IMG/VR virus record: IMGVR_UViG_3300043788_000063 | DNA: 37,152 bases | Direction: 5' to 3' (one strand) | Source: a virus | Translations under genes and position numbers: made by a program | Part shown: positions 1 to 37,152 of the stretch, in pieces | How positions within the stretch are numbered: the stretch's first letter is position 1 | Layout of the letters: every line of letters starts with the position of its first letter | Notes under the pieces: model-generated | Seen by the model: the letters and a program-made list of their open reading frames with translations, nothing else | Database searches by the model: none | What the model was told of the DNA's origin: nothing

Positions 1-8455: not shown

Positions 8456-8658
8456 ACTGCGAGTGCGGTAAACCTGCGGTGCGTGCCGGAAAGTGTGAAG
8501 AGCACAAGGTAGAACGCCGTAAGAACGTGTACAGCGAGCGCCGTGTAGCGGGAAGCTCTGACACACCGCCCTCCTGCGGAAACCCTGCGTGCAGGGTCAC
8601 ATACGGCGAGACGTTTCACAATCTGCTATGTCCTGACCGGGGGCCTGGCTGGGCGTGA
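8443..8658 (+). CDS. Small Cys-rich protein
   Basis: ORF track 8422..8658. The start is ambiguous (8422 or 8443). CECGKP...C..C motif. Confidence 0.3.
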   Translation: MGTVNCECGKPAVRAGKCEEHKVERRKNVYSERRVAGSSDTPPSCGNPACRVTYGETFHNLLCPDRGPGWA

Positions 8659-8846
8659 TGGAAACCTATTACACGCACATGCGGGGGTTTCAGTTCTTCT
8701 TGGAAGTCACTGGTATGGCGTTCAACGGCACGTACGTTCTCAAGATCAGCGGCGTCGGCGAGCAGGCGATAAAGAGTTTGGCTGCGGGCAGTGAAAGCTG
8801 GGTTTGGGATAAACCGAGAGAAATCCCAAAGAATAGGATCAACTAA
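8658..8846 (+). CDS. Hypothetical small protein (62 aa)
   Basis: The ATG overlaps the upstream TGA (TGATG). Confidence 0.35.
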   Translation: METYYTHMRGFQFFLEVTGMAFNGTYVLKISGVGEQAIKSLAAGSESWVWDKPREIPKNRIN

Positions 8847-10054
8847 TGTCACATTTTTCAGTTCTAGTAATTGGCGGCAACGTGGAGGAACAGCTTCAAC
8901 CCTACCACGAATTTGAATGCACTGGCACTGACGACCAGTACGTCCAAGAGATTGATCAAACCGAGGAAGCACGCAAGACGTGGGAGGAAGACACGACCAC
9001 CTGCGTTCGCAACCCAAACGGCGAACTTGAGGATAGGTGGACGAAGGACGGCGATTGCCGACCCGAGTTCTACCGTGAACCTACCCCGGAAGAGGAAGCC
9101 AAGCACGGCAAGATGTGGGGCAGTGGGGGCGGGAACGGCATAAGCTGGACCTCCAAGGACTGGAACGACGGTCGCGGCTACCGCGCCAAGATTTACGAAC
9201 TTCCCGAGGGTTGGACTGAGGTGGAAGTTCCCACAAGCACCCGCCAGACCTTCGCCGAGTTCTGTGAAGACTACTACGGGCACACAATCGTGCCGTTCGG
9301 CGAACAGCCGAACTTCGTCAAGGGGGACGAGTCCTCCAACCACAAGTACGGATACACCATCGTTGACGAGCAGGGCAACGTCGTCAAGACCATTGACCGC
9401 ACCAACCCGAATGCAAAGTGGGACTGGTACTCGGTCGGCGGGCGCTGGAACGGGCACTTCAAGCTCAAGCCCCTCGGCGTGGGCGTGGTCGGCGAACCCG
9501 GTCTCCAGAGTATGAACGAAGACTACGAGCATCCAGGCGAAGACCGTGCCGACATCCTCATGAAGGGTGACATTGACGTTGAGGGCATGCGCAACGAGGC
9601 GGGCGAGAAGGCTGCCGACCGCTGGGACAGGTTCCATGCCATCATCGCCGGGCTGCCGGAGCCTATCACGTGGGAACAGATGCAAGAAAAGCACCAGACG
9701 GGCGAGACTGACGAGCACGGCAAGCCGAAGACTGACTGGGAAGCCGCCCGCACGGAGTTCCACGCTCAGCCCGCCGTTCAAGCGCTGCGCAACAGCAAAG
9801 ACCGGGACGCAATCTGGTGGGAAGTGGACGACTACATGGTGCCCCGTGAACAGTTCGTCAAAGAGGCACGTGACTACGCCATCGGCACTTTCGCCGTGGT
9901 CAAGGACGGTGTGTGGTACGAGCGTGGTAAGATGGGCTGGTGGGCGGCGGTGTCCAACGAGAAGGATAAGGATGAATGGACTCGCCAGTTCACGGAACTT
10001 TTTGACAGCCTGCCGGACAACACCCTATTGACTGTGGTAGACTGCCACATCTGA
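8846..10054 (+). CDS. Hypothetical protein (402 aa) with a WDWYSVGGRW motif
   Basis: Long ORF with overlapping start (TAATG). No family assigned with confidence. Confidence 0.6.
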   Translation: MSHFSVLVIGGNVEEQLQPYHEFECTGTDDQYVQEIDQTEEARKTWEEDTTTCVRNPNGELEDRWTKDGDCRPEFYREPTPEEEAKHGKMWGSGGGNGISWTSKDWNDGRGYRAKIYELPEGWTEVEVPTSTRQTFAEFCEDYYGHTIVPFGEQPNFVKGDESSNHKYGYTIVDEQGNVVKTIDRTNPNAKWDWYSVGGRWNGHFKLKPLGVGVVGEPGLQSMNEDYEHPGEDRADILMKGDIDVEGMRNEAGEKAADRWDRFHAIIAGLPEPITWEQMQEKHQTGETDEHGKPKTDWEAARTEFHAQPAVQALRNSKDRDAIWWEVDDYMVPREQFVKEARDYAIGTFAVVKDGVWYERGKMGWWAAVSNEKDKDEWTRQFTELFDSLPDNTLLTVVDCHI

Positions 10055-10061
10055 GGAGTTC

Positions 10062-10583
10062 ATGGATCAAGCATTTGAGACGACCAACATCCACACGCTG
10101 TACATCAAGCGGTACCACGCCAAGCAAGTCGCGATGGGTCTCTGTAGGAGTTGTCCACGACCGCTGGCTCCCGGCAGCAAGCAACTCTGCACGATTCATT
10201 TAGAGGCACAGCGCAAGAGGTCTGAAGCTAAGAACTTGGCAGAGGGAGCCGTGACCCTAAGCATGAGGAAAGCGGTTAGGGAAGCAGCGATGACGGTTTT
10301 CCGGCAAAGTCCCAAGGCTCCCTTGGAGACTGTGAGCAAGCTAGTCGGTCTCAAGAAGTCCACAATGTACCAAATAAGAGCGGATGCCTTGGGACAGCCC
10401 CCGGCGAAGATCGTGCGTCAAAAAGTACTGGGATTGCTCCGCTCAAACGCGGACATGACGTTTAGCGAGATCGCCGAGGAGACGGGAATTACCGAGGCTA
10501 CCGTGTTTCGTCTTGCTAAGAAATTCAAGTTTCCTACTCGTGTCAGAAAGCCGTATAATCTGAAGTCGGCAGTAAATGTCTGA
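10062..10583 (+). CDS. DNA-binding protein with N-terminal Zn-ribbon and C-terminal helix-turn-helix
   Basis: RBS GAGGAG upstream. The C-terminus MTFSEIAEETGITEATVFRLAKKF is a typical HTH. CRSCP...C..H occurs near the N-terminus. Confidence 0.5.
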   Translation: MDQAFETTNIHTLYIKRYHAKQVAMGLCRSCPRPLAPGSKQLCTIHLEAQRKRSEAKNLAEGAVTLSMRKAVREAAMTVFRQSPKAPLETVSKLVGLKKSTMYQIRADALGQPPAKIVRQKVLGLLRSNADMTFSEIAEETGITEATVFRLAKKFKFPTRVRKPYNLKSAVNV

Positions 10584-10776
10584 AACGAGAAAATGTCCAT
10601 GGTGCAAAGAGGGGTTCGCACTTGCTGTGAAAGATGGACACCTGACTTGCCCCATGTGCTACTGCTATCTTGTTAAGAAGGGCGAGCCGGGTTTTGACGA
10701 AGGTTTTGGCTCTCGCATCGGCAAGGATGAATACTGGAGAATTGGAGACAGCAATCCACTGAAGGTTATCCAATGA
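10576..10776 (+). CDS. Small zinc-ribbon protein (66 aa)
   Basis: CPWCKEG...CPMCYC. Overlapping start (ATGTCTGA). Confidence 0.45.
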   Translation: MSETRKCPWCKEGFALAVKDGHLTCPMCYCYLVKKGEPGFDEGFGSRIGKDEYWRIGDSNPLKVIQ

Positions 10777-11150
10777 AAATCTGCGACACGCACTGGCAGG
10801 CACTACGAAAAGCGATTGACGACCGTGGGCTGACCCGTTTCATCTCCAAGGACGGCGAGCAGGCGTCCCAGAACATGGTCGCCCAGCTTCAGGGCGAGGA
10901 CACCAAAGACCATTACGATCCTCTGATGGCTGCGGTGTTCGCAATCTGGGGCAACGCGATCGAGGCGTTCGGTCTGGACATCATGCGACCTGAAGCGCCG
11001 TGCCCTTTGTGCGTCCTTGACCAGCACGTCAAAGAATGCACCGATGAGACATGCACCATGAAGCAGAGCGGATCGGACTGGATCGGCTACGCGGCCGACG
11101 GTCAGATTGACGCGGCGACGGAACTGGGTCTACTGGGGAAACCGAATTGA
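10773..11150 (+). CDS. Hypothetical protein (125 aa)
   Basis: ATGA overlap with the upstream stop. Confidence 0.5.
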   Translation: MKICDTHWQALRKAIDDRGLTRFISKDGEQASQNMVAQLQGEDTKDHYDPLMAAVFAIWGNAIEAFGLDIMRPEAPCPLCVLDQHVKECTDETCTMKQSGSDWIGYAADGQIDAATELGLLGKPN

Positions 11151-11158
11151 ACGAGGAA

Positions 11159-11326
11159 ATGTCAGTTCAGGAGGAGAAAGAAGCGCTGCGCAAGAAGGTT
11201 CGCAACGAGACCATTGACGAGCTTTGCACTTGGCTCTCTTCCTGCATTGAAGCGGTGGATCATAACACCGAGACCTACAAAGCATGCACCGCAATGGTCA
11301 ACGCGATGAAGGGCAAAAAGATATGA
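11159..11326 (+). CDS. Small protein (55 aa, not in the ORF track because it is <60 aa)
   Basis: ATG with GAGGAA upstream. The stop overlaps the next ATG (ATATGA). Confidence 0.3.
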   Translation: MSVQEEKEALRKKVRNETIDELCTWLSSCIEAVDHNTETYKACTAMVNAMKGKKI

Positions 11327-11499
11327 GGCTTGAAAAACAACTGCACGATGACCTTGAACAGGTCGCTGCTGAAGTGGCAAGCTGGCCCGAATGGAAGCGC
11401 AGCTTGCAGCCGTGCTCCTGTCTCCGCGAGGGAATCCTTGACGACGGCAAGCACCCGCAGAGGGATTGCCCTAAGTGCGACGGCACTGGACTATGCTAA
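11323..11499 (+). CDS. Small Cys-rich protein (58 aa; CSC...CPKCDGTGLC)
   Basis: ATG 11323 within ORF track 11284..11499. Confidence 0.4.
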   Translation: MRLEKQLHDDLEQVAAEVASWPEWKRSLQPCSCLREGILDDGKHPQRDCPKCDGTGLC

Positions 11500-11702
11500 G
11501 AAAATTTCTGTGTTTCATCGGGCTGCACAACCCTGAGATTACCCGCAAGGTTTTCTGGGGGAACGTACACCACGCCGAATTGAAGTGCGTCTGCGGCAAG
11601 AGGTACGAGGCATTTGTGGCGGGAACCGTTGGGCGGTTATACCCAGCCAAGACGCCGTCAGATTTCTGGGTCGCATGGGACGCCTTCCGCCCCGAAAATT
11701 AG
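11493..11702 (+). CDS. Small protein (69 aa; CVCGK motif)
   Basis: The ATG overlaps the upstream stop (ATGCTAA). Confidence 0.4.
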   Translation: MLRKFLCFIGLHNPEITRKVFWGNVHHAELKCVCGKRYEAFVAGTVGRLYPAKTPSDFWVAWDAFRPEN

Positions 11703-11705
11703 CTA

Positions 11706-11734
11706 TTGACAGAAATCCGAATTCGCAGTACTAT
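11706..11734 (+). promoter_or_regulatory. Sigma70-like promoter TTGACA-N17-TACTAT
   Basis: Consensus -35 hexamer and a 4/6 -10 at exact 17-nt spacing, immediately upstream of a short ORF and ~180 nt upstream of the tRNA array. Confidence 0.5.
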
Positions 11735-11749
11735 ATGAGAGTGAACAAC

Positions 11750-11851
11750 ATGACTTCAAGGAAACCCAATACGATTGCCCGCAAGGGCGCAAGCCAGTGG
11801 CGGAATCGCCATTTCGGCGTGGGTCTTTCCTTGGAAGGATGGGACGACTAA
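11750..11851 (+). CDS. Possible 33-aa basic peptide between its own promoter and a terminator
   Basis: ATG 11750 (an alternative ATG lies at 11735). No clear SD; it may instead be a non-coding leader. Confidence 0.25.
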   Translation: MTSRKPNTIARKGASQWRNRHFGVGLSLEGWDD

Positions 11852-11879
11852 GTCCTGATCCAAACCAAGTTTGAAACGA

Positions 11880-11909
11880 CCCGCTAACCGAAAGGTTCAG
11901 CGGGTTTTT
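11880..11909 (+). terminator. Rho-independent terminator
   Basis: 10-bp stem CCCGCTAACC/GGTT(C)AGCGGG with a GAAA loop, followed by TTTTT. Confidence 0.8.
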
Positions 11910-11914
11910 GCTTT

Positions 11915-11989
11915 AGGGGAGTCATTCAACGGCTAGGATGGCGGTCTCCAAAACCGCTCATGGGGGTTCGAATCCCTCCTCCCCTGCCA
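11915..11989 (+). tRNA. tRNA-Trp (anticodon CCA), CCA end encoded
   Basis: Hand-folded cloverleaf: acceptor AGGGGAG/CTCCCCT, anticodon stem GCGGT/ACCGC, loop CTCCAAA, T-arm GGGGG-TTCGAAT-CCCTC. Confidence 0.8.
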
Positions 11990-12014
11990 AATTTTGCAGT
12001 AACGAAGGGAATTT

Positions 12015-12645
12015 ATGGAACTGAAACTAGAAGCTTCTCAAGCGCGAGGGACCCGCATCCTGCGGGGACAGACGGCTGCCCGGAGACGTCTTCATCTCGT
12101 CTAACCTCGCATTGAGAGCGACGGAAGCCGGGTACGAGGAAATCGTCCTTCCGTCGCTTGAGCCAGCCGCGATCTACGCTGAGAAGGCTGGTAATGAAGT
12201 TCTGGGGCAGATGTACACGTTCCCAGACAAGAAAGGCAGGCAGCTTTGCCTGCGACCGGAAGGGACGGCGACTTGCCAGATACTCGCCGACACGGTGCTG
12301 AAGTCGGAGCGGGACGTGAAGCTCTGGTATCTGGCGACCTGCTGGCGCTACGAGCGGCCGCAGGCGGGGCGTTACCGGGAATTCTTGCAGTTCGGCGTTG
12401 AGGTCTTGAACCCACGCCAAGATATGCGGGACGAACTGGTGGAGTTGGCGACGAGCATGGTCGGGATGTTCACCGACAAGTTTGAAGTCAGCAAAGCAGT
12501 GAAGCGTGGGCTGGCGTACTACGTTGAGGACGGCTTTGAGATAAGTTGCCCGGCGTTGGGAGCACAGAAGCAAGTCTGCGGCGGCGGGTCGTACAAGCAG
12601 GGATGCGGTTTCGCATTCGGCGTAGATCGGCTGATGTTGGTTTAA
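12015..12645 (+). CDS. Minimal histidyl-tRNA synthetase-like catalytic core (~210 aa). It is interrupted by a +1 frame change near 12100-12112 and lacks the insertion and anticodon-binding domains.
   Basis: Frame 0 (ATG 12015) encodes MELKLEASQARGTRILRGQTAARRRLHLV*, which resembles the HisRS N-terminus.
Frame 1 (from 12031, TTG 12112) encodes ...AGYEEIVLP...QMYTFPDKKGRQLCLRPEGTA...LWYLATCWRYERPQAGRYREFLQFGVEVLN (class II motif 2 / HisRS motif).
This runs directly into KRGLAYYVEDGFEISCPALGAQKQVCGGGSYKQGCGFAFGVDRLML (HisRS GGGRYD plus motif 3 GFAxGxxRL). Confidence 0.7.
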
Positions 12646-12649
12646 CGAT

Positions 12650-12727
12650 GGTGGCGGTCGTCTAGAGGCTTAGGACCCCTGACTGTGACTCAGGTGATCG
12701 TGGGTTCGAATCCCATCCGCCACCCCA
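12650..12727 (+). tRNA. tRNA-His (anticodon GTG) with genomically encoded G-1 and C73
   Basis: G(-1)+GTGGCGG acceptor pairs with CCGCCAC, followed by C and CCA. Anticodon arm CCTGA-CTGTGAC-TCAGG. T-arm GTGGG-TTCGAAT-CCCAT. Starts 5 nt after the HisRS-like stop. Confidence 0.85.
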
Positions 12728-12733
12728 AATTTC

Positions 12734-12811
12734 GTCCGTGTAGCTCAGTTGGATTAGAGCGCTTCCCTCCGAAGGAAGAGGTCGTGAGTTCGAGTCTCAC
12801 CATGGACACCA
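12734..12811 (+). tRNA. tRNA-Arg (anticodon CCG)
   Basis: Acceptor GTCCGTG/CATGGAC. Anticodon stem CTTCC/GGAAG with loop CTCCGAA. CCA encoded. Confidence 0.8.
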
Positions 12812-12816
12812 GAGTT

Positions 12817-12996
12817 ATGAGAGAGACGACTGAGTATCCGCCGTTCCAGATCAGGTGCTCCAAATGCAACAAGGAGCCGGGTCAGTGCTGTGGTAGGTGG
12901 GACGGGGCACCGTATGCGTGCATGGATCGTGTGAAAGCTGCGGAAGAGATATTCGGGAAGTTCAGGTACAAGGACGGCAAGTACGTGCGTGTGTAG
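12817..12996 (+). CDS. Possible small zinc-ribbon protein (59 aa) between tRNAs
   Basis: ATG 12817; CSKCNKEPGQCCGRWDGAPYAC. The 3' end overlaps the next tRNA by ~10 nt, so the call is weak. Confidence 0.25.
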   Translation: MRETTEYPPFQIRCSKCNKEPGQCCGRWDGAPYACMDRVKAAEEIFGKFRYKDGKYVRV

Positions 12997-13063
12997 CTCA
13001 GTTGGATAGAGCGCTACTCTGCGAAGGTAGAGGTCGGCAGTTCGATTCTGCCCATGCGCACCA
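12987..13063 (+). tRNA. tRNA-Arg (anticodon GCG)
   Basis: Acceptor GCGTGTG/CATGCGC (two G-U pairs). Anticodon stem CTACT/GGTAG with loop CTGCGAA. T-arm GGCAG-TTCGATT-CTGCC. CCA encoded. Confidence 0.7.
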
Positions 13064-13073
13064 AGTTTACAGA

Positions 13074-13151
13074 GCCGGGTTAGTCATTGGACATGACAGC
13101 ACGTCTTCGAAACGTGCATATTTACGGGTTCGAATCCCGTACCCGGCTCCA
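13074..13151 (+). tRNA. tRNA-Arg (anticodon TCG)
   Basis: Acceptor GCCGGGT/ACCCGGC. Anticodon stem (G)CACGT/ACGTG(C) with loop CTTCGAA. T-arm ACGGG-TTCGAAT-CCCGT. CCA encoded. Confidence 0.7.
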
Positions 13152-13236
13152 GAGTTTGGTCTGGCGCACGCTGGTGCCAGCGAAAGTGAAGGTTGCCGTA
13201 ATCAGTCGCCCTTCAACCGAGTGGTTTTGCAAGTAC

Positions 13237-13314
13237 GCGCCCGTAGCTCAGCGGAATAAGAGCACTTCGCTACGAACGAAGGGGTCGGGAGTTCGAATCT
13301 CTCCGGGCGCACCA
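13237..13314 (+). tRNA. tRNA-Arg (anticodon ACG)
   Basis: Acceptor GCGCCCG/CGGGCGC. Anticodon stem CTTCG/CGAAG with loop CTACGAA. CCA encoded. Confidence 0.8.
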
Positions 13315-13326
13315 GTTTTGTGCTGA

Positions 13327-13402
13327 TGAGGCGTGGTCCAATCGGTAGGACGCCGCACTGTTAATGCGGATGGTGAAGGTTCGAGTCCTTCCGCCTCAGC
13401 CA
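13327..13402 (+). tRNA. tRNA-Asn (anticodon GTT), copy 1
   Basis: Acceptor TGAGGCG/CGCCTCA, G73. Anticodon stem CCGCA/TGCGG with loop CTGTTAA. CCA encoded. Confidence 0.7.
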
Positions 13403-13419
13403 ATTTTGCAGTAACATGT

Positions 13420-13494
13420 TGGGGTGTGGCTCAATGGTACAGCAGGTGACTGTTACTCACCCATTTGCAGGTTCGAGTCCTGCTGCCCCAGCCA
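13420..13494 (+). tRNA. tRNA-Asn (anticodon GTT), divergent copy 2
   Basis: Acceptor TGGGGTG/TGCCCCA (two G-U pairs), G73. Perfect anticodon stem GGTGA/TCACC with loop CTGTTAC. T-arm GCAGG-TTCGAGT-CCTGC. Confidence 0.6.
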
Positions 13495-13510
13495 AGTTTA
13501 GGAGGATGCG

Positions 13511-13774
13511 TTGCGAGTAGATGCTCCAGAGATCGTCAGGGTTGAAGATCGGGCGGTGCTTGAGCCGCTCGCCCAGCGCGGTCTGGCGGCGCATGAGCGG
13601 CTGCGGACAGCACGGGCAGCCCTAGCCGAGGCTCGGCGGATTGAGTACGCCGCAGAGATAGAACTTGCTCAGGCTGAGCGTGAGTACGCCGCCGTGAACC
13701 GGGAGATTGTCGGTGCCGGATACCACGACACAGGACACGTCGTGGGCTATTTGAAGAGTTCAGTTCCTCGGTAG
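13511..13774 (+). CDS. Small helical (Ala/Glu/Arg-rich) protein, 87 aa, between tRNAs
   Basis: GGAGG (13501-13505) is 5 nt upstream of TTG 13511. The 3' end overlaps the next tRNA by a few nt. Confidence 0.4.
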   Translation: MRVDAPEIVRVEDRAVLEPLAQRGLAAHERLRTARAALAEARRIEYAAEIELAQAEREYAAVNREIVGAGYHDTGHVVGYLKSSVPR

Positions 13775-13839
13775 CTCAATGGTGGAGCAGACGGCTGTTA
13801 ACCGTAAGGTTGTGTGTTCGACTCACACCCGAGGAGCCA
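13765..13839 (+). tRNA. tRNA-Asn (anticodon GTT), canonical copy 3
   Basis: Acceptor TCCTCGG/CCGAGGA, G73, CCA. Closely resembles E. coli tRNA-Asn. Loop CTGTTAA. Confidence 0.8.
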
Positions 13840-13924
13840 AGTTTCAGAGTTTGAGCGACCAGATCGCAGACGGCAACTTCGTTCAATGGAGGGCGATGAT
13901 CCAAAGCGGCGGACGCTCAAAGAC

Positions 13925-14003
13925 GGGTACGTAGTGTTTAACGGATTAGCACAGCAGCCTCTTAAGCTGTCGAGTGTGGGTTCAAATCCCACCGTACCCA
14001 CCA
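13925..14003 (+). tRNA. tRNA-Lys (anticodon CTT), copy 1 (long D-loop)
   Basis: Acceptor GGGTACG/CGTACCC. Anticodon stem GCAGC/GCTGT with loop CTCTTAA. T-arm GTGGG-TTCAAAT-CCCAC. CCA encoded. Confidence 0.6.
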
Positions 14004-14027
14004 AATTTGTGGTATTGTAGGGTTTTC

Positions 14028-14103
14028 GGGCTGCTAGCTCAACTGGTAGAGCATTCGACTCTTAATCGACAGGTTCCGAGTTCAAGCCTCGGGCAGCCCA
14101 CCA
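14028..14103 (+). tRNA. tRNA-Lys (anticodon CTT), copy 2
   Basis: Acceptor GGGCTGC/GCAGCCC. Anticodon loop CTCTTAA. T-arm CCGAG-TTCAAGC-CTCGG. CCA encoded. Confidence 0.75.
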
Positions 14104-14117
14104 AGTTTTTAGAGTAT

Positions 14118-14141
14118 TAGGGTTTAGCTTCCTAAGCCCTA
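14118..14141 (+). promoter_or_regulatory. 10-bp hairpin between tRNA-Lys and the HNH gene RBS
   Basis: TAGGGTTTAG-CTTC-CTAAGCCCTA (one G-U pair), directly upstream of GGAGG (14146-14150). Confidence 0.35.
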
Positions 14142-14157
14142 GATAGGAGGACAGGAC

Positions 14158-14703
14158 ATGCCTGACGTACTGGTACTGGATTCAAACTACCGTCCCATCG
14201 GCTTCAAGTCGTGGCAGGACGCTGTGAAGAATGTGTTTGAGGATCGCGCTATCGTCATCAAGGAAGACGAGAGCGGCGCGAAGCTTCACTCCCCGTCCTT
14301 TGAGATGGGCATGCCCCGTGTCATCCGTGTGCGTAACGCATGGGTGAAGCGCCGGAAGACTTCTGTCCCGTTCAGTCGCCGGAACATCTACATCCGCGAC
14401 AGCGGTGAGTGCCAGTACTGCGGCAAGCACCTCAAGACGGACGAGTACACGCTTGACCACGTGGTTCCGCGCTCGCAGGGCGGAATCTCAAGCTGGGCTA
14501 ACCTTGTCCTGTGCTGCGTGCGCTGCAACAAGCACAAGGCCGGACAGACACCGCAGCAGGCTCACATGCCGCTTCTGAGCAAGCCTGTTACACCGAAGGT
14601 TGATGATCCGAAGTACAACTTCAAACTCCACATTAGGAAGCTTCGGCCGGAGTGGAAAGAGTGGGCCGACTGGTTGTACTGGAACATTGAAATAGACGAG
14701 TAG
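14158..14703 (+). CDS. HNH endonuclease (181 aa) embedded in the tRNA array
   Basis: CQYCGKHLKTDEYTLDHVVPRSQGGISSWANLVLCCVRCNKHK is a canonical HNH motif. RBS GGAGG upstream. Confidence 0.75.
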   Translation: MPDVLVLDSNYRPIGFKSWQDAVKNVFEDRAIVIKEDESGAKLHSPSFEMGMPRVIRVRNAWVKRRKTSVPFSRRNIYIRDSGECQYCGKHLKTDEYTLDHVVPRSQGGISSWANLVLCCVRCNKHKAGQTPQQAHMPLLSKPVTPKVDDPKYNFKLHIRKLRPEWKEWADWLYWNIEIDE

Positions 14704-14711
14704 GTTAAAGA

Positions 14712-14733
14712 CCCGGAGGAGTAATCCTCCGGG
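14712..14733 (+). terminator. Terminator-like hairpin (9-bp stem, GTAA loop, weak U-tract)
   Basis: CCCGGAGGA-GTAA-TCCTCCGGG followed by CAAAATTTCT. Confidence 0.4.
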
Positions 14734-14743
14734 CAAAATTTCT

Positions 14744-14820
14744 GGCCCCGTAGTTCAGTGGAATAGAACGCAGGTTTCCTAAACCTGATGTCGCAGGTTC
14801 GAGTCCTGCCGGGGTCACCA
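14744..14820 (+). tRNA. tRNA-Arg (anticodon CCT)
   Basis: Acceptor GGCCCCG/CGGGGTC. Anticodon stem CAGGT/ACCTG with loop TTCCTAA. CCA encoded. Confidence 0.75.
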
Positions 14821-14827
14821 AGTTTGA

Positions 14828-14874
14828 GTTGCACGAAAATGTGCAACAAGCAGGAATTGCACGAAAGTGTGCAA
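14828..14874 (+). repeat. Two tandem near-identical palindromes, TTGCAC-N6-GTGCAA
   Basis: GTTGCACGAAAATGTGCAAC (14828-14847) and TTGCACGAAAGTGTGCAA (14857-14874), with centres ~30 bp apart. Confidence 0.6.
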
Positions 14875-14878
14875 CTGT

Positions 14879-14952
14879 TGGGAGATCGTCCAATGGTAGG
14901 ACACGCGCCTCTGGAGCGTGGAATCTAGGTTCGAGTCCTAGTCTCCCAGCCA
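14879..14952 (+). tRNA. tRNA-Gln (anticodon CTG)
   Basis: U1-A72 acceptor TGGGAGA/TCTCCCA, G73. Anticodon stem CGCGC/GCGTG with loop CTCTGGA. CCA encoded. Confidence 0.7.
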
Positions 14953-14957
14953 AATTT

Positions 14958-15113
14958 ATGACGATGCTTGAAGCATATTTTGATGAATTGCTCGCCCGGA
15001 TGCAGACACCAGAGTGGCGTGCGGCTGCCCAGCGGGCATTTGACGCAACGCCCGAAGAAATTGGCAAAGCGGCAGTGGAACATGCTGGACAAAACCGTGA
15101 AAGTGCGGTATAA
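14958..15113 (+). CDS. Possible small protein (51 aa)
   Basis: ATG 14958 immediately after the tRNA-Gln 3' end. Overlaps the internal promoter. Confidence 0.3.
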   Translation: MTMLEAYFDELLARMQTPEWRAAAQRAFDATPEEIGKAAVEHAGQNRESAV

Positions 15114-15114
15114 T
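15086..15114 (+). promoter_or_regulatory. Sigma70-like promoter TGGACA-N17-TATAAT inside the tRNA array
   Basis: Exact hexamers and spacing. ATG 15124 lies 10 nt downstream of the -10. Confidence 0.5.
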
Positions 15115-15123
15115 GGTCACAAG

Positions 15124-15297
15124 ATGAACTCCACGCTGAAGACGATCCTGAAGGTCACGGCGGCGGCGATTGTGCCAGGTGCGGCGATCTTTCTAGTCGG
15201 AGCATGGCTCCTGAAGGATCGTGAGAAGGAAGAATTCAGGAAGTACATTCGCAGTACCTACGGTGACGGAAGCAATTATGTGGACAATTACCGCTGA
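15124..15297 (+). CDS. Possible small membrane peptide (57 aa)
   Basis: Hydrophobic stretch KVTAAAIVPGAAIFLVGAWLL. A further overlapping 37-aa hydrophobic ORF lies at 15278..15391. Confidence 0.3.
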   Translation: MNSTLKTILKVTAAAIVPGAAIFLVGAWLLKDREKEEFRKYIRSTYGDGSNYVDNYR

Positions 15298-15405
15298 CGA
15301 TCTCATCAACTACGGCGCTCTAGCGACGATGCTGCTTGGCGTCTATGGGCTTTACCTCGCTTACACCTACCCCGCACGAAGAAAACGCTAACCACAATTT
15401 AATCT

Positions 15406-15488
15406 GGGCGTGTAATCGGGGGAGTCTTCTAAACTCTTAGCCGTAACTGGAATTGAAAATGCGAGTTCGACTCTCGCCACGCCCACCA
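15406..15488 (+). tRNA. Atypical 83-nt tRNA-like gene, possibly tRNA-Arg (anticodon TCT), with a degenerate D-arm and a 23-nt extra region
   Basis: Canonical acceptor GGGCGTG/CACGCCC, A73 and CCA. T-arm GCGAG-TTCGACT-CTCGC. The only 5-bp/7-nt stem-loop is GGAGT-CTTCTAA-ACTCT. Only 8 nt separate the acceptor from the anticodon stem. Confidence 0.35.
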
Positions 15489-15497
15489 ACCTTTTTG

Positions 15498-15573
15498 GGA
15501 GCGTAGCTCAATCCGGCAGAGCACTCGCCTTTTAAGCGAAACGTTGTGGGTTCAACTCCCACCGCTCCCACCA
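15498..15573 (+). tRNA. tRNA-Lys (anticodon TTT), copy 1
   Basis: Acceptor GGGAGCG/CGCTCCC. Anticodon loop CTTTTAA. T-arm GTGGG-TTCAACT-CCCAC. CCA encoded. Confidence 0.8.
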
Positions 15574-15578
15574 AATTT

Positions 15579-15655
15579 TGGGTCGTTACGTCAACTGGTA
15601 GACTACTCGCCTTTTAAGCGATGGAATCTCGGTTCAAATCCGAGGCGACCCACCA
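15579..15655 (+). tRNA. tRNA-Lys (anticodon TTT), copy 2
   Basis: Acceptor GGGTCGT/GCGACCC. Anticodon loop CTTTTAA. T-arm CTCGG-TTCAAAT-CCGAG. CCA encoded. Confidence 0.75.
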
Positions 15656-15664
15656 AACTCTTCC

Positions 15665-15931
15665 CTAAACCTCAATGCAGATACCCCAAATGCCGGAGTG
15701 TTCTTCAAAGCAATCCTTACAGTCACAGCACCTAAATGCCGTCATTTCGTCGGCGTTGATGTACTTGAATGGGCCTTTGCTTATGTGCCACCCACGCTTC
15801 CGCCCGCAGACCTCGCACGTGTAGAGTCCACGCTTAAGCCCCCGCCTCAGCTTCTCTTCTTGGTCAAGTTCCCTGACCTCACGGGCGATTATGCGGTTCA
15901 ACGCTTGCAGTTTTTTGGGTAGGTTTTTCAT
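15665..15931 (-). CDS. Small HNH-like zinc-finger protein (88 aa), distal gene of the minus-strand cassette
   Basis: CEVCGRKRGWHISKGPFKYINADEMTAFRCCDCKDCFEEH fits a CxxC..H..N..CxxC..H pattern. The ATGA overlap (15928-15931) couples it to the upstream gene. Confidence 0.45.
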   Translation of the reverse strand: MKNLPKKLQALNRIIAREVRELDQEEKLRRGLKRGLYTCEVCGRKRGWHISKGPFKYINADEMTAFRCCDCKDCFEEHSGIWGICIEV

Positions 15932-16203
15932 TCCAGACCTCCAATGTTCAGGTCCTTCAGGAACTTCTTATCCGCCTCAGTCACCTTCGGAGGATCATTG
16001 AACACCCAGCGGTTCGGGGACACTTCCACTTTCATGTCCGAAGTCGCGACCAGTGTTTTGTCGCAGGCTTCAATCAGAAGAAACATGGTCACGGCATCAA
16101 GCATCTTTGACAAATGCTTAGCGCTTACAGGTATGAAGGTTTCGCTATGGAGCTTGCCCTCGGTCTCATCGCCTTCTTGTGCAACTTTAATGGTGATTTT
16201 CAT
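15928..16203 (-). CDS. Hypothetical protein (91 aa), first gene of the minus-strand cassette
   Basis: GGAGG is 7 nt upstream of the ATG on the minus strand. Confidence 0.5.
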   Translation of the reverse strand: MKITIKVAQEGDETEGKLHSETFIPVSAKHLSKMLDAVTMFLLIEACDKTLVATSDMKVEVSPNRWVFNDPPKVTEADKKFLKDLNIGGLE

Positions 16204-16308
16204 TTTGTGACCTCCCAGTCACCGCATCGCCTTGGATGGCATCCACCGTGGCCTCTCGGCTCGGTTGGCGAACCCGCGCTTGGCGGATTCCTTCTTGATG
16301 CTTTGTAT

Positions 16309-16337
16309 ATGATACCGCAAAATCAGGATTTTGTCAA
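16309..16337 (-). promoter_or_regulatory. Minus-strand sigma70-like promoter TTGACA-N17-TATCAT
   Basis: The reverse complement of 16309-16337 reads TTGACAaaatcctgattttgcggTATCAT, ~105 nt upstream of the minus-strand ATG at 16203. Confidence 0.5.
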
Positions 16338-16397
16338 CCCCTAATAATCCCCTCGGCATTTCCAGCCTCTACCTGAATCCTCAGTGAGGAGACTCTT

Positions 16398-17135
16398 ATG
16401 AACCTGAGACTCGGAAAGAAAGCTGCAAAATTCAACCCCTACGCCCTCCGCATGTCGCACTACGTGGACACGGCTTACGTCCCGCCCCCGTTCTCGGACA
16501 ACACACCCCACGGCTTTGACGCTTGGGGAGTTATGATGAACGACACGCTTGGCGATTGCACTATCGCCGCCTGCGGTCATGCGCTCCAGGTCTTCACTGG
16601 CGGCAAGATTACCGAATCTGACTCGGTCATTGAGTCTTACTACTCAAAGTGGTGCGGCTACGTTCCCGGCAATCCGGCAACCGACAACGGCGGCGTTGAG
16701 CTTGATGTCCTCAACGACTGGAAGTCCCAGAGCTTTGACGGGCATGTCCTTGAGGGCTTCGTTCAGCCTCAGCCCCAGAATCTCTCGCACGTCATGCACT
16801 CCATCGCGGAGTTCGGTGGCGTGTACATCGGATTCCAAGTTCCCGTGTCCGCGATGACCCAGTTTCAGAACGGTCAGGTCTGGGACGTTGTGGCAAACGA
16901 CGGCGGAATCGCTGGCGGTCACGCAGTGTTCTGCCCGGCGTATCACACGATGGACCCGACCTACAACAAGGAAACCACGATCACCTGCATCACGTGGGGA
17001 CAGAAGCAGAAGATGACCATACCCTTCTGGGAGAAGTATTGTGACGAAAGCCACACGCTTCTCGCCGCCGCGTGGCAGCCTGCCGGGGTGAACCTCGCCA
17101 AGCTCCGTGCCGACCTCGCCTACATGGCGGGATGA
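16398..17135 (+). CDS. Hypothetical protein (245 aa), possibly a papain-fold Cys/His hydrolase
   Basis: RBS GAGGAG upstream. GDCTIAACGHAL and GGIAGGHAVFCPAY suggest Cys/His catalytic residues; this is tentative. Confidence 0.5.
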   Translation: MNLRLGKKAAKFNPYALRMSHYVDTAYVPPPFSDNTPHGFDAWGVMMNDTLGDCTIAACGHALQVFTGGKITESDSVIESYYSKWCGYVPGNPATDNGGVELDVLNDWKSQSFDGHVLEGFVQPQPQNLSHVMHSIAEFGGVYIGFQVPVSAMTQFQNGQVWDVVANDGGIAGGHAVFCPAYHTMDPTYNKETTITCITWGQKQKMTIPFWEKYCDESHTLLAAAWQPAGVNLAKLRADLAYMAG

Positions 17136-17443
17136 TGAAATACGGACTGGAACACGGGGTGCTCTTTATCGCCTGCGCCGCGCTTGCATGTTGCGCCTTC
17201 GCTGACGGCTGGAGCACCCATCTTTTTCTCAGCCACGGGGGAAGCGAGAAGGACCCGCTGTTCGGACTTCACCCGTCCCAGTGGCGCATGTGGCTGGAAG
17301 GCACCACGATCATCACAGCAGAAATCCTGCTGGCGTGGAAAGCTTCGTTGAAGATGCGGTGGACTGCTTGGTTATTCGCCACGGCGTTCTTGGTTCAAGC
17401 TGCGATTCACCTATTTTTCTACTTCACAAATCCCCTGCCTTGA
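17132..17443 (+). CDS. Small integral membrane protein (103 aa)
   Basis: ATGATGA overlap with the upstream stop. Two to three predicted TM helices. Confidence 0.5.
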   Translation: MMKYGLEHGVLFIACAALACCAFADGWSTHLFLSHGGSEKDPLFGLHPSQWRMWLEGTTIITAEILLAWKASLKMRWTAWLFATAFLVQAAIHLFFYFTNPLP

Positions 17444-17474
17444 ATATCTTCCCGATGTAGTGCATACTTGGGTC

Positions 17475-18761
17475 ATGAAGAAAGAGATGACCCTCCTCGG
17501 TCTGATCGCCGCCACGTACTTCATGGTGTCGGGCGGGCCTTACGGACTTGAAGACCTCATAGCTGAAACTGGCTACGGGCTGGGCATCCTCATCCTGATC
17601 CTCGTGCCCGTTCTCTGGGCGATGCCGACAGCGCTGATGGTCGGTGAGCTTGCTTCTGCAATCCCCGACAACGGCGGTTTTTACGTCTGGGTCAAGCGTG
17701 GGCTAGGAAGGTTCTGGGGATTTCAAGAGGCTTGGCAAACGCTCGCCTCGTCCGTGTTTGACATGGGCTTGTACCCCCTCCTTTTTGTCAGCTACCTCGG
17801 CACCCTAGCCCCCAATCTAATCGCGGGATGGCACGGTCCAGCCATCGGTACCGCCCTCGTCGCAGCCTGCCTCGGATGGAATATGAGAGGCGCAAAGGCT
17901 GTGGGTGATGGTTCGGTAGGCTTCGGGGCGCTGATGGTCTCTCCGTTCGCCGTACTCGCAGCAATGGGCATCTGGCACGCCCATCGTGATGCCGTGACGA
18001 TAGCGGCACAGCATCACCCGCACCCGGCGCTGGTCGCCGGGATTTTGGTCGCCATGTGGAACTACATGGGGTGGGATAATGCCAGCACCATTGCTACCGA
18101 AGTTGAGAACCCCCGCCGCACATACCCCCTCGCCATGTTCTGGACGATGGTCGCCATCGTCGCTACCTACATCATCCCTGTCGTGGCGGCATGGCGCTTT
18201 GGCATCCCGCTGTCCGCATGGTCAACCGGAAGCTGGGCGACAATCGGTGGAGCCATCGCAGGCCCGCTGATTCGTGACGCGATCGTCGTCGGCGGCATGA
18301 TCTCGGCCGCGGGACAACTCAACTCCCTGATGATGAGCTACTCCCGCCTGCCGGGCGCACTGGCTGAGGACGGCTTCCTGCCGAAAGTTTTCACGAAGGT
18401 CAACAAGGCTGCCGTGCCGATGATCGCGCTCTTCGCCTTGAGCACCGTTTGGCTGGCTGCCATTGGGCTGAACTTTGACAGGCTAGTCATGCTGGACATC
18501 CTGCTTGCCGGGAGCAGCATCGTGTTGGAGTTCGTCGCACTGGCTGTCCTCCGCTGGAAAGAACCTGATCTTCTGCGTCCGTTTGCTGTGCCTGGTGGCA
18601 AAGTCGGGGTGATCATCTGCGGCATTCTGCCCACGGCGTTGCTGATCGGCGCTGCTATTTTCTGCGATCATGCTGGGGTTGCAATCGGCGTCGGCACGAT
18701 CCTCGCCGGGTTCGTGACTTACTGGGGCGTAAGGACATACGGCCGCATCCACTGTAAGTAG
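17475..18761 (+). CDS. APC-superfamily amino-acid/polyamine permease-like transporter (~429 aa, multi-TM)
   Basis: The N-terminus LIAATYFMVSGGPYGLEDLIAETGYG and the 12-TM hydrophobic profile are typical of APC permeases. The start could alternatively be GTG 17460. Confidence 0.6.
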   Translation: MKKEMTLLGLIAATYFMVSGGPYGLEDLIAETGYGLGILILILVPVLWAMPTALMVGELASAIPDNGGFYVWVKRGLGRFWGFQEAWQTLASSVFDMGLYPLLFVSYLGTLAPNLIAGWHGPAIGTALVAACLGWNMRGAKAVGDGSVGFGALMVSPFAVLAAMGIWHAHRDAVTIAAQHHPHPALVAGILVAMWNYMGWDNASTIATEVENPRRTYPLAMFWTMVAIVATYIIPVVAAWRFGIPLSAWSTGSWATIGGAIAGPLIRDAIVVGGMISAAGQLNSLMMSYSRLPGALAEDGFLPKVFTKVNKAAVPMIALFALSTVWLAAIGLNFDRLVMLDILLAGSSIVLEFVALAVLRWKEPDLLRPFAVPGGKVGVIICGILPTALLIGAAIFCDHAGVAIGVGTILAGFVTYWGVRTYGRIHCK

Positions 18762-18805
18762 TCATTCTCCCCAAGTCGGCTGTATACTATAGGTCTGGAG
18801 GACGT

Positions 18806-20335
18806 GTGACTGCGATCAACCAAAAAGTGAATCATTGGCAACACGGCTCTGGAATTGTGGTTGAGATTTTAGAAGAGTGCGTGAGGGTGGCGTTTGAGTC
18901 AGGGCAAATCAGAAATTTAGCGGAGGACAATCTGACTGACGAAAACGACGATCCCTTGGAGCCACAGCTACGTGTTAACGTAACCACCGTTCCGAAGCCG
19001 ATTCTACCAGCCGTCCCCGAGGGATTTGTTCCCATAGGTCTGCCCGCCCCCGCATCCACCGTCATTCCCGTGGTTCTCAACGGCGACCGCATATCTCTCC
19101 TCGGCAATTGTTTGGAGGTTATGAAAGGTATCCCATCCAAGTCCATCGCATTCATGTTCGTTGGACTCCCCTACGGAGCTACTGAAATGGAGTGGGACAA
19201 GCCGTTCAAGCAAAGAAAATATCTGCGTGCATGGCTCGTGGAGTTTTGGGCGGAAGTCAGACGCATAATGATGGACGGAGGCGTCGTCTGCTGCCAAGCG
19301 GCTGAAACGCTGATCTACGAGAAGAATCGTCCTGTCGGAACTTTCGCCACGGAGTTGAAGAACTCCAATTCGGACAGCTACCTGTACTCCTACATTTGGG
19401 TCAAACAGCAGCCCTCTGACTGGCATGCGGTCAAAAAAGGTGTGCTTCTCCGCCCCCGGCGCAAACACGAAGTGGTCGTCACTTTCTGCATAGGCAGCCG
19501 CACCCCGAGAGTTTTCAATGAGTGGAAGTCAAAGACCAACCCCGTCTCTGGGTATGACAGCGAGGGTCGTGCAACGAATGGAGTCATGTGGGGGCCAAAC
19601 ACAAACAGCAACCACAAAGACAACCCGCTCGGTCTCCGCTACCTTGAAGACGTAATTTACATGTCAACCGACCGATCAACTCGGGATGAAGAAGCCCGAA
19701 GTGAGGAGGGTCTTGAGGAGAAAGCTGACACGCCAAATCCGATAGCGCTGCCTTGGCTGTTTGCAAAAATATACTCCAACGAAAACGAGTGGTGCCTAGA
19801 CCCGACGATGGGAACTGGAACCAGTGTCCTCGCCTTTATCCACGCCGGGCGCAAGGGCATGGGAATAGAGCTTGAAAAGGACACCTTTGAAGGCGCTGAT
19901 CGGGCTATTGCTTCTGCCACGTTTGGTGACGACCGCATAGAACAAGCAGAAGCCTTGCGGACGAATAACTTCTCCGAACCCGCAGCATGGGTGGAGTGCG
20001 CCGTGGAACTGGACCGCCTTCAGACGGAGTTCGACAACCGCATCTTGGTCTTCGTGAAGAGACATTCCGATAAGGGAGAGGGAATAACCAGCACGTACTT
20101 GGCTAAGGAAACAGTCTCCGATGGTCATCAAGTTCGGGGTTGCCTCGCACGCCTAAAAAACGCCGGACTGGTCGTAAGTGTCAAGCAAGAGAAGGGCGCA
20201 AATCTTTGGTATGAGAAGGGCGCAGCGACGACTCTGGCTGGACTACTGTCCGCCCTCTTCAACATTGAGGACGAGGTTGAAACCGAGGCCGTTGTTGAAG
20301 AAACCAAAGCGGATGCGGCCGCTGCCGGAGACTAA
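18806..20335 (+). CDS. DNA methyltransferase (N6-adenine or N4-cytosine; motif IV precedes motif I) with a ~90-aa N-terminal extension
   Basis: LLGNCLEVMKGIPSKSIAFMFVGLPYG matches the motif IV (DPPY-like) region. CLDPTMGTGTSVLAFIHAGRKGMGIELEKDTF matches motif I FxGxG. The start codon is uncertain (GTG 18806). Confidence 0.7.
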   Translation: MTAINQKVNHWQHGSGIVVEILEECVRVAFESGQIRNLAEDNLTDENDDPLEPQLRVNVTTVPKPILPAVPEGFVPIGLPAPASTVIPVVLNGDRISLLGNCLEVMKGIPSKSIAFMFVGLPYGATEMEWDKPFKQRKYLRAWLVEFWAEVRRIMMDGGVVCCQAAETLIYEKNRPVGTFATELKNSNSDSYLYSYIWVKQQPSDWHAVKKGVLLRPRRKHEVVVTFCIGSRTPRVFNEWKSKTNPVSGYDSEGRATNGVMWGPNTNSNHKDNPLGLRYLEDVIYMSTDRSTRDEEARSEEGLEEKADTPNPIALPWLFAKIYSNENEWCLDPTMGTGTSVLAFIHAGRKGMGIELEKDTFEGADRAIASATFGDDRIEQAEALRTNNFSEPAAWVECAVELDRLQTEFDNRILVFVKRHSDKGEGITSTYLAKETVSDGHQVRGCLARLKNAGLVVSVKQEKGANLWYEKGAATTLAGLLSALFNIEDEVETEAVVEETKADAAAAGD

Positions 20336-20354
20336 TTTCCTTGCCCTGTGATTG

Positions 20355-20385
20355 TGGTAGAATCTAGCAGAGAGACACTTCTCTC
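20355..20385 (+). promoter_or_regulatory. Extended -10 promoter (TGgTAGAAT) followed by a 6-bp hairpin in the 5' UTR
   Basis: TGGTAGAAT at 20355-20363. Hairpin GAGAGA-CACT-TCTCTC at 20370-20385. RBS AGGAG follows. Confidence 0.35.
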
Positions 20386-20397
20386 AGGAGAGTATCA

Positions 20398-20661
20398 ATG
20401 TCCAATACCAACGCACTCAAGAACATCATCATCACCACGCTGTTGCTCAACGGCGGCACCACAACGTCAACCACCGTGTACACCGCGGTCGGTTCCGTAT
20501 TCCCGTCCTTGAAGAAGAACTTTGACGACTTGACTTACAACGTCCGGTGGGCACGCATGTCGCTGGCCGAGGCTGGTCTGGTTGAGCAGAGCAAGGTCCG
20601 GGGTGAGTGGTCGCTGACGTCAGCAGGACGCAAGGCTGCACGCGCCCTCTTCACAGCGTAA
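20398..20661 (+). CDS. Stand-alone Mrr-N-like winged-helix protein (87 aa)
   Basis: YNVRWARMSLAEAGLVEQSKVRGEWSLTSAGRKA resembles the Mrr restriction-enzyme N-terminal wHTH domain (IRWAR..L..AGL....RG.W.LT..G). Confidence 0.5.
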   Translation: MSNTNALKNIIITTLLLNGGTTTSTTVYTAVGSVFPSLKKNFDDLTYNVRWARMSLAEAGLVEQSKVRGEWSLTSAGRKAARALFTA

Positions 20662-21576
20662 GCGATCCACGGCGGCGATTCGTTCACCAATCCAACGCAT
20701 GACGGGGACTGCCATTGAGTCCCCGAGTACCTTGTACCTCGCAGAGTCCGTTGCGGTCTTGGTAGGGATAGCGGTGTATCCGGGCGTGAATCCCATCAGC
20801 TTCTCGCACTCTTCTGGTGTGAACCTGCGGGGTTCCTGACCAGGAACGAGCACAGCCTGAGTCTGCGACAGAATCAGAGGGTTGGAGATTCCTTCTCGTT
20901 CTGCGAAGTTTCGTCCTTCTTGGTGGTTGAAGGAGATGATTGACTCGCTACTTTCTCCAGCGCCGTCCGCAGACGTGGGCTGAGCTTCACCTTGTAGCGC
21001 TTGTCCTGTGCCCGGTTCAAGATTCCCTGACAGGCAGCCGGACTCAAAAAGCACTGCGGCGGCAGGTCGCCAGTCTCCAAGATGTCCGACAATGTAGACA
21101 CGACGTCTAATCTGCGGGACTCCGAAATAGCGAGCGTCCAGCACTCTGTAAGAGAACCCATACCCGAGTTGCACCAGCGCCCCGAGGATGGTTCCAAACG
21201 CCCGTCCGGCGTCAACACGCAAGACGTTGGGGACATTTTCCCAAACGATCCATCGGGGTTTTTTGATGTCAGCGAGTCGTAGAAACTCAAGGGCGAGGAT
21301 GCCCCGAGGGTCAGCGAGTCCTTCTCTGACTCCTTGGAGGGAGAAGGATTGGCAAGGGGTGCCTCCGACGAGTAGGTCAATTCGTTCTTGCTTGAAGATT
21401 TCGTTGTCATAAAGTTTGGTCATGTCTCCAAGGTTCGGAACGGTGTAGCGATGAGCCAGCACGTCGTTTGGGAATGCACCGATCTCGGAAAACCAAGCTG
21501 CCTTCCAGCCGAGCGGTTCCCACGCCACGCTGGCTGCTTCTATTCCCGAGCACACACTGCCGAACCGGATACTCAT
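20620..21576 (-). CDS. DNA (cytosine-5)-methyltransferase, orphan (318 aa)
   Basis: Motif I FGSVCSGIEAAS, motif IV GGTPCQSFS, motif VI ENV (IVWENVPNVL). No adjacent restriction endonuclease gene. Confidence 0.85.
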   Translation of the reverse strand: MSIRFGSVCSGIEAASVAWEPLGWKAAWFSEIGAFPNDVLAHRYTVPNLGDMTKLYDNEIFKQERIDLLVGGTPCQSFSLQGVREGLADPRGILALEFLRLADIKKPRWIVWENVPNVLRVDAGRAFGTILGALVQLGYGFSYRVLDARYFGVPQIRRRVYIVGHLGDWRPAAAVLFESGCLSGNLEPGTGQALQGEAQPTSADGAGESSESIISFNHQEGRNFAEREGISNPLILSQTQAVLVPGQEPRRFTPEECEKLMGFTPGYTAIPTKTATDSARYKVLGDSMAVPVMRWIGERIAAVDRLRCEEGACSLASC

Positions 21577-21611
21577 GGCATCTAATACCCATCGTGACTA
21601 CAGAATCCGGT
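21563..21611. promoter_or_regulatory. 8-bp inverted repeat AACCGGAT...ATCCGGTT bracketing the C5-MTase start, in a divergent intergenic region
   Basis: Read directly from the sequence. The minus-strand ATG (CAT at 21574-21576) lies inside the repeat. Confidence 0.4.
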
Positions 21612-21628
21612 TATAGGAGACTCAGACA

Positions 21629-21949
21629 ATGCCTTGCCCAACGTGCGGTGGACCGATGAAGGCCGCTAACGACGAAGCGGATTTTGAACAGGTTGCGGAA
21701 GGTCTGCGCAAGCGCGGATTTACTGCGGACGTTCACGCCTCGGGCGGCGGCATTGACGTGATCCGGGTCGTCCATGGCAGCCACGTCTTCTACTTCGGCA
21801 CCGCAGCCGAGGAGTGGGGCGCTTCCGTGTACGAGAGCGACGACGAAAACCACATCGGCGAAGCTTGGACGGTCGTCTCCTCCAACGAAAAGAATCCCGA
21901 ATTCGTCGCCGACGCAATCGCCCAGACCGTGACGGAATACGAAAGATAA
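21629..21949 (+). CDS. Small protein with an N-terminal zinc ribbon (CPTCGGPM), 106 aa
   Basis: RBS TAGGAG upstream. Divergent from the C5-MTase. Confidence 0.5.
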   Translation: MPCPTCGGPMKAANDEADFEQVAEGLRKRGFTADVHASGGGIDVIRVVHGSHVFYFGTAAEEWGASVYESDDENHIGEAWTVVSSNEKNPEFVADAIAQTVTEYER

Positions 21950-22011
21950 GCCAGAAATACCACGACTTTTCTTCCACTACCGGGTACTATACTTAGAGGA
22001 GTATCCCCTAT

Positions 22012-22533
22012 ATGAAGAAAACCCTATTGTTCTTGGCATTTTCAATCCTCCTGTTCGCAATTCCGACGTTTGCCCAGAAGCATGGTGGCGGTAGCCCCAG
22101 CCATAACAACGGTGGTTCCCACAACAGTGGCGGTGAGCACGGTGGGGGTCAGCGTGGCGGGGAACAGCATGGCAGCCCGCAAGTCCACGGCGGTCCGGTG
22201 CGTGGCGGTGGAGAACAGCACGGCGGCAGCCCGGTAGTACGTGGCGGGGAACAGCATGGTCAAGTTCGTGACCGCTTTGATCACGACCGCTACGGGCACA
22301 ACTTTCACCGTGAAGACTTCGGACGTGACCACTGGGCACGCTTCGGCGACCACGACGGTCGGTGGTACGGCGGACGTAGAGAGTATTTCTTCGGTGGTTT
22401 CTGGTTTGGCAGCTACGGCTGGCCCGCTTGGTTTTACAATTGCCGAACCTATTTCGATCTTGGTCCGGACGGTTTGTGGTACGCGTATTGCTATGATAAC
22501 CCAAGTCTTTACTTCCGAGTCTACATAGACTAA
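22012..22533 (+). CDS. Secreted Gly/His-rich repeat protein with an aromatic-rich C-terminus (173 aa)
   Basis: Signal peptide MKKTLLFLAFSILLFAIPTFAQ. RGGEQHG-type repeats. Strong RBS GAGGAG. Followed by a strong terminator. Confidence 0.6.
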   Translation: MKKTLLFLAFSILLFAIPTFAQKHGGGSPSHNNGGSHNSGGEHGGGQRGGEQHGSPQVHGGPVRGGGEQHGGSPVVRGGEQHGQVRDRFDHDRYGHNFHREDFGRDHWARFGDHDGRWYGGRREYFFGGFWFGSYGWPAWFYNCRTYFDLGPDGLWYAYCYDNPSLYFRVYID

Positions 22534-22555
22534 AGAACCTTCGCGGGGAATGTGA

Positions 22556-22597
22556 GCCGGGGCTTGGGTTCTGACCCAACCCCGGCTTTCTGTTTTT
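22556..22597 (+). terminator. Rho-independent terminator
   Basis: 13-bp stem GCCGGGG(C)TTGGGT/ACCCAACCCCGGC with a 4-nt loop, followed by TTTCTGTTTTT. Confidence 0.8.
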
Positions 22598-22620
22598 GCG
22601 TCGTATTTATAGGGAAGAAC

Positions 22621-22971
22621 ATGGACGAGACGAATGTCCTGAAAATTTCGGTCTTAAACTCCGACGCCGGGCGGATGTTCAATCTGTATCTTCGGGATGA
22701 CAGGTACCGGGCATGGCTGGATTTTCTGAATCGCCATCGGCAACCGGACGCCAAGCCGGGCATGCCCGGTCTCAGTTGGGCGGCGATTCAGGGGCTTGAC
22801 GCCATCTTTGAGAAGCGTCCAAAGTCGTTCCCCGTGCGTGACATCCTTGCATTCCTAGCCAGCGACTACCATCCGCACTCGTCCTGTCCTGCTGTCACTA
22901 CAGCCGAGGTTGAGCTTGTTCTTGAGCAGTTCGGTAAGGTCTACCCGCCTGACGCCCAGGTGGACGCATGA
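22621..22971 (+). CDS. Hypothetical protein (116 aa)
   Basis: ATG 22621 within ORF track 22552..22971. RBS GGGAAG. Confidence 0.5.
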   Translation: MDETNVLKISVLNSDAGRMFNLYLRDDRYRAWLDFLNRHRQPDAKPGMPGLSWAAIQGLDAIFEKRPKSFPVRDILAFLASDYHPHSSCPAVTTAEVELVLEQFGKVYPPDAQVDA

Positions 22972-23579
22972 GTTATCAGAGCCGGATACGTGAAATTCAA
23001 TCCGCTTTCATGCTCGGCTTCCAAGATCGTGAGACCTGCATTTCAATGTTTGAAGGGTTGCTTCACGAGTACGGTTTGCTCCCCGTGGAGGAACAGCTTG
23101 ACCGCACGATCACGAACGAGAATTTCCTCGCACTACTCAAGGCGGCAAAAGAACACAGGGGTATCCACGATGCCCAGCCGACTGACCCCAACCAGAAGCT
23201 TGAAAACCTGAAGAAAGCGGAAGAGAACTTGAGGAAACTCACCCATTGGATGGAGCGGATGTCGCAGGGTGCGACCGATCAACGCTACAGGATCGCTGAC
23301 TCCGTGAACCGTCAATGCCCGGTGTGCCAGAAGCCCACTACTGCCTTGTTTAATCGAGTGCAGAGCCTAGACCACCAAACAGTCCCCGTAGACCCTCCAC
23401 GCTGCCAGCCCTGCATGCTTAAGTGGGTTGAAGAACGGTTCGGGAAGCCTGCGAACACAGCGGTGATGCCGGAACCTGCGCCCACTACCGTGGACGGGAG
23501 CCGAGTCAGTCCCCTGAGCACGTCCGAGACGGACTTCTTCGCAGAATACGAAAAGCAGATGCAAGAACCTCAGTCCTGA
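22968..23579 (+). CDS. Hypothetical protein with a zinc ribbon and a C-terminal FFAEYEKQMQ motif (203 aa)
   Basis: ATGA overlap. CPVCQK...C..C. The C-terminus SETDFFAEYEKQMQEPQS parallels the 956..1360 product. Confidence 0.55.
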   Translation: MSYQSRIREIQSAFMLGFQDRETCISMFEGLLHEYGLLPVEEQLDRTITNENFLALLKAAKEHRGIHDAQPTDPNQKLENLKKAEENLRKLTHWMERMSQGATDQRYRIADSVNRQCPVCQKPTTALFNRVQSLDHQTVPVDPPRCQPCMLKWVEERFGKPANTAVMPEPAPTTVDGSRVSPLSTSETDFFAEYEKQMQEPQS

Positions 23580-23593
23580 GGTATTATAAAAGC

Positions 23594-23959
23594 ATGAGCT
23601 TGGCTGCGTTCGTTCAGCAATACATCAAACCCTCTCGCTGGTGGAGACGCCAGAGAACCATCCAGATCACCATCTGGCCCCGCTTCCTAGCGCAGTACCT
23701 CTGCCCGCACATCAACAAGCAGATGATCATGTGGGACACGGAGGCGAAGACCAAGACCAGCATGTGCTTGGACTGCTACAAACATGTCATGGAAGCGAAC
23801 AACTGCGCCCACGGAGAAGTTCACGGGCACATGTACGAGACCGAAGGCTCGCGGCTCGTTCCGCGCAGCTACCTTTGCGATCACTGCGGCGTGGAACTTG
23901 AACCGAAGGACTTGCCCACGGACGTGCGTGTCGCGCATCTAAGTATTGAGGCACACTAA
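23594..23959 (+). CDS. Cys/His-rich small protein (121 aa)
   Basis: ORF track. Contains CLDCYKH...C.H.E.H...CDHCG. Confidence 0.5.
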   Translation: MSLAAFVQQYIKPSRWWRRQRTIQITIWPRFLAQYLCPHINKQMIMWDTEAKTKTSMCLDCYKHVMEANNCAHGEVHGHMYETEGSRLVPRSYLCDHCGVELEPKDLPTDVRVAHLSIEAH

Positions 23960-24687
23960 TGGAAACGACTCTGAACAGCATACTGAATACGTTGGCGGCG
24001 ATGGTCTCACCGGGCATCACGACCAAGTACCTTGACGAGCAGGCTGAACTGATGTGCAGCATCCACAACGTCAAGCCAGCGTTCAAGGGCTACAAGCCCG
24101 AGGGCTTCGGCAAGCCGGAAGGCTACCCGAACTGCCTGTGCGTCTCAATCAACGACGAAGTCATCCACGGCATCCCGTCCGACCGGAAAATTCAGGAAGG
24201 CGACGTGGTGAAGCTTGACATGGGCATTGAGAAAGATGGACAATTCGACGACGGTGCGACGACAGTGCTGGTCGGCGAGTATGACGTGAAGACCGGGCAC
24301 ATCTACGGCGTGTCTGCCATGGCTCGCAAGCTCGTCAAGGCGACCAAGGAAGCGTTGGAAGCCGGAGTGGCGCAGGCGAAGGCCGGGAAGACCACGCACG
24401 ACATCGCGGCCGCGGTGGAAGCTGTGGCGAAGAAGTACGATCTGCACGTCGTTCATGGCTACGGCGGGCACGGGATCGGCGAGCAACTTCACATGGAGCC
24501 GCACATCCCGAACGAGATCGCTGGGTCGGCACCTCCAGTAGAACTCAAGGCAGGCATGAGGGTCGCCATTGAACCGATGTTCGGCACGAACCACGGGTTC
24601 ACGCAAGTGGCAAAGGACGGCTGGACGGTGAAGCTCCGCAACGGTGGGCTTGCTGCGCACTTTGAACAGACAGTCACAATTGAATAA
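23959..24687 (+). CDS. map: Methionine aminopeptidase, type I
   Basis: HGIPSDRKIQEGDVVKLDMGIEKDGQFDDGATT (metal-binding D/D), HGYGGHGIGEQLHMEPHIPN and AIEPM are MetAP signatures. Confidence 0.85.
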   Translation: METTLNSILNTLAAMVSPGITTKYLDEQAELMCSIHNVKPAFKGYKPEGFGKPEGYPNCLCVSINDEVIHGIPSDRKIQEGDVVKLDMGIEKDGQFDDGATTVLVGEYDVKTGHIYGVSAMARKLVKATKEALEAGVAQAKAGKTTHDIAAAVEAVAKKYDLHVVHGYGGHGIGEQLHMEPHIPNEIAGSAPPVELKAGMRVAIEPMFGTNHGFTQVAKDGWTVKLRNGGLAAHFEQTVTIE

Positions 24688-24698
24688 CCGGGGGCTAT

Positions 24699-24908
24699 AT
24701 GAGCAGCAAGAGGCACCAGCGCCGGAAGGCATGCGGTGGCAAGGAACAGCACCCTAATCAGGCAGGCGCAGTGCGCCATCTCATTTCACTCAAGCACAAG
24801 GGCGACTACGGGCTGATAACTTACAAATGCCCGTTCGGCGATCACTGGCATGTCGGCCATCCTCCACGTAAAGTTCGGCAGGCGCTTTCCTCAAAAGGAG
24901 TCTGGTAA
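24699..24908 (+). CDS. Small basic protein with a CPFGDHWHVGH motif (69 aa)
   Basis: ORF track. RBS GGGGG upstream. Confidence 0.45.
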   Translation: MSSKRHQRRKACGGKEQHPNQAGAVRHLISLKHKGDYGLITYKCPFGDHWHVGHPPRKVRQALSSKGVW

Positions 24909-24929
24909 TTTTCCCAGTATTATTGGTAT

Positions 24930-25379
24930 ATGGGCAAGATAAAATCTTCTGCACCCGCAACCACCAAAGCCTTGCAAGCATGGCAGTCCGAACTCCGTCG
25001 CCTTGAAAAGCGACTGGAGGAATGGTCCAACGAACTCACCGCACGTGAGGAGAACTTGGAGCGACAAGAAGCTGCGTTCGCTGACGTTCTTGACAACGCT
25101 GACGGGGAGACGGTTCAGCTTTACGCCGACAAGTTCGCCCCAAGCGATGAGCCTTGCGACGATGACTGCGGTTGCACACCAGAAGATGCCGCCTCCAACT
25201 GCGATTGCCCGAAGTGCTCCAGCACTAGGACAGATTGGGCGAATACGAAGCATCCGCAAACCAACGGGTTCGGGTTTCCCGATGACGAGCCGCTTATGTC
25301 CATGCAACCAGCAGGCGACGAGGTCACATGGCTTGAGAATCTCTGGAAGCTGGAAGACGGCAGGAAAAAGAAGAAATGA
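24930..25379 (+). CDS. Hypothetical protein: N-terminal coiled coil, Cys-rich middle, C-terminal LWKLEDGRKKKK
   Basis: ORF track. The C-terminal motif is shared with the 28682..28909 product. Confidence 0.5.
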   Translation: MGKIKSSAPATTKALQAWQSELRRLEKRLEEWSNELTAREENLERQEAAFADVLDNADGETVQLYADKFAPSDEPCDDDCGCTPEDAASNCDCPKCSSTRTDWANTKHPQTNGFGFPDDEPLMSMQPAGDEVTWLENLWKLEDGRKKKK

Positions 25380-25804
25380 CTTGGTCAATACAGGAATTTC
25401 GTTTTGTCCGGGTCGCACTGTTCAACCAGCACGACACCCATTTCGCAACCTTTGACATGCCAGAACTTCCCCGTGAAGGCGATGTCATTGAGATCGCATT
25501 CCCGAACGATCAGCCCGGCAAGTCCTTCATCGTGGAACGTGTCGTCCACCAGATGGTCTACGATACTGAACACGTCCAGCATGAGATTGATGCACCGTGG
25601 CATTGGGAACTCCGGCTGTATGGTGAGTTGGAAGAACCTTACGAGGAAGCGATTTGCGTCTGCGCACAGGGCGTAACGAAATGTCCGAAGCACAGCGACC
25701 AGCCTGCTGTCCGTGACATCTGTCCCCTATGCAATAAAGCCGTTCTAGGGTATTGTGCGCAAGGCGTCTATTGCACCGACGAGAACTGCAAGTACGTCTC
25801 GTAA
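25376..25804 (+). CDS. Hypothetical protein with a Cys-rich C-terminus (142 aa)
   Basis: ATGA overlap. Confidence 0.5.
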   Translation: MTWSIQEFRFVRVALFNQHDTHFATFDMPELPREGDVIEIAFPNDQPGKSFIVERVVHQMVYDTEHVQHEIDAPWHWELRLYGELEEPYEEAICVCAQGVTKCPKHSDQPAVRDICPLCNKAVLGYCAQGVYCTDENCKYVS

Positions 25805-25812
25805 ACACACAA

Positions 25813-25859
25813 AGACCCTTGCGGAAACGCTGTAGATACACGTCGTCCGTCAAGGGTCT
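25813..25859 (+). repeat. 9-bp inverted repeat (AGACCCTTG...CAAGGGTCT) with a 29-nt spacer, in the 312-bp non-coding region 25805-26116
   Basis: Read directly. The region also holds direct repeats TGTAGATA x2 (25831, 25863) and TGCTAGGA x2 (25903, 25949). Confidence 0.5.
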
Positions 25860-26067
25860 CGGTGTAGATATGCCGCAAGCGGCTGGATCACCCCCCTTAA
25901 ATTGCTAGGACGTTTGTAAAGCGATTGCTCCCGTAGGTTGAGGTTACTGCTAGGAATTGCTGAAGGTTCATGCTTTCCTCCTCGGGAATCGGGACGACTG
26001 AGTATTTAGTTGTGGGGCAGCTTTCACTGCCGTACTACCTAAAGAGGGGCATAGCGAGTAAATCGGC

Positions 26068-26101
26068 GCTGCCTTGCGAACCTAGAGGAAAGCAAGGCAG
26101 C
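26068..26101 (+). promoter_or_regulatory. Perfect 10-bp hairpin (GCTGCCTTGC / GCAAGGCAGC) whose 14-nt loop carries an SD-like AGAGGA, 16 nt upstream of ATG 26117
   Basis: Read directly. No other SD lies within range of the 26117 start. Confidence 0.5.
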
Positions 26102-26116
26102 CCCCATGGTAACCTT

Positions 26117-27685
26117 ATGAGCGAAGACAACCTACTGCGCCGAGTGTTCGGCATGCTCCAAGACAATGTCCGCATCTACCAGATCGCGGAAGACCGTGAA
26201 GTCATGCGGGACGAATTTCAGTACTGCCAAGTGATGTACAAAATCGTGTTCGGCGACAAGGGTTTCATTGACACCTTGGGACCGACGTGGCGGATGATTC
26301 ACGACCCACGTTTTGTTGCCATTGAGAACATGATGGTGCAGGAACGCAAGGCGATCTTCGGCGGCGACGCCCGCATCGGCAGGCAGTATTTCAACGACGA
26401 CGGCGTGATGAATTCCACCGTGTCTGACCTTGAAAAGTACGCTGAGATTCTCGGCGAGGGACGCAACTTCCACAACGTTCTCGTCCACGCCGACTCAAGG
26501 TGCCAGAAGCGTTTGTGGCTGGAGCGCATCTACACCGGGTACACCAACATCAAACCCTACGCCGATTTCGGCTGTACCTGCGAGACCGCTTCAACCGAAC
26601 CGACCGAATTCTACAAGGCACCGGAAGAGGATGTCTGGGCGCTGATCAAGCAGGAATGCCCCAACCGATCCTTCACACAGGGCGGAAACAAGACAGCGTA
26701 CGGCAAGCTGATGTACAACCTGATCCGTGCCGACCTGATCGGCCTCATCCATGACTACGCTGAGACTCCGCTGATTGACAGCTACGTCTACTTGCGTGAC
26801 CACGGCGTCGTGACCGCAACCGAGTCAGTCGCTTCCATTGACCCGCACGGGCAGGAAGCGCCACGAGTTCTCCAAGAGGTTGACATTCTTGAACAAGCAC
26901 TCACGCACCGTGCCACGCTGCGTGTCACGGCGTATAAGATTCTGAAGAAGATCGGATTTGAACAAAAGCTGGCACAACTTGCCGGGCCGAACTTTGATCT
27001 TACCGACATGGAGCGTGATGAACTACTGCGCATGGTGTACGAGTCCGATTATCCCGAGCCTGACCCCAGTTTCGCCACCGGGACAACCATTTCTGTTCCC
27101 CTGAACTGGCGTCCGTTTAGCGACCGCTTGCGTGAGTGGGAGCAGACGCTTGAACAGAACCTCTTGAACTACGTGCGGGACAATTGCATGGGTCTTGACT
27201 ACCCGCTACGTGAGTCGGCTCAGCTTGCCATTGAACAGCAAGAAGCGCAGAAGACCGTCGCCGGGTTGCTGGACGGCACCATCCAACCGATCAACTCCTA
27301 CACCGAACCCACGGCGGAAATCCCAGCCGACCAAAGTGAGACCGAAGTTATGAGGTACGCTGCCATGATGGAAGCGATCATGGCGAACGAGTTCAAGCAG
27401 GAACTTTATCTGTTGCTGGTGGAAGCCGAGAAGGCTGGCGAAACCGCCATCATTGACATCCTCTTCCCAGTGTTCCTGACGCCCGAGTACCCTCTTGGCG
27501 AACGGGAGTTCTATCAGATTCTTGAGCGCATCCGCATCGGCAGCAAGTCGCTACGTGCCGAGCGCATGGACGCCATCCGGGGAGTCAAGCAGATCACTGA
27601 CAAGACCGGGGGCAAGCCGGAACTGGTGGAGACCGAAGGGGAGTTCCACTCCAAAGATAACCCAGGCGGAATCTACAAGTATTGA
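26117..27685 (+). CDS. Hypothetical protein (~522 aa)
   Basis: First ATG (26117) of the long ORF 25970..27685. The upstream in-frame stretch lies inside the structured non-coding region. Confidence 0.6.
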   Translation: MSEDNLLRRVFGMLQDNVRIYQIAEDREVMRDEFQYCQVMYKIVFGDKGFIDTLGPTWRMIHDPRFVAIENMMVQERKAIFGGDARIGRQYFNDDGVMNSTVSDLEKYAEILGEGRNFHNVLVHADSRCQKRLWLERIYTGYTNIKPYADFGCTCETASTEPTEFYKAPEEDVWALIKQECPNRSFTQGGNKTAYGKLMYNLIRADLIGLIHDYAETPLIDSYVYLRDHGVVTATESVASIDPHGQEAPRVLQEVDILEQALTHRATLRVTAYKILKKIGFEQKLAQLAGPNFDLTDMERDELLRMVYESDYPEPDPSFATGTTISVPLNWRPFSDRLREWEQTLEQNLLNYVRDNCMGLDYPLRESAQLAIEQQEAQKTVAGLLDGTIQPINSYTEPTAEIPADQSETEVMRYAAMMEAIMANEFKQELYLLLVEAEKAGETAIIDILFPVFLTPEYPLGEREFYQILERIRIGSKSLRAERMDAIRGVKQITDKTGGKPELVETEGEFHSKDNPGGIYKY

Positions 27686-27699
27686 GTATCATATAAGAC

Positions 27700-28260
27700 A
27701 TGGACACTCATTATTACGAACTCCATGTGACCGTTCTGCCTCAGCAAATCCTAGAGTTTGCAGCCTTCTGCACAAAGCTCAACGCGAAGCCGCTGTACAT
27801 CCAGCTTGACCGGGGCATCCACAAAAACCAACCCATGCTTGCCGTCACGACCATGCTGCCGGATGACATGTCCGCCAAAGCTTGGGCGATAGATTACGGC
27901 GAACTTGTCGCAGAACATTTCCCCGTCTCGCGGGTTAAACTAGAGTCCCGGCTCATTGAGGGACCGAACGAGTACTACGAGGCGCACTGGAAGCTGAACT
28001 TCCCGCACGGCGACTCGGAGTGTCAGCTTGCTGCGTTCGTGGAAGGCAAGCCGCACATGCTGCGGAGCTACAATCTCTTTGATTCACGCATCCAATACCT
28101 TTCCCAGCGCATCTATGGATTAAGCGATCCGCTGGTTGGAAGCGACGTGTTCAACGCAAGCGGCGCTGTAATTAACCTCAGCGGCTTGCCGCTGGTGAAG
28201 ACACATTACGAACGCTGCGTTTGGGACTCAAACCCCGCCTTGGATTACGGGTGGGGATAA
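27700..28260 (+). CDS. Hypothetical protein (186 aa)
   Basis: ORF track. Confidence 0.55.
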   Translation: MDTHYYELHVTVLPQQILEFAAFCTKLNAKPLYIQLDRGIHKNQPMLAVTTMLPDDMSAKAWAIDYGELVAEHFPVSRVKLESRLIEGPNEYYEAHWKLNFPHGDSECQLAAFVEGKPHMLRSYNLFDSRIQYLSQRIYGLSDPLVGSDVFNASGAVINLSGLPLVKTHYERCVWDSNPALDYGWG

Positions 28261-28269
28261 ACGACAACT

Positions 28270-28662
28270 ATGCACTTCTCCCATAGGTGCTCCATGAATA
28301 GCCATCGCTGCCTCATCCCCGACGACAACGACAACTGCGTTGAGTGCGGCAAGCACATTGACCTTCCCGACTGGGAAGGTCCGATGCCCGATCTCGGAGA
28401 CATCGTTGGCATTTGCAAGTTGATTGACGCAACCGCCGCCGAATTCGTCCGGGCGGTTTGGGAAAACACCGATCCTCACGATTCGTCAATCCCACGTTTG
28501 CGCCGCATGGACAACGGAATCATCCGTGTTCCACACCAGACCCTCCTCCGAATGATTGTCCAGCCCCCGTACCAAGAGGCGAAGGCCTTAGGCTACCGGG
28601 GCACCATTGACCGCTTCTACACGCTCGTTTGTGAGCGCATGCCCGCTGTAACCTCGCACTAA
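28270..28662 (+). CDS. Hypothetical protein (130 aa; CVECGKH)
   Basis: ORF track. Confidence 0.5.
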   Translation: MHFSHRCSMNSHRCLIPDDNDNCVECGKHIDLPDWEGPMPDLGDIVGICKLIDATAAEFVRAVWENTDPHDSSIPRLRRMDNGIIRVPHQTLLRMIVQPPYQEAKALGYRGTIDRFYTLVCERMPAVTSH

Positions 28663-28681
28663 ACTCTGCTATCATAGCTTC

Positions 28682-28909
28682 ATGAGAATCGTCTTCGTCC
28701 TCGGTGACGGTCGCACCGTTGAGGTGCCGTTTGACCAAGTGCAACTCACCTGTCCTGATCCCCGTGTCCCAGAGAACGTCGCTATTGAAGCAGAGGGGCA
28801 GCAGATCGGGTCGGTCATCTGGACTACCCCACGCATCCACGTAGTTTCTGATGTCGGAGATTCCGTCAAGTGGTGCGAAGAACTGTGGAAGCTGGAGGAC
28901 AAGCGGTGA
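28682..28909 (+). CDS. Small protein (75 aa) ending VKWCEELWKLEDKR
   Basis: ORF track. C-terminal motif shared with the 24930..25379 product. Confidence 0.45.
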   Translation: MRIVFVLGDGRTVEVPFDQVQLTCPDPRVPENVAIEAEGQQIGSVIWTTPRIHVVSDVGDSVKWCEELWKLEDKR

Positions 28910-29154
28910 GCGCCACCAACGATCCGAACTTAGTGTGGAGCGCAACGCTTGACGAGCGCTACCTGATTCGTGTCACTCGCACCGAACCATACTCGGGCGA
29001 GCTTGTCATCCTTGACGGAGACAAGGAACTCCACCGTGAGGAAGTCGTCCTGTCCTACAACGCCCTGTTTGGACCGGACGTGTTTGACGTTGAGGCATGG
29101 CAGGGTCGGGCGGTTGAGTTCATTGACGGAAAGGTAGCAGATGAAAATAATTGA
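28906..29154 (+). CDS. Hypothetical protein (82 aa)
   Basis: GTG 28906 (GTGA overlap) with GGAGG 7 nt upstream. An alternative in-frame ATG lies at 28870. Confidence 0.4.
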   Translation: MSATNDPNLVWSATLDERYLIRVTRTEPYSGELVILDGDKELHREEVVLSYNALFGPDVFDVEAWQGRAVEFIDGKVADENN

Positions 29155-29608
29155 ACCAGGTCATGTCTACGAACTTCGCTCCCTTGACGGCGACGGCACA
29201 CCGGAAACCATTACGTTCGTGAACCGTGAGCCGGGCACCGAGCATCCCGGCACCCAGACGCAGGAAGTCCTCCGTGCTCTGATTGACCGCACCATGCACT
29301 GCGACAACTGCATCCGCTGGCACAGCAATGACAAGATCATCTTCCACCTCCGCATGGCTCTCGCCCTCCACGAGTCCCGTGCTATTGAACGCAAGGCGGA
29401 GAAAGGCTACTACGCCGCCGAGCAGGTCTCAACCAGCGACCGAGACGGGCACTTCCAACTCATTGAAGACAACGTCTGCATGCCGCAACGTGGCGAGGAC
29501 GGCAAATCCGTGATCTCCGACGCCGAGATTTACCTCCGCAAGGACAAGAACGCCAAGGCGGAAGGCAAGCCCGCACAGTTTTGCATGCTTGGGAAAACCG
29601 AGGACTGA
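29141..29608 (+). CDS. Hypothetical protein (155 aa; CDNC)
   Basis: ORF track. Confidence 0.5.
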   Translation: MKIIEPGHVYELRSLDGDGTPETITFVNREPGTEHPGTQTQEVLRALIDRTMHCDNCIRWHSNDKIIFHLRMALALHESRAIERKAEKGYYAAEQVSTSDRDGHFQLIEDNVCMPQRGEDGKSVISDAEIYLRKDKNAKAEGKPAQFCMLGKTED

Positions 29609-29609
29609 G

Positions 29610-29921
29610 ATGTGGAACCCGTTCAAGCGCAAGAAGGCTCCCGTTGATCCTCTGATCTACGCGCTGTACAACCAGCACGCCTGCCCCGACTGCAACGGCG
29701 ACACGTTCACGATGGGACCGCAGGGCGGCATGTGCCAGAACATCAAGTGCTGCAACCCGAATTGCGGCTCCGAATTCAACGTATCCCCGTTTGAAGACGG
29801 GCAGTGGCTTGACAGCCCGTTCATCGTTGAACGTGTGGATCGCAGCGAAGCCGACAGCATGGCGATCTACGGCCGCGGCTACGGCTGGATGCACCTGCGC
29901 AAGGAGACGCTCAATGCCTGA
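29610..29921 (+). CDS. Zinc-ribbon protein (103 aa; CPDCNG...CCNPNCG)
   Basis: ATG 29610 just after the upstream TGA. Sits within ORF track 29589..29921. Confidence 0.5.
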   Translation: MWNPFKRKKAPVDPLIYALYNQHACPDCNGDTFTMGPQGGMCQNIKCCNPNCGSEFNVSPFEDGQWLDSPFIVERVDRSEADSMAIYGRGYGWMHLRKETLNA

Positions 29922-30195
29922 TCAAATTCAACCCTTTGCGGTCGGAACGCACATCTACTTTCTCAACCTCGGGCGCACGAGCGGTAAGAAGACGAGCGTC
30001 TACGAAGTCTACTCCAACTACGACGACCATCTGGGCACGATCAAGTGGTACAGCCCTTGGCGCAAGTACGTCTTCGCTCCGAGCACGGACACGCTCTACG
30101 AGGAGACCTGCATGCGGGAAATCTCCCAGTTCATTGAAGACCAGACCACGATCCAGCGCGAGGACGCCGCGAAGAGAAGGGCAGCGAAGGCATGA
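29914..30195 (+). CDS. Hypothetical protein (93 aa)
   Basis: ATG 29914 (ATGCCTGA overlap) within ORF track 29791..30195. Confidence 0.45.
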   Translation: MPDQIQPFAVGTHIYFLNLGRTSGKKTSVYEVYSNYDDHLGTIKWYSPWRKYVFAPSTDTLYEETCMREISQFIEDQTTIQREDAAKRRAAKA

Positions 30196-30356
30196 AGGTT
30201 AAGATGCAAGGCTTGAGCTTGGTGGTCACGTGTCGTTGCGGACGCCCGATGATCTTCAGCATTGAGGGCTACTTCTGCCCGGCACGAGGCGGGTGGAAGT
30301 TCTTCCTGCACGACAAGCCGATCTCCTACGCCGACGCGAGAAAGCGGATTGATTGA
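30192..30356 (+). CDS. Small Cys protein (54 aa; not in the ORF track)
   Basis: ATGA overlap at both ends. CRCGRPM...C. Confidence 0.3.
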   Translation: MKVKMQGLSLVVTCRCGRPMIFSIEGYFCPARGGWKFFLHDKPISYADARKRID

Positions 30357-30844
30357 TGCCGACAAAAGAAGAGTGGATTAGAGTACACGCCGATCTCATG
30401 GAGAAGCTGAAGCTGCCATGCAAGCTGCGATTTACTGATGAGACGCTGTGCGGGATGCACGACTGGGAAGACGACCTCTCGGAATGCCGTATCTCAGTGA
30501 ATCCCCGTGCCGACTTTCGTGTGCCGGAGCACCTCATCATCCACGAGGCGGCGCACCACAGGGTGATGTCACCGCTCATGGCCGGGTACTTCTCGGTTTA
30601 CGAGGCACGAGACGCCGGGGTCAACAGCGGTGAGTGCTGCCACACTTGGAGCAAGTCGCACTGTATGCACTGGGCTTGGTCTTTGCGTGACATGTACAAA
30701 GAGACTGGGATCACGCTGCCTCGCACCACGGGATTTGAGGAATTCGCCCGAGCCGCTGGGATCGTCCTCAAGAAGTTCTCGGCAGACCTCCACGAACAAA
30801 TGAATCAGGTCGCAAGAAACCCACATCTCATAGAGGGAGCCTGA
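30356..30844 (+). CDS. Hypothetical protein (~162 aa) with a HEAAHH motif
   Basis: ORF track 30353..30844. IIHEAAHHRV may form a metal-binding HExxH-like site (tentative). Confidence 0.5.
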   Translation: MPTKEEWIRVHADLMEKLKLPCKLRFTDETLCGMHDWEDDLSECRISVNPRADFRVPEHLIIHEAAHHRVMSPLMAGYFSVYEARDAGVNSGECCHTWSKSHCMHWAWSLRDMYKETGITLPRTTGFEEFARAAGIVLKKFSADLHEQMNQVARNPHLIEGA

Positions 30845-31035
30845 TGCCTGAAGTCCCAAACGCCTACAAATGTGATTACTGCAACGTGCTCATGGTTCCG
30901 ATAGAACGGAAGACCGAGCGCTGGCACACGAAGTGGTGTTCTGCCTGCGGAACCAAGCTCTGGGAAGTCTTCATCGGTGACCAATCTGCTACAATCAAAC
31001 GTGGCAACTGTTGTTTACGCAAGGAGAAAATATGA
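30844..31035 (+). CDS. Zinc-ribbon protein (63 aa; CDYCN...CSACG)
   Basis: ORF track. TGATG overlap. Confidence 0.45.
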   Translation: MPEVPNAYKCDYCNVLMVPIERKTERWHTKWCSACGTKLWEVFIGDQSATIKRGNCCLRKEKI

Positions 31036-31253
31036 AACTGAAAGCTCTCAAGAAATTGCTCAACGAACTCCCCGCTGAATTTGACAACAAGGATGTCGTC
31101 CTGCCGATTGATCCCGAGGGAAACGGCTACAACGGCTTGGCGGACGTGGTTACCTACGCCATGAAGAAAGAAGGGCACGGCTACGAGATGGTGTGGAACG
31201 AAGACGGCGAGACCCAGCCGAAGCCGAACACCGTCGTCCTTTGGCCCTCGTAA
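31032..31253 (+). CDS. Small protein (73 aa)
   Basis: RBS AAGGAG is 6 nt upstream of ATG 31032. ATGA overlap. Confidence 0.45.
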   Translation: MKLKALKKLLNELPAEFDNKDVVLPIDPEGNGYNGLADVVTYAMKKEGHGYEMVWNEDGETQPKPNTVVLWPS

Positions 31254-31282
31254 TCTGCTGATCAGTAAAGCTTTATAACAAC

Positions 31283-31312
31283 TGGACAATTTCATAGCCT
31301 TCGCTGTATACT
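31283..31312 (+). promoter_or_regulatory. Conserved promoter TGGACA-N18-TATACT (copy A), upstream of the rIIA-like gene
   Basis: AACTGGACAATTTCATAGCCTTCGCTGTATACTACTGG. Near-identical to copy B at 35188. Confidence 0.55.
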
Positions 31313-31335
31313 ACTGGTGCGAAGAAGGGAAGGCT

Positions 31336-37152: not shown

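Follow-up and report, generated by a model that had tools for sequence, protein, structure and literature searches.

The window analysed here, a stretch of viral DNA of 37,152 nucleotides (IMG/VR record IMGVR_UViG_3300043788_000063), carries 16 tRNA or tRNA-like genes between positions 11915 and 15655. Fifteen are canonical by ARAGORN and Rfam and the sixteenth is established by the conservation of its family, which bears out the number given in an initial annotation of the locus. ARAGORN placed all 15 canonical genes on the + strand and read their anticodons as Trp CCA; His GTG; Arg CCG, GCG, TCG, ACG and CCT; Asn GTT (three copies); Lys CTT (two); Gln CTG; and Lys TTT (two), in exact agreement with those first listed and with no gene reassigned to another amino acid. 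Fourteen of these genes scored 53–71 bits against RF00005 (gathering score 29 in Rfam), and the fifteenth, Arg-TCG, scored 43.5 bits. ARAGORN called no tRNA in the rest of the window, leaving 11.9 kb upstream and 21.5 kb downstream tRNA-free; the first reading that no other amino acid is decoded holds within these 37 kb only.

In the direction of the + strand, the block opens with tRNA-Trp (CCA; 11915..11989, 54.2 bits) and a mini histidyl-tRNA-synthetase-like gene (mini-HisRS; 12015..12645), followed by tRNA-His (GTG; 12651..12727, 58.3 bits), four tRNA-Arg genes (CCG, 12734..12811, 68.2 bits; GCG, 12987..13063, 65.9 bits; TCG, 13074..13151; ACG, 13237..13314, 63.2 bits), three tRNA-Asn genes (GTT; 13327..13402, 13420..13494 and 13765..13839, with 71.2, 57.4 and 62.5 bits) and two tRNA-Lys genes (CTT; 13925..14003 and 14028..14103, with 59.5 and 64.6 bits). 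An HNH endonuclease gene (14158..14703, +; Pfam HNH_5, HNH and HNH_4) comes next, then tRNA-Arg (CCT; 14744..14820, 67.8 bits), tRNA-Gln (CTG, with G37 in the loop; 14879..14952, 60.2 bits), a rewired, non-canonical tRNA-Arg (TCT; 15406..15488, +), here called gene 16, and two tRNA-Lys genes (TTT; 15497..15573 and 15580..15655, with 67.9 and 53.1 bits). A candidate sigma-70-like promoter, TTGACA-17-TACTAT, lies upstream of the array (11706..11734, +), as a consensus match with 10 of 12 positions in a consensus scan.

Direct reading of the sequence showed a 3' CCA encoded in all 15 canonical genes, an encoded G-1 at 12650 facing C73 in tRNA-His, and U1-A72 with G73 in the three Asn genes and the Gln gene. 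Arg-TCG folds with an unusual core (5-bp D-stem, 5-nt D-loop TGGAC and 7-nt variable loop), and its D-stem covaries with that of the orthologue in relative L001 (GTCAT/ATGAC here, CCCAT/ATGGG there). In one population variant (L011), the first Lys-CTT copy is called as a shorter, 75-nt gene and is followed by extra sequence missing from the window.

A family of rewired arginine tRNAs

Gene 16, which had been listed as an atypical TCT gene, received no ARAGORN call and no Rfam family at gathering score, its only Rfam matches being sub-threshold (partial tmRNA, 22.8 bits; YrlA, 26.6 bits). Even so, the gene is real and conserved. Its layout runs from a 7-bp acceptor stem and U8 through helices H2 and H1, an anticodon hairpin with the loop CTTCTAA, a bulge (TAACTGGA) and a GAAAAT linker to a normal T-arm and CCA; in H2, positions 9–11 pair with the three bases following TGGA. 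Gene 16 gave the best match of covariance model R1 (95.6 bits), a score for a member of that model's own training set. In family alignment A1, 95.2% of cells were paired versus 37–47% in slid controls, and both H1 and H2 showed compensatory changes, while RNAalifold independently recovered the acceptor, H1, anticodon and T helices. The family takes in 80 sequences from metagenomes and 49 from viral contigs, with further members in cultured phages such as PA11, and its core carries Arg anticodons only (TCT, ACG, TCG, CCT). This strong covariation argues that the family consists of arginine tRNAs with a rewired D-arm, a family of which we found no description in the literature searched.

Protein genes in and around the array

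The mini-HisRS gene (+ strand; Pfam tRNA-synt_His, E 3.5e-20; NCBIfam hisS, E 3.6e-42) occupies two frames. Its N-terminal 29 codons (12015–12101) are followed by a TAA stop (12102–12104), and the catalytic body lies in the +1 frame, ending at 12645, with the frame junction at CTT CAT (Leu-His, 12090–12095). A putative +1 frameshift at this CTT-CAT appears to be conserved in the gene. Since the PDB alignment is limited to HisRS residues 43–157 and 259–299, the protein lacks the insertion and anticodon-binding domains.

Upstream of the array lies a gene for an RlaP-family nucleotidyltransferase (6737..7558, +; Pfam PF10127 RlaP, E 3.5e-20; phrog_388 nucleotidyltransferase), with homologues 5' of the array in L001 and L005/L006, the two relatives with comparable upstream flank. 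RlaP extends the 3' ends of damaged RNA with added nucleotides and makes tRNA functional again (PMC12776372). The adjoining gene (7558..8193, +) encodes a protein with a weak C-terminal match, below the curated cut-off, to a GatB/YqeY-like domain of tRNA-binding type (Pfam PF02637, E 0.0035). An AbiEi-like orphan antitoxin is also encoded in the neighbourhood, and the block is followed, after 1.8 kb, by a gene for an amino-acid permease.

Conservation of the module and further blocks in relatives

The window encodes RIIA and RIIB, as well as a major-vault-protein-like protein whose homologues occur only in uncultured phages of 462–735 kb; relatives of the mini-HisRS sit on contigs or genomes of 353–642 kb. 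The window is thus probably a piece of a huge phage, with relatives of 353–735 kb and a likely size of >350 kb. Its host is probably a member of the soil Acidobacteriota, as suggested by one acquired permease gene. Proteins identical to those of this phage were found only on short contigs of about 1–6.5 kb.

We found the module Trp, His, Arg, Asn, Lys, HNH, Arg, Gln, Lys again in at least eight diverged relatives, and the anticodon order is the same in L001, L004, L005–L008, L234, L235, L236 and L237. The tRNA orthologues across module-bearing relatives are only about 70–80% identical, and most flanking proteins have no detectable similarity. The HNH gene holds an identical position in all of them, with orthologues of 59–63% identity in L004–L008 and 61% in L001, and another HNH in L227/L234.

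The relatives also carry tRNAs for other amino acids. A block of Ser GCT, GGA, TGA and CGA with Leu lies 12.4 kb upstream of the module in L227/L231, and one with the same four Ser genes, Leu and Ile lies 5.3 kb upstream in L237. Phe, Met (three) and Pro (three) genes are inserted within the array in L005–L008, and L003 has 33 amino-acid-sorted tRNAs for 13 amino acids. The complete 635 kb genome LR745206.1 contains at least four amino-acid-sorted blocks with tRNA-free gaps of 16–21 kb: His, Phe, Trp, Lys (four), Arg and Ser; Met, Glu (four), Tyr (two), Ile, Gly (three) and Ala; Asn (three), Arg (three), Leu (six), Val, Ile, Thr and Met; and Pro (two), Asp (four) and Gln (three). In complete relatives, several sorted blocks together cover most amino acids or all of them, and the cultured relative Phosso has >60 tRNAs for 19 of 20 amino acids, with no Tyr seen in the parts of its genome examined. 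In L001, a 463 kb contig with the closest mini-HisRS, no further tRNA occurs in the 19 kb upstream of the block or in the 13.5 kb downstream of it; this, like the tRNA-free flanks of the window itself, speaks against additional blocks in the present phage.

Because relatives carry further blocks, the presence of only six amino acids is most likely a consequence of the 37 kb limits of the window. A full isoacceptor set for one amino acid is found for Ser as well, so that such sets are a habit of gene layout in these phages. With a probability of roughly 70%, we interpret the array as one conserved, amino-acid-sorted block of a far larger tRNA complement, arranged in several blocks, in a huge (probably >350 kb) phage that most likely infects soil Acidobacteriota. 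By analogy with the relatives, this particular genome would carry further blocks beyond the window.

Codon usage and duplicated genes

We compared codon usage in the phage with a crude Acidobacteriota proxy for the host, built from 121 ORFs. Of all amino acids in phage proteins, Lys shows the strongest enrichment (1.88x the proxy). Lys-AAG is over-used 2.3x (53 versus 23 per 1000 codons) and Asn-AAC 1.7x (33 versus 19 per 1000 codons), and this over-use alone explains the Lys and Asn duplicates. The array might on this basis hold tRNAs for whichever codons the phage uses more than its host, as the two Lys-CTT and three Asn-GTT genes would suggest. We consider this possible but doubtful as the whole explanation, since Arg (0.73x), His (0.80x) and Gln-CAG (0.72x) are under-used, yet there are six Arg genes, and codon demand does not account for the Arg, His or Gln genes of the array. 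Furthermore, CAA is enriched 1.58x while the block has no Gln-TTG gene, AAA is not enriched (1.02x) despite two Lys-TTT genes, the enriched TGC, TAC and GAA have no matching tRNA in the window, and for each amino acid the set reads common and rare codons alike.

The initial annotation had preferred a set tuned against host anticodon nucleases, with replacement or decoy tRNAs for the attacked Lys, Arg, Asn, His, Gln and Trp families and divergent duplicates as nuclease-resistant variants. Its view that the set is no codon-usage supplement was upheld for Arg, His and Gln-CAG and failed for Lys-AAG and Asn-AAC, and its argument from six amino acids rests on the window boundary. The bodies of the three Asn genes do differ clearly (59–71% pairwise identity), as do those of the four Lys genes (60–71%). 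The 7-nt anticodon loops of these duplicates are nevertheless identical except for C38 in the second Asn copy, and therefore the duplicates differ in body and not at classical cleavage sites, contrary to the proposed resistance. The loop of the single tRNA-Lys(UUU) of the host proxy, CUUUUAA, is likewise the same as in the phage copies.

Colicin E5 cuts Tyr and Asp tRNAs besides His and Asn, and AriB cuts Thr tRNA besides Lys and Asn. The suggestion that known nucleases hit exactly the families of the array is therefore a loose match, with the co-targets Tyr, Asp, Thr and Glu missing from the block; because known tRNases together hit most tRNA families, almost any tRNA subset can be matched after the fact. 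Precedent exists, as phage tRNAs have been proposed to substitute for nuclease-destroyed host tRNAs (PMC10264068, PMC11464382, PMC12409363): T5 tRNA-Lys, tRNA-Thr and tRNA-Asn neutralise PARIS AriB (PMC11464382, PMC12409363), retron and Septu systems are countered by tRNA-Tyr (PMC11555353, PMC13096335), and anticodon-loop changes in phage tRNAs are documented, with an anticodon-loop mutation hypothesis put forward (PMC10264068). In the phage Lys-TTT genes, G39 takes the place of the U39 found in the AriB recognition sequence (U36-A-A-U39; PMC12409363). The retention of Arg, His and Gln tRNAs for under-used codons, the unusual cores of two Arg tRNAs, RlaP and the AbiEi-like antitoxin also speak for tuning against nucleases. 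The related genomes, however, are not restricted to six amino acids, the complete Ser set shows the same pattern, and the argument is drawn from phage sequence, naming neither host nor nuclease; we regard such tuning as quite unlikely to have shaped the set. A neighbourhood of RlaP, HNH, antitoxin and odd Arg tRNAs is consistent with conflict over tRNAs, and because RlaP lies upstream an anti-tRNase role is still plausible, as a share of the selective advantage and not as what sets the amino-acid composition of the block.

Composition and proposed function of the block

The six amino acids of the block are exactly those with side-chain nitrogen, an observation that counts against the interpretation as one block of a larger complement, which treats it as a by-product of codon-table neighbourhood. 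Taken at face value, it would make the block a functional unit for Arg, His, Lys, Asn, Gln and Trp, co-transcribed and co-regulated, for example by host nitrogen or amino-acid state, and including a His-sensing mini-HisRS and the permease. A pre-specified 6-of-20 set would arise by chance once in 38,760, the core composition is kept in at least eight lineages, and both a mini-HisRS with a putative His-codon frameshift site and a nearby permease are at hand. The pattern was spotted after the fact, however, Phe, Met and Pro are interleaved in relatives, amino-acid shortage is not relieved by extra tRNA genes, and the permease matches give no substrate. Single-base steps connect all 12 anticodons of the block, and because the codon table makes these amino acids neighbours, duplication with single-base anticodon change gives the same set. 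We therefore hold a nitrogen-based unit to be highly improbable.

As one block of a larger complement, the array has apparently expanded through local duplication and anticodon changes of a single base. Arg CCG, GCG and ACG are mutually 74–81% identical and the Lys copies 60–71%, whereas genes for different amino acids share a background identity of about 51–68% (up to 72%, reached by Asn-1/Gln and Gln/Lys-TTT-2). Phage promoters would transcribe the block, and the transcript would be processed into CCA-ended tRNAs, presumably charged and used during infection. Together with the other blocks it would provide the phage's own decoding capacity, so that translation could go on even where host tRNAs were degraded or depleted or did not match phage demand, and the extra Lys-CTT and Asn copies would suit its heavy AAG and AAC use.

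Comparison with known systems

The mini-HisRS gene resembles prfB (release factor 2), with its programmed +1 frameshift, in that frame A stops soon past a CUU codon, a CUU to UUC shift would restore the full-length product, and an SD-like GGAG, GGAGG or GAGG lies 3–4 nt 5' of the CUU in three of four lineages. Unlike in prfB, the codon following CUU is a His codon (CAU) and not a stop; because the gene encodes a HisRS-like enzyme, the signal sensed would be His-tRNA-His and not release factor.

Gene 16 shares a UCU anticodon, the loss of the canonical D-arm position and an extended anticodon hairpin with D-arm-lacking mitochondrial tRNAs such as nematode mt-tRNA-Ser(UCU) (PMC7609411), a 2020 review of non-canonical tRNAs from which phages are absent. 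Unlike these, it has kept all 7 bp of the acceptor stem, its T-arm is canonical (GTTCGA), a GG-containing element, TAAYTGGA, resembles a D-loop, its anticodon hairpin is enclosed by a 3-bp D-stem-like helix, and its family is phage-encoded with core Arg anticodons only.

As in the T5 and T4 clusters, Lys and Asn tRNA copies are phage-borne and a repair enzyme lies nearby, and as in T4/T6 (SegB) an endonuclease gene is embedded among the tRNAs. The array differs from these counter-defence clusters in being known from phage genes alone, in its canonical anticodon loops (CU-NNN-AA) and in a composition that fits no single nuclease's target set.

The tRNA complements of huge phages (Al-Shayeb et al. 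2020, PMC7162821) and of Sinorhizobium phage Phosso (PV764938.1) likewise comprise arrays of dozens of tRNA genes, between which small ORFs, homing-type endonuclease genes and tRNA-synthetase-like genes are scattered, with the same mini-HisRS gene within the tRNA region, a comparison that for this phage covers its 37 kb window and not its full complement. Whereas the tRNA order is mixed in Phosso, this phage and its closer soil relatives group their tRNA genes by amino acid, in a conserved block order.

The tRNA array

In the 37,152-base window ARAGORN called 15 tRNA genes, every one of them on the + strand within 11915-15655, in the order Trp-CCA, His-GTG, Arg-CCG, Arg-GCG, Arg-TCG, Arg-ACG, Asn-GTT (three copies), Lys-CTT (two), Arg-CCT, Gln-CTG and Lys-TTT (two). 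The Rfam model RF00005 (gathering score 29 bits) matched 14 of them at 53-71 bits and Arg-TCG at 43.5 bits. Automated folding thus returned the listed anticodons for 15 of the 16 tRNA(-like) genes claimed in the initial annotation; the sixteenth belongs to a rewired tRNA-Arg family described below. By reading of the sequence, all 15 genes encode the 3' CCA, tRNA-His has an encoded G-1 (12650) facing C73, and the Gln gene and all three Asn genes combine U1-A72 with G73, so that the predicted identity elements of the His, Asn and Gln genes agree with their anticodons. Pairwise identity is 59-71% among the Asn copies and 60-71% among the Lys copies, bearing out the claim that the bodies of these duplicates diverge. 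Promoter-like sites are predicted, and expression, processing and aminoacylation of its tRNAs are putative.

Several local features accompany these genes. Arg-TCG (13074-13151; counterpart in the related contig L001 at 11260-11337) has a variable loop of 7 nt, and its 5-bp D-stem, which covaries between the window and L001, closes a conserved loop of 5 nt (TGGAC). The tRNA-Arg that reads with GCG (12987-13063) lies beside Arg-ACG, and the same pair occurs in L001 and in a second relative, L235. Bacteria normally decode CGU and CGC by an inosine-modified ACG; with Arg-GCG, decoding would therefore not need TadA, the deaminase of the host. Between tRNA-Arg(CCT) and tRNA-Gln, 14829-14876 contains two hairpins in tandem, TTGCACGAAA(A/G)TGTGCAA. 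Most genes carry A(A/G)TTT after the encoded CCA, e.g., CCAAATTT or CCAAGTTT, which may be a processing signal; a generic pattern of T-arm, CCA and ARTTT hit mostly unrelated phages among the IMG/VR matches listed, and the contig of the window was not among them.

A conserved module and further tRNA blocks in relatives

The same tRNA order recurs in the related viral and metagenome contigs L001, L004, L005-L008, L234, L235, L236 and L237: (Trp), His, Arg-CCG/(GCG)/TCG/ACG, two to three Asn, one to two Lys-CTT, an HNH endonuclease gene, Arg-CCT/TCT, Gln-CTG and Lys-TTT. Orthologous tRNAs are about 70-80% identical between the phages carrying it. Between the window and L001, the proteins with detectable homologues are a histidyl-tRNA-synthetase-like protein (mini-HisRS, 87% identity), HNH (61%), the RlaP nucleotidyltransferase (41%) and the products of two small ORFs; no homologue of the remaining window proteins was detectable in L001. 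The array is a conserved module in well-diverged phages.

Module-bearing relatives carry tRNAs for other amino acids as well. A second block, comprising Ser-GCT, Ser-GGA, Ser-TGA, Ser-CGA and Leu-TAA, lies 12.4 kb upstream of the module in L227/L231 and 5.3 kb upstream in L237, where it also includes Ile-TAT. Phe, three Met and three Pro tRNAs are inserted in the module of L005-L008, and L003 has 33 tRNAs for 13 amino acids, grouped by amino acid and adjoining its mini-HisRS. The statement that no gene decodes any amino acid beyond Arg, Lys, Asn, His, Gln and Trp therefore holds within the 37-kb window and fails for its relatives, which add Ser, Leu, Phe, Met and Pro. Since the complete isoacceptor set is seen for Ser too, such sets appear to be a layout habit of these phages.

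The complete genome of the huge-phage relative LR745206.1 (634,780 bp) displays this layout as well. Its first block (342.5-344.0 kb), just upstream of the mini-HisRS, contains His, Phe, Trp, four Lys, Arg and Ser; the second (364.9-369.3 kb) Met, four Glu, two Tyr, Ile, three Gly and Ala; the third (387.9-390.3 kb) three Asn, three Arg, six Leu, Val, Ile, Thr and Met; and the fourth (406.9-408.1 kb) two Pro, four Asp and three Gln, with further calls (one unassigned, one Met) at 419.8-420.3 kb. TRNA-free gaps of 16-21 kb separate blocks one to four, and no tRNA was found in the 70 kb upstream of the first. The cultured Sinorhizobium phage Phosso has more than 60 annotated tRNAs, which cover 19 of 20 amino acids (Tyr absent) in the parts read. 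As these phages sort their tRNAs into blocks 5-21 kb apart, a tRNA set from a genome fragment is not to be judged by its absences: 37 kb of such a genome would normally show one block only, and the window itself is very likely the reason why just six amino acids are represented. We conclude, with a probability of roughly 0.7, that the array is a single sorted block within the large tRNA complement of a megaphage. We set this value no higher because a walk along L001, covering 19 kb upstream and 13.5 kb downstream of its module, came upon no second tRNA block and because the analysis covered 37 kb of the genome to which the window belongs.

The six amino acids of the block are exactly those with nitrogen-bearing side chains. 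This match is probably a by-product of codon-table neighbourhood, favoured because all 12 anticodons connect by single-base steps.

Unusual tRNA-like genes also occur in the relatives. Inside the modules of L001 (12041-12110 and 12385-12452) and L235 (8531-8601) are genes called "Cys" or "???" by ARAGORN, with normal acceptor, D and T arms and shortened or odd anticodon loops; the window has none of these. Although long variable arms are as a rule confined to Leu, Ser and Tyr tRNAs, three L001 tRNAs measuring 87-88 nt, for Asn, Gln and Arg-CCT (11504-11590, 11940-12027 and 15537-15624), have a hairpin in the variable region (e.g., GAGC-GAAA-GCTC). Suppressor-type tRNAs are found in L237 (6273-6347, TCA, called "SeC") and in Phosso (L016 26732-26807, CTA, annotated "Pyl"), and none in the window.

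Anticodon nucleases and codon usage as possible explanations of the set

The initial annotation interpreted the array as a repertoire tuned against host anticodon nucleases. T5 tRNAs act against PARIS (PMC12409363), SegB drives tRNA-Tyr amplification (PMC13096335), and mutation of the anticodon loop has already been proposed for phage tRNAs (PMC10264068). Protection of this kind is possible as a general benefit of the array, and some neighbouring genes would suit it. RlaP is encoded 4.4 kb upstream of the array, and L001 and L005/L006 also encode a homologue on that side of theirs. The enzyme mends damaged ends of tRNAs (PMC12776372) and, in jumbo phages, accompanies RNA ligases (PMC7824862); the protein next to it here has a tail that weakly resembles YqeY. 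An HNH gene lies within the array, and 27700-28260 encodes an AbiEi-like antitoxin (PADLOC, E 6.5e-21); since no AbiEii toxin could be recognised beside it, it may be an orphan antitoxin serving counter-defence. We found no RNA ligase in the window; the protein at 8846-10054 (phrog_10079), considered as a ligase partner of RlaP, had no Pfam, NCBIfam or PADLOC match and no ligase motif on reading.

The anticodon loops of the phage tRNAs are canonical and common to the duplicates, and the sole host-proxy tRNA compared, a Lys-UUU from locus L173, shares the loop CUUUUAA with the phage copies and differs from them in the stems. Colicin E5 targets include Tyr and Asp. AriB targets include Thr (PMC12409363). 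All three co-targets are missing from the block, whose repertoire does not match the target set of either enzyme, and relatives carry tRNAs for other amino acids. The amino-acid composition hence gives no support to the proposed tuning.

Codon demand accounts for part of the set. Codon usage in 38 ORFs of the window (8,786 codons) was set against a crude host proxy, built from 121 non-membrane ORFs at the Acidobacteriota loci of the permease relatives. Lys was the most enriched amino acid (1.88x), with AAG at 2.33x, AAC at 1.70x and AAA unchanged (1.02x), while Arg (0.73x), His (0.80x) and CAG (0.72x) were under-used. CAA was enriched 1.58x, yet the window has no Gln-TTG gene. Demand thus accounts for the additional Lys-CTT and Asn copies and fails to account for the Arg, His and Gln genes, a split answer to the question, raised at the outset, of whether codon bias relative to the host accounts for the set. 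Because common and rare codons are served alike, a decoding capacity of the phage's own fits better than a supplement for rare codons.

The window as a probable fragment of a huge phage genome

The window is probably a piece of a huge phage genome, as its genes and the large genomes of its relatives indicate. It encodes RIIA (31336-33633), RIIB (33646-35022), DNA methylases, Ku, a methionine aminopeptidase, an amino-acid permease and RlaP. The 820-aa product of 4019-6481, in which the shoulder and repeat domains of the major vault protein are recognised, has phage homologues only in uncultured phages of 462-735 kb, and matches to the mini-HisRS fall on contigs or genomes of 353-642 kb, including Phosso (469 kb). 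Megablast of 11500-16500 revealed no close phage relative in GenBank, and an exact-protein look-up of HNH and both window-end ORFs returned identical proteins only on metagenome contigs of ~1-6.5 kb. Forest-soil samples with identical genes include JGI 3300050821, 3300021432 and 3300069644. Population variants that are 92-97% identical carry the same set of genes and show small indels.

The host is probably an acidobacterium, judging from the kinship of one acquired gene. The APC-family amino-acid permease (17460-18761) has its closest relatives (50-56% identity) overwhelmingly in Acidobacteriota, class Terriglobia. In many of these bacteria the permease orthologue adjoins tRNA-Ser(GCU). The label of basic-amino-acid transporter, like any other substrate assignment, was dropped: the APC-family matches are generic and all far below curated cut-offs. 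If confirmed, these results define a conserved, ordered tRNA module in a soil megaphage clade probably infecting Acidobacteriota, a phylum for which, to our knowledge, very few phages are known.

Between the array and the permease lies a match to the SAM-I/IV riboswitch aptamer (16306-16191, - strand; 43.4 bits against a gathering score of 41.1), which may be a phage-encoded SAM riboswitch. A sigma-70-like promoter, TTGACA-17-TATCAT (16337-16309), stands just upstream, and the ATG of a 91-aa ORF (16203-15928) follows directly after the last hairpin of the aptamer. Neither this ORF nor the next one, of 88 aa, has a family match.

A family of rewired arginine tRNAs

Two items in the array are truly unexpected: a rewired tRNA-Arg family and, in the HisRS-like gene that the array encloses, a putative frameshift at a His codon. 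The sixteenth gene (15406-15488, + strand, anticodon TCT) received no ARAGORN call and no RF00005 match, even in E-value mode, and its single-sequence fold gives no cloverleaf. No D-arm separates its acceptor stem from its anticodon arm, and so it does not qualify as a canonical tRNA; instead it carries the bulge TAACTGGA and two additional pairings, H1 and H2. Compensatory changes are seen in the L001 and L234 homologues.

Searched with a pattern, metagenomes yielded 102 loci, with 86 sequences before trimming and 80 distinct ones after it. Another pattern, with no constraint on the anticodon, recovered 49 IMG/VR viral contigs, every one with an Arg anticodon (TCT, ACG, TCG or CCT). From the 5' end, the family layout consists of a 7-bp acceptor stem, U8, a 3-nt A-R-Y, the 3-nt H1 strand and one nucleotide, followed by a 5-bp anticodon stem with the loop C-U-NNN-A-A, then U-A-N and the H1 partner strand, and finally a near-invariant bulge UAAYUGGA, R-Y-U, the linker GAAAAU and a normal T-arm. 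H2 is formed by R-Y-U pairing back to A-R-Y. In an alignment of 67 sequences, 95.2% of cells pair, compared with 37-47% when partners are slid, and the covariation score is 0.79 against 0.10-0.15. H1 pairs in 89% and H2 in 84.5%, with GC/AU/CG swaps in both. An independent prediction by RNAalifold recovers the acceptor, H1, anticodon and T helices and not H2, for which covariation is the sole evidence. Covariation across the 67 distinct sequences rules out a pseudogene or a chance hairpin as the origin of the window gene.

A covariance model of the family scores clear members at 55-96 bits and called canonical tRNAs at ~24-35 bits, with a few rewired-like candidates between (36-48 bits). The window gene is the top match at 95.6 bits, a partly circular score because the gene was a training sequence. 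Members occur in nearly every relative (L001, L002, L004, L234, L235 and L237, and twice in LR745206), and Phosso possibly holds one, a predicted copy at 47.9 bits. ARAGORN miscalls the L002 copy as "Asp-ATC" and an LR745206 copy as a 90-nt Arg tRNA. Blastn of one rewired tRNA against GenBank phages gave no match; that of a second did, placing members in cultured phages, Vibrio phage D419 among them: Pseudomonas phage PA11 (NC_007808, 47.67-47.76 kb) and relatives, in the intergenic gap after an HNH gene, and T5-like Vibrio phages, within tRNA arrays. No feature is annotated at the two cultured copies inspected (PA11 and a T5-like Vibrio phage). With these two unannotated and the window copy missed by ARAGORN and Rfam, phage tRNA counts may be underestimates. 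Two megaphages also have rewired-type tRNA-like genes with Ile anticodons (GAT, TAT; L002 6688-6850 and L223 17077-17155), scoring 37-43 bits under the Arg-trained model; the architecture may therefore not be restricted to Arg.

The layout suggests how such a molecule could work. H2, H1 and the anticodon stem would stack into an arm about as long as a canonical D-stem plus anticodon stem, and the bulge would supply the equivalent of G18-G19-A20, serving both for contact at the elbow and as the identity base for ArgRS. The product could be an L-shaped, chargeable tRNA-Arg with altered strand connectivity. No description of this class appeared in the literature searched, whose coverage is incomplete, in a search on tRNA-like decoys or in a 2020 review of non-canonical tRNAs. 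If confirmed, the result is a large family of structurally rewired arginine tRNAs and a natural experiment on what ArgRS, EF-Tu, the ribosome and tRNA-targeting defence nucleases need of the tRNA core.

A putative +1 frameshift at a His codon in the mini-HisRS

The mini-HisRS gene (12015-12645) lies inside the array. Its body (12112-12645) matches the HisRS catalytic motifs and is without the insertion and anticodon-binding domains. Homologues in L002 and LR745206 are encoded in a single frame, with proteins starting MEL/IKI..KGTRI... In the window (junction 12087-12104), L001, L003 and Phosso (L015) the gene is split after its first 25-30 codons, and the body lies in +1. All four lineages have CTT CAT (Leu-His) at the junction, followed within 0-3 codons by a stop (TAA, TAG, TGA and TGA), and the +1 frame there reads TTC AT(C/T). 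Three of these lineages also have an SD-like element (GGAG, GGAGG or GAGG) 3-4 nt upstream. CTT CAT falls at differing positions of the protein alignment, so the motif tracks the junction and not the protein. We rejected a sequencing error, as the same break occurs at the same CTT CAT in four independent genomes whose stops differ. The Phosso annotation begins the CDS at an internal Met, leaving out the N-terminal part.

One may suppose that scarcity of His-tRNA-His would promote the +1 shift and, with it, synthesis of full-length mini-HisRS. If confirmed, this is possibly the first aminoacyl-tRNA-synthetase-like gene under +1 frameshift control at its own cognate codon. A joint reading, which we offer tentatively and consider less likely than not in its entirety, would make the sixteenth gene a working tRNA-Arg of a class for which no description turned up, with the anticodon hairpin nested in the D-stem and the D-loop as a bulge, widespread in phages as different as 50 kb Pseudomonas podophages and 600 kb megaphages, invisible to standard annotation and maybe evolved to evade host enzymes that read the canonical tRNA core, with ArgRS and ribosome function retained, and would make the mini-HisRS frameshift a sensor of His-tRNA shortage. 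The known system closest to the predicted junction is prfB, whose programmed +1 frameshift site has the same sequence elements (a slippery CUU-N, a stop and an SD-like element); the mini-HisRS differs in having a His codon in the A site.

Follow-up and report, generated by a model that had tools for sequence, protein, structure and literature searches.

Evidence for a probable programmed +1 frameshift at a histidine codon in the gene for a minimal, histidine-free HisRS catalytic core from giant phages

In his-operon attenuation, ribosomes translating the hisL leader sense histidine by the rate at which they decode a run of His codons, and the output is transcription termination or antitermination. 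At the release factor 2 (RF2) frameshift site of prfB, a Shine-Dalgarno (SD) sequence (GG_GGG, sometimes GG_AGG) is followed by CUU_U with UGA as codon 26, and the frequency of the shift is set by the level of RF2 (PMC5009743). Sense codons take the place of the stop in Ty1 and ABP140 (CUU AGG C) and in Gallant's 'hungry codon' frameshifting, where peptidyl-tRNA-Leu slips +1 from a P-site CUU next to a slow A-site codon (PMC5009743); these are eukaryotic or laboratory cases, have no SD stimulator, and owe their slowness to a rare tRNA. Among enzymes, HisZ is the sole entry for HisRS in a 2022 review of synthetase paralogues (PMC9437257), and a paper on huge phages makes no mention of histidyl enzymes or frameshifts (PMC7162821). 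In the open-access papers searched we found no earlier description of a frameshifted or minimal HisRS.

The window analysed here is the whole 37,152-nt stretch of IMG/VR virus record IMGVR_UViG_3300043788_000063. Its positions 12015-12645, with two frames combined, encode a 209-aa HisRS catalytic core (mini-HisRS). We consider it probable that a programmed +1 ribosomal frameshift at 12090-12095 is needed to make this histidine-free protein, with the A-site His codon as the probable sensor of His-tRNAHis supply. The features of the locus are as follows.

11915..11989, + strand: tRNA-Trp, 25 nt upstream of ORF1 and first gene of the tRNA array (tRNA search)
12004..12010, + strand: Shine-Dalgarno-like GAAGGGA, for initiation of zero-frame ORF1 (sequence reading)
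12015..12104, + strand: ORF1, zero frame, in which unshifted translation stops at TAA 12102-12104 (open reading frame)
12082..12086, + strand: internal SD-like GGAGA, ending 3 nt before the shift codon, presumed frameshift stimulator (single pattern match in the window)
12090..12092, + strand: shift codon CTT (Leu, codon 26); 35/35 distinct shifted versions have [C/G]TT here
12093..12095, + strand: CAT (His, codon 27) of the zero frame, occupying the A site at the shift; 35/35 distinct shifted versions have CAY here
12094..12645, + strand: +1-frame body, ISSNLALRATEAGYEE...GFAFGVDRLMLV and stop TAA 12643-12645, catalytic core (HisRS homology, model)
12650..12727, + strand: tRNA-His(GTG) with encoded G-1, C73 and CCA; G-1 is 12650 and the tRNA gene proper is 12651-12727 (tRNA search, sequence)

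Read from the sequence, the zero frame runs from ATG 12015 to the TAA at 12102-12104 and specifies 29 aa, MELKLEASQARGTRILRGQTAARRRLHLV followed by the stop. The +1 frame is open from 12031 to the TAA at 12643-12645, and TTG 12112 (177 aa) is its first canonical start. Codons 1-26 of ORF1 (12015-12092) encode the conserved HisRS N-terminus MELKLEASQARGTRILRGQTAARRRL, which is homologous to the N-terminus of single-frame relatives (MELKIEQQVRGTRIL..RRR), while the +1-frame body holds motifs 1-3, RPEGTA, RGLAYY and GGGSY. A sequence-only reading of this DNA had proposed that two overlapping frames encode a HisRS core of about 210 aa, and the 209-aa product with its three motifs and histidine-binding signatures bears this out. 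That reading had put the frame change around 12100-12112; comparison with relatives moves it slightly upstream, to the CTT CAT at 12090-12095. Nearly all shifted relatives also have an SD-like sequence, giving a strong ribosome-binding site, ahead of the zero-frame start.

Ninety-five related loci were fetched and 91 were classified, the window included. An intact single-frame version, in which the N-terminus (…RG[TV]R[IL]…RR…) is in frame with the body, was found in 47 of the 91, answering the proposal to look for one among homologues. The other 44 need a shift, which is +1 in 44/44 and -1 in 0/44. Clustering of these shifted loci gives 17 groups at 80% identity and 11 at 70%, and pairwise identities go down to 43%; a neighbour-joining tree interleaves them with the single-frame genes. 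The shifted set includes the cultured phage Phosso. Its annotated CDS (XYS97181.1) begins in the +1 frame (MQSTPSEVVFIE…); the true N-terminus of the Phosso protein, MLRGTRVISGNEARAYTNAIDTLRGCL, is encoded in the zero frame, where an AAGGAGG ribosome-binding site precedes it.

Substitutions follow the two frames on either side of the site. Upstream, pairwise differences peak at the third codon position of the zero frame (835/637/1206); downstream, they peak at the third codon position of the +1 frame (782/717/1411). Judged by this pattern, each half is under purifying selection in its own frame. With the halves joined as Leu|Ile, alignment of the fused products to single-frame relatives needs no gap at the junction, and the same holds for the window's fused product against E. 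coli HisRS. Together with the junction described below, the substitution patterns show a conserved recoding cassette and selection in both frames.

The zero-frame/+1 overlap contains [C/G]TT-CAY in all 35 distinct shifted versions. The shift codon is CTT in 32 and GTT in 3, the base after it is always C, and the A-site codon is CAT in 28 and CAC in 7. The gene bodies, with 12,774 in-frame dicodons, contain no [CG]TT-CAY, and CTT supplies only 18% of their Leu codons. In one shifted locus, L086, the +1 frame is closed by two TAA codons shortly before the site and the zero frame by a TGA immediately behind the CAT, which leaves only 14 nt, including TGT CTT CAT, in which the shift can take place. 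The site occurs at four alignment positions (columns 65/66, 70, 74 and 79), which suggests repeated invention or relocation of the cassette. The shift codon is codon 26 in the window and lies at codons 23-35 in relatives, and the zero-frame stop follows 0-13 codons past the His codon at a position that is not conserved.

A typical shifted gene reads CGG AGG CGT CTT CAT, placing GGAGG, a 3-nt spacer, CTT and the His codon in succession. In 26 of 32 shifted genes the 15 nt ahead of the shift codon include an SD-like pentamer, compared with 4 of 39 single-frame genes at the homologous place, and the Arg codons at the stimulator are fixed as CGG AGG in shifted genes and mixed in single-frame genes. 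The window itself has GGAGA CGT CTT (GGAGA at 12082-12086), a weaker stimulator than GGAGG, and the full pattern occurs once in the window; a few lineages (L028, L086, L094 and L006) carry no SD-like element. RNA folding 3′ of the site gave no significant structure (z = -1.1), and we therefore propose no downstream stimulator.

Whatever the position of the site, the slip-site Leu is followed by Ile or Thr (ATN/ACN); single-frame relatives have mostly Leu, Glu or Gln at those positions. The change between CAT and CAC swaps Ile and Thr in the +1 frame and keeps His in the zero frame. On this comparative evidence, selection acts on the zero-frame His codon itself, and a preference for Ile after Leu could account for part of the CAY conservation.

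Histidine is otherwise almost missing from the family. It is absent from 34/34 fused products and from 30/41 single-frame products; the family mean is 0.14%, compared with 2.8% in window ORFs of at least 150 aa, and the gene bodies (12,774 in-frame dicodons) hold only 21 His codons overall. Because the family is nearly His-free and all 34 fused products lack the residue, the putative sensor codon is the only His codon met by a productive ribosome; in the window, CAT 12093-12095 is the sole one on the productive path of the mini-HisRS gene. Such a composition fits an enzyme made during His-tRNAHis shortage.

In the mechanism that we propose, ribosomes that initiate at ATG 12015 would translate 26 codons in the zero frame, bringing CUU (12090-92) into the P site and CAU (12093-95) into the A site while the SD-like GGAG(G/A), 3 nt upstream, pairs with 16S rRNA. 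If His-tRNAHis arrives quickly, CAU would be decoded and translation would end two codons later with the 29-aa peptide. If it is slow, the P-site peptidyl-tRNA-Leu would slip from CUU (12090-12092) and re-pair in the +1 frame on UUC, C 12093 would be skipped, and translation would continue to 12645 to yield the enzyme. Scarcity of charged tRNA-His would then direct a larger share of ribosomes to make the enzyme, a prfB-like feedback in which a 'hungry' sense codon replaces the stop. In reporters derived from RF2, a sense A-site codon shifts much less than a stop unless its tRNA is limiting, and for this reason the output of the mini-HisRS site may be low or largely constitutive. Ribosomal slippage, as we infer, would be the step that joins the frames, and it would probably depend on the His-tRNAHis level.

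The likeness to prfB (AGGGGG/GGAGG - 3 nt - CUU UGA C; PMC5009743) extends to the layout, with a short ORF1 of about 25 codons that has its own ribosome-binding site and a body in the +1 frame, to the CUU shift codon with an internal SD-like stimulator 3 nt upstream, and to the principle that the decoding rate of the A-site codon would set the shift frequency (PMC5009743). The differences are that the A-site codon is UGA in prfB, whereas it is CAY (His) in 35/35 shifted mini-HisRS versions; that the zero-frame stop of mini-HisRS comes 0-13 codons further on; that the re-pairing codon is UUC here and UUU in prfB; and that feedback would run through aminoacyl-tRNA supply rather than through the release factor level. 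Re-pairing in the +1 frame is poorer for the GUU variants. With Ty1, ABP140 and Gallant's system the site shares a P-site CUU, a slow A-site sense codon and the +1 slip of peptidyl-tRNA-Leu (PMC5009743), but in mini-HisRS the codon is cognate to the enzyme's own amino acid and the loop would be homeostatic. The signal would be the same as in hisL, the decoding rate of His codons, except that a single His codon is used here and the outcome is a choice of reading frame.

Other routes from the zero-frame start to the body were considered and rejected. Transcriptional slippage was set aside since CTTCAT contains no homopolymer run, and stop-codon reassignment since the zero-frame continuation past the TAA (PRIESDGSRVRGNRPSVA, then a stop) is not homologous to HisRS. 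Termination and reinitiation at ATY was discarded because ACN stands there in 7/35 sites and no start is conserved.

The +1 ORF matches TIGR00442 hisS with E 3.6e-42 (145-147 bits, two stretches), and when the zero-frame N-terminus is added the match reaches model position 3 with E 7.6e-43. Pfam tRNA-synt_His scores 73-74 bits and tRNA-synt_2b 46 bits, so that the proposed check against HisRS Pfam and TIGR models came out in favour of the HisRS motifs. The hisS score of mini-HisRS lies below the curated cut-off (147 vs 286.75 bits) and far above its score on hisZ (TIGR00443), which is 80 bits against a cut-off of 271.65 with only positions 22-120 of 314 matched. In the alignment to E. coli HisRS, query residues 15-144 correspond to chain residues 14-147 and query 156-194 to chain 251-289. 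Residues 148-250 of the E. coli protein, the insertion domain, are without counterpart, about 100 residues being replaced by about 11 (query 145-155). The ORF ends 7 residues past motif 3 (GFAFGVDRLMLV, then the stop), and since the protein ends right after motif 3 it has no anticodon-binding domain. Both absences had been claimed in the sequence-only reading, and the alignment and the position of the ORF end agree with it; its view that the protein is unlike HisZ likewise held, given the hisS and hisZ scores and the retained active-site and acceptor-end residues.

Retained in mini-HisRS are RPEGTA, RYERPQAGRYREF / WRYERPQAGRYREF, RGLAYY, GGGSY and GFAFGVDR. Residue-level alignment to the E. 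coli and A. baumannii enzymes showed that all motif 2, motif 3 and histidine-binding residues are kept, the acceptor-end residues of motif 2 included. An AlphaFold (AF2) model of the fused 209-aa product has a pLDDT of 91.3, and its top Foldseek matches in the PDB are HisRS catalytic domains (1KMN, 1ADJ and 4RDX; TM 0.80-0.87), ahead of HisZ. Homology and fold establish mini-HisRS as a HisRS-type class II catalytic core. It shares with full-length HisRS (TIGR00442; PDB 1KMM, 4RDX) the catalytic fold (TM 0.80-0.87), motifs 1-3, RPEGTA, the R/Q cluster of motif 2, RGLxYY and GGxY, and differs in having 209 aa instead of about 420, no insertion or anticodon-binding domain, and almost no His. Like HisZ, it is a HisRS paralogue without an anticodon-binding domain; unlike HisZ, which keeps the insertion region (models of 282-434 positions), mini-HisRS lacks that region, and it retains the catalytic motifs.

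An Arg pair of motif 2 holds the acceptor stem in the T. thermophilus complex; the contacts made by the insertion domain are non-conserved, with the tested mutants retaining most activity (PMC4357726). We infer that histidine would be activated by mini-HisRS and loaded onto tRNA-His via the G-1:C73 acceptor end. A function directed at tRNA-His is supported by the retained acceptor-end residues of motif 2, by the T. thermophilus contacts and by the adjoining tRNA-His genes. With the insertion and anticodon-binding domains lost, tRNA binding may be weaker, and tRNA-His is a candidate substrate only.

The mini-HisRS gene sits directly after tRNA-Trp among 15 tRNA genes that form a same-strand array (11915-15655), and the order Trp - miniHisRS - His - Arg... 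is kept in close relatives. As the sequence-only reading had stated, a tRNA-His with G-1:C73 lies directly downstream: G 12650 (G-1) faces C 12724 (C73), and the gene also encodes the CCA end. Stop codon and G-1 are 4 nt apart (CGAT), not the 5 nt given there. tRNA-His genes with G-1:C73 adjoin the mini-HisRS gene in several lineages, downstream of it in the window's clade and upstream in others. The suggestion of a private synthetase-tRNA pair found no support, as the window's tRNA-His has the ordinary bacterial G-1:C73 identity set and nothing indicates orthogonality.

Mini-HisRS is a large conserved family of giant phages and bacterial chromosomes. A protein search returned 3,675 matches at E<1e-10, and the best 120 of the 3,675 are all 144-255 aa long. 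Members were found on phage contigs of 350-575 kb and in the cultured 469-kb Sinorhizobium phage Phosso; the window is syntenic with a 448-kb contig, and megablast of its positions 11000-16000 against phage records gave no match. Single-frame, stand-alone copies occur in the bacterial chromosomes of Hahella and Massilia and in a Kangiellaceae MAG. Half of the family, these chromosomal copies included, has no need of a frameshift. The bacterial neighbourhoods (Massilia, Hahella) gave no functional clue to mini-HisRS, and the Hahella neighbours listed include no histidine-biosynthesis Pfam families. In NCBI, some copies go under the name 'ATP phosphoribosyltransferase regulatory subunit'. Among full-length proteins, the nearest relatives found are archaeal HisRS (36-41% identity). 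A scan of genome contigs with the patterns CLRPEGTAT and CWRYERPQ, which are common to full-length HisRS, returned mostly full-length archaeal HisRS and only three bacterial mini copies; the archaeal full-length matches predominate because the patterns are common to both forms.

For the frame change, the sequence-only reading had left three options, a programmed +1 frameshift, a sequencing error or decay to a pseudogene, and the comparative data, with an invariant site and 44 loci that are all +1, favour the first and speak strongly against the other two. A lone early frame change is the commonest signature of error or decay, and the window stems from a probably metagenomic assembly and has no near-identical phage record, as would suit a gene broken by a 1-nt insertion, through decay or an assembly or sequencing indel, from which nothing useful is made. 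The same need recurs, however, across many samples, 17 clusters at 80% identity and the cultured Phosso, with -1 in none, and purifying selection on both halves and the invariant junction hexamer speak against such a break, making it hardly credible. It is very unlikely, in our judgement, that there is no frameshift and that the functional protein starts in the +1 frame (at TTG 12112 in the window and at upstream +1-frame ATGs in relatives) with its N-terminus shortened or overprinted, the zero-frame ORF being a leader peptide or a remnant. Gene callers and GenBank do annotate such starts, as in Phosso XYS97181.1, and a +1-frame ATG is present in some relatives (MHKRE...). Yet among shifted loci the +1 frame first offers a start anywhere from codon 1 to codon 39 past the site, with no conserved start or RBS, many shifted loci have +1-frame stops upstream of the site, and the upstream substitutions fit the zero frame, whose peptide keeps the RGTR..RR motif common to HisRS. 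A start at TTG 12112 would delete most of helix 19-37 of the model, and any +1-frame start leaves the invariant [C/G]TT-CAY and the GGAGG unexplained.

If the +1 shift is real, it might still be constitutive or otherwise triggered, by a quadruplet-decoding phage tRNA on CUUC or at a fixed low efficiency, with the His codon incidental. Giant phages have large, unusual tRNA sets, CUU with an upstream SD is intrinsically shift-prone (PMC5009743), and the usual +1-frame Ile (ATY) after the site automatically yields a zero-frame CAT. We nevertheless think this quite unlikely: there is no tRNA-Leu among the window's 15 tRNAs, all of which have an ordinary three-base anticodon by ARAGORN; CAC variants keep His while Ile becomes Thr, at positions where single-frame relatives prefer Leu, Glu or Gln; and the nearly His-free family fits synthesis under His-tRNAHis shortage. 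The protein might also be no tRNA-charging enzyme at all, acting instead as a HisZ-like regulator or as a histidine-adenylating enzyme with another acceptor, in which case the frameshift would be unrelated to tRNA-His charging. Two of the three HisRS domains are missing, the hisS score is under its cut-off, the bacterial copies stand alone among uninformative neighbours, and some bear the NCBI name of a regulatory subunit. Against this, hisS outscores hisZ by far, the motif 2, motif 3 and histidine-binding residues are all kept, and the tested insertion-domain contacts are non-conserved and largely dispensable in T. thermophilus (PMC4357726); the gene recurs beside tRNA-His genes and inside tRNA arrays, and a gate that opens at low His-tRNAHis makes sense for an enzyme producing His-tRNAHis. 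We regard a non-charging role as unlikely.

A programmed +1 frameshift with the His codon as sensor remains the reading that we favour. We put forward more tentatively, as a possibility somewhat short of an even chance, the full proposal of a natural, widespread 'hungry-codon' riboregulator, in which a phage synthetase gene would use one His codon to gauge how well its own cognate tRNA is charged, and its product would be a His-free minimal HisRS that charges tRNA-His by the catalytic core alone.

If correct, this would be a natural autoregulatory +1 frameshift in which a sense codon cognate to the enzyme replaces the stop of RF2, and aminoacyl-tRNA availability would directly set the choice of reading frame. 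The +1-frame mis-starts made by gene callers and found in GenBank, such as Phosso XYS97181.1, would be correctable with the search key GGAGG-NNN-CTT-CAY, and the cassette could possibly serve in engineering as a compact amino-acid-responsive switch. The finding would also define a large unstudied family of HisRS cores of about 210 aa in giant phages and some bacteria, one that would bear on the minimum class II synthetase for recognition of tRNA-His via G-1:C73 and on how phages buffer translation.

In the cultured Sinorhizobium phage Phosso (L001, PV764938.1), the mini-HisRS, a histidyl-tRNA synthetase catalytic core devoid of the insertion and anticodon-binding domains, is found at 3916–4558. 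Its conserved N-terminus is read in the zero frame from an ATG at 3916, which is preceded by AAGGAGG, and the shift site, TGT CTT CAT, lies at ~3991–3999. The GenBank CDS XYS97181.1, annotated as 'histidyl-tRNA synthetase', begins at 3968 in the +1 frame, and mis-called starts of this kind are common to many database proteins of the mini-HisRS family.

Stand-alone copies of ~210 aa, encoded in a single frame, are found in bacterial chromosomes:

L096 6001–6642: single-frame mini-HisRS, Massilia aquatica
L176 8001–8630: single-frame mini-HisRS, Hahella chejuensis
L098: single-frame mini-HisRS, Kangiellaceae MAG

The names assigned to these proteins by NCBI vary. Some Hahella and Aurantivibrio copies are called 'ATP phosphoribosyltransferase regulatory subunit', which looks like a misnomer, and the Massilia copy is a 'hypothetical protein'.

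Five tRNA-Arg isoacceptors are present in the tRNA array of the window, which also contains an endonuclease gene:

13074–13151, + strand: tRNA-Arg(TCG), called by ARAGORN; no match to the Rfam tRNA family reaches the gathering score
14158–14703, + strand: HNH endonuclease gene, within the array

An HNH endonuclease gene occupies the equivalent place in L177, a 448-kb contig syntenic with the window. The 3′ ends of the array tRNAs called by ARAGORN lie 3 nt past the Rfam ends, a difference consistent with an encoded CCA, which was read directly for tRNA-His only. Upstream of tRNA-Trp, the first gene of the array, we noted a promoter-like sequence on the + strand (TTGACA-17-TACTAT, 10/12 matches, 11706–11734) and, immediately 5′ of the tRNA on the same strand, a GC-rich hairpin with a T-run after it (~11880–11912).

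Outside the array, the window carries the following features:

4019–6481, + strand: 820-aa ORF (Pfam MVP_shoulder, E = 3.1e-25; Vault_3, E = 4.8e-10)
16191–16306, − strand: SAM-I/IV riboswitch match (Rfam, 43.4 bits vs a gathering score of 41.1)
17460–18761, + strand: amino-acid permease, 433 aa (AA_permease_2, E = 2.5e-40)
18806–20335, + strand: N6/N4 DNA methylase
20620–21576, − strand: C5 cytosine DNA methylase

Judged by its domain matches, the predicted product of the 820-aa ORF is a major-vault-protein-like protein encoded by a giant phage. The SAM-I/IV match may be spurious, because most genes are encoded on the other strand. The permease gene is located just 3′ of the tRNA array, and its product may bear on the supply of amino acids in infected cells.

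Follow-up and report, generated by a model that had tools for sequence, protein, structure and literature searches.

What does a small winged-helix protein, related to the N-terminal domain of Mrr restriction enzymes and carrying no nuclease, contribute to a phage that keeps its gene between two DNA methyltransferase genes? Phages that methylate their DNA against classical restriction become targets of type IV (modification-dependent) enzymes, and the phage answers to these enzymes that are known to us are very few, namely T4 IPI* and Arn, both of which act on the enzyme. The gene considered here lies in a 37,152-nucleotide stretch of viral DNA (IMGVR_UViG_3300043788_000063; hereafter the window), for which an earlier note, made from the sequence, had proposed that the protein could act as a decoy or shield for methylated phage DNA.

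A stand-alone Mrr_N protein from huge phages

The window is a fragment of a huge phage genome, as judged by homologues of RIIA and RIIB (E = 1.5e-105 and 1.8e-67, respectively), a Ku-like protein, 15 tRNA genes, and syntenic relatives on contigs of 73, 200, and 448 kb. It further encodes phrog_10079 and phrog_19005 proteins, an HNH endonuclease, a histidyl-tRNA-synthetase fragment, an amino-acid permease, an M24 peptidase, and one protein bearing vault-shoulder domains. The full genome probably exceeds 200 kb, of which 37 kb are visible here, and no close relative of the window was found among 50,697 deposited phages.

The winged-helix gene (20398–20661, + strand; ORF call with an ATG start) encodes a basic protein of 87 aa (pI 10.1). 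The earlier note had described a free-standing Mrr_N-like winged helix devoid of a nuclease domain, and this description was borne out: the protein matched Pfam Mrr_N (PF14338; E = 1.4e-7, 31.9 bits against a gathering cut-off of 29.5 bits), its predicted fold is a winged helix (pLDDT 89.5), and no nuclease or other domain was found in it, with no match to Mrr_cat in the Pfam scan. The HMMER alignment pairs residues 46–82 with positions 51–86 of the 87-position profile, corresponding to helix 3 and the wing only, and the same stretch was matched again by the PADLOC type IV model mREase_IV (E = 7.5e-4); searches of PHROGs and NCBIfam returned no match. The best structural matches (Foldseek; E above 1e-3, 9–27% identity) were SSV1 F-93, AspA, TubR, and PadR-like proteins, which are small dimeric winged-helix proteins of similar size with a C-terminal helix. 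This likeness is one of fold only and carries no functional information.

Using word-indexed searches and one metagenome scan, it was possible to assemble a stand-alone family of 16 proteins (84–110 aa, identity down to 42%), all on metagenomic contigs of up to 448 kb. All 16 match Mrr_N and no other Pfam family (E ≤ 0.01). Homologues were absent from 50,697 deposited phage records (INPHARED; tblastn), and none were found in IMG/VR or in GTDB sampled at one genome per species (185,579 species genomes); the gene appears to be restricted to one clade of huge phages, none of them cultivated. When 1.84 billion representative proteins were searched with a profile, only 11 matched, namely three stand-alone clusters, one fragment, one spurious protein, and proteins with 1–5 copies of Mrr_N that may or may not also carry the Mrr_cat nuclease; some of these are enzymes that join 2–3 Mrr_N domains to Mrr_cat. 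P0008 (2517 aa), in which 12 motif ‘repeats’ were seen, was considered as a relative and rejected as a cadherin-repeat protein and a spurious match.

The reference point for the domain is E. coli K-12 Mrr (EcoKMrr), in which a winged-helix binding domain at the N-terminus is joined to an Mrr_cat nuclease; the role of Mrr_N, including the N-domain of EcoKMrr, is given as ‘presumed DNA binding’, and the sensing of modified DNA by Mrr_N is a presumption without demonstration (PMC3874153). When compared by hhalign, the phage family aligned to residues 51–88 of EcoKMrr (probability 83.5%, E = 8.4e-6) with 50% identity over 36 columns, again covering helix 3 and the wing. In a joint alignment of the phage proteins, EcoKMrr, and the domains of tandem Mrr enzymes, L15, W51, G60, G69, W71, and T74 were invariant, while G20, L56, and L73 were nearly so. 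Based on the hhalign match and the invariant residues shared with EcoKMrr, the phage protein appears to be a genuine, free-standing Mrr_N domain, and the Pfam scan led to Mrr_N only rather than to an unrelated winged helix-turn-helix family. Family, winged-helix fold, and the signature W51, L56, G60, G69, W71, L73, and T74 are thus shared with the N-domains of EcoKMrr and other Mrr enzymes, whereas the phage protein lacks Mrr_cat, is phage-encoded, and has helices 2 and 3 linked by a shorter loop. Its N-terminal half, which aligns to real Mrr_N domains in a MAFFT alignment only, has a conserved pattern of its own (LL..GG, VY.AV, FP.L), and its gene adjoins methyltransferase genes, which type IV enzymes normally avoid. 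Identity to the N-domains of real Mrr enzymes is ~20–34%, a divergence which suggests that the phage Mrr_N proteins form an old, separate lineage and were not recently copied from a host enzyme.

Elsewhere, in the best 120 of 1153 proteins that carry Mrr_N, the domain is joined to Mrr_cat or to a McrB-like AAA_5 domain, and hence to at least two types of effector, as expected for a portable DNA-targeting module. Searches of PDB sequences with the protein and with the Mrr_N profile gave matches at chance level and revealed no solved Mrr_N structure, and nothing relevant was found in the literature on Mrr_N or PF14338. To our knowledge, recognition of DNA or of methyl groups by Mrr_N has never been shown biochemically or structurally.

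Free-standing Mrr_N domains also occur in cells, as proteins of ~90–200 aa without a nuclease (e.g., P0038 from Enterobacter, P0086 from Pedobacter, and P0123 from Citrobacter), some of them on complete bacterial chromosomes, which NCBI names ‘winged helix-turn-helix domain-containing protein’. Their relation to the phage family is distant and many may be fragments. Since truncation of Mrr genes or interruption at contig ends probably accounts for many of the Mrr_N-only database entries, the phage gene could itself be decaying and functionless, left over from a type IV restriction gene whose nuclease half was lost. This hypothesis was rejected, and is effectively refuted, on the grounds of selection and of the coherence of the family. 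Pairwise dN/dS values of 0.07–0.39 (eight orthologues), including pairs with dS up to 1.7, identify the gene as real and under purifying selection; the 16 proteins are uniform in length throughout their range of identity; the promoter and Shine-Dalgarno sequence are conserved; and there is no nuclease-like sequence 3′ of the winged-helix gene because the convergent C5 methyltransferase gene overlaps it.

Genes flanking the winged-helix gene

Directly upstream of the winged-helix gene is the gene for an N6_N4-type DNA methyltransferase of 509 aa (18806–20335, + strand; Pfam N6_N4_Mtase, E = 3e-18) with a non-canonical motif IV (GLPY). The N6_N4 enzymes bear a generic winged helix at the C-terminus and a zinc-finger insert. 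On the other side, a C5 cytosine DNA methyltransferase of 318 aa (20620–21576, − strand; Pfam DNA_methylase, E = 5e-51; TIGR00675 dcm), with the PCQ and ENV motifs present in its translation, is encoded convergently, such that the 3′ ends of the winged-helix and C5 genes overlap in antisense by 42 nt (20620–20661, from ORF coordinates). The arrangement reported in the earlier note, in which the winged-helix gene follows one methyltransferase gene and converges on the other, therefore stands, and the same 3′ overlap recurs in relatives (48–51 nt in L001, L002, L003, and L013; 4 nt in L006 and L010). Divergent from the C5 gene, a gene for a 106-aa protein with an N-terminal CxxC (21629–21949, + strand) travels with the module; the protein has no match in Pfam, PHROG, NCBIfam, or PADLOC. 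The methyltransferases had also been called ‘orphan’, a term which applies solely in the sense that no recognisable restriction nuclease gene was found among the scanned neighbours.

Expression signals and possible regulation

A promoter private to the winged-helix gene had been proposed from the window, and the comparison of related loci agrees with it. The predicted extended −10 element TGTGGTAGAAT (TG-n-TAGAAT; 20353–20363, + strand), which has no −35 element, is nearly invariant in seven close loci, where it is conserved as TGTGGTAG[G/A][A/C]T within a variable flanking spacer; position 8 of its 11 positions varies among the seven loci and L013 deviates at position 9 too. A generic promoter scan upstream of the gene detected nothing because the −35 element is absent. 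Only one further near-match to the element occurs in the window, at 10033 ahead of another gene, and the distant homologues possess full sigma-70-type promoters (e.g., TTGACA-N17-TAGAAT in L017). The Shine-Dalgarno sequence, read as AGGAGAG (20386–20392, + strand), places GGAG (20387–20390) 7 nt before the ATG, and this GGAG core is invariant in the seven related loci, with variation at the base just 5′ of it. The start signals of the methyltransferase genes are weaker than this strong Shine-Dalgarno sequence. Taken at face value, these signals suggest that the winged-helix gene is probably expressed independently and strongly.

Abutting the Shine-Dalgarno sequence, a 6-4-6 inverted repeat, GAGAGAcactTCTCTC (20370–20385, + strand), probably forms a stem-loop in the 5′-UTR. 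Its arms are invariant in the seven close loci, which vary at the first loop base only, and L019 carries AGGAGAtattTCTCCT at the unchanged position, amounting to two compensatory pair changes. The stem is modest, in that folding of the 85-nt leader stretch (20336–20420) was no better than that of shuffled sequence (z = 0.01). In the distant homologues, short GC hairpins that differ in sequence and loop length are present instead, each abutting the Shine-Dalgarno sequence. The 5′-UTR hairpin of the earlier note is therefore present and conserved but is not special to this gene, as similar perfect hairpins, ending 7–15 nt ahead of the start codon, precede at least seven other genes of the window (224, 4019, 7558, 8846, 10062, 16398, and 23594). 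Since similar hairpins precede these other genes, the structure is probably a generic 5′-UTR design of the phage transcripts, related to mRNA stability or ribosome access, and not a private operator.

The hairpin matters for an alternative in which the protein would regulate the methylation module, at the level of transcription or by antisense, and so correspond in function to the controller (C) proteins of restriction-modification systems. Its putative operator would possibly be the palindrome GAGAGAnnnnTCTCTC between the −10 element and the Shine-Dalgarno sequence, and it would set the timing or level of its own expression and, via convergent transcription, that of the C5 methyltransferase. 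The fold resembles dimeric regulators of the PadR, MarR, and F-93 types, which are small and have a C-terminal helix, and the perfect 6-4-6 palindrome is conserved at about +5 to +20 of the predicted transcript; in L019, the half-sites are altered symmetrically alongside the recognition-helix differences N48A and A52T. In addition, because no terminator-like site was found on the + strand between the convergent winged-helix and C5 genes, transcripts from the winged-helix promoter would be predicted to continue in antisense into the C5 gene. Against this, the palindrome is single in the window, where no second exact copy was found, with none near the methyltransferase promoters and none in the spacer between the C5 and 106-aa genes; together with the similar hairpins elsewhere, this led to the operator and regulon idea being downgraded. 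The distant homologues hold only the short GC hairpins, the occurrence of hairpins next to the Shine-Dalgarno sequence before at least seven unrelated genes points to a generic mRNA feature, and Mrr_N is no known family of transcription factors.

The likeness to C proteins extends to being small DNA-binding proteins inside a methylation gene cluster with a palindrome ahead of their own gene. C proteins, however, are of the Xre-type HTH and are co-transcribed with a nuclease gene that they regulate, whereas the phage protein is of a different fold and family (a winged helix, with no match to HTH_3 or related domains in the Pfam scan) and no nuclease gene is present on which it could act. Similarly, C-protein genes lie upstream of and co-oriented with the nuclease gene, while a convergent methyltransferase gene lies downstream here, and unlike a C-protein operator the phage palindrome resembles a generic mRNA hairpin and is not kept in distant homologues. 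Overall, a regulatory role is possible, if doubtful.

Methylation modules in related loci

The order found in the window, with an N6_N4 methyltransferase gene followed by the winged-helix gene, a convergent C5 methyltransferase gene, and the 106-aa gene, is repeated in L001, L013, L018, and L019. The first three genes are likewise found in L002, where a different, unrelated gene comes next, and in L003, where a Vsr gene replaces the 106-aa gene; three short contigs (L004, L005, and L006) retain the winged-helix gene and the convergent C5 gene. In L010–L012, the N6_N4 gene points away from the winged-helix gene, which still converges on a C5 gene, with a Vsr gene two genes off and further C5 genes nearby, and in L014 and L015 a 185-aa ORF on the same strand separates the winged-helix gene from the convergent C5 gene, with the N6_N4 gene upstream. 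The N6_N4 gene also precedes the winged-helix gene in L017. L008 has a pair of N6_N4 and C5 methyltransferase genes, two small ORFs, the winged-helix gene, and a second, frameshifted N6_N4 gene, the intact form of which begins 6 nt after the winged-helix gene in L009. In L007, the winged-helix gene lies between a gene for a homologue of the 106-aa protein and a Vsr gene, and in L016 it follows the gene for an 817-aa protein with a C-terminal class-I SAM-MTase domain. L013 has two winged-helix paralogues, one after a gene for a 956-aa homologue of the 817-aa protein of L016 and the other after the N6_N4 methyltransferase gene.

At every locus with enough flanking sequence, the winged-helix gene is no more than two genes from a DNA methyltransferase or Vsr gene, a neighbourhood that is kept even at 42–45% identity, and at no locus does Mrr_cat or another partner nuclease adjoin it. 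This conserved neighbourhood is the principal new result and makes it likely that the function of the protein is tied to DNA methylation; with purifying selection acting on it, the winged-helix gene is a genuine member of the phage methylation module.

Within this module, the upstream methyltransferase has a separate history. The N6_N4 enzyme of the window is 24–31% identical to the enzymes at the same position in L001, L002, L003, L013, L018, and L019, which are 70–90% identical to one another. DNA homology to the relatives ends at 18740 (the end of the permease gene) and restarts at ~20285–20314, inside the last 20–50 nt of the N6_N4 ORF, and the window enzyme shares the C-terminal tail ...ETVVEETKADAAAAGD with L001; by these comparisons, the body of the gene is a replaced allele. 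The winged-helix proteins of the window and L018 are 95% identical, while their upstream N6_N4 enzymes are alleles of 28% identity. Because this identity is kept despite the allele swap, the winged-helix protein is not tuned to the target site of the upstream enzyme. Its identity tracks instead those of the C5 enzyme (65–93% identical in L001, L002, L003, L010, L013, L018, and L019) and of the 106-aa protein (73–97% identical in L001, L013, L018, and L019), of which weaker homologues (42–45%) occur near the winged-helix gene in L007, L008, and L010.

The linkage to methyltransferase genes would also be explained by an accessory subunit that recruits, stimulates, or makes processive a neighbouring enzyme, for example a winged-helix partner that directs the enzyme to hemimethylated DNA after replication. 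In most loci the winged-helix gene directly follows a co-oriented methyltransferase gene, in L009 it precedes one by 6 nt, and the two paralogues of L013 are assigned one to each methyltransferase-like gene; HARE-HTH and ASCH reader domains are operon-linked to N6A methyltransferases in comparative genomics (PMC4738411). This explanation is nonetheless unlikely, given that the winged-helix gene of the window clade has its own promoter without translational coupling, that the N6_N4 enzymes already have a C-terminal winged helix and zinc-finger insert, that the C5 enzyme is complete and of a stand-alone type, and that the winged-helix protein was unchanged after replacement of the upstream enzyme. 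Of 1153 proteins with an Mrr_N domain, the best 120 include none in which it is fused to a methyltransferase. The idea that the C-terminal winged helix of the N6_N4 enzymes is itself an Mrr_N domain, which would have been a Rosetta-stone link, was rejected (no BLASTP match; hhalign probability 0.3–1.6%).

A candidate reader and shield for methylated phage DNA

Across the family, pI values range from 9.9 to 11.6 and all members are basic. On account of this charge, the winged-helix protein would be expected to bind DNA and not to imitate it; that it binds DNA is very probable, and the odds that it prefers methylated DNA are put at even. In the mechanism that leads among the explanations proposed here, the host-type promoter of the winged-helix gene itself would allow early production of the protein, which would bind phage DNA at the marks that the adjacent methyltransferases set, a ‘reader’ beside the ‘writers’. 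Occupied marks would then bring it into competition with modification-dependent nucleases of the host whose reader domain is of the same kind, and the covering of these marks would offset the vulnerability that results from self-methylation. A probability of roughly 0.3 is assigned to this full chain, from early expression through type IV protection, and protection against type IV restriction is a candidate role at the same tentative level. Competition with modification-dependent nucleases would be the most plausible pay-off of such a reader. Both 6mA and 5mC, in a variety of contexts, activate EcoKMrr in vivo (PMC3874153, PMC12707154). The two flanking enzymes belong to families that write marks of these kinds.

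The strong basic charge and the strong, independent expression signals fit a putative shield, but a regulator or methyltransferase accessory fits them equally well. The form of the idea that is put forward here, with some diffidence, is a writer–reader pair in which a nuclease-less reader covers the marks of the phage itself and blocks host nucleases (‘reader mimicry’). It is a speculative proposal that such mimicry would act on DNA and not on the enzyme, with L013 offering one reader paralogue per writer gene. The dominant-negative variant raised in the earlier note, in which co-assembly would poison the host enzyme, is less likely because the protein is no close copy of any enzyme domain.

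Several considerations weigh against a shield. To cover every methylated site in a genome of >200 kb, the protein would have to be made in very large quantity, and absence from deposited phages, IMG/VR, and GTDB is odd for a generally useful anti-restriction device. An identity of ~20–34% suggests that the protein is no close mimic of a host enzyme, and the 95% identity kept after replacement of the upstream enzyme argues against a reader tuned to the N6_N4 marks. Small winged-helix proteins, moreover, are mostly transcription factors.

A reader role could also serve a mark-dependent sensor of self and non-self, including a split modification-dependent nuclease with its catalytic partner elsewhere in the genome; methylated phage DNA would in that case be chosen for transcription, replication, or packaging, or be spared by phage-encoded nucleases. 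The sensor shares the evidence for a reader with the shield, cellular proteins combine Mrr_N with different effectors, and partners could lie elsewhere because only 37 kb of a genome of probably >200 kb are visible. With no Mrr_cat or other partner nuclease adjacent at any locus, and no specific prediction met by the present data, this explanation is improbable.

The shield proposed here resembles T4 IPI* (against GmrSD) and Arn in its role, with a modifying phage neutralising a modification-dependent nuclease. Both act on the enzyme: Arn, directed against McrBC, is an acidic mimic of DNA, and IPI* is co-injected with the phage DNA. The phage winged-helix protein, in contrast, is basic and is predicted to act by DNA binding, and no relation in sequence to IPI* or Arn was found (no PHROG match; no hit by tblastn in 50,697 phage records). 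T4 IPI*, acting against GmrSD, is the sole type IV inhibitor found in two papers on these enzymes (PMC3874153, PMC12707154). The winged helices of the DpnI and HhiV4I readers, which recognise methylated DNA, offer a further parallel; DpnI-type domains are a proven case of a winged helix that reads methyl marks (PMC11037411), with binding to the methyl group demonstrated for DpnI, in contrast to Mrr_N, for which it is presumed only. The searches made revealed no relation in sequence between the phage protein and the DpnI or HhiV4I winged helices. HARE-HTH and ASCH domains, which belong to other sequence families, provide cases of reader and writer genes side by side in prokaryotic conflict systems (PMC4738411, PMC11037411).

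Implications for phage methylation modules

The Mrr_N domain was already known, as were Mrr_N-only proteins, which are held in databases as unnamed winged-helix proteins. What is new is a coherent, phage-borne, methyltransferase-linked stand-alone family that is limited to a clade of huge phages, and the pairing of its paralogues with different methyltransferase-like genes. A reader that is genetically tied to methyltransferases is a candidate for a different answer to type IV enzymes, namely the occupation of the marks, and if reader mimicry were true it would provide the first function for a free-standing Mrr_N protein. Even if the shield is wrong, the family would give a first functional handle on the Mrr_N domain and would enlarge the set of components of huge-phage methylation modules. 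The main value of the finding is a specific, easily testable hypothesis on a new kind of counter-defence.

An exchanged methyltransferase gene beside the winged-helix gene

The body of the N6_N4 methyltransferase gene (18806–20335, + strand) that precedes the winged-helix gene is, judged by comparison with related phages, a xenologous replacement spanning 18741–20314. The enzyme shares 24–31% identity with the enzymes at the same position in six related phages, while those six are orthologous to each other at 70–90% identity. DNA homology with the relatives restarts ~20–50 nt 5′ of the stop codon, and the C-terminal tail of the window enzyme, ETVVEETKADAAAAGD, is common to L001, one of the related metagenomic loci carrying a winged-helix homologue. 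In L001 and a second such locus, L013, the corresponding slot is occupied by different genes totaling 7–8 kb, one of which encodes an IS110-type transposase in L013. With a replaced allele in the window and other genes in L001 and L013, the slot appears to be a hot spot at which cassettes are exchanged. A full-length amino-acid permease gene of the APC family (17460–18761, +; E = 2.5e-40) is kept at the equivalent position in both of these loci.

Motif IV was compared between the window (about 19160–19171) and eight related loci (L001, L002, L013, L014, L019, L010, L008, and L009). In every predicted N6_N4-type methyltransferase adjoining the winged-helix gene the motif was non-canonical, departing from (D/N/S)PPY. 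Three diverged alleles of the predicted enzyme have GLPY, and the variants elsewhere are GPPY (L010), TLPY (L008), and DLPY (L009). On the 200-kb contig of L008, a second N6_N4 methyltransferase gene lies directly 3′ of the winged-helix gene and is frameshifted (6280–7035); on the short contig of L009, the start of the second gene is intact.

Companion genes and a further nuclease-less Mrr_N protein

The C5 methyltransferase gene and the winged-helix gene co-travel with a gene for a 106-aa protein (21629–21949, +), which has an N-terminal CxxC and a conserved block, VHASGGG[IV]DV...YFGTA...WGASVY, and is without any family match. Homologous segments occur inside longer proteins at L007 (165 aa), L008 (264 aa), and L010 (561 aa), and at L003 a Vsr endonuclease takes the place of the gene. 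The neighboring 173-aa protein (22012–22533, +), for which a family match was likewise not found, begins with a segment resembling a signal peptide, continues with repeats rich in Gly and His (GGEHGG, GGEQHG), and has a C-terminus rich in aromatic residues.

Among the proteins retrieved with the winged-helix family profile, P0010 (717 aa) consists of five tandem Mrr_N domains, with no nuclease or other domain recognizable besides Mrr_N; its predicted architecture represents a further nuclease-less use of this reader domain.

Other genes, leader hairpins, and a candidate SAM sensor

Elsewhere in the window, a cluster of 15 tRNA genes (11915–15655; Trp, His, 5 Arg, 3 Asn, 4 Lys, and Gln) encloses an HNH endonuclease gene (14158–14703); a 177-aa histidyl-tRNA-synthetase fragment (12112–12645) is encoded immediately ahead of tRNA-His. 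An 820-aa protein (4019–6481, +) has major-vault-protein shoulder (E = 3e-25) and vault-repeat (E = 5e-10) domains, which are unusual for a phage.

Perfect hairpins of 5–8 bp, ending 7–15 nt ahead of the start codon, occur in the 5′ leaders of many window genes (those at 224, 4019, 7558, 8846, 10062, 16398, 20398, and 23594), and they frequently overlap a −10 element of the TGnTAnnnT type. In four of the hairpins the arms reach 6 bp or more, compared to ~0.8 such hairpins expected by chance on a rough hand estimate. This recurrence suggests a leader design shared by transcripts of this phage.

A candidate SAM-I/IV riboswitch aptamer (RF01725) was identified at 16191–16306 on the − strand, scoring 43.4 bits relative to a gathering score of 41.1. 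The conserved core of the aptamer is present, and the match stops at the start codon of an uncharacterized 91-aa ORF (15928–16203, −). The candidate SAM sensor is worth attention, as the same phage encodes several SAM-dependent methyltransferases.

Follow-up and report, generated by a model that had tools for sequence, protein, structure and literature searches.

A recurrent promoter cassette with sigma-70-type elements in an uncultivated megaphage lineage, and a putative translational gate in its rIIA copy

INTRODUCTION

Why are two transcription units of one phage, the first headed by an rIIA-like gene and the second by a Ku-like gene, preceded by nearly the same stretch of DNA, and which polymerase would read it? 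The locus lies in IMG/VR virus record IMGVR_UViG_3300043788_000063, a stretch of 37,152 nucleotides (nt) that was analyzed in full and is referred to here as the window; all positions are those of the window unless stated otherwise. A first-pass annotation, made from the letters alone, had described the shared stretch as a promoter cassette whose conservation extends well beyond the -35 and -10 hexamers, and had proposed a phage-specific promoter class that might be recognized with help from a phage factor. Shared sequence outside the hexamers is known from T4, in which the early promoters carry a consensus of this type that is common to many promoters of one phage (PMC2988021). The locus thus raises three linked questions, namely, whether the cassette represents a genuine promoter class, why the similarity reaches beyond the hexamers, and whether recognition would call for anything other than the host transcription machinery.

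RESULTS

Copies of the cassette in the window

The window has a base composition of ~57% G+C, carries nearly every gene on the + strand, and includes 15 tRNA genes. Its rIIA-like gene (31336 to 33633, + strand, 765 amino acids [aa]; phrog_612 RIIA, E = 1.5e-105) is followed by an rIIB-like gene (33646 to 35022, + strand; phrog_609 RIIB, E = 1.8e-67) and by the Ku-like gene (35239 to 36204, + strand, 321 aa; PF02735 Ku, E = 2.7e-27), and further products include N6/N4 and C5 methyltransferases, an amino-acid permease, and a protein with major-vault-protein domains. The DNA 5' of the rIIA-like gene reads ATAACAACTGGACAATTTCATAGCCTTCGCTGTATACTACTGG and that 5' of the Ku gene reads ATAAAACTGGACGTTTCAAGGCAGTTCGCTGTATACTAACACTGG; common to both upstream regions is AACTGGAC-N16-CTGTATACT, and when TGGACA/G is taken as the -35 hexamer, either copy has an 18-bp spacer. 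The rIIA copy (ATAACAACTGGAC...TATACTACTGG) occupies 31275 to 31317 and the Ku copy 35181 to 35225. The first-pass annotation had located the latter, as well as a site at 21982 to 21999, exactly, and was off by 1 at the end of the rIIA copy and by 2 at a copy preceding a methyltransferase gene (GTCGGCTGTATACTATAGG, 18775 to 18793). It had also placed a strong ribosome-binding site (RBS) ~25 nt after the motif, and this distance needs correction: the RBSs begin 6 to 15 nt after TATACT, and the start codons stand 21 to 23 nt after it.

The rIIA promoter (+ strand) opens with an upstream part (31257 to 31282) that recurs in relatives and comprises a GCTGAT box (31257 to 31262) and the A/T-rich, UP-element-like TTTATAACAAC (31272 to 31282); it may serve as a site for alpha-CTD or for an activator. 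Next come the -35 hexamer TGGACA (31283 to 31288), lying within an (A)ACTGGAC that is nearly invariant in 29 to 31 instances, and an 18-bp spacer (31289 to 31306) that ends in TG directly abutting the -10 hexamer, TATACT (31307 to 31312). The length of this spacer is fixed in all instances, and its sequence is complementary to the rIIA leader and holds most of the 5' strand of a hairpin. Transcription is predicted, from standard -10 geometry, to start ~7 nt 3' of TATACT (31316 to 31320, + strand). Likewise, the Ku promoter (+ strand) has an upstream part (35160 to 35187) that is conserved in all relatives and consists of the box AAGTTGTTGATT (35160 to 35171) and the A/T-rich CATAAAAC, followed by a core (35188 to 35217) with the -35 hexamer TGGACG (35188 to 35193), the 18-bp spacer, and the -10 hexamer TATACT (35212 to 35217). 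Its predicted start, ~35224, coincides with the edge of the Shine-Dalgarno sequence GGAGGG (35224 to 35229), and the ATG is at 35239. The methyltransferase promoter (18759 to 18788, + strand), a weaker third member, reads TAGTCA, 18 bp, and TG-TATACT.

These resemblances exceed chance expectation. The first-pass claim of a cassette shared by the rIIA-like and Ku units is borne out, in that the sequences are present and TGGAC-N16-19-TATACT occurs 2 times in the window versus 0.04 expected from shuffles. The 14-mer TTCGCTGTATACTA has two exact occurrences plus one with 2 mismatches (18776), a number that none of 100 shuffles reached, and TATACT itself is found only 5 times in 74 kb (both strands of the window), always on the + strand and in 4 of the 5 cases directly before a gene start. 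We scored the window with a position weight matrix built from 29 training instances from relatives, with the window's own copies left out. The Ku (35212), rIIA (31307), and methyltransferase (18783) sites received 48.0, 42.6, and 26.4 bits, respectively, as compared with -5.8 bits for the next best window site and a maximum of 5.8 bits in random sequence; the score of the methyltransferase site upholds the third partial copy that had been suggested there. A further copy had been claimed before a gene for a G/H-rich secreted protein (GGGTACTATACTTAGAGG, 21982 to 21999), and this one does not belong to the class: its TATACT (21988 to 21993, + strand) is absent among the top weight-matrix matches, its GAC stands at a different distance, and TATACT is all that it shares with the class. 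This site is conserved in one relative (L090, at 1811 of that sequence) and has a weak predicted hairpin (z = -1.4). Together with their recurrence in relatives, described below, these sequence comparisons support the view that the cassette is a real recurrent promoter class and not a set of chance look-alikes. We also considered the GTATAC palindrome in the -10 region as a restriction or methylation target and rejected it, GTATAC being no rarer than 6-bp palindromes of like composition.

The phage lineage and conservation of the cassette

A near-identity DNA search with the window returned no match among isolate phages, and protein-level searches of isolate phages returned only distant rIIA and Ku relatives. 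In IMG/VR, we found no rIIA relative and no match to the 33-nt motif, and a scan with the 14-mer gave 89 matches, a chance-like outcome. One 170-kb IMG/VR contig had two 14-mer matches, one of them with CTGGACA-N18-TATACT; the pieces of this contig that were fetched displayed no protein similarity to the window. Metagenome collections, in turn, held graded relatives with rIIA identities from 92% down to ~45%, several of them on contigs of 436 to 458 kb, and all of these relatives share the rIIA-rIIB-Ku block as well as a downstream small gene adjoining a DnaJ-domain gene. Because no close isolate or IMG/VR contig was found and the metagenome relatives lie on contigs of 436 to 458 kb, we assign the cassette, on these sequence relationships, to an uncultivated megaphage lineage with a genome of ~440 to 460 kb; the sequence that we examined amounts to ~60 kb of a ~450-kb genome.

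The cassette is kept before rIIA and Ku in 12 syntenic relatives (rIIA 47 to 92% identical; contigs of 436 to 458 kb). In the relatives, a third full copy precedes the small gene upstream of the DnaJ-domain gene (hereafter the DnaJ-upstream copy), ~7 to 8 kb past Ku and beyond the 3' end of the window. A motif search such as the first-pass annotation had proposed, conducted over the window and the ~22-kb loci of the relatives, yielded 3 members in the window and 3 to 4 members per ~22 kb in the relatives, exclusively on the coding strand; contigs with a more distant rIIA (≤34% identity) yielded no class members.

Across 23 to 31 instances from the three paralogous positions, the near-invariant parts are (A)ACTGGAC, r, and TTT, then GCTG-TATACT-a, and AACTGGAC, TTT, and GCTGTATACT stay fixed amid intergenic flanks that diverge. 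In all three families (rIIA, Ku, and DnaJ-upstream), an A/T-rich (c)AyATAAC also stands just 5' of TGGAC, with a yTGAT box ~17 to 20 bp further up, so that the consensus approximates yTGAT-box ... AyATAAC-TGGACr-TTTy-N10-gGCTG-TATACT-a. A TTCGCTG fixed in the spacer, as had been reported from the two window copies, is no part of this consensus. The Ku copies of relatives read TCGGCTG, GAAGGCTG, or CAATCTG at this place, and the TTCGC shared by the two window copies is therefore coincidental; in the rIIA copy, CTTCGC is part of the stretch complementary to the rIIA leader.

A predicted hairpin over the rIIA ribosome-binding site

In RNA spanning the rIIA promoter and gene start, AATTTCATAGCCTTC (31288 to 31302, + strand) can form 15 contiguous Watson-Crick pairs with GAAGGCTATGAAATT (31329 to 31343, + strand), and the latter contains the 3' part of the Shine-Dalgarno sequence, the AUG, and codons 2 and 3. 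The predicted stem (-24.3 kcal/mol, z = -5.0) is kept in a 171-nt context in both the minimum-energy and the centroid structure, and its loop holds the -10 hexamer and the predicted start site. As the 5' strand lies upstream of the predicted start, it would be present only in read-through transcripts. Consistently, the calculated energy for opening the rIIA RBS of the window is 18.9 kcal/mol in read-through RNA versus 5.7 kcal/mol in promoter-start RNA, and RNA beginning at the predicted rIIA start is essentially unstructured around the RBS. We used opening energies in place of the mean unpaired probability, by which the Shine-Dalgarno-to-AUG region of rIIA was not separated from that of Ku.

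Among 13 relatives, the duplex between rIIA spacer and leader averages -18.2 kcal/mol, as compared with -3 to -9 kcal/mol for the Ku promoter duplexes and -8.1 kcal/mol for Ku spacers paired with rIIA leaders. Cognate arms outperformed permuted partners (0 of 20,000 permutations were as good), and complementarity is kept in 12 of the 13 relatives, with almost none in the remaining one (L177); the pairing register varies among relatives, and part of the complementarity is that of a pyrimidine-rich spacer facing a purine-rich leader. Alignment covariation for the rIIA hairpin is weak: a fixed-register count gave 69.7% paired versus 66.9% in shuffles, with 6 pairs having double changes, and RNAalifold kept just 4 pairs at -0.3 kcal/mol. 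Neither the promoters nor the rIIB-Ku spacer matched an Rfam family.

The folding models thereby suggest that the rIIA cassette probably also hides the RBS in read-through transcripts. More specifically, the RBS would be locked in such transcripts because they carry both strands of the hairpin and no terminator lies between the upstream gene and rIIA. Transcripts started at the promoter would lack the 5' strand and be translatable, and rIIA translation would in this way be tied to the activity of its own promoter. A spacer that doubles as the 5' strand of a hairpin would also explain why the similarity at rIIA extends beyond the hexamers.

Hairpins at other promoters and the exception at Ku

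At the methyltransferase gene, a hairpin is predicted (18758 to 18813, + strand; -19.9 kcal/mol, z = -2.3) in which the -35 and spacer region pairs with the Shine-Dalgarno sequence GGAGGA (18797 to 18802), the GTG (18806), and the next codons, the 5' arm again being inside the promoter. When the duplex between upstream segment and RBS was evaluated for 54 gene starts of the window, rIIA ranked 1st (-25.3) and the methyltransferase gene 2nd (-20.0) over a background of -8.2 ± 4.2. Similarly, the RBS opening energies in read-through versus own-start RNA were 11.9 versus 4.2 kcal/mol for rIIA (mean), 13.0 versus 5.2 kcal/mol for the DnaJ-upstream gene (mean), and 14.1 versus 5.1 kcal/mol for the methyltransferase gene; the corresponding means for Ku were 6.0 versus 2.7 kcal/mol, and the read-through background of the other window genes was 7.5 ± 3.5 kcal/mol. 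The Ku copy in the window is devoid of spacer-leader pairing (duplex of -8.2 kcal/mol, z = +0.7).

Ku differs in a second respect. Its promoter is preceded by a terminator-like element (35087 to 35155, + strand), comprising a long stem of AGCCGGGAAG (35087 to 35096) and CTTTCCGGCT (35136 to 35145) and then the T-run TTCTTTTTGT, which together make a putative terminator. The stem is kept, with some compensatory changes, in a consensus fold of 9 relatives. A stem and T-run of this type precedes the Ku promoter only, whereas at the other promoters the gene in front, which runs in the same direction, is immediately adjacent and no terminator intervenes. Pairing is thus absent exactly where a terminator-like element precedes the promoter, which is the pattern expected if the hairpin silences read-through transcripts. 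By this interpretation, the methyltransferase and DnaJ-upstream promoters would share the gate design predicted for rIIA, and Ku would have no gate and a promoter insulated by the terminator.

Promoter elements and candidate readers

The -10 hexamer TATACT agrees with TATAAT at 5 of 6 positions and is invariant in nearly all instances. Relative to TTGACA, the -35 hexamer agrees at 5 (TGGACA) or 4 (TGGACG) of 6 positions, and T never occupies its second position in ~30 instances, which could mean a non-standard reader. The spacer measures 18 bp in every instance and the TG lies at -14/-13, abutting TATACT and out of the extended -10 TGn register (-15 to -13). Three promoter families have an A/T-rich, UP-like region (-40 to -60) as well as the extra shared consensus. 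A generic sigma-70 scan gave all three window sites 9 to 10 of 12 matches; the scan as a whole was at chance level and is uninformative alone. All copies are co-oriented with their gene and stand shortly upstream of it. From this geometry, we infer a transcription start ~7 nt after TATACT. At the Ku and DnaJ-upstream copies, such a start would coincide with the border of the Shine-Dalgarno sequence GGAGGG. The DnaJ-upstream ortholog of one relative (L093) no longer has a Shine-Dalgarno sequence, and its ATG is 6 nt after TATACT, a position that a leaderless mRNA from the predicted start would explain.

To look beyond phage DNA, we searched the genomes of 185,579 bacterial and archaeal species, one per species, for the exact pattern AACTGGAC-NN-TT-N13-TGTATACT. 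Anaerolineae MAGs accounted for 3 of the 4 matches: a ferritin-like gene begins 28 nt past the first, the ATG of an ABC-transporter ATPase gene stands 7 nt after the second (L181, a 314-kb contig), a distance that fits a leaderless mRNA, and the third precedes a doubtful short reading frame. These matches suggest that bacterial chromosomes may use the same extended motif and provide a lead to the host, although the Anaerolineae evidence is thin, as there are just three sites and their extended bases were prescribed by the search pattern. We dropped a host promoter consensus from 24 kb of Anaerolineae DNA, as this was too little sequence.

With regard to phage-encoded readers, neither the window nor the ~22-kb loci of relatives (~15% of the genome) had a gene for a phage sigma factor or RNA polymerase; the cassette copies carry no MotA box, and the window has no match to the MotA and AsiA families. 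One candidate sigma factor in the window was rejected, the protein encoded at 10062 to 10583 being a generic helix-turn-helix protein.

DISCUSSION

We favor, with a probability of roughly 60%, the reading that the cassettes are a class of strong sigma-70-type promoters, conserved in the lineage, and that the rIIA copy additionally gates translation. Host RNA polymerase with its primary sigma factor would read the cassettes directly, in the manner of the "super-consensus" T4 early promoters. Direct recognition by the host holoenzyme is favored because the parts are sigma-70-like, because no sigma, MotA, or AsiA protein was found in the window or in the annotated loci of relatives, and because the same motif occurs in Anaerolineae MAGs. 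The elements resemble those of T4 early promoters, T7 A1, and lambda PL in having -35/-10-like hexamers, a TG, and an A/T-rich upstream region, and, like T4 early promoters, the cassettes are located among small genes that are all on one strand. Unlike T4 early promoters, they have TGGACr as the -35 hexamer, a spacer fixed at 18 bp, and a TG that abuts the -10 hexamer, and their host is probably not an enterobacterium.

For the gate, the closest known systems are T4 genes e, soc, 49, and I-TevI and Aeh1 mobE, in which RBS-sequestering hairpins have a promoter in their 5' strand (PMC3014915, section 29). The embedded T4 promoters are late promoters (TATAAATA, gp55-dependent), and the measured effect is ~100-fold (PMC3014915). 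As in the gene e type, the Shine-Dalgarno sequence and AUG pair with a promoter-overlapping segment 5' of an internal start, which here is a predicted one, and the prediction is that long transcripts stay silent and promoter-proximal ones can be translated. In contrast to the gene e type, the embedded promoter is sigma-70-like, the pairing register drifts, the genes concerned are rIIA, a methyltransferase gene, and the small gene beside the DnaJ-domain gene, and the device is predicted from sequence only.

The first-pass annotation had called the class phage-specific and had invoked a phage factor, and a reading of that type deserves to be weighed, unlikely as we consider it: a phage activator or sigma factor would recognize an extended AACTGGACrTTT box, and only the -10 hexamer would be read in the host manner. 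Conservation on the -35 side does span ~12 nt, wider than a hexamer, with TTGACA never seen in ~30 instances and the spacer fixed at 18 bp, and such a box combined with a host-type -10 hexamer recalls the T4 middle promoters, which likewise pair a host-type -10 with a phage-wide -35-side box and control rII genes; T4 rIIA and rIIB indeed use MotA-dependent middle promoters (PMC2988021, Table 1), and the promoter-embedded hairpins of T4 accompany promoters that require phage factors (PMC3014915). However, the box is not a MotA box, since AACTGGAC stands at the normal -35 position, unlike the (a/t)(a/t)TGCTT(t/c)A of middle promoters centered at -30, and hexamer matches of 9 to 10 of 12 suffice for sigma-70 recognition. 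Neither the window nor the Pfam annotation of ~22 kb from each of 9 relatives has a sigma-, MotA-, or AsiA-like protein. The only candidate, the uncharacterized 173-aa protein of 10062 to 10583, has a C-terminal helix-turn-helix that aligns below threshold with sigma region 4, but it matches generic HTH models only, with an N-terminal Cys/His cluster and no recognizable sigma region 2. The evidence thus calls for no phage factor, and phage specificity is likewise not supported, given that the elements are ordinary sigma-70 elements and that the extended motif also occurs in Anaerolineae MAGs, twice before ordinary genes.

Two other readings concern what the repeats themselves do. That the rIIA inverted repeat is an RNase III-type processing or stability element, or a DNA operator for a dimeric regulator flanking the -10 hexamer, strikes us as improbable. 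T7 has intergenic RNase III sites, and the stem with its inner pairs approaches two helical turns as those sites do; the arms also flank the -10 hexamer symmetrically, and the weak alignment covariation is in keeping with a role other than RBS occlusion. Yet the 3' arm consistently covers the Shine-Dalgarno sequence and AUG in the relatives, despite differing arms and registers, which points to occlusion of the RBS and not to a fixed protein site; operators are conserved in sequence and these arms vary, a single dimer would have to span a long ~41 bp between the arm centers, and the Ku copy, which has no repeat, is the very copy behind a terminator, as expected only if read-through RNA matters. 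Finally, the cassette might have no function at all and reflect chance resemblance or a recent local duplication, as the presence of only two full copies in the 37-kb window and the coincidental nature of their shared TTCGC might suggest. Comparison with relatives effectively refutes this reading, because the cassette occupies orthologous positions in every relative while the flanks diverge, three paralogous families exist, and every copy lies on the coding strand with a constant spacing to the gene start.

Both the promoter class and the embedded gate of the favored reading are new instances of already known kinds, and neither overturns current understanding. A bolder extension, which we regard as quite speculative, is that the phage belongs to a soil and peat megaphage lineage infecting Chloroflexota (Anaerolineae), in which a phage-modified polymerase or a phage factor reads the box and the promoter-in-hairpin module is used genome-wide; such an Anaerolineae-phage program, if true, would amount to the first regulatory grammar and host assignment for phages of ~450 kb. 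At the level of the cassette itself, the consensus gives an uncultivated lineage of ~450-kb megaphages its first defined promoter motif. With this motif, the limits of transcription units can be drawn and mRNAs with a short leader or none can be predicted, and the motif may help to propose a host, given that exact matches occur almost only in Anaerolineae genomes. The promoter-in-hairpin device of T4, for its part, seems to have counterparts in a phage far removed from the T4 group, where several genes of a single genome would carry it.

A conserved intergenic element and promoter-like sites

Our analysis revealed a conserved, structured element in the spacer between the rIIB-like gene (33646-35022) and the Ku-like gene (35239-36204), where positions 35036-35155 contain a hairpin (AGATAGGGGC...GCCCCT) followed by a long stem and a T-run. 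The hexamer AGATAG occurs seven times in the window, and four of these copies are intergenic, located immediately before genes or before the spacer element. Besides 35036-35155, this observation concerns positions 3979, 14141, and 36207. AGATAG and the spacer element could point to another motif of promoter type, to a small RNA (~110 nt), or to both.

Inside the tRNA region, we identified a sigma-70-like site (TGGACA-17 bp-TATAAT, 15086-15114) that lies ~380 nt upstream of the tRNA-Lys gene at 15497. Its -35 variant is that of the conserved promoter class (TGGACr), but its spacer is 17 bp, and because of this spacer length the site was missed by the weight matrix trained on the relatives' instances of that class.

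For two genes, the ATG is positioned 6-7 nt past TATACT, i.e., the phage ortholog in L093 (20009-20023; a piece from a relative of the window), which has lost its Shine-Dalgarno sequence, and an ABC-transporter ATPase gene on the minus strand of L181 (1662-1702), a piece of an Anaerolineaceae MAG. Both genes look leaderless.

Related contigs

The relative L095 resides on an 894,233-bp contig (Ga0374055_0000025), whereas the remaining long contigs span 436-458 kb, approximately half that length; the difference could stem from concatemer formation during assembly or from an element of far greater size. Among IMG/VR contigs, IMGVR_UViG_3300043788_000040 (170,563 bp) alone contains two exact TTCGCTGTATACTA matches, and one of them carries CTGGACA-N18-TATACT. 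The fetched pieces of this contig (L041 and L051) displayed no protein similarity to the window.

Gene content and sequence composition

The tRNA array (11915-15655) comprises 15 genes (five Arg, four Lys, three Asn, and one each for Trp, His, and Gln), among which HNH-endonuclease-like ORFs are scattered. Host-like metabolic or translation genes are located at 17460-18761 and in the 6737-7558 region, the window encodes an amino-acid permease (PF13520, E = 2.5e-40), and batch-scanned ORFs matched the histidyl-tRNA-synthetase-like, RlaP, and M24 peptidase families. An 820-aa protein (4019-6481) combines the shoulder and repeat domains of the major vault protein (PF11978, E = 3e-25; PF17795, E = 5e-10), and had no match in PHROG.

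The 173-aa product of 10062-10583 carries an N-terminal Cys/His cluster (CRSCPRPLAPGSKQLCTIH) and a C-terminal helix-turn-helix that matches HTH_IclR (E = 9e-8), with matches to the sigma-70 region 4 and ECF models falling under threshold. The rIIB-like protein likewise bears a C-terminal helix-turn-helix (HTH_3, residues 349-384), slightly under the Pfam threshold.

Several 6-bp palindromes (ACTAGT, AGATCT, ATCGAT, ATGCAT, CATATG, and GATATC) are absent from the whole window (0 copies versus ~6.5 expected), which suggests restriction-site avoidance.

SAM riboswitch match

Comparison with Rfam yielded a SAM-I/IV riboswitch match on the minus strand (16191-16306; 43.4 bits versus a gathering score of 41.1, E = 5.6e-4). 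It lies directly upstream of a minus-strand ORF (15928-16203; 91 aa, no Pfam match) and overlaps the start of that ORF. A megaphage SAM riboswitch on the minority strand would be unusual.
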